DNA of 63,650 nt, filler included, from Reticulomyxa filosa (taxonomy: Eukaryota > Protista > Foraminifera), in NCBI GenBank assembly GCA_000512085.1. It is 21 parts of 21 records of this genome, joined end to end, with 100 filler letters (N's around TTAATTAATTAA, not from the genome) between each part and the next. Parts side by side here need not be neighbours in the genome. Positions count along the whole stretch, not along the records: positions 52,629 to 54,839 come from ASPP01002127.1; 20 more parts are not named here. One strand, 5' to 3'. The notes under the pieces were generated by a model. It did not search any database, had not been told where the DNA came from, and worked only from the letters and a program-made list of their open reading frames with translations. Position numbers and translations under genes: made by a program. This document shows positions 1-63,650 of the stretch, piece by piece; the first letter of the stretch is position 1, and every line of letters starts with the position of its first letter.

Positions 1-1067
1 TTATATCTTGCATCAAGAAAAGATATTTAGTAATGATGAATGGCGATCAATATGACTGTTTTTTGGATAAACTCTTATTACTTTTCATTATCGTTAAAGT
101 GTAAGAATAATAAAAAAAAATAAATCAAAAAGACTCCATTTTTTGATCAAAATTTTATAATTTTGAATGTACACTAAAAGATAATTAATATAGTCAAATC
201 ATACAGTATTTTATTTGAACAAAAAGAGCATGATAACACACTTTTCTTAGTCAACAACATTTTAATTTAGAGTTGCCATTCCAGAAATAATATTGAATAT
301 GTTTTTGAAAAATATAATAAATTTGTTTAAAACAAAAAAAATTCATTTATTTCTAAGATAGAGATGGATATTGAAAAGATCTTTAAATGTCAAAACATAC
401 ATTCTTTTTTTTTATATTCAAGTTTTTCTTATCAAATTATCCTCCGTTTTTTTTTTTTGCTGTCAAAGATATATCATATATACGATCTTTGTTCATATTT
501 TTTTTATCGTTACTTTAATGTATTAAATGCAAATGCTTCATAACTTTCTTTTTTTGAAGTGTATCATAGTTGATTTAATTGTATTAATAGCAAAAAGAAG
601 AAACACTTAGAGCTAGCATCATTTGTAACCTACATGACAAAATTTCCCTTTTACAAAAATAACACATAGTCAATATTAATTTACTTTGATGACGCCAAAA
701 ATTTTTTCAACATTTTTTAAACTTTCCATGTGTGCCACCACTTTTTCTGGGATGGTAAATTAAACTGGTGAAAAGATATGTTAACAAAGTAAAGACTTTG
801 TAATTAATTTTGACAGAAGTTTGAAAAAACAGTCAAGTATGCCAGACATCGATGAAAAACAAGTTTTTCGTTAAAAGAAAAAAATTACAGCAAATTTAAC
901 TGTAGTATCATAAATTTCACCCTTTGACAAGAAACACACGTATATTATCACTAGACAAAATCAAGCAAATTTGTCATTAACTAATAATTTTTCGAAACAC
1001 GATGTGCTTTGTGTTGTGTGTTTGAAGTGTCTTATTGTCGTTTATGTTTTCTCATTTTCCAACGTTC

Positions 1068-4000
1068 CTAATCTGTAGTTACAAGTAAAGGTTTGTATTC
1101 CTCATTAACCAATCCACTAATGGTTGTGTTCTTGTTTGCAGCAAACCATTGACAAGCTTTTTTGGGTGACCACTTGTGATTGAACTTCCAACACAACAAA
1201 ATAAGGAACGAAATCACCACACCGAAAAGAGCCAAAATAACCAGCTTAGCTGATTTGGAAGACCTATTAACAACGTTGAATTGCATCTCGTCCGCTCGAA
1301 TTCGGAAGACGCCCATATCATTCAACTTTATTGCTTTGGTTTCATATCCGCACGCTTCGTAAAAGTTTGCAGAACGGTTGGCATAAAATAATACTTTGTA
1401 CCAAGATTTGTCATCATCAAGATCGACATTCTTACCTGCACGATAGCCTCCATCCACATGGTTTGTCATCCAGCACAGGCGATCATCGCCCAGTACATCA
1501 AATTGATCACAATGCTCTTTTGCAAAATCTACAGTTGGGTCTGGTGAGAAACCAATCCATGAGATAAAATGACGTCCCCTGGATAAAAGTTTGCGTGATA
1601 ACTTTTTAACTGCATACCATACCTTTTATATTTATGTAGATAGTATTTTTTCAACCCTATGATTACGAGCGCAGTAAATACATAAAAACAAATGAAATAA
1701 TTCAACAGTTATTATGCAAGCGTACCGTTTTTTCGTTGACAACAACGGAAAAGTCGCCTGATTGCGTTGGATCACTTAAAAAGGTTAACAGACGATTATC
1801 GTTTGTGAAAGAGCCGACGTAAATGGTTTCACAATCTCGGGTTTCGCAAGCACCGAAAAACAGTGGCATGTTAAAATCAGCGTCGCCAATGTAAGTTGGA
1901 CAATTTTCCATAATGGCATCAAAGTCCGTTTTATCGGAATACTTTGCCAAGTAGCATGGAACAAAGCCCAGGTTTTCAAGATTTCCAATCGAATAATTGT
2001 GAACAATTCCTGTCGGATAGCAATCTCGTGTTGAAGGATGAATGTGAATTTCCTCCAAGAGATCTATTTCATCATTTGATTATGAATGAATATTAATGTA
2101 TTAGCATGTTCAATGTCAGAGGAATAAAATACTTTATACAAAAAAAAAAAAAATTATGCACATAACAATCTAGTCTTGCCAATAGTTTTTTACGGCGCAA
2201 GGAAAATCGAAATCCGTCGCAAAATGGGCCTTCAATCCATGGAGGAAGATCAACATCAGTGGTTTCAAGAGGGCTGGAATCCCCCGTGGTCAATGGAGGA
2301 CCAGATGGGAATGTTTCGTTACTGTCAATGTCGAAGGGAGTTCCTCTCGTGCTCTCTGGTTCCTTTGTAGTGAGTGGTCCTGGAAGAGTTGGTTGAGTAG
2401 GTCGTTGAGTAGGTTCGTGAGGCCATCCTATTGTGGTCTCTACATCTTCCTTTGTGGTTTCCGAGTGTGGATGCGGTTGGGTAGGTTCCGGTTGGGTGGG
2501 TTCTGGTTGAGTGGGTTCTGGTTGAGTGGGTTGTGGTTGAGTGGGCTGAGTGGGTTGAGTGGGTTCTGGCTGGGTGGGTTGATATTGCGTGGGCCCGACT
2601 TCAGTTGTTTCCTCTGTCTCATCCGTGGTTCTTGGGTTATGTGGTTCAGGTTGAGTGGGTTGGTGGGGGCCTGATTCTGTCGTGTCTGTTGCTTCCTTCG
2701 TAGTTTCAACTGAATCAGTGGTTTCAGGATGTGGTGGTTCAGGTTGGGTGGGTTGGTGGGGACCTGATTCTGTGGTTTCTACACCTACAGTGCCTTCATA
2801 AAACGTCGTTTCGTGTGGGGGTTGCGGTTGTGTGGGTTGGTAGGGACCTGATTCTGTGGTTTCTACACCTGCAGTGCCTTCATAAAATGTCGTTTCGTGT
2901 GGGGGTTGCGGTTGTGTGGGTTCGTGAGGGCCAGATTCCGTGGTTTCTGCTGTTTCCGTGGTCTCTGTTTCGTCCGTGCTTCTAGTGGTTCCTTGTTGTG
3001 GAGGGTTTGGTTCGGTGGGCTGATGAGGTCCCGACTCCGTCGTCGTCTCAACTGTCTGTTCAGTACTTCCAATCTCTGTGGTTTCCGAATGCGGCGGTTG
3101 TGGTTCGGTGGGATGATTTGGGCCAGATTCCGTGGTCTCAGATGCCTCGTTTGTAGTTTCTGTTTGTGGAGGCGCTGGATCCGTAGGTTCACGAGGGGCA
3201 GGAGTTGTCTCAACATCGTTGCTTGTTGTTTCGATATACGTGGGACCTACAGGGCCTTCATAAAAAGTTGGTTGCGGACTCCAGTCGCTCTTTGTTGTTC
3301 CTTCTATGCTTGTGGTTTCGTCTTGCGGATTGGTGGGCTCTTGTGGATTGGCTGGTTGAGTGGGATTATTTGTTTCCGATTCGGTAGTCTCTTGTGCTTC
3401 CGTGGGTTCTTGTGGTTGGATTGGTTCATTTGCTTCTGATTGAGTGGTTGATTGGTCTTGTGGGTTTGTTGGCTGAATGGGGTCATTTGTTTCCGATTCC
3501 GTTGTTTGCTCTTGTGGCTCCGTTGGGCCTTCTCGTTGGGTTGGCTCATTGTCTTCTGATCCCGTCGTTTCATAAGGCGCTGCGTCTTCGGCAAAGGTCG
3601 GCTGTGAGTACGTGTATCTTCCAGAATCGGGACTTTCCGTGGTTTCGTCCGCCGGACCACCATTGCCTGGGCTTTCATTATACGTGGATTGCGTTGCAGA
3701 GTTCGGAGCGGAGGCGGACGTCGAGGAAGCTTGTGAAGGATTCGATGTGGTTGAACTTGCTGTATCGGATGGTATCGCTGTCGTGACTGAACTCGCTGAT
3801 GCGCTCGTTGCAGTGCTGTCCGCAAAGGAACCGCTGGTCGTACCCGATGAGGCCAGGGTGGTTACGACGACGTCGTGACTGTATCAGAATTACTGGTTGC
3901 CGCCACAGAGGTCGCTATAACTGTGGTGGAAGCGGACGATAATGCGCTTGTCGTTGCTGGCGCTGAGGTAGTCGCTGTTGCTGCTTGCGATGAGGTAGTC

Positions 4001-6635
4001 GCTGTTGCTGCTTGCGATGAGGAAGTAGTTTGCGCACTGCTGGCTGCTGTGGTCACCGCACTGGCCGTTGTCAATGGACTGCTATAGCCTTGCAAGCGGT
4101 GGCGCAATGGCGTCGTGTTGAGCTCTTCCCATTCTGCTGATCCACTGTCCGAAGAAAACAATGTTTCTGGCAAAGAAATGTTGTGATAGTGGTAATTTTC
4201 ACACGCCCACTCTTCTGCCTCAAATTCAATCAAGTCATAGCGTACAGTCAATCCGCAGGGTAACAATTTTGCATCGTCATCCAATTCCCACATTACATTA
4301 ATTTGAACCGCTTTCAAAAAAAGTATACGTATATATAATTAATATTAAAATTCTTATTTATGTGTATTATTTATATTCGTACATATGCATATACAAATTA
4401 AAAAAAAAAATACACACGCACAATTGTTGAGAGTAGAATTAGGAATGTCCGATGCATCAAATTGCCATCCCAAGTCCAAATAAGTGCTTGTCAAGTCTTC
4501 ATCTTGTAACAACAAGAAGCCGGTTTCAGCAAAGACATGGACCCCTTTTCGGTAATTAACCCCAAATAAAATGCTTTCCAAAGATAGGAACATGTACTCA
4601 TTAACGACATCCCAGACTAATCCCATTCCAACGCCTTGACAAAATCCATGGCATCCTTCCAAGCCAATAGAAAAGACGAAGACAAACCCTTCGGGCAGTA
4701 ATCCCTCCCACCAGTCAATGGGCAAGCCTACTTCGACCGTGACATTGACATCAATCTCGATGCCAATCTCTTCTACAATTGTCGTGGTGGTTTCCACTGC
4801 GTCAGGGGTTGGCAATACAATGGTTGGGAGTTCTGGTAGTGGTGGATAGTCACTTATATTCAAATCCACATCAAAATATATCACTTCGTCCATATCGGTC
4901 GGAAGCGGTGGTGGTGAGTCTGGAATTTGCCATTCCAATTCCGTATCCACGTCCACTTCCACATCCACATCCACTTCCACACCAACATCAACTTCAAACG
5001 ACTCTGATTCCGAAAGGGGCAATGGCACTGGCGAGTCGTACGACTCCCATTCCAAACCCAATTCCACGTCCACGCCCACATCTACTTCGACACCCACACC
5101 TACTTCCAACTCCAACGCTGTAGTGTCCAATAGTGCTTCTCCAATCGTTTCCACTGTTTCAATCACTGCTTCAACCACCACTTCGGCCACTTCTTCCACT
5201 TCTTCGGCCACTTCTTCCGCTTCTTCAACCACTTCTTCCACTTCTTCAATCACCTCTTCCACTTCTTCAATCACCTCTTCCACTTCTTCGACCACTTCCT
5301 TCACCTCATCGGGCACTTCTTCCTCTGCCTCTTCAATCACTTCTTCGACTACTTCGGCTACTACTTCGGCTACCACTTCGGCAGCTACTTCAATCACTTC
5401 TTCCACTACCTCTGTTGCCACTTCTTCCGCGACCTCCAACACTTCTTCCACCGTTTCAACTACTTCTTCCACAGTCTCGATCACTTCTTCAATTGATTCG
5501 CTTGAATCGATCATGCTCCAATCAATCGACACACTCTCCTTGTCCCCCGATGTCGACAATGCTGCATCCGCAATGGCAACGACTGCATCTACAATTTCTT
5601 CTGCTGGTACGCTGGTCTCAAAGGCTGAATCGGATTCGGGCAATACCCATTCTATTGGTAATGAGGATAATAATGAGGATGAGGATGAGGATGACGATAA
5701 CGATGACGATGTATCACCACTTTCCGAGGACTCATCTTCTGATTCTGATTCTGATTCTGATTCTGATTCGGATTCGGATTCACTGTCTCGTAACTTTTCA
5801 GTCCAAACCGGCTTTTCGGCATCTCCTTCCTCACTCCATTCAAATGAAGCTGACACAGACGATGATGATTTCTTTGCTTCAAGTGCTTTTTTATCTGCTT
5901 GCTTCTCTTTGAATAACGTGGTTTGGTAATAAAACAAATCGTCGCCAAACACTGTCACTGGATCCATCATCATGCAACTGTCTTTGTTCTTTTGGCGAGT
6001 CTTAAATTCTCGGTGTTCTTGTTGCAACATGCTCAGCTTTTTCAATTCAAGCATTTGCTGACCAAGCGCTTTTTTTTTAGTTGCCATTTCATCCGTTAAC
6101 AATTCCACCTTGTTTTCTGCTTGCCATTGTTGCCATTCGAATTCCACTTCTGACCACAAGTTCTTCGCTTTCTCACTTACAAATGCACCTTTACCTTTCT
6201 CTAAATACTTTTTTTTTTTTTTGGATGTATGAAAAAAAAATGTATACGTGCTATCACTGTACGCCCTTTTGTTTTGTTTCAAAAAATGCACAAGGGGGAA
6301 ATTTTTTTTTTTTTTACCTTCCAATCTTCAACTTTGGCTCCCCATACTTGGTTCACCCATTCACAATCATTGGCCAAAAAATCATAAAGCAAGTATTCCA
6401 CCAATTTATCGTGCATTTTTTCACTCAAGAACTGCGTTGCTGCATTTTCGTTTATTGTCATCGCTTCTGTCCATTTGCTCAGTTTCTCACCAAATGCCTC
6501 CTTTACACCTTGTTTAAAAGACTTTGCATCTTTTGCAAACGTATTACGCAGTTGTTCCGGAACTTTTGGAAATTTTGCTGCCTCAGAGCAAAATATCAGT
6601 ACTAGTGTACAAGATAAAATTGACCAAAACGTCAT
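1068..6635 (-). CDS. Large multi-exon secreted/type I membrane mucin-like protein (~1,700 aa): signal peptide, acidic E/V-rich repeats, S/T-rich and P/T/E/Q-rich repeats, Cys-containing globular domain, TM helix, short cytoplasmic tail
   Basis: Signal peptide MTFWSILSCTLVLIFCSEA at 6635. GT-AG introns at ~6317-6200 (acceptor uncertain), 4421-4311, ~2166-2064 and ~1722-1623; the last three join in phase. Open frame 3883-2093 with no start codon until 2293. One 1-nt frameshift near 3870. TM segment LVILALFGVVISFLILLCW near the C-terminus. Confidence 0.7.
2400..3480 (-). repeat. Coding tandem repeats: (EPTQP)n, TTESGPH(Q/E)PTQP units, and an 84-bp (28-aa) duplication starting at 2761 and 2845
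   Basis: Directly visible repeats such as ggttgagtgggttct and two copies of gacctgattctgtggtttctacacct. Confidence 0.9.
5140..5790 (-). repeat. Coding acidic repeats (EEVIEEV/EEVAEEV heptad-like, poly-SE)
   Basis: Translation of ORF 4354..6324; repeated cacttcttc and tctgat units. Confidence 0.9.
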
Positions 6636-7610
6636 TTTATTTGTGAGATACTGAAAAAAAGAAAAAGGATATATTTATTTAAAAACTCCGTTTAATTACT
6701 AGTTTAATGTAAATGCCACATTAAATTATTTACAATAACGTCTACATTTTTCAAGGAATAAGAACTGAAAGTGAGAACAAAGCTTCAATTGCTTTTAATT
6801 TAGCTATAATAATAAATGAAATGTTATAGAAAAGTTACTATGAATATACTTTAGAATTAATTCGCATTGTAGAAAGAGTGCACACTGTCACTAAGTGTAA
6901 TACAAAGTTTACTCTTTGAGTTGTTACAAAAAAACGAAAGCAAATTTAAATAATAAAAGATCCAAATGACAACAAGAAATAAAAGATTAAGAAAACGAAA
7001 ACATAAAGAAAGAATGCAATGAACAATTTTTTGTGATACAATTCTTAAAATGTTGAAACTTTTTGAATAAAAAATATACTTTCTAAATTTATATTAATAT
7101 GTGTTAAAAATCAATTTAATGATTTGAATTAATTTTGATAATTAAATTTCAACATCTGTGATTTGTTATTTTTTATTTGTTTATAAATAAAGAAAATATA
7201 AATTGAAGATATAACTAGTTGTGCAGAAACATTAAGTACGAAATTGGTGTATTTGAACAGATTTCATAGAACAAAATCAAATAAAAAGACAATGGAAAAC
7301 GCAATGAGACAATGAAAGAACAAAATAAATAAAGAAAATATTTAAGCAAATTTTATGAAATTTGAATATTTATTTGAACGCTTTCAACATTAGTTTAAGA
7401 AAAAATTCAGTACGAATGTCGATTATATTTTGTCTATTATTGTGCAAGTGCAAACATTAGAACTGAAGTCGATATATAGTAAGAGCTCACGTTGGAATCA
7501 ACAAACAATTTTTGACTTATTTTTAAATGATATAGTAAAAAATTTCTGTAAAATTGTTATCACGTAAAGAATAACATGTTATCATATAGTCTTTACTCGA
7601 TATAAGTATA

Positions 7611-8079
7611 CAGTTGCGACAAAAAAAAATTATACAACCCTAAAATATGAACTTTTTGTGTTTCTAACAAAAATTTTAGTATCAAATTTTGATTATTTTT
7701 TCTGGTTTACTGGATATACTTTTACACTTTTATAAGTAGTTTGTAAAAACAACAAACAAAAATTTAGAAAAGTTGTTGTAAGAAAAATTTTGCAAAAATA
7801 ATTGTAAGTTAGAAGTTTTTATGTTTGACTTGCTTTAGTTGCGGTCAATATCTACATCAATGTGATGTAGAGATTTTGCTTCAATTACAATCATTTTTGA
7901 AATTTTTTTCTTCAAGAAACTTTTCTAATTTTTTGTTTATTGTTTTTACAAACTACTTATAAAAGTGTAAAAGTATATCCAGTAAACCAGAAAAAATAAT
8001 CAAAATTTGATACTAAAATTTTTGTTAGAAACACAAAAAGTTCATATTTTAGGTTTTTCTAATTTTTTTGTCGCAACTG
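7611..8079. mobile_element. Tc1/mariner-type MITE, 469 bp, ~195-bp terminal inverted repeats, TA target-site duplication
   Basis: TA|CAGTTGCGACAAAAA...TTTTTGTCGCAACTG|TA; arms ~7611-7807 and ~7885-8079 are near-perfect reverse complements; no transposase ORF. Confidence 0.88.
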
Positions 8080-8951
8080 TAGTAAGTAAAAGCTATTCTA
8101 ACTTAGCATCACACGTTGTTCTAGTAAAGAAAAAATTTTGTTCATTGAGAATGCGTATTGATTATTTCAAATTAAGTCAAGTAATAATAATATAAATGCA
8201 CACTTCATAATATAATGATTCGATGAAAAAACTGTCGAAACTCGATACCCGATCAGTATATCTACATGTCACAATATGTGAAGAATATAGTCATAAAACA
8301 GTATTTATCACTTAAAATATGCTATATAACCGAATATTGTGTGCGTAATTACCAGAGACATTCCAACGAATCATAGTACTAATGTTTGGCGGCATGTGGA
8401 TGTCCATGTGTATATCGATAATGTATTGATTGCAACATAAACAGAACAACACATGAAAATATTCAAAAAAGCTTAAACAGTTCACAAAATGCAACGTGAA
8501 ATTAGCAATATAATTGTGAATTTCTAAAAAAGAAATTCTTTATTTGTCTATATTCCTTTTTCTGATATTACGTGACACAAAAATACAGTTTGAACTATTG
8601 AAACACTAAACTATTGCGTCCAATACAAAATGAACCATTCATTGTTATGCAAGATTGCTCAATATCATTGTTAAAAATTGGAAAATGTGGTTGCAATTGA
8701 GTCAAAAATAAAAAAATTTATGAAATAATGTCTTGCATATTTCTTTATTTTGTTTTGTTTGACCAATCACAATGAAAACAATTGTGTTAATATGCCAAAT
8801 GTTGCTTTTTGCATAGAGAAAGTCGATTATCTTCATAAGGACGGACATATTTCTCCCACAAATTCTTAGTTTTTGGGAACCGGAACCGGTGTTATTGTTG
8901 CTGGTAAGAATGAAATTGTAATTAAAGAAATGGATTTAAAAAAATTAAAAA

Positions 8952-10400
8952 CTAGGTTGTCTTTTGGACTTCATCTTGATTTTTGTTTTGTGTTATATCA
9001 TTCAACAAACTATCAATGCTATCAGTTGTATTAGTCGTCACCTTTTCTTCATTGTTGATGTCTCTGACTTTCTCGCGCATTGTTTTTCGCAAATTCATTT
9101 GTCTACTGACCAACCGAGCATAAATGCCATTTTTGGCCACTAGCTCTTCATGTGTTCCTTCTTCTGCAACCTGACCGTCGTCAATGACACAAATCTTGTC
9201 GGCATTCACCACTGTGCTTAACCGATGAGCTACTAAAATCACAGTACACTTTTGCTCAGCAATTGCTTGCTCTAACGCCGCTTGTACAAGTGCTTCTGAT
9301 TCAGCATCTAAGCTGCTTGTGGCTTCATCTAAAATCATCAATTGTGGTTTGCGCATCAGCATGCGCGCCAAGCTTACTCGTTGCTTTTGGCCTCCACTCA
9401 AGCGTGTTCCTCGTTGTCCTGTATCACACATCCGTCCCGAAGGATATATTATTTTATTTGACATAAACACATAAAAAAATTGTGTGTGTGTCCTTTTTGT
9501 CTGTGTACGTTTATGAACATACCAATGCGCGATTCATACTTGTCATCAAAACTTTGGATAAATTCATCAGCATTTGCTAATGTGCAAGCACGCTTTAAAT
9601 CTGCGCTTGTGTAACGATCAACGCCGTAGGCAACATTGAACTCAATAGTCTGGCCGAACAATTCCGTGTCTTGTGACACCAATGCCATTTTATCTCTGAT
9701 ACTGTATACATTGTACTCACGCATATCCACTCCATTGATGGTAATCCTTCCCTGCGTCGGATCGTAGTATCGCAATATCTATGCATTGTGTTTGCAAGGC
9801 AACGCAAAACAAGCACAATTCAGCAAATGGAAAAAAAAAGAGAAGAAGAAAAGAAAAAAAGTATAGACATAAGCAACCGCACTCTGCATTACTCAACTAG
9901 TTTCAACAATGTGGATTTGCCGGTGCCACTCTTTCCTACCAATGCCACTGTTTTTCCTTTTTCAATTGTCAAATTGATTCCTTTCAATATTTCTTTGTTT
10001 GGTTCCATTTGATAAACAAATCGAACATTTTCAAATCTGATGTCACCTTTTGTACAATGTGTTTACATAAACATAATATTGTAAAATCACACACACACAC
10101 ATGTAATGAGACAAGAGAGAGAGAGAGAGAGTTTGAACGTACCATCAATGGTGTCGAGTTTTTTGCCCTGCTTGTTGTCGATCAATTCAATGGAAGGATT
10201 GGAATCGAGCGTTCTGAATATATGTTTAGCAATGAACTTACTCCGATCCAAATTTGGAAATGTACGTCTCAAGGTCTCGAAATGATGTTGCGTGCGCCAC
10301 CAAAAGTTTCAAACGTAAGAAGAGATCCTACCGACAAAAACGAGCCGGCCAAGGCAGTGCTAATCTGAGTCAGTTTTCCATGAGTCGCGTTACCGTCGGC
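8952..10400 (-). CDS. ABCB (MDR/TAP-type) transporter, C-terminal part with nucleotide-binding domain; multi-exon, 5'-partial
   Basis: Walker [10 protein letters not shown] (~9911-9937), RYYDPTQG, Q-loop VSQD, signature LSGGQKQR, Walker [12 protein letters not shown]-loop VAHRLSTV. Confidence 0.9.
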
Positions 10401-10507
10401 TTGCATTGCATTTTTTTGTTGAACGCTTTGAAACAGCAATAGGCCCCCTATATAAAAAAAGTCGGTGATTGTTATGCAATCGTTCTAGCCAACCAATCAA
10501 CAGTAGG

Positions 10508-10538
<31 letters not shown>

Positions 10539-10549
10539 AAAAAAAAAAA

Positions 10550-10649
10550 NNNNNNNNNNNNNNNNNNNNNNNNNNNNNNNNNNNNNNNNNNNNTTAATTA
10601 ATTAANNNNNNNNNNNNNNNNNNNNNNNNNNNNNNNNNNNNNNNNNNNN
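10550..10649. other. Artificial contig spacer N44-TTAATTAATTAA-N44 (first of 20; others start at 12972, 15426, 17018, 19420, 22242, 23358, 27277, 36541, 37961, 39700, 45476, 46602, 47828, 49742, 50968, 52529, 54840, 56552, 58234)
   Basis: Identical 100-nt blocks containing a six-frame stop linker; base composition changes abruptly across several of them. Confidence 0.99.
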
Positions 10650-10829
10650 CATTGCATTGTTTGCAATTTCATTACAAATGCAGCAAATTAAAGTGTCCAG
10701 TTTTTGTGAGTCATTTGTCAATGAAACCCAATCTTTATTGTAACAGTCAGAAAAGGAAAAGATTGAGCTTTTGTTTTCTTTGCTTTTTTCTTCTTCTTCT
10801 TCTCTTATTTCTGCTTCAATTAACAACAT
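10650..10829 (-). CDS. N-terminus of a RING/TRAF-type zinc-finger protein (partial)
   Basis: ATG at 10829; CYNKDWV...LICCICNEIANNAM runs into the contig end; CxxC start of a RING. Confidence 0.55.
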
Positions 10830-12830
10830 TAGTCTTACTTCTATAATAAAAACTTTATTTGAAGTTCAAAACTTTTTTCAAGTTTAAAAATCAGTTACTC
10901 CAAGTACTCTTACAAATAATACGTAATGAATATAATTGAAAATTTTAAGATCAACTTTTTTATTACAGCAAATTTGGTATTAAACGGAAAAAAAACTGAA
11001 GAGGATATGCCTGGAGATGAGAACGGAATGAGATTTTATTGGTTTTTTTTGCTTACCGTTCATTTGCAACAAGTAGAACTTGACACACTTTTTTTACAGC
11101 TCTATTTCAGAAGCTTTGTAGAGGGAATCTCTTTCTTCATAGTGAAATGCTTTCTACATAGTTGTCTTTTTTTCTAGTAAAACTCGAAATGTTTCCAGTT
11201 CTTTTTCAGTAATGTGTTGTATAAAAATTTGTGAGCATATCTGATAAACCTTATTCCATGTTTGTATCTTACAGAAATTTACATAATGGTATATGATATT
11301 AATGATTTAAACGTGATTTTTTTTGCAAAAAATGTTCACAACTTCTTTTGCTGTAAAAAGAAAAAATAAATTGTAAAAAAACGTGTCATGTATGTGCTTA
11401 TTCTTGAACCAATACATTATTTTTTAAACAAATATCTTATTTTGCTTTGTCAAATATTGAAAAAGAAAAATATAAATATGCCATAATCAATACACTTTTT
11501 TTCATATCAATAAAGTAAAAAAATTAACATAATATGAACAACCAACATTACGTAATATAAAGTATTTTATTGTCTGATTAATGGTTCAAATACAGAATTA
11601 TTAAATTATTAAATTATTAAATTATCAAAAGTTTTCAAATGTTTAACAAATAACTTTAAAAGAATTATCAAACAATTGTTGTCATATTTGTTGTGCTACT
11701 CTTAAACCAAAGGACTTTATGTGTTCTGAATCTATTGTTCATACTAAAAAGAAATTAGGTTTAAATGTTTATTTTTCATGAAGAAAATCGATTTTCTTGC
11801 AATATACTGTATTTAAAATAATAAATAATATCATACAAAGCCAGGAGTTGCAAAATATAAAAATAAAAACTGTTTGTCTGAAGTAAAATTGATTTAATGA
11901 TACTTGAAAAATTATTTAAAAAATCATATGTTGTTTTCAATTTGATATTTTCCATTATTTATTTTAAATATGTGTGCAAATATACTATTGGTCAATTAAC
12001 AGCATTCCATCCCTGCAAGATAATGCAAAATTTATTTCCTCCAAAGAAAAAGACTTGTAAAAACATTTTTAGATTCGACTATTTGGTGTTTAAAAATTCC
12101 TGTTTGCATGAGACACTCCAAATTCTGATTTCTGGAACAAAGTCATTATACGTGAGTATAGCGCTGTTTTTACTATTTATTGTGGATAAATATTTAAATA
12201 ATTTTAAAGTAATTACAGACTATTATAAATAAATCAATTGAATTAGGAAAAAAAATACTTATTCAATTTCTTAAAGATAATTATACTTTTAATACGGATA
12301 TTGTTAATTTGACACAATTTAAGCAAGTTCCAATTTATTCAATCTAATTTTTTATAGTTTTTCATGCTTCATTAATGTTTGAAATATTTAATAAATTGAT
12401 TCCCAATACATCAATTCCTTTGTATTGTATTGAAACGATAATGTGAATAAGTTTTTGTGGTTCTGAGCAAGTTAATGTGTAATACTTTGATAAGAGCAAT
12501 GTAAAAACGCTGCTTCAATTTGAGGTAATTCTTGAGAAATTTTCAAATTGATTATAATTTTGCCAATAATATTTTTTCTCTATGATTATCACCTCCAAAG
12601 ATAATATAAATATTTTTAGTATCTTGTTGTAATATGATTATGCTTTCTATATGATAATTTCTGGACTATTTTCAATAAAATATTTTATTTTTTTCAATTA
12701 TGTGCAATTTTTTTGCTTCATTAACCAAACAAAAAATATCAATGTAAAATAAATTTTTAGTTTGTCTTTTGTTTTTTCAAAAGGATCCTTTTTTAAAAAA
12801 TTCTTTAAAAACTTCAGCAACATTATCAAC

Positions 12831-12971
12831 ATGGGCAATCGAACTACAACACAAAAACAAACTAAACAAAGTCAAGATCTTATTACCCTCTTTCAAACTT
12901 TGAAGGAGTTGCCCACTCGACTTGAAGAATCTCAATGTGTGTTACACAAACACGAACTCATCATTTGTGGA
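12831..12971 (+). CDS. N-terminus of an N-myristoylated Kelch/beta-propeller-like protein (partial)
   Basis: MGNRTT myristoylation-type start; FQTLKELPTRLEESQCVLHKHELIICG resembles a Kelch blade ending in ICG(G). Confidence 0.55.
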
Positions 12972-13071
12972 NNNNNNNNNNNNNNNNNNNNNNNNNNNNN
13001 NNNNNNNNNNNNNNNTTAATTAATTAANNNNNNNNNNNNNNNNNNNNNNNNNNNNNNNNNNNNNNNNNNNN

Positions 13072-14139
13072 GGCAAAGAAGGAATCGATGGCCGCAAGCA
13101 CGGCCGTGTTTTCATCGGGGCTGCCCACGGTCAAGCGCAGGCAGTGTTGTAGCAACGGGTGGTAGCCATGCAGGTTTTTCACCAGAATGCCGGCCGCTTT
13201 CAGCGCGGCAAACAGCGCCGGAGCATCCGGCACCCGCACGGTGACAAAGTTGGCCTCGGACGGGAACACCGTGCACTCGGCACGCGCCGACAGCGCATCG
13301 GCCAGGCGGCTGCGCTCGGCGCGCAATTCGGCGGCCTGGGCGTCGAACACGTCCAGATGGCGCAGCGCAAACTTGGCGGCGGCCTGGGTCAGCACGTTCA
13401 CGTTGTACGGCGGGCGCACCTTGTCCAGTTGGCGATCACGTCCGGCGCGCCGGCGGCGTAACCCAGCCGCAGGCCGGCCAGGCCAATTTTGGACAGCGTG
13501 CGCATCACCACCAGCCGCGGGTGCTGGCCGGCCAGGTTCATGAAGGTATCGTCGGCAAACGCCTGGTAGGCTTCGTCCACACCACCAGACCGGGGGCAGC
13601 GTCGAGAATGGCTTCCACCTGCTGGCGGGCAAAACGCGGGCCGGTGGGGTTATTGGGGTAGGACACGAACACGACCGCCGGCTGATGCGCGGCGATGGCG
13701 GCCAACGTAGCGGTGAGGTCCAGCGAGAAATCGTCGTTCAGCGGCACACCGACGTAACGCATGCGCGACAGCTGCGCGTTCATGCGGTACATCACGAAGG
13801 AAGGCTCCAGCGCCAGCACCACGCTATCGGCCGGCAGCGCCTGGGTCAGCAGGGTGATCAGCTCGTCGGAGCCGTTGCCCAGCACCACGTCGGCGGCGGC
13901 GGGGATGGCAAAGGCGGCTTTCAGCGCGTCCTTCAGGCCATCGCCGTGCGGGTCGGGTAACGGTTCAGCGCCACCTCGGCCAGTGTCTGGCCCAGCTCGG
14001 CGCGCAAGGCTTCGGGGAGTCGGTACGGGTTTTCCATCGCATCGAGCTTCAGATAGCCCGTTGCGTCGGCAACGTGATAGGCCTGCATGGCCAGAACATC
14101 GGGGCGGAACCACTGCTGTATAGACATTTTGCTCGACAT
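13072..14139 (-). CDS. hisC: Histidinol-phosphate aminotransferase (three apparent frameshifts at ~13955, ~13580, ~13430; stop lies beyond the contig end)
   Basis: [71 protein letters not shown] distributed over consecutive frames. Confidence 0.93.
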
Positions 14140-14231
14140 TTCAATACCGGCGGGGCCGGTTGGAACTGCCGGCAAAGCCCGACGCAATCAATTCACAGAG
14201 CCACCATCCTAACCCGATTCGGCGCGGGCGG

Positions 14232-15209
14232 CTACTCGATCAGACGCACCTGGCCGGCCCACGCCGGCGGCAGCTGCAGGCCGAATCGCTGCAGCGCACC
14301 ACGGCTGAACAGTAACTGCCCGCTGCCGCCGTTGAGCGGAAACAAACTGCCCGGCTGGCGACGCTGGAACAGGATTTGTTGCACCAGCCCGGCTGCCAGC
14401 CGCCCCTGGTCGCGACCGGACAGCACCAGCCCACCCACGGCCTTGTCCGCCCCCACGGCGAAATCCCAGAACGCAAACAGCGGCAGCGTGCTGTTGGCCG
14501 CGGTCCAGGCAATGACCTCGCTATCCGGCACCACCTTGCCGTTGGCGTCACGCAGCGTCTGGTACAGGCCGGTCCAGATCGCCTGATAGCGGCCTGGCGC
14601 CTGGCTGACCTGCCGCTGCCAGTCGGCATAGTCGATGGCGCGCACCAGATCGATCTGCACCTTGCCGTCCTGCAGGCTACTGGCCCGGCCGAACAGCTCT
14701 TCCTGGATCACCTCCGAGGTCAGGTCGTTATCGAACAACAGCAACACGCGCTGTATGCCCGGCACCAGCTGGCGCATCAGGCTGACGTTACGCCGCACCA
14801 GCGGCCGCTCCAGCACGCCGGTGACGTTGGCCGCGTGTTCCTGCAAGTAATGGCGCGGGTTCTGGTTGATGCCGAGGTACACCACCGGCGTTTTACTGCC
14901 GGCCAGCCGGGCGCCCACAAAGCGCAGCGCGGCGTCGTCGGCTACCAGTACCAGGTCGGGCTGCAGGCGCTGGATCTGCACCAGAATCTGCGCGGCACGC
15001 GGCTCCAGCGTGTCGCGCGGCTGACGCTTGCTGTCCAGCTCGGCGTAAAGGAAACGCACCTTGCCGCCCAGGCTGGCCATCAAGCTACTGCGCCACGCTT
15101 GGCTCCAGGCATAGCCGGCATGGTAACTGTCTACCAGCATGACGCTGGGTGTCGCCTGGGCCCAGGCAAAAAGAAAGGCCAGACAGAGTCCGGCCAGATG
15201 GCGTGTCAT
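14232..15209 (-). CDS. Periplasmic ABC-type substrate-binding/sensory protein
   Basis: Signal peptide ending AWAQA; DSYHAGYAWS, ADDAAL, PVVYLGIN, NVTGVLE, GGLVLSGRDQG motifs typical of ABC_sub_bind-like proteins. Confidence 0.75.
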   Translation of the reverse strand: MTRHLAGLCLAFLFAWAQATPSVMLVDSYHAGYAWSQAWRSSLMASLGGKVRFLYAELDSKRQPRDTLEPRAAQILVQIQRLQPDLVLVADDAALRFVGARLAGSKTPVVYLGINQNPRHYLQEHAANVTGVLERPLVRRNVSLMRQLVPGIQRVLLLFDNDLTSEVIQEELFGRASSLQDGKVQIDLVRAIDYADWQRQVSQAPGRYQAIWTGLYQTLRDANGKVVPDSEVIAWTAANSTLPLFAFWDFAVGADKAVGGLVLSGRDQGRLAAGLVQQILFQRRQPGSLFPLNGGSGQLLFSRGALQRFGLQLPPAWAGQVRLIE

Positions 15210-15258
15210 CGGCGTGTCGCTCCTTGTGCTTTGGAGCGTAGGCCAGTTTCGTAAGTTT

Positions 15259-15425
15259 TCATTCGTCCAGGCGCAATTCAGCGGCGCGGGCGTGCGCAGT
15301 CAAACCCTGCCATGCGCCAGGATGCTGGCGATCTTGCCCAGCTTCTGCGCGCCGGCGTGCGACACGCGGATCAGGCTGCTGCGCTTCTGGAAGTCGTACA
15401 CCCCCAGCGGGCTGGCAAAACGCGC
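15259..15425 (-). CDS. hisD: Histidinol dehydrogenase C-terminus (partial; 1-nt frameshift)
   Basis: Manual translation [19 protein letters not shown]...LAHG[E][15 protein letters not shown]. Confidence 0.9.
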
Positions 15426-16745
15426 NNNNNNNNNNNNNNNNNNNNNNNNNNNNNNNNNNNNNNNNNNNNTTAATTAATTAANNNNNNNNNNNNNNNNNNN
15501 NNNNNNNNNNNNNNNNNNNNNNNNNCTATTTTGCTTTATTCAAAGCAAGGAAAATATAACTTTACAATGTTTTTTTTCTGTTAGTAGACTATTAAAAGAA
15601 AGGAGAACACGTTCAAAATATTTTTACTACAGGAATGGACACAGTTGGAAATCTCTCTTTTGTCAAATATTTTCTTAAAGCAAAGGGAATAAGATAGATT
15701 GGAATATACACTAATAATTACTTATAAAATCAGTAATCAACTCTGATATTTTTTTTTATTATAACAAAGATACAGGTCAAGAGGTTGTATAATACGTCGA
15801 TAAGTTTAAAAGACAACCAAGTTTTTGTTTTGTGTGTTGTTTGTCTCAAAGGATTGTCTATGAAGTCAATTAATATTCAACAACTTGTTGGCGTTTTTTT
15901 GAACAATCCTCTGTGTATTTGTACGAGATCTTAGCCTTACGTATGGGCAGGAAATAAAGTATGTGTTAAACATTCGCCTATCAAACACTGAATTTTGAGT
16001 AAATCGGATCAATAATTCCAAAAAAATTTGAAGAAAGAAGTACGCTTTTGTAAGTTCACTTCAGTGACCTTTTCGAACGCGTCCCTTATGTCCAAAGAGT
16101 CTAAAGAGTTCATTGCTCAACACTTGGTCCATTTGCAATGGTTCTGGAAGTGGTGCGACTACCTCTGCAGCATTTTGCACTATTTTGGCGAACGACAGAT
16201 TGGCAAGACGTTATAATCTTTGATATCGAAAATTATAACACCAGCAAATTTGAAAAAAAAATGTTATCAGAATTGATACCTTTGTAATGTTTTGGACGTT
16301 TGAACAGCATATAAACAATTAGTCTTGTCAAATAGTGAAAATTCAATGTTACAAACACTATCAATGTGTTCATTGTATAATCTCAATCGTGTATTATTTG
16401 TATTATCCAAAATGTATTGTTTTTTTGTCTTTTTGAAGAATAAATGATATCACGATAATTGTTATAATATGATATGATGAACAATTTTTTTGTTAAATTG
16501 ATAAGAATGCCAAACTATCTTGAAGGGACAATAAATGAAATTAGTGCTATTGGTTCGCAAATCATGCATTGGTGACTTTATCTTCAAAAATATTTCTAAT
16601 GTTACAATTATGTGAAGATATATTTTTATTTTTTTTGTTGGTTATAAAATGCAAATATTCTTTAACAAAATATTTATAAATGGTAAATTTGATGAAAATA
16701 AAATAATGTATTGATCTTTTTTTTTTTTAAAAAAAAAAGATATCA

Positions 16746-16905
16746 TTGAATGAACAATCCCCATTTCCTGCAATTCGCAAAGTAGAGTTTTGCATGATCC
16801 GTGGGGCAAGTGGTGGAAAGACCACACTGTTAAATTTATTGGGAACATTGGACTACCCAAGTTCGGGGACGATTGAAATTTTGGGTTCCGTTGTAAATAA
16901 GGACG
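16746..16905 (+). CDS. Exon of a LolD/MacB-like (ABCH-type) ABC ATPase, partial and possibly degenerate
   Basis: MIRGASGGKTTLLNLLGTLDYPSSGTIEILG; the Walker A is one residue short of GxSGxGKT. Confidence 0.6.
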
Positions 16906-17123
16906 TTAAGTGTATCAACATGTTTGATAGTTTTGTCTTAGGCAATGGAAGGGGTATGATATATATATGTATGTGTGTGTGTTTAATTGATGAAATAGTC
17001 TTCAGATCGTTATTTGGNNNNNNNNNNNNNNNNNNNNNNNNNNNNNNNNNNNNNNNNNNNNTTAATTAATTAANNNNNNNNNNNNNNNNNNNNNNNNNNN
17101 NNNNNNNNNNNNNNNNNTGTGTG

Positions 17124-17154
<31 letters not shown>

Positions 17155-17234
17155 TTTTTAAAAAAAAATTTGTGATACGTTTTGCCTTTTTTTTTTTTTT
17201 TGTTTCCTCTCTTCAAAACGGGGAAACTTCATAG

Positions 17235-18013
17235 GGGAAAGATCCGGTAACGGATTTTCGTGGTATGGGCGAGCATGCATTAAATGTATGCACGTTTTTT
17301 GCGTAATGGATTTTTGTACATATACATATTTATATACACATATATATATATAATTTTTTATCAAATCCATAAAATGAACGTGCACCGTTGTGTTGCTTGG
17401 TGTTTAGTGTATGCTATATTTTGGCCAACACTATCCAGATCACTGCCATGTCATATTCGCCAAAGAGAAAAGCGAAGACAACTACTATCCTGTTTGCACA
17501 TCATTCATTAACTTGGTCAATTTGTTGTGCGAATTAACAAATGCATCCAAAGGTAACATCACATATGCAACACCCTTTTTTTAAATCGCTCTTTTGTTTC
17601 TTCGTTCCTATCTCACTTAAATTACATTCTTTTTAAACTACAAAGCGACATATTAATTGGTGATGTGGTAACTTGGGGAATGTGTAGTTAATGAATTGCA
17701 TATGAATGAGCAAACACCTCTATTCAAGTTATTCTGGACTGCGCCCATAGAATCAAAGCCATTTGAAGAATTATTTTGTGTGTTGGCGCGAACATTTGAC
17801 AATGCATGGCGTTTTACCAAATGCTCGTATATGGAATTTCGCTTCCTTTATAATGCATTTCGCGATCGAATTGAATTTTTGATTCAAAAGGAACCTTTAT
17901 CATTGTCACTGCTAATTGAATGGATCGAAACCGATCCTTATATTTTTGAATATAAAGTTGCAGATATCAACAAACTTGACCTAATTAATTCCAATTCTTC
18001 TTTTCTAGGTTAG
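17235..18013 (+). CDS. ELMO/CED-12 domain protein, C-terminal exons
   Basis: Manual translation GKDPVTDFRGMGEHAL (17235), MLYFGQHYP...YYPVCTSFINL, FEELFC...FDNAWRFTKCSYMEF; GT-AG introns. Confidence 0.8.
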
Positions 18014-18695
18014 TGACAATACTTTTTTTCCTCTATGCATTTGATTAGGAGAAAGAAATAAAGAAAAGTGATGATATTAACTATTTTGATCATCGCTTTG
18101 TTGTCCCCTTCTTTCATTTGCTCTCATGCACGACGCAAACGTCAATTTTTTTCTCCCTCGCCAATTGTAATCACTAAAATGTAATGTTCATTTTTCATAC
18201 TCCAAAAAAGTGTTTGTGTTAAGAATAGTACGTCTATTTTTTTTTTTGGAGGGAGTAGACAGATTTTTAAAATTCTTGTTTTCTTTCCAGATGTGCCCTT
18301 TTTTTTCGTTCGAGGTTTTGGGGTGGTTTTTGTTCAATTGACCTTACGAGTTCCTTTTTTTAACAGAAAAGCCAACACCTCATTTTAAAAAAAAGTATTA
18401 TAACATTTCAGATCTTTTGAACCAGGGCAATTCAAAATTGCACACAAACTTTTCAATTCAAAAAAGAAAACACATCAAAAGAACAAAAAAAGACATCACA
18501 ATTTTCCCCTTCCAAACTAGGCTAATTTTTTTGAAAAATAAGGACTGCAGTGTCATTTGCTGCATCTCCAAAAAACAAAAATTCAGAACAAAGATGCCTA
18601 CAAGAGACATTTAAAACGTATTTTTTTTTGTTCGATAGGTATCTACAAAAAACAGAAAAAAAATATCAACCTATGAATGAGCTTGATTAAGCACT

Positions 18696-19325
18696 TCATC
18701 CGGGCTGTTTTGAATTGGAAGATTGATCTGTCATTTGAATGTGTGTAGAGAGTCTTCGTATGTCATCTGCCAATTGCGAATTACCACTAAACATATGTTC
18801 TCGCATTCCAATTCGAAATTCCTCCAAGCTGACCTTTCCATCTCTGTTGGTATCAACTTCGGCCACTATTTTTTGTATTTCATCATCGTCCAAAGTGCCG
18901 TTAAATGCCTTGGCGATTTCGTCAGCTGTTATCTGTCCGTCATTATTCAAGTCCAGTGCTGCAAACAAACAAACAAGGTGCTTTCATAATGAAATGATTC
19001 CACAAAGATGAAGAAAGAGAGTGAAAACATATTAACACATTACCTCGGAATTGCTTTTCAATAAAGTTTTCGTCTGTGGATAATCTCCAAGATGCCCCAC
19101 TTGTCATAAATTCATTCAAATCAATAACCCCATCCCCATCGCGATCTAGTATCTTCATTAATTCATCTGTCCTTTTTTTGACCTCTTGTGCGGACAGCCC
19201 TGTCCTTCTTAAAAACTTACTCAATTCCGACCTGTCCAATACTCCATCACCATTTTCGTCCAGTTCTCGGAAGGCCGATACAATCACATTTCTTTCTTCC
19301 CGTGTTAATTCTTCCACCAATTGAC
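18696..19325 (-). CDS. Four-EF-hand calmodulin-like domain, probably the C-terminus of a calcium-dependent protein kinase (partial)
   Basis: DENGDGVLDRSE, DRDGDGVIDLNE, DLNNDGQITADE, DTNRDGKVSLEE; one intron at ~19043-18960. Confidence 0.85.
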
Positions 19326-20579
19326 TTTAACGCTCCGTCCCAATTACAAAAAGAAACAAAGGCAAAATGAGAAGAAAAAAAAAACAAATGGCATAGACAA
19401 AAAAAAAAAAAAAAAAAAANNNNNNNNNNNNNNNNNNNNNNNNNNNNNNNNNNNNNNNNNNNNTTAATTAATTAANNNNNNNNNNNNNNNNNNNNNNNNN
19501 NNNNNNNNNNNNNNNNNNNTATGCCACCAATACATTGACACCGACCATCTCGCATTGCAACAAACTTCAATCAACATATGATCCAGCTCCTACGACAACA
19601 TTCACATACACAATGCAAATCGTTATTGGAATTTGGGAATAATTTGGATTTTCGCTTATAACATCCAAACTTATCAATTGCAGCATTCAATCAAAATGTG
19701 ACCTATGTGGTCTTGCCAAGTAATTTTGTATTTTATTTTATTTATTTGTTGTGATAATAATATAAATTATTTGTTTGTATATTAATTGAATAGGTTGAAT
19801 GCATAAGGAGCTCGGTGACTGTACAAGTGATTGCTGAAATGGAAAACAGCACACAATGAATGGATATATGTCTGCTGGCGGTTGTGGTGATGCAAGCGAG
19901 ATGGAGAATGTAATATCTTTTGTGTTTTGTTTATGTGACTTTTACCTATATTATATGTGTTGTGTACAATAGGCCACACAACATGAATCAAAGAAAAAAG
20001 AATACGGGGTAGAACCACCCCGTCTCCGAAAGGAGAAATAACAGTTTGTTACATATATCTTTTTTTTAAATATATTTAAATGATTGTGTGTTGTTGTGAC
20101 ATAGGTTCCTCCGTCCATCAAAGAGCGTTACCATATGTGTCCCCCTCCCATCACACAAAGAAAAAAAAAGAATAAGGGGTTGAAATTACCCCGTATCCTC
20201 AAAGAGGAATAACGGTATGTAATGTTTATGTATATTTATGTGATGTATATATCATTTTGTTATATAATTGTTGTGTTTGTTATCAATAGTTTCCCCCTTC
20301 AAGAAAAACATACATGTATATACTTTTTTATATTTGTTCATTTGTCCCCCCCCATTACAAAAACAAAAAAAGGTTGTCAGTGTTTACAGGAAAAAAAGAA
20401 ATCGAAGTTGGAGATTCTATTTCAATTTAATAGTTATAAATATATATTTTTTTGTATATATAAAAAATTATAAAATTAACTTTGTTTGTATGTGTGCATA
20501 TAGGTCCAGCGCACAAAATAAATTTGTATTTATTTTTTAAATGTGGATTGGAGAAAAAGTAGGGTAGATGAATAATAGG

Positions 20580-20820
20580 GTGTGGAGAAAAAAAAAGAAA
20601 ATGAAGTAATAAAAAAAAAAAGGAGAAGTAGAAAAAAAGTATTAATAAGAAAAATGAAAAAAAAAAAAATGGACATTGAAAAAGAAAAATAGAAAAAAGG
20701 AAAAAAAGAAAAGAAAAAAAAAGAGATAATAAAAAGGAAAAAGAGAAAAAAAAAAGAAAAAGAAACATCTTTGAAAGGAAAAAAAAATGAAAAAGAAAAT
20801 AATAATAGAAAAAGAAAAAT
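20580..20820. repeat. A/G-rich low-complexity tract
   Basis: Runs of A interrupted by G. Confidence 0.8.
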
Positions 20821-22341
20821 TATGTTTGAAATTTTTATTTTTTTATTTTATATTGATGATATCCCGTGTGGGACAGTTAAGTAAATTTTTTTTCTTTGTA
20901 TGTGTTTGTTAAAAAAATCAAATGCGAAAATATACTTATACATTATATAAATGATATTCAGATTGTATTGGCATATCACCAGCATCAGAACGACGTAAAA
21001 AAAGATTCAAAATGACAAGCAGCAACCAAACGCGAAGGAAAGACAGCTTTATTTGAATGTATGTGCTACTTTTATCATATCTTCAGTTGTTGTGATGTGT
21101 TTTAACCAAAATAATGTGGATATGGATCATTTCATTGTAGGATGATTTATCTTAGGTTTGGAATGAAAGAGAGAAAGAGGAAGAAGAACAAGAAAGAGTA
21201 GATTAAGTGAAGGGAAAAGAAAAAGAAAGAGAAATTAAGTGAAGGGAAAAGAAAAAGAAAGATCAATAGTATCGTGGATTATTTTCAGAAATATGAACAT
21301 ATCAAGAGAAGGAATGAGACAATGTGAATGAAACATGGTGGAACAATAAATCCCTTAAATATTCGTTTTATGAAAAATATGAGCGGTTATGGATGATATT
21401 TATAAAGCGAAACACAAGTGACAATGAATTATCATGTAATTGTAATCACGCAATTTAATTTTTTTTTCAATGTAAAAAAAACTATTGTTATCGTCGTCAA
21501 GTAAGATTGGAAGTAAATAATTTGCTTTATTTATTCGAATGCCTTTGAGAGATTATTAAAGTTAAAAGAACATTGATTATTTTTTGTCTTTTTTTCCTAA
21601 ACAATTTGAATTAATTTATTTTTTGTCGTTTTTGTTTTTACAGCAACTGGAATACGAAAGTCCACAGGCGGTGGTGGAATCTGCAGATGAAGAAGAACAA
21701 AAACAAGACACGTGCAAACAACACAAAAAACTAATGTACTGACTCTTCCATGATAAATTGCAGCAACGCCGAATAGTACCAATGCGAAAGGTACACGAAG
21801 AAGTTAGATTGTGAGACAATTACGGTCCATCTATAATATTGGGAATACAATGTTCAATCGGCCAAACACAAACTGTGAATCTTTTCCAAGGCAGCATGTA
21901 AGTCAAGAAATAATGATCATTCCCGCAATGCGTCTCGTCCTTGCGATAATAAAAATGAATGACGATTTGCGTTCGGAAGGATCACTCCATTAGCAAAATA
22001 GTCACAGTAAATACGAACACGATATATCATTCTATGTCGAAGCAATGTTCCTCCATCCGTACTCGAGACAAAGCTGCAGCTCAACACATTCAACAATAAC
22101 AAAATTATTATATTTAATGCGAATAAAAACAAGGCCACAAATACTACCTTCTAATCGATTTTAATGCATTTCGTTGCAATTGTCGTCATTGGGTAATTGA
22201 GATGACATCGATGTCATGGTCTAGCCTTGGAGCCACTGTTGNNNNNNNNNNNNNNNNNNNNNNNNNNNNNNNNNNNNNNNNNNNNTTAATTAATTAANNN
22301 NNNNNNNNNNNNNNNNNNNNNNNNNNNNNNNNNNNNNNNNN

Positions 22342-23357
22342 ATAATGAATACAAATGATACTCTTTCACGAATTGCATCCATACTTTCCTTGCTAATATG
22401 TTTGCCTTGTAAGGCTTGCAAAATGATCTCCTTTTCATTTTTTATATTATAAACCTTTGGAAACAGGAATAGGCAGTTTGGGATCATATTTATAATTATT
22501 CCATAATATTTCTTCCAAATGACGACAAAATATACTTTTTCCTGATCCTAATTTTCCTTGTATTATCATTACTTTTTTTTTTGTTCATATTTTTTTTCTT
22601 ATAATGCTTCTTTTCCCTCTAAAAATTTAATGATATGTTGATAACAATCAAATGTATCACTTTTTTCATTATCGTTACCATCTACATATGGATATGTATT
22701 TGCTTGTAATGGAATATACGTTTCCAGCGCTTGTGCTATGGCAATATCTTCTTCCATTTCTTGTTTCCTTGTTTCTTGCAATAATAATGCAAAATCAGCA
22801 CAGCTTGCTGGATTTTTATCTCCAATGATGTATCTTTTATAATATTCATACAAAATCACATAAATGGCCTTTCCTTTCACTTTCTCTGGAGTGAATTCAC
22901 ATAGTTGATCATATACAAATTGTGCCATTTTCAATGATACGTCATTATTATTAATTTCTAATCCATTTTTGGACAGTTGTGGTGGTTTCAATATTCCAAT
23001 ATCCAAATGTGATTTATAACGATTTGCTAATTTTTGTATTCCTTTGTCATCAATCCATTCACAAATAACATCATTAATTTTTGTTAAAGTTTCATCACTT
23101 GCTTGCTTTAAATCTTCTTCTTCTTCTTCTCCTGCTGAATTTTTTTTTGGTTTCCATGCTCGAATATGTTCATAGAATAAATGGCTTAATTTTGGGTTCT
23201 CAATTACTGTGTATCCTTCTAATGTCGTAAAATTTTTTAGAGTTGCTTGCATCTCCACATATACATCATGTTTTGGAACAAACAATTTAATATTGTGAAA
23301 TCTGTGATGTGTTTTTGATTGTCGTTCAAAAAAGTCTTTATCTTCAGATACAATCAA
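22342..23357 (-). pseudogene. Disrupted paralog of the RelA/SpoT-like + NACHT gene
   Basis: Collinear with the 52629-54693 protein; TAA at 22599-22601 where the paralog has GAA; 11-nt deletion at ~22463; Walker A remnant GKLGSGKS. Confidence 0.75.
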
Positions 23358-25917
23358 NNNNNNNNNNNNNNNNNNNNNNNNNNNNNNNNNNNNNNNNNNN
23401 NTTAATTAATTAANNNNNNNNNNNNNNNNNNNNNNNNNNNNNNNNNNNNNNNNNNNNTTACCTTTTCTTTTTCGCTTTTCCCTTCCTTTGCTTTTTTTTA
23501 AAATTGGAATACTCAGCCATTATAATAAATTGCAATGTCGTCATAATCTGATTGTTGATGAACTTGAAATTTTTTTTTTTTTTTATGATATGTTTTTTGT
23601 GCAAATTTGATGACTGTTATTTCATGTGAAAGGGGTTTATTTATGTTATGTTTTGTTTTATTTCTTTTGTTATTGCTAACATATTTATCATTAATCTTTA
23701 TCGTGTTTACAAAAAGACATCAAAGTGCATTTATTGCTTTCTTTGTTGTCTGTCAAACTTTGAAAGTGTATCGAAGTTTGTCTTTCATGAAATTTTGTGT
23801 TGTAATTCGGTTATCCATACTGTTAATGTTGAGTATTTTAACCTTCCTCTTAAAAAAAAAGGTGTGTGAATAGCCTTTTGAAAACGAAAAAGCAAATTCA
23901 AGCGTTAAATTAATGTCTTTTTCTTTTTTTATGGAAAGATATATTTATTATTTAGTGACTAAATAAAATACAAATTACTTCTTATTTTCCAAGAACTAGT
24001 CAATACACTTGATGCAGAATTAAAGTAACATTTTCTTTCTTTGCGATGCATTCTTTTATTGGTTAATGAAACAAAAATTTAATAATTGAATGAAAAACTG
24101 ATCGGTCACATCGTAATCTCTTTTTTATTGCTAACAAAAAATTAATAAAAACTTTTGTCATGCAGGCGACATGAATCATAGCATCAAACTAATAAGCAAA
24201 AATAATCATCTTCCATTGAAAATGTGTCCATTATGTAATTCTTTTACTTGAATAATTTTATATGCAAACAGTGTATCTATTTCGCAGCGTCAAAAGAAAT
24301 CTTTGTTCTTTTTTTTCTTCATTTTTCAATTTTTGTGAATTATACAGTAGTTTGCAAAAAAGACCGTACACCAAAAAAAAATGGGGCTTTCTTAGTATTT
24401 GACTTGTATATCTTTATTGAAAAGGGCTAAAGTAAAAATAATTTTATAATACATAGAACAAATCACATATTTCCTCTATGTTATACTATCTTATCTCTTG
24501 CATTTATTTGAAAGGTTATACATTCAATTTTTTATCTGGTTTTTAAGTATGCCTTTTTCTCCAAACAGTAAACACTGTGTCATGTAATGAAGAGAATTAC
24601 AAACATTGAAAAAACCTTCGAATTGGATTTTAGTTCATTGTTTCAAAAGAGGATGGATCGATGATTTTAATCAAATTATTTTTAAATACAGTAGATGAAA
24701 GAAATTTTGAAGGATTAGAATTATTTTCAAATTATATCAAATAACAAATAATAAATTCTTTAATTCATTTTTTGAGTTTTTTCATTCTTTTTTTTTTTTA
24801 AAAACTTTGTTAAGTTGAAAAAAAAAGGCTTCATCAAAGAGGTTGGTCATGCAATCTTCCAAGATATGCTCATATCAAATATTTTCTACATTACTCGAAC
24901 TAATTACTGCATAGCAAAACATGTTTGTTTTTGTATAATTTAACAAAAACAATGCAAAAAAATTGTGAATGCCGTGTACTTGAAATCATAAATATCATCA
25001 AAAAAATAAATAAATAAGTTGTCATATGTCAAATTTACTGATGTAATAACTGACACAAAAACCACCAAAAAATCATTTAAACGTTTACATTATAATTTCA
25101 TTTATAAATAAAAATTAAGTTAAACAATATTTTGTATTCATGTCTTTCTTTCTTCTATTGTATTTTGATATTTCATTTATTTAAAATCTTTTTATATATA
25201 TCACTGGGTGCAATTTTGAGTGACTAATTGAAAACTAAAATAGTCACATACAAACATAAAATATTTGCCACCTTGCAAATATGTTTCATATAAAAGAGCT
25301 GAAATTAACAACACAAGTTTTCACTCCAAAATAAAACATGGTTTAGTTCTTATGAAAGGCAAATTGGATGTTGATAAAGGGATTAACCATAATACAATTA
25401 TTTATGAGTTTAAATAATGGCCGGAATGAAATTGAATTGAGACAAAAAAAAAAGATAAACTTCTCAACAATCGACATCTATATTCTGCCTCTTTCTAGGT
25501 GTTGTATTTCAATAACAAATCAACCTTGATTTTAGTTTGTTATCTAAAGTGAGAAATGGCATGTGATATATGTTTATCATATCAAATTATATTTACATGC
25601 AACATGATATTTAAAAATTGTCATTTATTATTAGCTACATTAAGATGAAGTTGAAAGTTAGTTTTTTTGCAACCATATTCTGTTTTATGAAAACCAAACA
25701 AAATAATAGACGTAGAAGGAGAGACATTGTTTTCAAATTTCTTCAAAAATGCTCATTTATTGTTATAAATTAACATTAAAAAAGAATTACAAATAATTTT
25801 AATCAAAATTCAACAAACATCAACGAAACATTCAAATTTGAAATCTATCATTATCTCTTTTTTAACTAAAAGGTTCGCAAAGTTCAAGTATAAAAATTGA
25901 TATAAAAAATAACAACA

Positions 25918-27276
25918 ATGATGATTGCAACTCTCAAAAGAACTGGCCTTAGACAAGGAGTACTAAACAAGAGGCCAATCTGGAGCATTATTCCTTGTGT
26001 TTCGTCAGACGACTTCGTCAATCCAAAGCATATCAAGCGTCATTGGACGAACAACATCAAATGAATCAATACAAGAAAAAGCTACAGGGACAACAAGGTG
26101 CATTATCAAAAATAGCACCATCTCCTGAATCAAAACATGAACGATCATTAATTCAGGACATGGAATCTGATAAAGAAATTCTTCAATATCTCAAGGAAAG
26201 TTCATCTCAAGATATATCTCTCTATACTGTAGCTGTTAAAAGATGCTCAGAACTAAAATGCCCCAATTCAATCATTCGAATTATTGATATTCTGCAAAGC
26301 AAACATATTCATCCAAATATCATATTTTATACCACAATTTTACATCATTTGGGAATGTGGAATAAATTTGATTTACAAAGACAATACTTTCGACAATGGT
26401 TTGAAAGACAACAAGATCAATCTGATCATCAATTGTTGATTCCTAATATCATTACATTTAATACAATGATCAAAGGATGCACAAAAAGAGGAGATTTTAG
26501 ACAGGCATTATATTATCTCCATTTGATGGTTGACAAATATAACATCCAACCAAATTTGATTACTTGTACATCCCTATTATCAGTTTGTGCAAATGCACAA
26601 GATATTCAAAGTGCTGAATTGATTTGGAATAAAATGGTACATGAATTTAATGTCGATATTAACATAATTTCAATCAATTCAATGTTGAATGTATATGCAA
26701 AATGTGGAGAAACAAATAAGATGATGGAAATATTGAATTATTCACAACGACCAGAAAAGTTTATTCCAATCACTGAAATAACATGTACAACAATTATGTC
26801 AGGATTTTTGAAGGCGAATAAAATACAAGAGATGTTTGATTTCTATGATAGTCAAATCCCAAAATTAGCTTTGAATAATAATATTAACTTGCATTATATG
26901 CTCATAATAAAATTGAAAAGTGTGGGACATTTGAAAATAATGGAAACATTAGATGGAAATGAAATTGAAAAATTATCATTTCATCATCAGCAATTTTTGG
27001 ATATTTTTGAAAATAAGTTGTATCCTAATATTAAATTTAAACCTACCTCTATTTCATTGAAAGATGTATGTTCTTTGATAGACATGTATGTGTTATTGAA
27101 TAAGAAATCATGGATGAAAGCAGTGAAAGATGTTGAAACAATATTGCTTCAAAAATCCAATTACACTCATCCATTAAGTTATTGGAAACCAGATATTTTA
27201 AATAGAAAACAAACATTATTGGACTTTAGTTACTTTTCAACCACTGCAACATGTTTTATGTTACGTTATTTGATGA
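25918..27276 (+). CDS. Pentatricopeptide-repeat (PPR) protein, 3'-partial; possible SMR-like domain starting at the contig end; possible organellar targeting peptide in a shifted frame from ATG 25918
   Basis: PNIIFYTTIL, PNIITFNTMIKGC, PNLITCTSLLSVC, ISINSMLNVYAKCG, ITCTTIMSGF at roughly PPR spacing. Confidence 0.85.
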
Positions 27277-27376
27277 NNNNNNNNNNNNNNNNNNNNNNNN
27301 NNNNNNNNNNNNNNNNNNNNTTAATTAATTAANNNNNNNNNNNNNNNNNNNNNNNNNNNNNNNNNNNNNNNNNNNN

Positions 27377-27520
27377 TCTTCTCGAATGTTTCTTTCTTTA
27401 CACCGGTTAAACGGCGAAATTGGTCTGAATTTAACCCTTTGATAGCTTCGTATTTCATAACTTCCTATATTAGTTACTAAATACTTTTTAATCTATTTCT
27501 TTTAGTTTCGAAAGAAGTCT
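27377..27520 (-). mobile_element. End of an IS5-family (ISL2-like) element with transposase N-terminus (CDS 27458 to contig edge)
   Basis: MKYEAIKGLNSDQFRRLTGVKKETFEK; candidate terminus AGACTTCTTTCGAAAC at 27520. Confidence 0.75.
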
Positions 27521-27879
27521 ATTATTGATAACTTCAACTTCAGTCTTAACTTTTGGCTTTGATTCTGGCCTTTTAGGCTTATCATATTTGAAGTAATGCA
27601 ATGAATTTTTAAGGATATAAAAATTGCCAACTTTTTAGTTATGGGATTGATTTTTTCTTCACCACTGAATTCAATAATACCTGATATATTGAATTGACTG
27701 AGTACCTCATCATTTAGATATACCCCTTTGTCATTGATAGCGTTTAACTCGCTTAATTTAACTCGTAATTCTTCGGAGATATTTATAAACGCTGCTAATG
27801 TATCTGAAGATTTTGAATCTACAAATTTTAATGGCAATTTATCCAATGGAGTATTGCTAGACTTAACAATATTGATCAC
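27502..27879 (-). CDS. Hypothetical protein, 3' end overlapped or truncated by the IS
   Basis: 125-aa ORF whose last codons lie in the candidate IS terminus. Confidence 0.35.
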   Translation of the reverse strand: MINIVKSSNTPLDKLPLKFVDSKSSDTLAAFINISEELRVKLSELNAINDKGVYLNDEVLSQFNISGIIEFSGEEKINPITKKLAIFISLKIHCITSNMISLKGQNQSQKLRLKLKLSIIDFFRN

Positions 27880-28083
27880 TTTCTCTAATATAGATTTTAT
27901 ATTATCGATAGAGATTCTATGTTCTATTGTATCATTTTTATAACTGACAAATGTTCCATCATTATAGAGCCTATTGTTATAGGATAACTAATTATGCTTA
28001 ATAGATTGTTAATTTTCAAAAGTTAACTGTTTATTAAGATATTTAGTAGACAATCATAGCTATACACCAAATGGCGAATAGAT

Positions 28084-29046
28084 ATGAAAAAAGCTGAACT
28101 TAGACATGCATTTCAATTCATTGGAAATGTGGATGAGGCTGAAGAAAAAGCAGCAATTATAAAAGACTCACTTTATAATGCTGCGCAATATCTAGCGCAA
28201 AATCCAGATATTGAAAATCTCACTATAAAATTTCGCCAAGTTGGGCAGGATTTGGAAGGTGAAGCTGGTAGTTTGGAGCTTACTACTAAGCAAATCAATG
28301 AATTAAAAAAGGCTAACCTTTCTCGTGAAGAAATCAAAAATGGGATTTATCAAGAGTTGGAACATCCTGATTTTTTAAGAGTAGCTCATGCCCCTCAATC
28401 TCTAAAAGCTACTGCAAAATCTGAGCAATCATCAGTTCCCACTACTGCACCAGTTTCCAATAATGCTAGTCAATCGGTTAAAGAGAAGGATGAATACGAA
28501 TATACTCCTAATAAATATCAATTTAGCGAATATGATGTTGGTTGGGGTGAGAAACCTGAAAAAAAGTTTGATCCGCGCGCATTCAGTATAACTACATTAA
28601 TCAAAGCTATACCAAGTTATATGAAAGAGCACCCGGTTAAAGCCTCGATTATTATCGATGTTACTGCATTAGCAGTAGGAGGAATTATTGCTGCCTCAAT
28701 ATTTACCGGAGGAGCTGCAGGTGCTGGAGCAGCAGCTGGAATAGGAGTTTTAATAGGAACTGGGGTAGGAAAAGCTGCTTTAATTTCTTTAGCTTGTGCT
28801 GTAGGAGCTATAGGAACAGGAGTTTTAGCAGGCGATATATATACCTCAAACGAATACCGTGCTCAATTACAAACTGATAGGGTAAAAACTAATAGCAAAG
28901 AAGTAAAAGCTACTGAACCAGAAAGAGATAAGCAAAGAGTTAACAGTAAAGATGTTGAGAAAGATTTAGATAAAAAACAAACTAAAGCAAAATCCCAAAC
29001 TTGGAAAGATAAAGTCACAAGAGATCAGAGTGAAATTTCACGTTAA
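28084..29046 (+). CDS. Orphan protein with a Gly/Ala-rich hydrophobic hairpin; candidate secreted effector
   Basis: 320-aa clean ORF; long hydrophobic G/A-rich segment; charged tail ending WKDKVTRDQSEISR. Confidence 0.75.
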   Translation: MKKAELRHAFQFIGNVDEAEEKAAIIKDSLYNAAQYLAQNPDIENLTIKFRQVGQDLEGEAGSLELTTKQINELKKANLSREEIKNGIYQELEHPDFLRVAHAPQSLKATAKSEQSSVPTTAPVSNNASQSVKEKDEYEYTPNKYQFSEYDVGWGEKPEKKFDPRAFSITTLIKAIPSYMKEHPVKASIIIDVTALAVGGIIAASIFTGGAAGAGAAAGIGVLIGTGVGKAALISLACAVGAIGTGVLAGDIYTSNEYRAQLQTDRVKTNSKEVKATEPERDKQRVNSKDVEKDLDKKQTKAKSQTWKDKVTRDQSEISR

Positions 29047-29051
29047 AGCAG

Positions 29052-29676
29052 TTAACTTGCTTTTGATAGTTTAGTTAAACTGAGTTTTATTAATTTTTCC
29101 AAAGATATCTCATCATTTGCTGCCGCAATTTCATTTAATACTTTATAAGCATCTGTTCGATTAAACCCTAGGTTTGAAAGAGCGGATAACGCATCATCAA
29201 AATTATTTTTGATTACTGGGTTTTTGATTACTGGGTTAGATTTTTGTTCAAATTTACCTGAGAAAGATGAATTGGTAACTTGCTCCTTACTCTTTAACTC
29301 ATTGATTAATCTAGAAGCAATTTTAGGACCAACCCCGGAAATTTTTTTAAAAGTTTGTAAATCTGAAGATATAATGGCGGATGCTAATGTTTGAATATTT
29401 AACGCACTCAATATGCTGAGTGCCATTTTAGCACCCACTCCCTGTACGGTTTGCAATAACTTAAACCAATTTTTTTCCTCTAACACCTTAAACCCATAAA
29501 AGGCTAAGTTGATCTTCTTTAACTATCATCTCGATGTATATCACATATTCTGCGTTTAGCTTTAGATCCGATATAGTATTTGCAGTGCAAAACACCATAT
29601 AACCAACCCCATTTACATCGAGAATTATGTGATCATCGCCGATCGAATCAACTATACCCTTAAGCTTGCCTATCAT
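29052..29676 (-). CDS. ruvA: Holliday junction DNA-binding protein RuvA (homopolymer frameshift at ~29500)
   Basis: MIGKLKG...LDVNGVGY, VQGVGAKMALSILS, ISGVGPKIASRL, DALSALSNLGF. Confidence 0.95.
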
Positions 29677-29735
29677 AGTCAGAAAAAATTTTCTTTGAGT
29701 ATACCCATAAAAAAGTAATAAACGCAATAAAACGG

Positions 29736-29764
29736 TTGAATTATTGTTTCGATTTTAGCATAAT
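29736..29764 (+). promoter_or_regulatory. Candidate sigma70 promoter of tRNA-Leu
   Basis: TTGAAT-17 nt-CATAAT ending 13 nt upstream of the tRNA. Confidence 0.5.
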
Positions 29765-29777
29765 GTATTCACATCTT

Positions 29778-29863
29778 GCCCGCGTGATGGAATGGTAGAC
29801 ATAACGGACTTAAAATCCGTGGAGAGCAATCTCTTGCCGGTTCAAGTCCGGCCGCGGGTACCA
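29778..29863 (+). tRNA. tRNA-Leu(TAA)
   Basis: Acceptor GCCCGCG/CGCGGGT-ACCA, D-loop GGAATGGTAGAC, anticodon loop CTTAAAA, long variable arm, GGTTCAAGTCC. Confidence 0.95.
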
Positions 29864-30099
29864 TCTTAATCCATTCTCTCCTATTTTAATAAGGAATTCC
29901 AAGCTTATAAATTATAAGCAAATCAGCTATTTCTAATATGTAAAAATACAAAAACATATTTTCATATTGATATTTAATTATTTTTTTTGCTCTCTTTCCA
30001 GCGTCCTAGCTGAGAATTTAACGATTTATTAATTATTTATAGTGTAAAATACTTTATAACGATTACCTCAATAAATTTAGGATTTCGTTAGGAATATTA

Positions 30100-31234
30100 A
30101 AGAGCTAATCAAACATGAAGCATTTTCAGGAATACTCCTGATGTTCGCATTAGTTTTAGCCATAATTATCAGTAACAGTTTCTTATATAATCATTATTTA
30201 TCATTAGTAAATTTGCCAATCTCACTGAGCATTGGAAGCCTTGAAACTAAAGTTACCTTAATCAAATTGATAAATGACGGATTAATGGTCCTGTTCTTTT
30301 TATTAATAGGCTTAGAGTTAAAATATCATTTGATTAAAGGAGAATATAAAAGACGAAAGAAATTGATTCTGCCTATTGTAGCAGCTTTAGGGGATTTATT
30401 ATACCTGCAATCATATATATTTATTTTAATATCGGCAAGCCTACTATAGCAGGTTGGGCAATACCAGTAGCCACTGATACAGCTTTTGTTATAGGTATAT
30501 TATCATTCTTTGGCCGTAGAATTCCTTTAAGTTTACGAATTTTTATCATTGGTTTTTCATTAGTTGATGATGTCTTGGCTATCATTGTTTTAGCCATATT
30601 TTATACTAAAGAAATCAATTTGATTGCTTTCATCATATCATCCTTATTGATCATACTTTTATATATCATAAATCAAAAAAATGTTACTAAGTTGAGGTGG
30701 TATTTAGCAATCGGCTTTTTGCTGTGGATAGCTATTTTAGAAGCTGGTATCCATGGAACTTTAGCAGGTATAATTCTAGCATTTTTCATTCCTGTTAAAA
30801 GTGAAAATACTGATTTTTCACCAGTACAGAAGCTAGAAAAAGGTCTGCAACCATTGGTTAACTATGCGATATTACCTATATTTGCTTTCCTTAACTCTGA
30901 AGTTCCTTTAGCAGAGATGCAATTGGATGATTTATGCTACAGCTTAAGCATTGGTATCATTTTAGGTTTATTCATTGGTAAGCAATTAGGAATATGCCTG
31001 TTCTCTTATATAGCAATAAAACTGAATTATTGCGCTTTGCCAGAAAACACTACTTGGTTTCAATACTATGCTATAGCAGTTTTAGGAGGTATAGGTTTTA
31101 CACTAAGTTTATTTATAGGTTCCATCTCTTTCAGTGAAGATTGCTTCCTTAACACTATGAGAGCTTCTGTTTTAGTCGGCTCATTTATATCCGGTTTATT
31201 AGGAGTTATTTTGTTGAAGTATGTTAAAATATGA
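30100..31234 (+). CDS. nhaA: Na+/H+ antiporter NhaA (frameshift at ~30392; start uncertain)
   Basis: INDGLMVLFFLLIGLELK, GWAIPVATDTAF, VDDVLAIIVLAIFY, GIHGTLAG, GLFIGKQLGI, GIGFTLSLFI. Confidence 0.93.
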
Positions 31235-31271
31235 GAGATAATATCTACTTGATCTCTTTATTCAGAATCAA

Positions 31272-32526
31272 CTAAGCTTCCAATTTATCGTTTTCGTATT
31301 CAATATCTGTTAAAGATTCAACACCATGTAGCTTTTTTTGAATGGATCTACTTCTCACTTCAGCATCACCGATAACTTTACTTGCTTGATCTAGCTTTAA
31401 TTTAGTTTTACTTAAAATATCAGCGAATTTTAAAAATTCGGTTTTAACTACACTGAGTAATTTCCAAACTTCACTTGATCTTTTCTCGATAACTAAGGTT
31501 TGAATCCCATTTGCAAGCTATTCAGCAATGCAGCTAAAGTGGTAGGGCTAGTGATTACTATACGATAATCCCTTTGCAATACTTCAAGAAGGCCAGGCAG
31601 GCGAAGTATTTCAGCGTATAAGCCTTCAATTGGGAGAAACATTATCGCAAAATCAGTAGTAAATGGGGAGTGAATATATTTTTCTGAAATAGTTTTCGCA
31701 GACAGTTTAATACTATTTTCCAGCGATTTGCGTATCAGTTCAATCTGCTCTAAATTGGCTTGTTCTTGTGCTTCTATCAATCGCTGAAAATCCTCTATGG
31801 GAAATTTTGAGTCGATTGGTAACCAGATGCTTTTATCGTCTCTACCTGGAAGTTTAACCGCGAATTCAACGCGAAAATTATTTTCAGGATTGATAAGAAC
31901 ATTTTTCTCAAATTGCTCAGGAGTTAAGATTTGAGACATCAAGTTTTCTAATTGTACTTCTCCCCAAGCTCCCCTCACCTTTATATTGGTTAAAACTTTT
32001 TTAAGATCGCCTACGCCACTAGCTAGGCTTTGCATTTCACCGAGACCTTTATGCACAATTTCTAATCGCTCACTGACTAACTTGAAAGAATTGCTTAATC
32101 TTTTTTCAAGAGTTTCTTGCAATTTTTCTTCAACAGTTGCGCGCATTTTCTCTAGTTTTAAATCATTATTCATTTGCAATCTATGCAAGCTTTCTTCAAG
32201 AGTTTTACGGATATTTTCAGATTTAATTTCGTTTAATTTTACTAGGTTGTGAATTTGATTGTTGAAATTATCGAATTGATTCTTTTGCATTAAGCTCATA
32301 TTTTGCAACTGCGCATTTAACGAAGTTATCAATTGATTGAGTTGAAAATGCGATTCTTCTTTTAGAAGCTTAGTCGCCTCTTGATGACTGCTTTGATTGG
32401 CTTTTATATCCTCATTTAATACCGTTATAGATTTTTTAAGGCTACGAAATTGCAAAAAAAATAATAGCACTAATACGCCAAAGACAAATGCAATAGCTTC
32501 AATTAAATAAATATCTATTTTTCCAT
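31272..32526 (-). CDS. rmuC: DNA recombination protein RmuC (frameshifts at ~32520 and ~31498)
   Basis: GVGDLKKVLTNIKVRGAWGEVQL, LPIDSKFPIED, TTDFAIMFLPIEGLYAE, LNSLQMGF followed by IEKRSSEVWKLL in the next frame. Confidence 0.93.
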
Positions 32527-32591
32527 TAATTTATACAGTAATTTTATTTTCTATAACATCTATCAATTTGCTTAATATGCAAGCAATCTCT

Positions 32592-33914
32592 TTAATTTAG
32601 TCCTTTAGGGCTTCCAGGGTTTTCAACAGCAAAATTTGGATTTTGAAATGGCATGTTATTATTTCGTAAGCTCTGAGGATTGTTATTAGGAAAACTATTG
32701 GGATTTGGAACTAAATCTTGAGCCAGCTTAGAAAAAAATATTGCTTGAAACTCCCTTGCAAGATCATAAAAATCATTTCCTGAAATAGTGGTACCTTTTT
32801 TATCGCGAACTAATTGATACTTTATTTCATCGTCTGTAACATTCTTAGAAGAGAATTTTTTAATAAATTCAGCAAATTTATTAACTTGATCATCGGTTAT
32901 TTTATTTACTGGAATATGAGGAAACTGTGTTGCTAATTCCTCTATAGTCCTATTAATCACCTCAGCGTTATAATTTAAGAATTGCTTATAATTTTTTATA
33001 TCAACATTCAAATTAAAATAAGGCAAAGCCTCTTTTTGGTAGATTAATGAATTACCATTTGTGGCTATAGAAAATAAGTCGTTTTCGATATTTATCTTTT
33101 CAATTTTAATCTTCACTCTATCAAATTCATTAAGTAGTTCAACTTTTTTAGCATCTTTATTTTCTTTATCTACAAACCCTTTAAGTTCTAAAGCTATGTC
33201 GGTAGAAATTTTACCTATTTTAGAATAGAGATTATGAAATGCTTGTTCTTTCGCATTTGAAATTTTGTAATTAGGGTTCAGCTTGCAGTCAGATAAACTA
33301 GCTCTTATACCCCATGTTTGCGACTTTTTCCTAAATTCAGATACAACCCATATTCCTAAAGGGCCAGATGATAATTTTAATTGGTTGCCATTGCTTATAT
33401 CATAAACCTCTGACATATCATTATAGATTAAAAGTTCATTTATATAGATTGATAAATTATTCTCCCCCTGAGCAAAAAATTTATCTAATTTGCTTAATGA
33501 AATGCGCAGCTCTAATTTAATTTTAGGCTCACTAGCGGGTATAACTTCATAATTAAAAAGTTCAGTACTTAGATTTTTATAATTAAAGTTGTACTTTTTT
33601 GGAAATACAAAAACTAAAATATTTTTAATTGGGTTGCTATCTAAATTTATCCATTCGAATTTTAATTCACTATTTTTATAATAACCTTGAACGTTTTTAA
33701 GCGATACTTCTTCTATGACAGCCTTAACATTCCATGCTAAGAAATTTGAGAATTTGATATCCTTATACTTCAGTTCATAACCATGGCTTTCAAGATAATT
33801 TTTAGAATCTGCTAAAGTTGATTTAATTGTTTGAGTATGGACAAACCAGACGGTAAAATTTCCAATTACAGCGCTTATCCCTAATATGATAATCAAATAT
33901 ATAAATTTACGCAT
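32592..33914 (-). CDS. Hypothetical protein with an N-terminal membrane anchor (periplasm-facing)
   Basis: 440-aa clean ORF; MRKFIYLIIILGISAVIG N-terminal hydrophobic helix; N/P-rich tail. Confidence 0.8.
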   Translation of the reverse strand: MRKFIYLIIILGISAVIGNFTVWFVHTQTIKSTLADSKNYLESHGYELKYKDIKFSNFLAWNVKAVIEEVSLKNVQGYYKNSELKFEWINLDSNPIKNILVFVFPKKYNFNYKNLSTELFNYEVIPASEPKIKLELRISLSKLDKFFAQGENNLSIYINELLIYNDMSEVYDISNGNQLKLSSGPLGIWVVSEFRKKSQTWGIRASLSDCKLNPNYKISNAKEQAFHNLYSKIGKISTDIALELKGFVDKENKDAKKVELLNEFDRVKIKIEKINIENDLFSIATNGNSLIYQKEALPYFNLNVDIKNYKQFLNYNAEVINRTIEELATQFPHIPVNKITDDQVNKFAEFIKKFSSKNVTDDEIKYQLVRDKKGTTISGNDFYDLAREFQAIFFSKLAQDLVPNPNSFPNNNPQSLRNNNMPFQNPNFAVENPGSPKGLN

Positions 33915-34135
33915 ATTTTCAAATAATGTTTAGTTTAAATTATACTGTAAGCGATGAGCTAATTTGTCAACTGGCAAATTACAACAACAAATTATAATCA
34001 ATTCTATTTATTTGTTCATTCTAAGTATTTGGAAAAGTTGCTATAATCTTCTTAATATACCTGCAAAATTTTTTATAATAATTTGAACAATATAATGTCC
34101 TGTTTATTTAAATCTATATTGCTAATCCATTGATC

Positions 34136-34164
34136 TTGATATATGTACCTATGTGTGGTATATT
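34136..34164 (+). promoter_or_regulatory. Sigma70 promoter of higBA with an overlapping candidate HigA operator
   Basis: TTGATA(34136)-17 nt-TATATT(34159) with extended -10 TG; imperfect inverted repeat ATGTACC-N7-GGTATAT (34143-34163). Confidence 0.6.
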
Positions 34165-34187
34165 AATAAAAGGTAGTAACAATCTAC

Positions 34188-34439
34188 ATGATTAAAAGCT
34201 TCTCACATAAGGGATTAAAAAGGTTTTTTGAAAAAGGTGATAAGTCTGGAATACAACTAAATCATCAGAGAAAATTAACCTTAATTTTAGGTTTATTAAA
34301 TGAAGCTGCTAATGAACTTGATATGAATTTCCCCGGTTCTAATTTGCATCAACTAAAGGGGGATTTAAAAAGTCATTGGTCAGTGAAAGTAACTGGAAAT
34401 TGGCGGATAACATTTTATTTTGAAGATGGAAATGCATAA
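34188..34439 (+). CDS. higB: HigB (RelE/ParE family) toxin, C-terminally shortened
   Basis: MIKSFSHKGLKRFF, LHQLKGD, WSVKVTGNWRITF; ends FEDGNA*. Confidence 0.9.
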   Translation: MIKSFSHKGLKRFFEKGDKSGIQLNHQRKLTLILGLLNEAANELDMNFPGSNLHQLKGDLKSHWSVKVTGNWRITFYFEDGNA

Positions 34440-34752
34440 CCCACCCCATCCAGGAGAAATATTACTCGAGTTATATATGAAACCAACTGGTTTACAAGTT
34501 AATGATTTAGCTAAAATTCTTGATGTTGATCGGAAGACAGTATCCAGGATAATTAACAAGCACACAGGTATTTCGGTGGAAATGGCTATCAGACTTGCTA
34601 AAGCCTTTAATACCTCTGAAAAATTATGGCTAGGCTTACAACAATCTCATGATATCTGGAAAATACAACTAGAGCGCAGAGTTGATTTAGCTAAAGTAAA
34701 GTTTTATAGATTAGCCTTAAAAAACTTGGAAAAGAATAGAAATAGATCTTAA
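34426..34752 (+). CDS. higA: HigA HTH antitoxin
   Basis: MHNPPHPGEIL, HTH, ISVEMAIRLAKAFNTS..WLGLQ. Confidence 0.92.
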   Translation: MEMHNPPHPGEILLELYMKPTGLQVNDLAKILDVDRKTVSRIINKHTGISVEMAIRLAKAFNTSEKLWLGLQQSHDIWKIQLERRVDLAKVKFYRLALKNLEKNRNRS

Positions 34753-34771
34753 AAATTTGATTGAGTATCGT

Positions 34772-34848
34772 TGGCGCGCCCGATAGGAGTCGAACCCATA
34801 ACCTTTAGATCCGTAGTCTAACGCTCTATCCAATTGAGCTACGGGCGC
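34772..34848 (-). tRNA. tRNA-Arg(ACG)
   Basis: Reverse complement GCGCCCGTAGCTCAATTGGATAGAGC...CTACGGA...GGTTCGACTCC...GCGCGCCA, 77 nt. Confidence 0.95.
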
Positions 34849-34922
34849 CCTGAACAAGCTTATTATTTAACTGTAAACCCCTTATATGTCAAAGCAAAAT
34901 CTTACTAACAAGGTAATAACTA

Positions 34923-35723
34923 TTAAAATTTATGTTTTATTGAAGCTAAATATTTGGGATAAAACTTGATTAGATCATATGCGGTAAAATTATTCTTTTT
35001 CAAATTTAATTCAATTCCCGCATTACCATAGTAATAAATCGCACTTCTACAGGCTTCTAGAGGCTCTAAGCCTTGCGCTATATAACTAGCAATAATTCCT
35101 GCTAAAACATCGCCTGTTCCCCCTACTCGCATTTCTGGACAACCAGTGTGGTTTTCATATAAAGATTTTTCGCTGATTACATAATCTAACTTGCCTTTAA
35201 TGCAAAGGGTATGATTATATTTTTGTGCCATCTCCTTGGCGAACACTGGAGTAAAATCATTGCCATACAATCTTTTAAACTCTGCTTGATGAGGTGTAAG
35301 CACCCATTTTCCGTTACTATTTATAGATAATATCTCAGGTACAATCGCTTCAGCATCAATGACTATATTGGTTTTTACAAGCTTGAGGATTTCAATAATA
35401 GCTAGCTTAGTTTCTGCATTTGTATCAAGCCCATTACCGATAACCACTGCATCACAGCTATTCGCATTCTCAATGATTTTATCAACATCATGATTTGACA
35501 AATTTTCCTGATGAAAGGGATTTAGGAACAAATTGAGAGAGTAATTTTTGGCAGTATTCATATGCTCTGATGGCAAATAGACATTTATCAAATCTGCACC
35601 GGCTTTTTCCGCACCTAGAGCAGTTAATATTGGAGCCCCATAATATTTAGCGCTACCCCCGATAACTATTACTTTTCCTTTTTGACCTTTGTGCGAGTTA
35701 GGATCTTTATAAGGTAATTTCAT
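34923..35723 (-). CDS. nnrD: ADP-dependent NAD(P)H-hydrate dehydratase (stand-alone YjeF C-terminal domain)
   Basis: SHKGQKGKVIVIGGS..YYGAP, IGNGL, VIDAEA, LTPHQAEF, GGTGDVLAG. Confidence 0.9.
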   Translation of the reverse strand: MKLPYKDPNSHKGQKGKVIVIGGSAKYYGAPILTALGAEKAGADLINVYLPSEHMNTAKNYSLNLFLNPFHQENLSNHDVDKIIENANSCDAVVIGNGLDTNAETKLAIIEILKLVKTNIVIDAEAIVPEILSINSNGKWVLTPHQAEFKRLYGNDFTPVFAKEMAQKYNHTLCIKGKLDYVISEKSLYENHTGCPEMRVGGTGDVLAGIIASYIAQGLEPLEACRSAIYYYGNAGIELNLKKNNFTAYDLIKFYPKYLASIKHKF

Positions 35724-36310
35724 TATTGAATACGAATTAATCTTAATTTTATGCTAATGAATTTAACAGAAAAATATAGATAAATATGAAATTATTAACT
35801 GCCTAGAATTGACTAGGTTTATTTAGCTATCTCTAAAGCTAGTGAATGCGTAGCCCTTTGTTCACTTATCGTGATGGCAAAATCACTTCTAATTGTAGCC
35901 CCGATACTATTATGCTGCGTTGATAATATAAAATCATCTGATAATTCTTTGGCATATTCATTCCGCCCTAATCGGCTATGCTTCTCAAGCATGGAATTTA
36001 AACTTCCTGTGCTTTGGTCACGGTCTACAACTATTTCCTTGCCACGTGGATCATCTATAAATTTGCTCAAAGATTGGCATAACAAAAGCATTTGTGCTGG
36101 TAACGTATTGCAGATTAATACACTTGTATCTTTAAATTGTTGTGATGCATTAAAATTTCAAGATGCAACTTTGGAAAAGCAACTAATGTCTCTAGATCAA
36201 TTTGAGTAAATACATTGCAGTAACCCTGACTATGCTGCCTTTTTTCGCCCACCAGGATGACTTTTTTTTAAATTGGTTAATACTTCTAAATGAGTATTGA
36301 TTAAAATATA

Positions 36311-36540
36311 GGGGTTGCTACCTTAAAGATACATCAGCAAGTCTTCTTCAAATAAGAAGACTATGGCTAATTCAACCATAGCTGGAGATTTTGAATAGCA
36401 TCTTGACCAGCGCCTAAATCTAGCTAGATAATGCCTGACGTTGCAATTTATACCCTCAACTGTATATGTTCCACTCTTACTTTGCTTTAACTTTCTTGCT
36501 GGTAGTAAAGCTTTGTATATCTTCCAATGGTCAGTGCAAT
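36311..36540 (-). mobile_element. End of an IS1-family element; InsB DDE transposase C-terminus (stop at 36323)
   Basis: Manual translation CTDHWKIY...KSGTYTVEGINCNVRHYLARFRRWSRCYSKSPAMV; candidate terminus GGGGTTGCTACC at 36311. Confidence 0.85.
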
Positions 36541-37085
36541 NNNNNNNNNNNNNNNNNNNNNNNNNNNNNNNNNNNNNNNNNNNNTTAATTAATTAANNNN
36601 NNNNNNNNNNNNNNNNNNNNNNNNNNNNNNNNNNNNNNNNAATGCAAATCTGATGAACATAAAGATAGCTACGAACATGGACAAAGGTAAGTACACAAAA
36701 ATAATTTATATATACAAACAAATACGACGAACACGAATGAAACAATTTATAAAATGACTTATAATAAACATAAACAAAGGGACTTATACGAACAACGTTC
36801 AATCAAACATGAACACTAAGATAAATACTGGCAGACATAAGCACAAGCTCGAGTACGTACACAAATATAACAATACGAATACGAATACAAATATGATAAT
36901 GAAGACACTTATACCATACGGAAGGGGACAATAGCACAAACACAAAAAAAGAAGAAAACATTGGACACTAGCACGAATACTAATAAACAAGATAATGACA
37001 CAAAAAAAAAACTTATATACAATACACAAATGATGATATAAGTACATACATAATCATAAAACACAAACAAAGTAATATTACGAAT

Positions 37086-37960
37086 ATGGATATGAAAAGT
37101 GTTCAAGTGAGCACAGACAGACATTATCATAAATTCGAAAAAGACGAAAATGGACACAAACAAATAATCGCACCAACAAGATCTATCAATAAAAAAAATA
37201 AACGTAAATTATATGAAATATATGATAATAATAAGGAATTACAGTTATTAGAACCAAAGACAAAGACGAAAATTAGTGATATTAATCTAAATATAATTGG
37301 AAATATCTTAACTGTTAATAACATGGTATGTATTTATATAAAAATATTTTTTATTAGTGTTTGTTGTTATGTAATCGTTGAATGTTGTGTCGGCGTGAGA
37401 TGTTGTGTCGGTGTGGAATGTCGACTTGAGATGTTGTGTTGCATATGATGTTGTGTCGGCGCTTAAGTTAGTTTTGACTTTTAAGTCAATTCTAACTTAT
37501 ACGTTGTTTTCGGCTCATATGTTGTTTTCAGCTATCAAATTATTATCGACTTGAGATGTTGTGTTGCGTATGATGTTGTGCCGGCGTTTAAGTTAGTTTT
37601 GACTTTTAAGTCAATTCTAACTTGTACGTTGTTTTCGGCTCATACGTTGTTGTCGGCTCTCACATTATTGTCTGCTTCCACGTTGTTGTAGGCTATCACG
37701 TTGTTATATACTATCATGTTGTTGTCGGCTTCCACGTTATTGGCAACAGCACTTATATTTTATATTTATACATATTTACATAAACTACAATTTTGTAAAG
37801 TTTTTTTATATAAAATATAATAGAAATCCAGAAAATCAAGGAGAATTTGGCATATTGATACGAAATATATTGTAAATACATTAGTTGATCAAAACAATGT
37901 CAAAGACAAAGAAATAGAAATATTAAAAGAAAAATTAGTAAATAAAGAAGAAGAATTATT
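37086..37960 (+). CDS. Fragment of a hypothetical coiled-coil protein (two exons around intron ~37326-37823)
   Basis: Phase-0 join NNM|gtatgt...atag|KSRKSRR...KDKEIEILKEKLVNKEEEL. Confidence 0.35.
37380..37740. repeat. Intronic minisatellite: ~18-20-nt GTTG(T)TGTCGGC-type units with a 125-bp higher-order duplication (37421 and 37546)
   Basis: Two copies of tcgacttgagatgttgtgttgc...aagttagttttgacttttaagtcaattctaactt. Confidence 0.85.
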
Positions 37961-39799
37961 NNNNNNNNNNNNNNNNNNNNNNNNNNNNNNNNNNNNNNNN
38001 NNNNTTAATTAATTAANNNNNNNNNNNNNNNNNNNNNNNNNNNNNNNNNNNNNNNNNNNNTCGCAACAATAATAATTTAAAAAATGCTCCGGCTGACTGG
38101 CCCCTTGCAACACTGGAAACCACCAAATAACGCAACAGAATAAATAACTAGTAATCCACAATTACGACTTTCACTACGAATACGATCTTGGTTCTATTTT
38201 ATTTAATGTGACGTCTCTAACACACTCCAACTTTCAGTTTCCAAAACAAAAAAAAGAAAGACAGTTTATTTAACTTGAAGGAACAATATCGACACTAAAT
38301 CAATCGTAATCACAACGAACGACTCGAACAGTAACAACTTCAAAAAAAAAGGAGAAAGTTCACACTAAACTTTTTAAGACATTTGGCTAGCATGTAGATA
38401 ATAAGTAAAACCCTATCTTTTTTTGTTTATGCAAATATCAACGATATTCTGCAAGTAATTCATGTATGATGTGTAAATTTAATTTAATGTTTTTGTTTCA
38501 GTCTCGACAAAAGAATAAATACATCAATAATATTTAACAAGTTTATCAAATCTTGAATGTACATCTCTTATTATCCATGATATTCCTTAGTGAAAATATT
38601 TGGGATTTTTTTTTCCAAAAGATCTATTTATTCATTTTTGTTGTAAAAGATATTGAGGTGATTGATATAAAATCTCATTCAAATCAAAACATTGTTGAAA
38701 TTGTTTGGATGTTGTATAAAAGATTCCATATTTCATAAATGCAAACAGATGTATAATTGTTATTGACATCATCCTACGTGATCTTATTATTGAATTATCA
38801 TTAATAGTTTTTGTCGATTTCTGTATATTTTGAGTTTTTTATTGTTGGGCCATATATTGGTATTGTGTTTTTGTATTACAAATAGTTTTGAAACAAAAGA
38901 AAAAAACATCTTTCATCAATCGTGTACGTATCAAAATGCACATTAATTTTTTTTAATAAAGTGAAAATGAATATTGTTCATGAGTGCGAAAGGTCTAATT
39001 CCAGTTTTTTTTTTTTGATGTCCAGCATCATTTGTCTCGTTCCTTTAAATCAAAGATTAGTAAAAAAAAAAAGTGATTCCAGGATTGCCGACGAAAGACT
39101 CTGTAGAGCATTAACTTCAAACCTTCAAAAGAGCTATCCTGACAATTTTTTTTAAAAAAAAAGAAATCATTATGAAAATGACTATTGTCATCAATTTTTT
39201 GCAAATCCAATAAATAATTCAATCAACACAAGATTGTGCCTATCATATGATAGATTGTTATTTGAAATATGTTGAACCAATCTAGTTCAACAAAAAATGT
39301 TAAAAAAGCAAAATAATATTTAAAAAATACACGATTTGTAGATATTTTTTAAAAAAATTGGATCTGAATGTTTTTTCATGTGGAAAATCAATCATTTCTA
39401 TAAGATGCCAAATTTACTTTGCATTCTGTAGTATATCTTATACTAGCAAATACTATTATCAAATATAAAATTGAACGTGTCTTTTTTAAGCTTTGCACTG
39501 TGATGGCGGAAGGTGTCAGACTAATAATTGCTTCATTTTCTACTCATCAATGATTTTAGCGCTTAACTATATACCTCAAAAAAGCAAGTTGAAAAGCGCC
39601 TAGCACAAAATAGAACATTGCACAAATAGACACGCGAAAAAAGTACAATTATAAAATTAAACAAATTTAAATGTATTTTGAAATAAATTTTAAAGTATTN
39701 NNNNNNNNNNNNNNNNNNNNNNNNNNNNNNNNNNNNNNNNNNNTTAATTAATTAANNNNNNNNNNNNNNNNNNNNNNNNNNNNNNNNNNNNNNNNNNNN

Positions 39800-41380
39800 T
39801 CATCATCATCATCATCATCGTCATCATCATCATCATCATCTATTACAACAGCCTCTTCACTTCCCAATCGAAAGTCTACTACAACAGTGTCATCATCCAT
39901 TCCCACGACGACGGACTCTTCCACTTCACACTCTTTATCTGTCGCTGCGCAAGCGAAAAAGCGCAATCGATGGTCGTCGTTGTCGTCGTCATCCGCTTGC
40001 TATGCGATGCGTGTCGCACTGTTTCGCAACAAGCTGGTGCTGTACCCCATGCCGGACGGCAGCTCTCGAGAAATGGAGCTGTACACGATCGGCGGCATCT
40101 ACATCAAGAACCACGTGCCGTTCGACCATTGTCACACGCTCATCATCGCGTCTTGCAAAGACCTGACGTTGGCCGCTAATGGTGTCAATCCATTGACCGT
40201 TCTCTCCTATCTCCATGGCAATCCCCACTACAATAACTACGCTCATCTCAATCCCTCCCTCGCCAATGCTGATGATCGAATCCGAAAAGTTTTACAGTTT
40301 AAATGAGTCCATATTTATATATATATATATATATATATATGTTATATTAATTATTTAATATAACATATATACATATATATATTTTTTAAAAAAAAAAAAA
40401 AAAGAAATGGAGATATCGAGTGCTATCAGTTGACGATATTCGAAGATAGCAAAAAATTGGTGAATGAGTTGTCGGAACGACTGCCGAACCACGTGTGGAA
40501 CACACAGTTTGTGACTCCATTTGGCGAGGAGAGCAAAGTGGTGGACGACTTTGATAGCGATATTTTGGAGTTGCTTTTGGGTAGTCGGATGTCGATGGCT
40601 TCGGACGAAGAGCAGCCATCTTCCATTATTGCCAACATCGATTCTTCCAACAACAACAACAACAATAATAATAGCGAATACACGTTTACGAAACTGACTA
40701 GTGGAGTCGCGGCAGGCATCACTGGTGCTGTTATGGACTCCATTGGGGGCGCTCAAAAAGAAGGAGTCAAAGGCTTTTTACGAGTTATTGCCACGGGCTT
40801 GTCTGGAGTTGCCACAAAGCCGTTTGGGTCGTGGCGTCTCACTTCTGATACAACGCCTTTGTTAGAGGAATCCAATGTCAATACTTCTGCTGGCACAGCT
40901 CCGTCGTCCGCCAATGACGGCAATAACAATAACAATAACAATAACCCTTCAACAGTCACTTTGTCCAATGCAGTGCCGACGACTCAAGACAGAGATAGAT
41001 ATGACACCAAAGAAAATGAACGGTCGTTGGCTTTGAAACGTGAATCGGGAGGGGGACATTTCAGACATGAGTCCGATGACACCATGAGTGAGTCGTCTTT
41101 GGCAAGTGATACCACTACGCTGACTGGCATTAGCGAAACTGTCACTTTGGACTCTCAAGATGAGGACACAGCCAAACATAAAACATATGTCTTTTCAAAT
41201 ACTGCTGTTGTCACTTCTACTTCTGCTACTGCTACTACTGCTACTACTGCTACTACTGCTACTGCTGCTCCTCAAAATGTCAATTTGTCCTCACGGCTTG
41301 TTTTTCATTCCAAAACAAATAACCCCAATACTACTTCTGCAAATGTAACCATACAAAAAGATCCACGGGGAAAAACGTAA
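39800..41380 (+). CDS. 3' part of a low-complexity hypothetical protein containing a VPS13/ATG2 C-terminal-like amphipathic motif
   Basis: Exons ~39800-40303 and ~40429-41380; GVAAGITGAVMDSIGGAQKEGVKGFLRVIATGLSGVATKP. Confidence 0.55.
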
Positions 41381-41809
41381 ATTCAATCTTCTTTCTGCTT
41401 TTGCTATGTGAAAAATATGTACATTTTGATATAAATAATCTATTTCTGCTGACCACACTTTTGTGTTTGCTTCGCTTCCCAAATCCACAACAAGGACTGC
41501 ATTTTTTTTTTCTCTGTTTTATGACTGAACGAATGCATATTCCAAGTATTATTATTTTGCTTCATGAAAGTACAAAAACAAACCATTTTTCTCTGATCAA
41601 ACATTCTCAAAGAAAATAATTTTTTTAGTTTACCCTTCCAATTAAAACTCACTTCATAAGTGCAATTGATAATAAATAGTAAAAACATCTTTTTCTCCTC
41701 AGGTTCGAGAGCTTTTGCATTAAAAAAGTGTTTGTTTTTAAAAAATACGATCATAGATTGCTTACAAACAACAAAAACAAAGGCTTTAGTTGAAGGCTTA
41801 AAACAAAAA

Positions 41810-42235
41810 ATGAAATTGGGATATTTGGGCGCATCAATAGCGGGCATATTGTTTGGAATAGGATGGTGGATGTTTATAAGTGCATGTGTGGAAGTGAACA
41901 GTGGCAGTAAGTATACACTCGAATTTGTTGACGCGTTGCCAATGACAGGAGTGACAATAGGATTTATATTGTTGGTAACATTCCATTGGTCATATTTAGA
42001 CGCATTGGATGAAGAGTATAACACGAGATGCACGAACATCGCCGTGTGGGCAAGGATTGTATTGTTTTTTGTGATTATGGTTAGTTTTGGCTCGTTGGTT
42101 GGGAGTGGAATTTTATTGGCAACCAAATGGGCCAACAAAGATGTCACTTATGGCGTTTTGCAATTGATTTCGACCATTCTGATTTTTGCCTCTGCACTCA
42201 TCTGGAGACTTGCCCGCAATTTTACGAGCGACTAA
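41810..42235 (+). CDS. Vps68/TMEM50 (UPF0220) family four-TM protein
   Basis: AGILFGIGWWMFI, ARIVLF..SFGSLVGS, ILIFASALIWR; 141 aa. Confidence 0.8.
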   Translation: MKLGYLGASIAGILFGIGWWMFISACVEVNSGSKYTLEFVDALPMTGVTIGFILLVTFHWSYLDALDEEYNTRCTNIAVWARIVLFFVIMVSFGSLVGSGILLATKWANKDVTYGVLQLISTILIFASALIWRLARNFTSD

Positions 42236-42830
42236 TGTTCATCCCAATTTTTTTGGGTGACCCCACAAGAATCTATCGTTCATTCAAACAATGGCATGTC
42301 CACTTTATCGGATTTTTTTATTTTTTTTTAAAAAGGGGTAACAAAACGTGTAGAGATGTAAGCGTGTCAATGGGAGTTGGTCGTTTTTAACTTTTCCCCC
42401 AAAAACGACAAAAACTTAATTACGATGATAAAAAAATGTTGAAGCGAAAGTAACTTTGACAACTTTTTGCAAATTTTTGTAAGTAAAAAACATGACATTA
42501 GTCCTCTTCTTCTACATTGTTGTTCGATTCTCTCGCATAGTGTACTTCCTTTTTTTTTGCTAAAACGTGCCTCATTGCTATCTTTGCCCCTTTTTGGAAA
42601 GAACCGCCTGGCAATTTGAGCCTTTTTGTTTTTTTTATCTTTGTCATTGATTTGACAGAAAGGGTTTTACAAAAACCTTTTAAATCAATTTTTTCCCATA
42701 ATTGGAGATTTGCAAGACAATGCAATGACATCAAATTTTGTAAGCAATAAATTAGAGCGAGAAAAAAAAAGGGTTGACAATTGACAATTTGAAAAGTCTT
42801 TTGATACAAAAATGCAAATCAAAAAGAAGA

Positions 42831-44289
42831 TCAGCCTCGAACAGCCAAATTGAAAAGATGTTTGAGTTTTCGATAGTGGTTTGTTGAACACAATTGACTT
42901 CGTCATTGGTTAAAGTGCGATCGGGGTGTCTATAAGAGATTCGAAAGCATTTGGACAACAGATGATTGCTTTTACGACTTCGGAACTCATCGATTAGTTG
43001 GACCTGTCCCACCAGATTTTGAGCAACGAATCGCACCATTTCCATCCAGTCATGTTCATGGAAAGTGTTTTCATCTTTCACCCAAAATGAAATATCTTTA
43101 TAGCAAACAGGGTATTTGCTATATGGAGTAAGCTCCTGTCTGAGAATTGTGACAAGAACCGCTCGTCTAAACTCCAAAACTGTCGAATGTCATCGATTTC
43201 AAGCAATGGCATTGCCAATCGTTCCAATCCCAGTCCAAACACCCATCCAATGCTATCTCCCAACTTGCAATTCTTCAATATTTTGGAATGGATTACACCC
43301 GACCCAAAGATCTGTTCAAAAAAAAAGAGCCACAAAAAAATGAAAACCCATAACAATTAAATTTAAAAAAAAAAACAGTGATAAATATATAACATAAAAA
43401 TATATATCTCACATATAATAAACTTATTTGTCTAAACTTCCAGCCATTTGTCTTTGCTAAGTTGAACTTCCATTTGTAAGGAAGGGTCTGTGAAAGGAAA
43501 TTAATCATCCTCCCAACGATAGGGACGTCCTGGGAACAGGTAGTTGATCAGCGATTCCAATGTCTTTTTCAAGTCCTTTTTGACATCCCTCAGTGTCATT
43601 TCCGAGCGTTTCCATAGACGCACCCCTTCCGTCTGGTGGAACACTGGATAGCGCGTATGGTCTATTGTATCCTTCCGCCTGTTATCAAAAACGTCGATGT
43701 CCGGCAAGCATCATTTCTGTTTGATGGGACTTAAAAAAAGTAATATATGCATATATTATAATGTGTATGTAAGGAATGCAAAAAAATTAATTGGGCTTGG
43801 AAATTTCCAAGAAATTTCTTTTTTAAAAAAAAAAGAAATCAAAACAGAAGTTTGTGGACGTAGGATAGTGTTTTCATCAATGTAGTAAGTGTCGGTTAAT
43901 CTTCGACTGGGATGAGAAAATCTTCGAAGTTTTGTTTGCAAGTGACAACTTCAGAGAAATTGTCTTTCGTTACAAATATATCATCGTACTCTTTCTTGAA
44001 ATGATTGTATATTTGCTTTTTTGTTATCCCAATTGGGTTCTTTTCATTCAAATGCAGTTTACGCTCTCGTAGTGCATTTATTTTTTTTGATACATTTATC
44101 GTTCCTGGCACTGTCATTCCTCCTGCATCTTCTAATTTTTTTTTTTTTTTCAGTTGGTTGTTCAAAACAAAACGAGAAACACCAAGATACAATACACACA
44201 CTACTTTTCATTGTGATTTGGCTCATGTGCCTGCTTTGGAGAGGAGCCAAAATGTGCTTTGCTCTTGTCATGTAACTTGATAACATCAT
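42831..44289 (-). CDS. FARS2: Mitochondrial-type monomeric phenylalanyl-tRNA synthetase (multi-exon, several frameshifts)
   Basis: HPSRRLTDTYYID..ILRPQTS, RRKDTIDHTRYPVFHQTEG, GWVFGLGLERLAM, DIRQFWSLDERF, C-terminal FDX-ACB domain (KDISFW...CFRISYRH..RTLTNDEVN). Confidence 0.9.
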
Positions 44290-44943
44290 TTTTTTTAATA
44301 TACACAAAAGTAGGGTTCCTTTCTAATTCTATTGGTTGTGTGACAACGATCTTAAACCTTTGAACTTGTTTAATTTTCATTTTTCTTTTGGAATTATTTT
44401 TTTATTTATGATGCTGTGAAGTTGTTGTATTGACTACATCGTAATGATTATCCAAATTTGACACTATTAAACATGCCCCCATTTGCAGATCATGTTGTAT
44501 ATTAAACGAAGAGGATGAATCCATTAAATCCTCAGAAGTACATTGTTTTATTAGTACATCAACTTTAAACACATTTTCTTTTTTTTTGTGATTGTTCGGC
44601 GTAATTTTGAAGGACAAACAAAAAATTGAAGGAGCTCACAAACGAATTTGTATTACATTATTTTTTTGGAAATATTGGGAAAAAAAAAAGACACCTCTCA
44701 CATTTTTAAACAAACAAAAAAAACAAAACGATATTTGAACCTAATTTTACTTTTCAAACAGGACTATTAAAAAACAAAACAAAACAATCACCAAAATGAA
44801 GAAAAATCGATAAACGTATAATAAAAATTCGAGCAAGGAAAGCATCAAGAAATGACGAATACAACATTTTCAAAAAAAAAAAAAAAAAAAAAAGTTTAAA
44901 TAGACAACCGTTGTTAACCGTGTGTGAATAGAAGACGCAACGG

Positions 44944-45475
44944 TCAAGCGGGATCAATATCATCCAAGTCTTGAGACCAGTTGCTGGAGGAGCTATTGGA
45001 ATTGTGACTATGAGTGGACTTATGAAGTGAAGAAGAAGAAGGAGCAGCAGCAGTAGCATTGGATTGATTTGTTTCAGCAATGTTATGCAATTGTCGCTTT
45101 TTAGTAAAGATGTCAAGCAGCCTGCGATCTCCCATGGAATGGTGCCTAGCGATTTTAACTCCGGTCGAATATTCGATGTGCTTATCATGTTCGGTCATAA
45201 TGCGGATATTGCCTTCTTGCAAAGCAACGATGAAATTTTCCAAAGGGATTTCCTCGTCCAACATGTCAATGTCATTATTGTCCGTCATAATGTGCACCTT
45301 CTCCGTTTCGAAAGACAAGCTTTGAAACTCCAAGTGCACGGCCTGCGTGGCCGCACTCACGTTGCTTAGAATTGATTGACTATCGCTTTGCACTTGCGAC
45401 CGCGAGTGACTCCCATAACTTTCCACAATCTCTTTGACCGATAGGTCGTCCGTCGTCCCTTTCGAGTCATGCGTT
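44944..45475 (-). CDS. C-terminal fragment of a Ser-rich hypothetical protein
   Basis: 160-aa ORF near the contig edge with coding-like composition. Confidence 0.5.
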
Positions 45476-45575
45476 NNNNNNNNNNNNNNNNNNNNNNNNN
45501 NNNNNNNNNNNNNNNNNNNTTAATTAATTAANNNNNNNNNNNNNNNNNNNNNNNNNNNNNNNNNNNNNNNNNNNN

Positions 45576-46601
45576 TTCATTACCATTGCCATTGCCATTG
45601 CCATTGCCATTGCCATTGCCGTCGTTTCGAACACGTCGTTCAAACATGAGTGATAACGAAGGAGTGGCATGATGCACTCTCGATGGCGTCTGTCGAGACA
45701 AAGCATCCAAGCCGTCCAAAATGTGGTCGATACTGTCTTTTAATAACGGAATGACCAGCTTCGGCGAGTTGGTACAGCCGAGCAATGCCTTTTTGATATA
45801 TATATATATATAAGGAAGAAAAGAAAAAGATATTTTGTGATTTAGATTTACCCTTTGCAAAAAAAAAAATAAATAAATAAATAAATAACTCGTAAAATAT
45901 TTGGCGTTCGAAACGAGACAATGTCCGCACCTACTCCTTGCGAGTATGTGGAAAAGCGGAACAAGTCGTGGGCGACCCTGTCGATGATATAGTCGCAATT
46001 GGTGAGAATGAGATGGTCCAAATCGGAGTAGCCGCCGGCATAGGCCATGTGACACAAACTAGTCCACGCGCAATTGTGGACCGCGTGCAAGACACTTGCT
46101 GCTGCTGCTGTTGCTGTTGCAATAGTAGTAGTTTGAGACACATTGCTGTTGATGTCATGCATCGACGTGGCAGTAGTAGTAGCAGTAGTAGTAGTAGTGT
46201 ACTGCCATGACAATTTGGATAGAATTGGATACAACACGTGAATCCATAGTCGATCCAGGTATTGTGGCTGTTGAAACATGTATGCCACGCTGACCATCCA
46301 ACGTAAGATTAATGATACCAGCCATCCATTCTCATGCAGCTCCTTCCAGCTCAACAATCGACCTGGCTCTTCATTTTTCCATTGTCCTCCTCCCTTCTGT
46401 TGGGAGGGCAATGCAGGCGTCGCAGAACTCACCGTCGCGTACAGCCGTTTCGCCAGCATCACTTGGTTGCTCAACGGCACGTGGAACAAACTGCTGCTTG
46501 TGTCTTCGTCTGCAAACAGCTGCACGATCCATGGATAGAGGAATGTATACAGCTCTTCCTTCCAAGCAGACTCTTCCTCTTCCAACGAAGAAGAAGAAGA
46601 A
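45576..46601 (-). CDS. Internal fragment of a TTI1-like HEAT-repeat protein (TTT complex)
   Basis: VLYPILSKL...AWTSLCHMAYAGGYSDLDHLILTNCDYIIDRV...TPNIL...PLLKDSIDHILDGLD matches the recalled TTI1 central motif. Confidence 0.65.
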
Positions 46602-46701
46602 NNNNNNNNNNNNNNNNNNNNNNNNNNNNNNNNNNNNNNNNNNNNTTAATTAATTAANNNNNNNNNNNNNNNNNNNNNNNNNNNNNNNNNNNNNNNNNNN
46701 N

Positions 46702-47453
46702 TACATATACACAAAATATATAATAATAGCTTCACGAAACACGTACATCTCCATTAAGCAAGGTAACCGATAATCCACGTTCATCAGCGTTGTTACTGAT
46801 AACGCAATGATGCATTTCTTGACATACACGTAACGCGTAATCAACACTGTGTAAGCAATTAAAGCCACCATTTTTGTACTTGTCTATTTTTTAGATTCTC
46901 TTTTTTTCTCTTCTGCTACCACCACAGGCATTTGACTGATTCGGATATTCAATATTTCGCCATATGAAGCAAAGTACTCCATCAATTCGTGTTGACTCAT
47001 TTTTCTAATTGTACGTACACAAAACACATTTGAAATTTGATTTAACAAAAACATTGGAAACAAAAAAAACAACAAAACGGTGGCAAATTGGTGACTTTAA
47101 TAGTAGTCAAAGTTTCTCTGGGACACCAAATTACACGAACTCGGATTTCCTTATGTCGGAACATCATGTGGTCTTTATCTGATCAGTTTTTTTTTTTAAA
47201 AAAATATTCTACATATATTCAGAATACAAATTCTTGTTGTTTGTTTGTTTGTTTTTTTTATTTCCAGAAAACTGATCGCGGCCAAACAAGCATTTCTTGT
47301 GCTAAAAAATTGAATGAACGCAGTTGAAACCATTGAGTCTTGCGCACATTCAATGTACAATCGCTTGATTGGACCAATGTCGTCGAACATCTCTACAACG
47401 TCTTTCTCCTCAAAGTCATGAGGTAAATTTGTCACTTTTATACAATAGCTCAT
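46702..47453 (-). CDS. RRM-domain RNA-binding protein, 5' part (multi-exon)
   Basis: IKVTNLPHDF (RNP2), TAFIQF (RNP1-like), second RRM-like VFCVRTI..ELMEYFASYGEI. Confidence 0.75.
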
Positions 47454-50400
47454 GTTCTCTACTTGCTTTTAGTGTATGGTACCGAAATTTACTTTGTCAA
47501 AATTAGTTCAAATTGTTTGGCCTATCTTCAAAAAAAAACTTCTTTCTCTACCCAAACCATATAGTACATTTGACGACTAGTTTACAAAGTGTTGAAAAAG
47601 GAAAGGATAAATGGAATGCTGTCAAATTTCATATCACCGTTGTCATTATTAAATGGAAGTTTTGCTGGAAAAACGACTTTCGCATCAACAAAAATATTAA
47701 CAAGAAAAAAAGATAATTCATCAATGAGTGACAAACAAAACAGTTTCAAAATTTGAAATTGATTTTTATCAACAAAGTTTATTATTAGTTTATTCATAAA
47801 AGATAAATGTTTGTTGCTATTTTTTTCNNNNNNNNNNNNNNNNNNNNNNNNNNNNNNNNNNNNNNNNNNNNTTAATTAATTAANNNNNNNNNNNNNNNNN
47901 NNNNNNNNNNNNNNNNNNNNNNNNNNNAACACACAACATATAGTTACAGATTGCACATAAACAAAAAAAAAAGATTTTACCTTATTTGGTACACAATATT
48001 TAATCCACCGCTCGCATTGAGTGACCACAACGACAAGTGGTGGAATTAAATTATCATTTGCGGCTTCTCCAATTTGTCAATTATTTGTGCCGCTTTGTGT
48101 AAATCTCCAAGCTCCGCACGTACACTATACACAAGTCACAGCCAAGAGAAAATATCTATATTGCAGAAATAAAAAAAAAGAAAAGAAAGATAACTTGGCA
48201 GCAGGACATAGCCGACATAGATTTGATATCAATAGAATTATTTGTAGGCATGCACAATATTATTAATCGCGAATATGTAAATATAATTGTAGTGTTGGAG
48301 CTGGAGCAATGTGTGAAGACAAGCGGGTCGATTGGTGCCCAAAGTCATGCGGATGTTGCATTGACTGCATAGATGCCACTGGAAGCCACTTACTCGAGAA
48401 ATCAGCGCTCTTTGCACAAAAAGAGTATCAGCATCACGGCCGACTTGCAATAGAATTGTTCGTCGGTTGCGTTATGCAAATTTCTCTTATTTGCACCAAT
48501 AGCGCTTGATTCCCCTTAAGGGCATGTAATGTGCAATCGGGCAATGGCGATGGATCTTCATTCAAGACTTGTACCAGCAGTTGCTGGTCGAACCATACGT
48601 TGGAATGTTCAGCGCCGTCTGTTCAGTCTTCACTTTGCAACACCAGCACATCATTACGTATATCTTGACGATCTGTATGATATATACAATTTTTGGTTTG
48701 TTTTCTTTTTTTAAAAAAAATAAATAAATAAAAAAACAACTTAACATTGTAGAATTGGATTACACTTGCAACATAGCCGGCGAAATTGTGCAAATTGATA
48801 ATAAGAATTGGGCAGCGATACGTTGGAATGACAAATTCGCTGCGACGATAGACTGTGTTTGCAGCTGAGTTCTGCGCTCGTGTCGATGTGGTACCAGTAA
48901 CAATTGATTGCAACAGCGTCTTGAATGCCATGCTCATTCCCGATTGTTGGCACCATCTGCATATTTCATCCGATTGTGGTATCATCAACAATTCCACTTT
49001 GCCATTTGTAAGTACGCTATTGTTTTTGTTATTATTTTTTAAAAAATCATTTTGAATCAAATTACTTATATGTGCAATCTATACTCCCCTTATTATTTCT
49101 GATATACGTAAACGTACAATTTTTTTTTTTTAATGAACATTTTTTTTTTCACATTTAATCTTTTAGTCAATGTTATTTACCTGTGTAATGTCGATTTGAA
49201 GGCCAATTTATAAAATGTTGCGGAGATTGTCGACTTAAACGGGAACATATTTATGGAAGGCATTTTGTTATGTGGGCTCTTTGGATTGATCGGTAGCTTG
49301 GTGAATACGCATACTTTCGTTATTTGATAGTATGGACTCTTATTGAAAATGTTCATCAACGATACGATTGTCAGGCCATTTATTTGTGAATATTGTGCAC
49401 ATTTCCATGTTGTCAATTCTACACTAGCTTATAGAATTGTTCCTTGATGTTGCAAATATTTATATTGTCGTGATTGTTCAAACGTGTTTGTCCGTTTCCA
49501 GTTGAACTGCCCATTTTCATTTTTTGCACTTGGCACCACCATGAACACATTTAATAAATGTGGAAGCACCAACGCCAAGGTGGATTTCACGCTGCTGCCA
49601 ACAACTAAAAGTCTACGCTCAATATTTTCTACTCAGCTTGTCCCCTCAGAAGAACATCAAATGAGCAACAAAGTCACGTTAAGAAAAAACAAAAAAGTTT
49701 GTGGCAAATCATTTGCAGCAATGCCGAGAATTGGAAAAATGNNNNNNNNNNNNNNNNNNNNNNNNNNNNNNNNNNNNNNNNNNNNTTAATTAATTAANNN
49801 NNNNNNNNNNNNNNNNNNNNNNNNNNNNNNNNNNNNNNNNNGAAAAAAACAAGTGGGAAAATGGTTGGAAAAAGATGGGAAAAATTGTTGGGAGAAGATG
49901 GGGAGATAGTTGGGAAAAGATGGGGATATAGTTGGGAAAATATGGGGAAAAATGATAAAAATTTTATTTAAGAAAATTATAAATTTTATTTAGGAAAAAT
50001 TTAAAAAATTAGAAAAAAATAAAAAAGAATGAAAAATAAAAAATGATAAATGTTGAAAAATTTTAAAAAAATGACAATTTGAAAAAAAAAAGACTAAAAA
50101 GAGAAAAAAAAAGAAAAAAAAGTAAAAGGGATAAAGGGATGGAAATGAATAAAAAAAAAAAGTCAAGTATGTATCCTTTGAATTTGTTTTTTTAAATAAC
50201 TAGTCAGATTGATTTGTTGAATTTTGCTATAGAATGTTCTTCATAACAAGAAACGCGCAAAGTCGCCACTCGTAGGCGTGGAACAACTTCACATATCGCG
50301 CCGCAATGGAAACTCTAAACGATTGTGTCAATTTCAAGCAGTGGCAGTTCGAAGCATTGTAAAGAGCATTTGGCATCAACACAGGCGCACAAAAGTTTCT

Positions 50401-51937
50401 ACAAATAATAGTTGGCGCCAAAGAAGGTGTCGAACTGTGATCTATAGGCGCCAATGAACAGTGAACACTTGGCCGTTATGAAAATCGCGCTAATTTTAAT
50501 AACGCAAAGATTGAGTATTCGTGTAAAAACTGGTCGTGCGCGCGCATTCCCAACTTGTGTTTTGGACCTGCGTATACTGATGATAGAGACCTTGAGCTCG
50601 CAAAATATTGGACATTGTTAATTGGTGAAGAAAGAAAGAGAGCTAGTTGTATTTTCCGGGTCAGTCGATGCAAGATTTGTATGCCTTGCGTTCGGCAAAG
50701 ATAATATGCGTTTGTTCGACAAATTGCCTCCGAGATCAACTACGTGTTGGGTAACATGCAAAAAAATCAAGAAGTGGAAGATGAAGAATGAAAGAGCGTG
50801 AACATAGTTAAAAAAATAATCGACATTGCGATCGAGCAACAACTACATCGGGAGAATCATCCTATGTAAGAACGCTTTGCCGAAACTCCAAGACACCGCG
50901 GCAAGAAAGAATGGAAAGAGGGGGATGATGAAGAGAGAAAAATAGTGTCAAGTCCGTATCAAGTTGGNNNNNNNNNNNNNNNNNNNNNNNNNNNNNNNNN
51001 NNNNNNNNNNNTTAATTAATTAANNNNNNNNNNNNNNNNNNNNNNNNNNNNNNNNNNNNNNNNNNNNCTTTAATTAATGGCACAGGATTCTCATGGGGCC
51101 ATTCCTTGCCCCAATTAATCCTTTTTTTGCTCATCATTATCATCACCCCTAAGCTGCAACTCTTGCACAGCTCAGAGGGATGATAGTAGTCTCTAGTACT
51201 GTTACATGATAATAACAGGAACAAGGAAATAAAACAAACAAACTAATCACAAGCAAACAAACACATGCAAAGAAAGTTGGGTGGTAACGAATTGAATACT
51301 TTTTTTAAAAAAAGGAAAAGTTCGTCAAAAAGTCAATTTTTCTGCTGTTTTCAAATATTTCAAAAATGAATGTATTTCATTTCTCTTTTGAGATTTTCAT
51401 GTAATAGTGAAAATATAATTTTGTTAGAGATTAAATTCTACCTAACAATCAAACATTAAAAAGAACAAAAGTACTCTTTTCAAAAATATATAAATGTGTT
51501 AAGTGGTTAAACACATAATCTTTATTTGTTAAAAAAAAAAAAATTGGATTAAACATTTTTGTTAATCTTATGTTTACAACGTTCAAATGAGAAAAGAGTG
51601 TGTTTGGCAAACAATGACTTCAGAGCGTTTTTGTTATCAGTTAACATAAAAAAATTATTCACAAACAAAAGCAAATCTCTGCAAATTCATCAAAAACCTC
51701 AACATTTGAAATGACGTCCTTCCAAAAGTTTTGTTTCTTGGTAAAAAAAAAAAAAATCAAGAAACACACTATTTGCAATTGTAAAAATTTCATTTCTAAA
51801 CAAAATACTTTTTTTTTTGTCAAAAATAAATATATTTACCCAATTTCAAAATTTAAAAGTTGTTCTATCTGTCTATCTATATACATACATATATATTTTT
51901 TTTTAAAAAAAAACAACAACCAATACAACACAAAGAA

Positions 51938-52460
51938 CTGAAGCATAGGAGCTCCATAAACTATCCATGTCTTGTTGAAACTTGTCAACAGTGGTTTCAG
52001 TCAAAGTTCCAGGAACTTTGGTGGAATTGGCACGAATACTATATGCCCACTGTGTGCCATCACTGGACATATTGGAAAATACAATGGCCACTGCGATAGG
52101 ACGCTGTCCATTATCTGTCGTTACCTTCCATGTCTTGCCATAGTTGTCCTTTTTGCAATACTTGTTCAATTCCTCGTTGCTGTCGAAATACTTGAGAAGT
52201 AGGCCTTGGATATATAAGTGCACGTATACATGTATGCATGCACTTGCACCCTTTTATAAAATTTTTATTTATTTAAAAAAAAAAAACCTTGGATCCAAGG
52301 AAGATGAGAAGCTTGTTGTTGGCAATTCCATGACTTATTAAAGTCTGTCATGTTGCCAATGGCTTTCCAATGGGCTTGCATAATATCTACGCCCTTTGAA
52401 TATGGACATTGCTACTGGGATTTGATATTATCGCCAAATATCCAGGGGGCCAACTTTTGT
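51938..52460 (-). CDS. Exons resembling an ABCA transporter extracellular domain (partial)
   Basis: YFDSNEELNKY...YG...IAVAIVF...WAYSIRANST; no NBD visible. Confidence 0.45.
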
Positions 52461-52628
52461 ATACGTATGTAATGTTTGCGTGTGTGGTTTTTTTCTTTGT
52501 TAATTCAAATATTGTTTAAAAAAAAAAANNNNNNNNNNNNNNNNNNNNNNNNNNNNNNNNNNNNNNNNNNNNTTAATTAATTAANNNNNNNNNNNNNNNN
52601 NNNNNNNNNNNNNNNNNNNNNNNNNNNN

Positions 52629-54800
52629 AATTGTTCAATGTTTCTTCGTATTTTTGTGGTGTCCAATCATTGTTTTTTTTATCTTTGGATTTCATTGCTG
52701 CGAATTTTTCAATATAACTGTGAATTTGTTGTTTTGTAAATGGCCATAAATACATCATTGATGTTGCCATATTTTGATTTTGGCTTGCACCGATTAAAGT
52801 AATATTAATATCTTCGTCGTTTAATACTTTACTTCTACAAGTAACAATCACTTTTGCATTCCATTGATTTAAATGGAAGCGGTCATAGAAATATTTGTTA
52901 TTGTTTTCACTTTGACTATATTTATCAAATATTTCATCAAAACCATCCATAATGAACACAAATGATACTTTTTCACGAATTGCGTTCATACTTTCCTTAC
53001 CGATATGTTTACCTTGTAAGACTTGTAAAATGATATCTTTTTCATTTTTTAGATGATAAACCTTTGGAAATGAAATATAAACAGGAATGGGTTGTTTTGA
53101 ATCATTGATATAATTATTCCATAATATTTCTTCCAAATGACGACAAAATATACTCTTTCCTGATCCTGATTTTCCTTGTATTATCATTGCTTTTCTTTTT
53201 TGTTCTTCACTTTTTTTTTCTTCTGATGTTTCTTTTCCCTCTAAAAATTTGATGACATGTTGATGACAATCAAATGTATCATTTTTTTCATTCTCTTCAC
53301 CATCCACATGTGGATACTTATTTGCTTGTAATGGAATATAAGTTTCCAACGCTTGCGCAATTGCAATATCTTCTTCCATTTCTTGTTTCCTTGATTCTTG
53401 TAATAGTAATGCGAAATCAGCACAACTTGCCAGATTTTTATCTCCAATAAGATATCGTTTATAATATTCATATAAAATAGCATAAATAGCTTTTCCTTTC
53501 ATTTTTTCTGGAGTGAATGTACATAATTGTTCATATACAAATTGTGCCATTTTCAATAACACATTATCATTAATTTCCAATTCATTTTTAGTTAGTTGTG
53601 GCGGCTTCAATATTCCTATATCCAAGTGTGATTTATAACGATTTGCTAGTTTTTGTATACCTTTATCATCTATCCACTCACAGATAATGTCATTAATTTT
53701 TGTTAAAGTTTCATCGCTTGCTTGCTTTAGATCTTCTTCTTCTTCTGAATTCTTTGGTTTCCACGCTCGAATGTGTTCATAAAACAAATGACTTAATTTT
53801 GGATTTTCAATTACCGTGTGTCCCTCCAATGTTGTAAAATTTTTTAATGTTGCTTGCATCTCCACATATACGTCATGTTTTGGAACAAATAATTTAATAT
53901 TGTGGAATCTGTGGTGTGTCTTTGATTGTCGTTCAAAAAAGTCTTTATCCTCAGATACGATTAAATTAAATTTCTCTGCTTTCTTCATTACTGCCACTGC
54001 TGTTTGTAATTTGGTTGCATTATCACATAAAATTGTAAATCTTCCAACATCAAACACTTGGTTATAATCTCCATTATAATCACATTTTATCTTTTCTAAT
54101 AGTCTTATCTTATCTTTTACTTTAGGTGGCTTTACCACCGTTATCAAGTACTTTTGTAATTCAGCCACCAAATTGATTAATTCATTATCCATCATCGCAT
54201 TCTCACTTCGAGTAATTAAATCTTCCAAACTCGTTGCATGTTGCCTTATCTTTTTAGCTTTCACTTCATAAGATAATCCCGATTTGATTAGATAAAAGCA
54301 TTGATAATGCTTATCTTTCACAGAGATAAGATTATCATTGGAACTGATGGAATGTTCTGAATTAAAAATCATTGCTTTTACAATTGATGCGACGCTGGAT
54401 TGTCCACAGTCTGGACAACTATAAGATGTCTTTTCTGAGTTGAATGAAATATCACCAAATCCAAGGCTCACCCATACTGGTAACTTTGCTTTTGCAGCTA
54501 AACAGTCCATATTTGCACAATAACCTTGTACATTAATTCCAGGTTTAGTTTCTCCAATTTCTGCTTTTTCCTCTTCTTTTTTCAATATATCTGAATCTTG
54601 TCCTAATTCAATATTTCCTCCCTCCCTACTACTTGTTTTCTTTTTTTTTTCATCGCCATCGTCAATACAACAAATGCATGTTATTACACGCATATGTCAA
54701 AAAGAATGTGACAAAAAAGAAAAGGAAATGGCGATAGTCTCAACCTGTTCGATTTTGTTCTCTTCAATATAACCTTGAACAGCAATCTGTGTTTTGTTAT
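52629..54800 (-). CDS. NLR-like STAND protein: Zn-ribbon-like domain + RelA/SpoT-like nucleotidyltransferase + helical linker + NACHT NTPase; partial at both ends
   Basis: PGINVQGYC..C...CPDC; KVKDKIRLLEK..DYNGD..VFDVGRFTI...HHRFHNIKL...VEMQATL...SHLFYEHIR; Walker A GKSGSGKS (53175-53152), PIPVYI, Walker B FIMDGFDE, sensor-1 VIVTCR, LWPFTKQQI; a short upstream exon at ~54800-54745. Confidence 0.85.
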
Positions 54801-54939
54801 CTAAAAGTGATATACACATATATATATATATATATATATNNNNNNNNNNNNNNNNNNNNNNNNNNNNNNNNNNNNNNNNNNNNTTAATTAATTAANNNNN
54901 NNNNNNNNNNNNNNNNNNNNNNNNNNNNNNNNNNNNNNN

Positions 54940-56191
54940 CGATAGAAGTGTGCGTTGTTTCCGCCATGATGCGCGATCTGGACGATATGAAGAGGGAGCA
55001 ACGCATCCAGAAGCTTCGGGAAATACTTTCCGCGGCTCGGCTTGAAATCGACACAACCCGCATCGCCCGTGACCAAGATGCCTTGTCCCTGCTGCTCCAG
55101 CCGCGCGATATAGCTCAGCTGATTACTCGGCGTGATGGACTTGATCTCCGTTAGGAAGCTCAATGCGACCGTTGCGGCTTGCTCGACGGGAAGGCGTTTC
55201 CAGTGCTTTCGGACGAGACCGGCCGATGGGCCAAGTAGGGTCAAAATTGGGTGGCCGCCACCGGAGGGGCGTGCCTGAAAGCGCCGGCCTTTCGGATCCC
55301 AAGCGTAGCGCCGTGGTTCACCATCGCGAATTATCTCGGTGCGGATTGGAATGTTCCTCGCCTTCAACGCCTGAATTACGTCGAAAAGAGCCGATGCGTT
55401 GATGGCAATCTTTGGCAGCGCTCTGACGAATATTACCGAGGGAGCGCAGCTGAGCGGTGGCAGCGTCCGGGACGATCTCGGCAAGGCTACGTGCGATGTG
55501 GAAATGATTGCCCACTATCTCTGGGCCATACCACGCGCCTAGTGAAGGCAATCGCCGCGCGTTGGCTATCGCGTTCTCGACCTCGGGTGTATCTTCCACC
55601 TCCTGGTCTATGGCATGATTACACGCGTCCTCGTGTTCCGACCGGGCAATTGCTGCCGAAAAACGCAGGTCGCCCGGTCCTTCTCGATCCGTCTGACCCA
55701 GAATGTTCAAACGGATACGCGACAACGTCAGCCTTCTTTACCATCGCTCCTCGATTCAAGCGCACGCAGGGCTTCAACATCGGCGCGCTTCGCGCGGAGA
55801 TACTTGGCGAGATGTCCTGCGCCACCCTCGCTCCGGAATTGATGGGCTAACAGATCACCTTCCGTAAGCATTGCGTCGAGCGCCGGTGGTGAGGAATCAT
55901 TGGCAACCGGCGGCATCCACGCTTCGCCGATCTCGATATCCTGTTGTTCAATGATCGGCACGAGGCCATTCAAGTGGTCTTCGTCGTAATGCGTTCCGAT
56001 GATCAAATCGATACGCCTTTCACTGCCTAGCAACGGAAGCAATTTCTTAAGGATATGGTCTCTGGGATAGCCGCCCGCCTTAATCCCAGCATCTGCAAGG
56101 ATGCGAACGAGGCCGCCGTCTTCAGTCCGGAACTGCAAAAAATCGCTGCACCGAGCTGCACTTCGAACATATCGACCTGAATGTCAGGCAT
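54940..56191 (-). CDS. ComEC/Rec2-like metallo-beta-lactamase-fold hydrolase (bacterial; several frameshifts; 3'-partial)
   Basis: RBS GAGG before ATG 56191; MPDIQVDMFEVQLGAA, ILADAG, THYDEDH, SNQLS, LVTGDAG, QIAHHGG. Confidence 0.8.
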
Positions 56192-58333
56192 GCCATTTCC
56201 TCTTCGACCGACGCCGTCTCTAGCGACACCATAGCCCGAGACTAACGCACAAGCATAGGTAGTGCTACCTTGCTGTGTGGCCTAGCTCGATGGCATGGTG
56301 GACTAGGGAAAAATCTCTTCCTGGAAGTCTGCGAATAAAGTGCCTCGCGCGATGCGCGCCTACGCACTGAAGATTGTTTCTGACAGCTCGGTAAACGGTT
56401 CAATTCCTGAGCGGAGAAGGCCCACTACGTTCACTCCAACGGCCCTGGCGCGGCCCATTTTGTGTTCGCGCAGGAACGCGTGGGTTAGCCGCTGCGGCAG
56501 CACTGGGTGCGTAGCAAGGTTCGCAACAATCCGGCGCAATAGTCCGGGCTCNNNNNNNNNNNNNNNNNNNNNNNNNNNNNNNNNNNNNNNNNNNNTTAAT
56601 TAATTAANNNNNNNNNNNNNNNNNNNNNNNNNNNNNNNNNNNNNNNNNNNNCCCCCCCCAATGGAATTGCTGGACGAGTGTAGCAATAATATCAAGGCAG
56701 TGGCACCCGAATCATTGGAAAGACTTGTCTATGCATACGAACAAGTCTCTGCGGATGATTATCCTTCAGCGAAAAAGTAGGGGGCAGTTCAAATGGAATT
56801 CAATCAGTCAATGCAACTCTACACAGGATGGCACAGCATCAAAGAAGGAGCGGACTTACGATTTACGGGGGGCCAAGTATAAAATAGCCAACCAAAAAAA
56901 AAAAAAAAGGATATAAACATCAATGATTCATTTACGGCATTTCGGTTATTTGCGATATCACATTTATTTGCGCTTTATGCAATGAACACTGCACAAAAAA
57001 TCCGACAATTTATACGTGCGTTTATAACCTACTCACAATGCAAGATCTTTTTATATATATAAAAAAAAACATTAATGTATACGTGTGTATATGTGTAAAT
57101 AGAGACAGATACGAACAATAAAGCGAAAACTGTGGTTGGTGGTGGTGGTAATAGAAGTTTGTAATATGTACCTAATATCTCGCGTAACGAGAAAAGCGCA
57201 AGCGATTTCGCTGATTTCGTATGCAAGGTGCAGTGATCGTAAGTGAATTTTGTTGACAATGTTATTGAAACGTGATAGCGAACGTCCAACAACAGAGACA
57301 ACAACAAACCACCACGACGACAAGTACAGACAAGACGCAGACTTCTTCCATGGGCTCAAACAGTGGGAACTCCTTGGATCTTCAGTCCAAACGTCGGATA
57401 TGGTCGTCGCCCTTGTAGTGAGAGTATTTCCAATAACGAGAACAGATGGGCTTCGTATTTTGAAAGATTCCAGTCGCGATATGGCATTATAACAGTTAGA
57501 CAAGATTCTCTCAAATAAGTCCCAGACAATCTCGATTATGCAGTCGGGTGGCACCAAGATCCAGTTTCCAAGATAAAAGAAAGGAAAGCGTGATGATATC
57601 GCGCAAAGTGCTAACGATATGAACATTACGATGTCTCAACGGCGGCAGCGACGGAATTTACTGAAGAAATAGAAAAAGATGAGGAAAGGTACGTTAGCGT
57701 TGTTACATTTGTGGCGATCGAGTAAACCACGACATTGGAAGAATCATTTCGTATGCGTATGTTCAATTTGATGGAGTAGTTATGCGAAGCTCAAGCAATG
57801 ATCATCCGCAAACAAGAAGGGAATAGTGAGATGATAAACAGAAGAAAGAGAACGCCAAGACTCCAGGGGGTGGCTATACCGCGTTGGATTTTTTTAAAAA
57901 AACGTTGTCAGCTTTGCTTGTTGTGAAATGATTCTTCACACACACACGCAAATGGCAGCTTTGCGCGCTCTCAGGCTTGGACTAACTTCATAATGCGCCA
58001 ATCGAGGCTGCTAGATTATCGTAACAATGTCAAGCGAAGTGGCAATGATGATATGGTAATGGTGACAACGAAACGCAGCCTATGTTCTTCATTGTCAATT
58101 GTTGCAAGATATTGGACTGGTGTTGTGTGCACCGATATTGCGTGCCGTTTCTGTATTCCAGAGACTTTGGCTCGGTGTGCGCGGAAGATCTAATGTTGCT
58201 GCACCATTTGTTACGAAGAGCAACAATGTCGCANNNNNNNNNNNNNNNNNNNNNNNNNNNNNNNNNNNNNNNNNNNNTTAATTAATTAANNNNNNNNNNN
58301 NNNNNNNNNNNNNNNNNNNNNNNNNNNNNNNNN

Positions 58334-61300
58334 AACAGCGTATTTACAGTAACAGATCAATGCCTCCAAAGATCAATGTCGATCATAGCGTTGATCCAAA
58401 CATCCAAATTCCAACCCGTCAGGAGATGTTCGATAAGTTGGTTGAATTGCTCAGCAAAGACGAAAATTCCATTGGAAAAGATAAAGTATATGTACATATA
58501 CGTTTTTTTTTTTTTTTTTTTTTTTTGGGTCTAATTATTATGAGTTTTTTTTTTTTTTGGGAATATGAACGCAAATTCGAAGAAAGAGCAAGAGATGTTC
58601 TTTGACTTTTGTGCGCCTTTCATCGTCGCTGGAGTGTGCACTGTCCGTCAATCTCTAATGACGTCACTGTTGGCAAGCTTTTTCACTCGCGCGATAACGC
58701 TGTCCGAGAAAGTCGACCAGCTGGAGCGCAATGTAAGTCGTATCCGCAACCAGATTGAAAACGAGAAAAATGCACCCAACCGCAATCACTACGAGACGCT
58801 CTTGAGTGTGCTGCCGTCGACGCTGACCAGCGGCATGGACGAGTTGGTGGCCGAGGAACAGCTTCAAAAGCGACAGCTGAAAGTACTGCTGCGAGACAAG
58901 GACCTCATTGAAAACATCCTGTTGGTGCTGGTCGAGCGCCAAATCGAGGACAAAGACAACAACAAGAGTGTCAACAAAAAAGAACTGATTCAAAAATCAA
59001 AGCAAGCCAAAGTGTACAAAGTGGAGTTATATCTGCACAAATGCGATGAAAATCACTACGCCGTTGTCGACGCTTATCTAAGTCATCCAACCATGTGTTC
59101 TGAAGTGTTTGATTACTTGCACAACTTATATCAAGATTATTGTGACGACAAAGCGTATGTGCGACTTTTTTTTTGTTATCTCTTGCTTCGTTCTGAGAGC
59201 AAGAGAATGTATGTATGTGTATGTGTGTGTGTGTATATGTTTGCTGTGGAAAGTGCGGCAAGCAATAAGTCCAAACCGACGCAGATGCCGATGATCCAAG
59301 ATGTAATGCTGAAACGACTCGACTCCCTAGTCAATGTCGACCCCATTCGAACTGCCATTCTCATCTTCACTTTGATGCCTAGCAACTACAGCGACGCCAT
59401 CGCCGCTTTGGATAACTTCAAACAACAACAATACTCCCTCATGAAAGCAATCAGCAATGCACTGTCCAAATTGCAAGAGGAACAGCTGTTGGCCTCGGGA
59501 AAGCGACTACAACTCTCCAATGAAACAGGCACTTCAAATCGACTTTCCTCTGAAGATCATTCAAGTTGACTTTCATTACCATAAATAATAATAATAATAA
59601 TAATAATAGTAATAATAATAATAATAATAATATTTATTATTATTATTATTATTATTATATACAAACATATGTATACGTATGTAATACGTGTGGATATCAG
59701 ATAAATACGAACGCTTTTTACGACAATTGCTGAAGCAACACAAGATCGAATTTGACATGAAACATCACGAGTTGTTTATCCAACTGCTTTGCAAATTTGA
59801 TAAAAATAGCGTATTGGACTACTTGCAAGTGAACACGGATAAATACACTCTGGTCAATGCCCAACGATCTTGTGAAAGCGAAAAAGTGCTGCACGCGTGC
59901 GCTTATCTACAAGAGCGTTCAGGAGACTCACAAGCTGCTTTGGGCTTGTATGTCCAGTCCATCAAAAGGTGCGTCGACGATCTGTGGGACATTTATCGTA
60001 GGTACGAGTCACTTCTTCCAGATACCGTCAGTCCAATGAAATTGGGGCTTAAGACCAAACACTTATTTTTTTTTTTTAAGTATTAAATTCAAGAAATACT
60101 TTTGTTTCATTGTTAGTGTATTTTTGTGTGTGTGTGTGTGTGGGGGGGGGAGGACAGATATCAAGCCATGGCAGAGCCGCGTCGTCAATGGGATTAATGA
60201 CTTTATCCCAAAAAATTGACGATGCGTCCGCAGCAATTGAGCAATTAAATCTTGCCATTGGACTGTGTCGCCGTCAAACACTAGTTTTGTGCAAATTATC
60301 TATTCATCACTTGAAGGCACTCCAAAACTCTCACTTCTTTTTTTTTTTTTTTTTTTTATATGTGTACGTGTTGATTATGTAATTGAAAATAGAAAGATCA
60401 AGCAGGCGAATCAGCAGAAGCTCTATGGGATCGTTTGTTGGATGAGTGTTTGTCGATTCAACAAGACATTGCCAAAAAAGTGACCAGCAAACATTATCAA
60501 GAAAATTTCTCTCGGAAGGTTCGTGAAAATATGAAAACCATTGGCAGTGAATTTGTCGGAAGGATATTAGAAGCCATGATGGGAATGAAAATAAATCTGA
60601 GCAAAATGTTTATGAAAGTGGTCGAAAAAGGCAACTCCAAAGAGTATTTGCACTACCGTGACACTGTAGATGTAATGTTGAGTACGTATCAATACGAAAC
60701 AAATATGTTAAAAACGGCTGTCCATTTGTTTGGCCGAGGAGCCTTTTTGGAATTTGAAAAGTTTGTTAATTCTTCAAGACATGCTTTTAAGGCGCCAGAT
60801 GATTTTTGTAAAATTTGCGAAGCCAAATTGGTGGATATTCCTTTGATTATCAACGATATGGTCACTGACAAGCCAATTCGAAAGCCTTATGCAAAGATTT
60901 TTGCTTGTGGACATGCCATCCACTCTTTTTGTTTGGTTCGTGCAGCATTCTTGTCTTTGGTCTATGTGTGCACATTTACACATATATATATTATGTGTGG
61001 TATTTTTTATGACGTAAAACAAATTATTTTCAGAATTGGGATCCGACAAATCCATGCCCTGCATGTGGAGCTTTAACTCCTGAACAGCATAAACAAGTAA
61101 ACAAAGCAATTGCCAGAGCACAAGAACTGAGAAGAGCAGGACAAAGTGAAAACAAAGCTGCCAACAGTGTTAGTGTCACATCTGAAGAAAAAGTGTGGAA
61201 GCTGAATTTGATGCAACAATATGAAAAGCGAAAGAAAGGAGATATTGCATTATTGAATTTAAAGCCACACACGAGAGACCGTCACCAACCTTTATCTTTT

Positions 61301-61381
61301 CAGTTAAGCATTATTTTTAATTTAACAATTTTGGCTTTAACTCTCTTCATACCATTTGAGAAAAAAATTACCACAACATAA
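58334..61381 (+). CDS. VPS8: Vps8-like CORVET subunit: alpha-solenoid plus C-terminal RING (multi-exon, 5'-partial)
   Basis: ELFIQLLCKFDKNSVLDYL...ACAYLQERSGD, AIGLCRR, LWDRLLD, YQYETNML, CKIC...IFACGHAIHSFCL...CPAC. Confidence 0.72.
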
Positions 61382-62324
61382 TAGCTCCCATACGCCTGCC
61401 ATCGATATTACGGCTAAATTAGAGAAAACACAAGCCGCAGAAATTTCTTTGTAAGATGTATTTTTCAACAAAGTTTCAAAATACTCAACTAATTTGTAGT
61501 TTTGACCCTTGTTTAGACACTTTTTAATCTTCAAACATTTTCCGTTATTATGGGTCCTATGCACATGATCATCTGTGTTTTAATTTTGTCAATATATCCT
61601 TAAGCATATTGTCACACCGTTCAACGAACTTTATTTTCTACTAAATATTTTTGTTTATTTGGTGAGATAACACCTGTTTGTCATGTAAAGTCCTTAAGGA
61701 CAATTAAATTGATATATTCCAATCTCGTTGGAATAGGATAATAAATTGAGGAAAGGAAATTAACCGAAAAAAAGAAAGCAAAAAGAAAAGCCAAAAAAAA
61801 ATAAAATAGAATAAATTTTTACAATGCACAAAAAAAACTAAAAAATTGGGATAATTTTTTTAATTAAAAATCGCACTCAATGTGATCAATAAATTATCCA
61901 ATAACAACATAACAAAAAAAACGAGTAAGTTCAACAAGGGTGCTGGAGCACAGAAAATTTCATAAAAAAAAAAAAGACAAAGAAAAAATCATTCAAGTTA
62001 AGTTTTTAGTTTTCTTGGGATTTGTTCATTGCTTAAAAACCAAAACAAAAATATTGAAACAACTAATCAAATAAAACAGAAATAGATAAACGAAAAGGAA
62101 AAAAAAAAATAAATTAAGTACATTCCCAAAATGAACAAATCACCAGAATGAGCTAAAAAAAGACCAAAAAAACAAAAATGAACAAATTCAATAAATGCTG
62201 ATTATGAACATACTAAAGCTGAAACACGACGATTTAATTCCTGACACATTTTTTGAATTGCTTCAGATGAGCCCTGTTTTTTAAAATTTTTTTGTTATTT
62301 TGCATATACATTAATGATACAATG

Positions 62325-63650
62325 TTATAGAAATGTGCAACAAAAAAAAATTAAATTAACATAATGCTGAAGTATCGGAGCAGTGACAAGAGTGATGAGG
62401 TGATCGTTTTGGCACTGCTGATAATGGCCCCATTGAGCTTGGCAAATCATGTGCAAAATACAATACATGTTCAAATACTCTCGTTTGGTGTGATCACCAA
62501 CACGAAGATTCCATATATTGACTTGATTTTGGTCATGGTACTGAACAATGCGTTGGAGAAGAAACTTGAGCAAAAGTTGTTTGGTGATAATGCAATCAAA
62601 TAAGAACTCAGTGACAGAGTAGACAACAAGTGCTCGATCCAAATCCCTGTGACGTGCTTGTGGACAAGTGCGCCATGCGTCCATGAGGGCTTGGTCTCGA
62701 GTTATACTGTCTACATTAGGATAAAAGAAGACCACGTATTCGGAAACAAAAGTGTGAAGCACTTGCCACAACTCCGAGCAAAGTTCAGTCCATTTCGGTT
62801 TGGGCTTAGGAAGTTCGGGAAGTTCCGGGAACATTCCCCCTGCTTCCTCTTCGACATCAATGACGACATAAGGGCTTTTTTTGCCTGCAGTTATTGGCTC
62901 GCGTTTGGTGTCGTCATGATCATCATCATTATCATCATCATCATTGTCGTCATCGTCGATAAGAGATGTACCAGCAGCAGAGACAGTGGCAGTACGAGTA
63001 GTCATGATATGTTTGTTTTTTTTGTGGACAGAAGTGTATCGGTTGAAATGGAAGAAGTTGTGACGATCACGATGAGAACACAAAGTGCGAAAACCACTTT
63101 TAGTTAGAGTAGAGAGTAAAGAAAGCACACGTCGTAAGAAGAGCATTTGCGGACGCAAAGTCGGAAGCATGGAAGTATAGAAATGAGCGAGTACTTGCAA
63201 CGGATGGCGTGAGTCGATGGGACGCGATAGAAACCAAACACTAACGGTGGAAGTCATGTCCACACATAGCCGTAGCCACAAGCTACTGAAGCATTTAGTG
63301 CAAACAGAAGCAAACTCATTGTCGTGTGGTTGGTAGCTATAGCCCATATAAGTAACTCGAACCACTTGATATAATTCATTCATGTAAATGCATCCTCCAT
63401 ACAAACATAAGGAGGGCGAGGACGAAGCAGATAATGATGCTGATGATGACGATGGGTTGCAGTAGTACGACTTCTTCTGTTCCGTCTCAATTTCATATTG
63501 ATACATCTCATTACAACTCCAAGTCCAATGAGCATCACTCTTTTTCGCTTTGTCACCCAATTTTTTTTTACCAGCGACTGTGGATGCGACCAATGCAAAG
63601 TCTTGAATTAGTTCCAACATTCCATACTTTTCATTTTTGTCATGGCTATT
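62325..63650 (-). CDS. Hypothetical protein with a degenerate lipoxygenase-like region (5'-partial)
   Basis: 431+ aa ORF; HPLQVL, LWQVLHTFVSEYVVFFYP...DQAL..AW, VTEFLFDC resemble LOX core helices. Confidence 0.5.
   Translation of the reverse strand, partial: NSHDKNEKYGMLELIQDFALVASTVAGKKKLGDKAKKSDAHWTWSCNEMYQYEIETEQKKSYYCNPSSSSASLSASSSPSLCLYGGCIYMNELYQVVRVTYMGYSYQPHDNEFASVCTKCFSSLWLRLCVDMTSTVSVWFLSRPIDSRHPLQVLAHFYTSMLPTLRPQMLFLRRVLSLLSTLTKSGFRTLCSHRDRHNFFHFNRYTSVHKKNKHIMTTRTATVSAAGTSLIDDDDNDDDDNDDDHDDTKREPITAGKKSPYVVIDVEEEAGGMFPELPELPKPKPKWTELCSELWQVLHTFVSEYVVFFYPNVDSITRDQALMDAWRTCPQARHRDLDRALVVYSVTEFLFDCIITKQLLLKFLLQRIVQYHDQNQVNIWNLRVGDHTKREYLNMYCILHMICQAQWGHYQQCQNDHLITLVTAPILQHYVNLIFFCCTFL

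Follow-up and report, generated by a model that had tools for sequence, protein, structure and literature searches.

The foraminiferan Reticulomyxa filosa carries a lineage-specific family of predicted STAND/NLR-like genes that join a RelA/SpoT-type (RSH) synthetase to a NACHT NTPase, and sequence comparison confirmed that the copy studied here is a fragment of one such gene. The window, that is, the whole stretch of DNA analysed (63,650 nucleotides), includes at positions 52629-54839 the 2.2-kb contig ASPP01002127.1 of assembly GCA_000512085.1, in which the family proteins are named RFI_. A single open reading frame runs along its minus strand from 54693 to 52630 (688 codons) and remains open past the low edge of the piece. 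The gene is truncated by the contig at both ends, the 5' side included, leaving the window copy with neither a sensor nor its true start; the first-pass annotation had overlooked the 5' truncation. The main exon (52629..54639, minus strand, from the ORF listing and paralog alignments) encodes a beta/Zn domain, the RSH synthetase, a helical linker and the NACHT domain. Because RelA/SpoT and NACHT lie in one open stretch of 2,011 nt (54639-52629), their fusion is independent of any splice.

Upstream of the main exon, a 5' intron is plausible in the window copy. This putative intron (54640..54744, minus strand, 105 nt, GT..AG, phase 0) is suggested by the sequence together with the paralog models; it contains an in-frame TGA, and at the equivalent position the paralog models read through a T-run followed by an A-run. 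The annotated start codon at 54693 falls inside it, and ORF residues 1-18 show no conservation among paralogs. Paralog alignment further suggests a small exon, IAVQGYIEENKIEQ (54745..54786, minus strand), as the tail of an N-terminal region of the paralog type, aligned to ITVQDSIEEKNTQQ of the paralog P0009 and to IEVQSS... of the paralog L001. The upstream boundary of this exon is ambiguous. It may be set by an AG acceptor at 54788-54787, or coding may continue to the (TA)15 microsatellite found by Tandem Repeats Finder at the contig end (54810..54839, no strand), which has no homology to the coding sequence upstream in paralogs. A short contig ending in a TA microsatellite, the absence of both gene ends, an annotated start within a probable intron, and the frequency with which gene models of this family are split or read through introns in the assembly would all fit the view that this copy is not an expressed gene but a dead fragment, or else an artefact of assembling a repeated family. 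We regard this as improbable: the main exon has 670 codons without interruption in DNA of 30% GC, the catalytic and NTPase motifs are all intact, and the copy aligns with its paralogs at 82-87% identity as far as residue 688 with no frame breaks.

The enzyme domain (aa 154-343; 53665..54234, minus strand) was delimited by Pfam, profiles and a structure model, and is of the Tas1-like type. The window copy scores 18.2 bits against RelA_SpoT (PF04607), under the Pfam gathering cut-off of 27, which the paralogs P0001 (30.2 bits) and P0016 (27.9) exceed; a further paralog reaches 26.4. Tas1, the (p)ppApp synthetase delivered by type VI secretion in Pseudomonas aeruginosa (PDB 6OX6), was the sole or best PDB sequence match at every level searched: the sole match for the single sequence (E 0.63), and again the sole match for a foraminiferan-family profile of 37 R. 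filosa rows and one environmental relative (E 0.017). The same profile aligned with distant RSH effector domains in hhalign (99.4%, E 3.9e-21, 158 columns), and those domains in turn match Tas1 at 1.5e-21 and RelP at 8e-11. In an AF2 model that includes the RSH domain (pLDDT 89.6, pTM 0.80), all 47 Foldseek matches at E<=1e-3 are RSH synthetases, with Tas1 at the top (4.4e-7, TMt 0.63). VIA gave Z scores of 13.5 for RelP (rmsd 3.7, 163 aligned), 13.3 for Rel, 13.0 for RelQ and 11.9 for both Tas1 and CapRel; RSH proteins thus span 10-13.5 against about 8 for generic Pol-beta nucleotidyltransferases (Cid1, Pol mu, TUTases), while the structural Z does not separate Tas1 from RelP and RelQ. Taken together, these profile searches and the predicted model confirm aa 154-343 as a predicted RelA/SpoT-type pyrophosphokinase fold, set apart from the generic Pol-beta nucleotidyltransferases. 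The first-pass annotation had proposed a RelA/SpoT-type domain fused to an intact NACHT, a proposal that Foldseek, VIA and hhalign support. The specific affinity of the enzyme to Tas1-like toxin domains had escaped it.

Every motif named in that annotation is found at its given numbering in the window ORF: in the enzyme, KVKDKIRLLEKI (aa 191-202), DYNGD (205-209), FDVGRFTI (214-221, with D215), HHRFHN (260-265), VEMQATL (277-283, with E278) and HLFYEHIR (302-309). In RSH enzymes, the basic residues lie in beta1/alpha, the Mg-binding Asp stands together with an Arg, and the Glu-x-Gln lies in beta5. The donor and catalytic set K193, R197, K201, D215, R218, E278 and Q280 aligns with Tas1 and RelP, and each catalytic or donor-site residue is kept in 76-82 of 84 paralogs (K193 and K201 in 81 each, R218 in 80). 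The annotation had staked its reading on the conservation of the acidic residues among paralogs; indeed, D215 (codon at 54049-54051, minus strand) is kept in 82 of the 84 and E278 (codon at 53860-53862, minus strand) in 77. The RSH domain is also the best conserved part of the family, at 79.6% against 64-65% elsewhere (53 paralogs). The family and Tas1 have in common the spacing K-x3-R-x3-K...DY-x-GD...D-x-[GA]-R-x-T-I, which differs from the canonical D-x-x-G-x-R, and the donor-site and catalytic motifs are likewise common to both. Against this likeness, identity between the R. filosa domain and Tas1 is about 18-20%, and in 68/84 paralogs His takes the place of the base-stacking acceptor-loop Tyr; the acceptor may therefore differ from that of the known enzymes.

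The NACHT NTPase (aa 503-664; 52702..53187, minus strand) scores 38.6 bits against Pfam PF05729, for which the cut-off is 26.7. It is intact in the window copy, being above threshold with Walker A (GKSGSGKS, aa 507-514; 53152-53175), Walker B (FIMDGFDE, aa 580-587; 52933-52956) and the sensor Arg of the VTCR motif (aa 617-620; 52834-52845) all present on the minus strand. Effector and NOD occupy one exon, and any sensor of this copy would fall past the edge of the contig; the WD40 sensor is known from the paralogs P0056, P0057 and L001, the downstream ORF of the last containing 16 repeats. The C-terminal sensor that the first-pass annotation had expected (WD40, TPR or HEAT) is accordingly present in paralogs and is of the WD40 type, with about 16 repeats at the C-terminus of the full-length proteins. 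Near-identical WD40 repeats are the mark of fast-evolving fungal NLR sensors (PMC4986451); such highly conserved repeats of the fungal NLR type were not seen here, the L001 repeats being only about 74% alike.

The family architecture is thus a four-cysteine beta domain, the RSH synthetase, a helical linker, NACHT and WD40. The beta-rich domain (aa 41-153; 54235..54573, minus strand), delimited from the AF2 model and the alignments, contains four conserved cysteines (C59, C64, C93 and C96) in columns that are invariant or nearly so among the paralogs; the first-pass annotation had overlooked this conserved domain preceding the enzyme. The fold, modelled at pLDDT 89.6, has no counterpart in the PDB (best Foldseek E 0.16; best Z in a wide VIA search 5.5); cupin/jelly-roll-like rows appeared only at that VIA Z of 5.5, and a cupin identity was not adopted. 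In the ESM Atlas, the domain resembles uncharacterised eukaryotic clusters (TM 0.71-0.74, feature score 0.96) from a rotifer, a sponge and Mucoromycota, certain of which carry a fused ubiquitin, RING or ADP-ribosyltransferase domain. The helical linker (aa 344-480; 53254..53664, minus strand), seen as helices in the AF2 model, matched no Pfam family and nothing in the ESM Atlas. The N-terminal region of the paralogs is helical, weakly CUE-like and inconstant between members; at E 0.14 only, a CUE/UBA identity is not claimed.

The closest known system is the class of fungal RelA_SpoT-NACHT-WD40 receptors, catalogued since 2014 (Dyrka et al., PMC4986451; Sordariales survey 2025, PMC12258605), and the layout itself is therefore already known; the novelty suggested by the first-pass annotation was overstated in this respect. 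The fungal proteins have the same order, with N-terminal RelA_SpoT followed by NACHT and WD40, and the two papers regard their enzyme as an effector domain of the direct kind, 'class 1' (PMC4986451, PMC12258605). The R. filosa proteins differ in belonging to another eukaryotic supergroup, the Rhizaria, as the annotation had it, and in having the enzyme flanked by the four-cysteine beta domain and the helical linker. They differ also in number: the RelA_SpoT type is rare in fungi (about 17 of several thousand Sordariales NLRs), whereas the expanded family that the annotation anticipated from two copies among 18 contigs is far larger than that pair, amounting to 93 R. filosa proteins with a near-complete domain and about 90-130 gene models with the architecture. 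In the literature searched, we found no report of a RelA/SpoT-NACHT layout in foraminifera or this protist group, no paper treating Reticulomyxa and NACHT together, and no data on the activity, ligands or oligomers of any eukaryotic RSH-NACHT protein. A single fixed architecture is kept across about 100 copies, whereas NLR repertoires typically shuffle their effectors; this counts against the receptor reading.

Among bacterial systems, anti-phage bNACHT proteins follow the same effector-NACHT-sensor logic, and alarmone synthetases are listed among their effectors (10.1101/2022.07.19.500537); they differ in being prokaryotic. CapRel, a fused toxSAS-antitoxin of phage defence (PDB 7ZTB; for other toxSAS, PMC11782079), matches the R. 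filosa domain structurally (Z 11.9), and its RSH toxin is held inactive in cis and freed by a sensor on infection. CapRel is, however, bacterial and small; its sensor is a pseudo-zinc-finger and its target tRNA, and it has neither an NTPase nor repeats. Tas1 itself is a secreted interbacterial toxin with a separate immunity protein, whereas in R. filosa the domain forms part of a STAND protein. The window protein matched none of the PADLOC defence models and gave nothing meaningful against the NCBIfam models.

Among detectable relatives, the enzyme stands nearest to Tas1 and to RSH modules joined to eCIS_core or Phage_Mu_F, Pfam domains whose names refer to contractile injection systems and phage Mu F. 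An exhaustive search with aa 1-480 returned 102 matches, of which 15 distant, non-foraminiferan ones were scanned with Pfam; these relatives carry eCIS_core, Phage_Mu_F, NUDIX or TPR domains, and NACHT is absent from 15/15, so a common origin with the fungal fusion is unsupported. One relative, P0115, sits on a prokaryote-like 235-kb contig. Such toxin-like neighbours, together with this context, are what one would expect if the piece were bacterial contamination carrying a toxin gene, which we consider next to impossible: its GC content of 30% is about that of the remainder of the R. filosa family, intron-like interruptions occur at conserved places, more than 90 paralogs lie within the assembly of the same eukaryote, and the NACHT-WD40 chassis has its nearest matches outside R. 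filosa first in metagenomic proteins and next in Mortierellomycota fungi. We also rejected a bacterial home for the combined beta-domain and RSH module, which the sequence L004 had suggested; the L004 contig is a chimera in which AT-rich DNA (25-35% GC) meets GC-rich DNA (58-60%) near position 4650.

We propose, as a fairly probable reading, that the complete protein is a STAND/NLR-like receptor with an RSH effector. The WD40 propellers would keep the protein off until a ligand binds; oligomerisation driven by NACHT would then free or assemble the RSH domains, which would move pyrophosphate from ATP onto an adenine-bearing acceptor. In view of the affinity to Tas1, the most likely product would be (p)ppApp, with a drain on ATP, and a block of the tRNA 3' end is the alternative; the affected cytoplasm would, as a result, die or stop growing locally. 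The sequence itself does not specify a product. The same architecture might instead support another chemistry, either (p)ppGpp, for example against engulfed or intracellular bacteria, or tRNA 3' pyrophosphorylation as in CapRel and FaRel2. The VIA scores of the (p)ppGpp synthetases RelP, RelQ and Rel (13.0-13.5) at least equal the 11.9 of Tas1 and of CapRel, interference with bacteria through (p)ppGpp was suggested for fungi by Dyrka et al. (PMC4986451), and tRNA-targeting toxSAS work in abortive-infection immunity (PMC11782079). Set against these points are the standing of Tas1 as the only or best PDB match by sequence at every level and the motif spacing, which is as in Tas1 and unlike the canonical D-x-x-G-x-R; we judge another chemistry to be somewhat unlikely.

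The trigger may be viewed in another way. The family could serve not defence, but self/non-self recognition on fusion of the reticulopodial network, or other signalling in a giant multinucleate cell. Fungal NACHT-WD40 proteins govern heterokaryon incompatibility (PMC4986451, PMC3689799), and no pathogen ligand is specified by the sequence; the L001 repeats, however, do not resemble highly conserved WD40 repeats that reshuffle rapidly, and the mechanism overlaps with that of the receptor proposed above, differing only in its trigger. We think such a role unlikely.

Returning to the receptor with an RSH effector, we tentatively put forward a more specific version, which is possible but doubtful: Foraminifera may have captured a Tas1-like toxin domain from bacteria and wired it, with the hitherto undescribed four-cysteine beta domain, into about 100 NACHT-WD40 receptors. 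Once activated, these would make (p)ppApp and deplete ATP, and so arrest or kill the cytoplasm. If the bacterial capture and the (p)ppApp chemistry are true, no earlier eukaryotic immune effector would have such chemistry, which would be analogous to the depletion of NAD+ by TIR domains.

The family extends NLR-like receptors with enzymatic effectors to the Rhizaria. The nearest relatives detected for this eukaryotic effector of immune type are toxin-like modules that seem to come from bacteria. The family also reveals an uncharacterised, putative beta/zinc domain. Since R. filosa has many natural copies that are nearly identical and whose enzyme is very well conserved, the role of an alarmone-synthetase effector in a eukaryotic cell becomes testable from one small domain.

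The piece under study (52629-54839; 2,211 bases, 30% G+C) corresponds to contig ASPP01002127.1 in assembly GCA_000512085.1 of Reticulomyxa filosa. Its minus strand holds the sole long ORF (54693 to 52630), which spans 688 codons and is open at the low edge of the piece. The first-pass annotation described a RelA/SpoT-type domain fused to NACHT, and this observation is correct: all the motifs it quoted are found at the implied residue numbers, including D215 and E278, as are the NACHT motifs GKSGSGKS, FIMDGFDE and VTCR. Both parts share one unbroken 2,011-base stretch; thus, the fusion is encoded in the DNA itself and does not hinge on any gene model. The database protein for the contig, P0002 (616 aa), ends at residue 616 (window 52846), beyond which the ORF and paralog homology reach the contig edge at residue 688 (window 52629-52846); the C-terminus of this window copy lies beyond that edge. 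Pfam NACHT matches residues 503-664 with 38.6 bits (cut-off 26.7), related STAND models match more weakly, and both Walker motifs (A and B) of the NACHT, like its sensor arginine, are intact.

The RelA/SpoT identity is weak from the window copy alone: it scores 18.2 bits against Pfam RelA_SpoT (cut-off 27), and its one PDB match is Tas1, a type VI secretion synthetase of Pseudomonas aeruginosa (6OX6), at E 0.63. At the level of sequence profiles and predicted structure, the family evidence settles it. Paralogs P0001 (30.2 bits) and P0016 (27.9) pass the Pfam cut-off, and P0029 falls just short (26.4). When residues 1-480 were searched exhaustively against a set of 1.84 billion representatives, the hits comprised the foram family and, beyond it, distant proteins that align to residues ~140-340; of the 15 that were Pfam-scanned, 10 match RelA_SpoT at E <= 0.01, two of them above the cut-off, often with eCIS_core, Phage_Mu_F, NUDIX or TPR domains alongside. 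The foram-family profile, built from 37 R. filosa sequences and one environmental relative, by itself matches only Tas1 in the PDB (E 0.017). It aligns to the profile of the distant domains with 99.4% probability (E 3.9e-21, 158 columns), and the latter profile matches Tas1 (1.5e-21), RelP (8e-11) and Rel (5e-5).

The predicted structure also contains the RelA nucleotidyltransferase fold. AlphaFold2 models residues 41-480 with confidence (pLDDT 89.6, pTM 0.80), and all 47 Foldseek matches of that model with E <= 1e-3 are RelA/SpoT homologue (RSH) synthetases, headed by Tas1 (E 4.4e-7, TM by target 0.63). In VIA-align, RelP (Z 13.5, rmsd 3.7, 163 residues), Rel (13.3), RelQ (13.0), Tas1 (11.9) and the phage defence protein CapRel (11.9) score above generic Pol-beta-fold transferases, which reach a Z of only ~8; the RSH alignments span model residues 114-303, that is, protein residues 154-343. 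The acidic catalytic residues are conserved among 84 paralogs (D215 in 82; E278 in 77, with mostly gaps in the other seven), and so are the basic residues K193 (81), R197 (76), K201 (81) and R218 (80).

Which RSH subgroup is this, and what would it make? At every sequence level the domain groups with Tas1: alignments show a shared K-x3-R-x3-K-I-x2-DY-x-GD stretch, and the Mg-binding Asp and its Arg have the Tas1-type D-x-[GA]-R-x-T-I spacing rather than the canonical D-x-x-G-x-R. Tas1 synthesises (p)ppApp and drains ATP. The 3' ends of tRNA are the pyrophosphorylation target of other toxic small alarmone synthetases (PMC11782079). Because the structural scores do not separate the Tas1-like, tRNA-targeting and (p)ppGpp subgroups, and because the acceptor-loop Tyr is replaced by His in 68 of the 84 paralogs, the domain may have any of several products; going by sequence affinity, we consider (p)ppApp synthesis with depletion of ATP the likeliest, ahead of tRNA modification and (p)ppGpp.

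The enzyme is flanked by less familiar parts. A beta-rich domain at residues 41-153 (window 54235-54573) has four cysteines that are conserved, and is confidently predicted when folded alone (pLDDT 89.6). A fold search of the PDB found no counterpart among solved structures, and the ESM Atlas returned uncharacterised eukaryotic clusters (TM 0.71-0.74, feature score 0.96) from Rotifera, Porifera and Mucoromycota, some fused to ubiquitin, RING or ADP-ribosyltransferase; the domain may be widespread among eukaryotes and as yet undescribed. Residues 344-480 are a helical linker with no match in Pfam or the ESM Atlas. Many paralogs (P0003, P0007, P0008, P0009, P0012, P0014) carry an extra N-terminal helical region (...EEELKKQLEQNNGNVSxVIE...; 1626-1916 in L001, the P0008 locus), which looks UBA/CUE-like, its sole statistical support being Pfam CUE at E 0.14.

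The 5' end of the gene is probably longer than annotated. An in-frame TGA lies two codons upstream of the annotated ATG, ORF residues 1-18 are unconserved in paralogs, and homology begins at about residue 20-40. A short upstream reading frame terminates in IAVQGYIEENKIEQ, which aligns with ITVQDSIEEKNTQQ in paralog P0009 and with the equivalent segment in L001. The 105-nt segment 54744-54640 starts with GT, ends with AG and links both flanking frames in phase 0; other AG dinucleotides up to ~15 nt downstream lose the frame, and paralog models read through the equivalent segment as a Phe-rich, then Lys-rich peptide (T-run, then A-run). From these features we infer, on the minus strand, a small exon (54786-54745), a putative intron (54744-54640) and a main exon from 54639 onward. 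Upstream, either a further intron ending at 54787 or coding sequence up to the repeat would bound the small exon, and the true start would lie beyond the (TA)15 microsatellite at the contig end (54810-54839), which probably caused the contig break. Homology searches used single exons.

The missing C-terminus can be seen in relatives. WD40 propellers form the C-terminal end of the full-length paralogs P0056 (1,368 aa) and P0057 (1,734 aa), and in L001 the next ORF after the NACHT one, in the same orientation, has 16 WD40 repeats; L001 1626-7330 appears to be one gene, with an N-terminal exon at 1626-1916, split into database models of 833 aa (beta-domain-RSH-NACHT) and 988 aa (the WD40 repeats). 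With the P0056 sequence from NACHT to WD40 as query, ~65 R. filosa proteins were found, and wherever the N-terminus is present it carries this module of beta domain, RSH and linker. Among the proteins collected, a near-complete RSH domain occurs in 93 and some part of it in 128, the latter a figure on the upper side for R. filosa as it includes split models, partial fragments, metagenomic cluster representatives and environmental relatives; the family comprises roughly 100 gene models in this fragmented assembly. Conservation is highest in RSH (on average 79.6% identical to the window copy, versus 64-65% for beta domain, linker and NACHT), which argues for selection on the enzyme. Paralog P0001 (RFI_08856) has two tandem beta-domain and RSH modules (residues 26-391 and 397-836) before a single NACHT; in the first, several conserved positions are changed and DYNGD reads DDADD.

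Environmental relatives of the module (35-50% identity; loci L003 and L004) mean that it is not confined to one strain. In L003 (ERZ27276640, 48% GC, 38% identity), the region ~1473-1581 shows an in-frame TAG, past which the same frame resumes with a segment like the pre-NACHT acidic linker; sequencing error, pseudogenisation or stop-codon reassignment may explain this. L004 (ERZ25039517:contig_125688) is chimeric: an AT-rich part (1-4650, 25-35% GC), with a beta-domain and RSH homologue split over two frames, is joined to 4651-14389, which is 58-60% GC with bacterial genes. The nearest non-R. filosa matches to the NACHT-to-WD40 chassis are metagenomic proteins (P0194, P0195; 28-29% identity), and the nearest named ones (P0196, P0200; 25-27%) are from the Mortierellomycota fungi Linnemannia and Mortierella, the same broad group as the fungal beta-domain clusters in the Atlas.

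By sequence, the order of effector, NACHT and WD40 is that of STAND/NLR receptors. We propose the following: the propellers and nucleotide-bound NACHT would hold the protein monomeric until a ligand opens it; oligomerisation would then gather the RSH domains, or detach them from the adjoining beta domain or linker, and the enzyme would use up ATP, blocking growth locally. We infer this whole chain, from ligand to arrest. The single fixed architecture, with no shuffling of effectors, speaks against the putative immune-receptor function, as do the WD40 repeats of L001, which are only ~74% alike, without the near-identical repeats that fungal sensors show when they evolve fast (PMC4986451). The trigger might equally be allorecognition when networks fuse.

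The receptor interpretation in the first-pass annotation is reasonable as to architecture, putative as to function, and less novel than it supposed. RelA_SpoT was described as an N-terminal effector of fungal NACHT-WD40 proteins, in the same order as here, in 2014 (PMC4986451), a 2025 Sordariales survey treats this class as canonical though rare (PMC12258605), and alarmone synthetases are listed among bacterial NACHT effectors (10.1101/2022.07.19.500537); thus, the architecture is already known. None of the 15 distant non-foram relatives scanned with Pfam has a NACHT, which leaves a shared origin with the fungal fusion unsupported. The literature searched contained no paper linking Reticulomyxa and NACHT. 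Against that literature, what is new is the lineage, the scale of the family expansion, the Tas1-like affinity of the enzyme and the extra uncharacterised domain.
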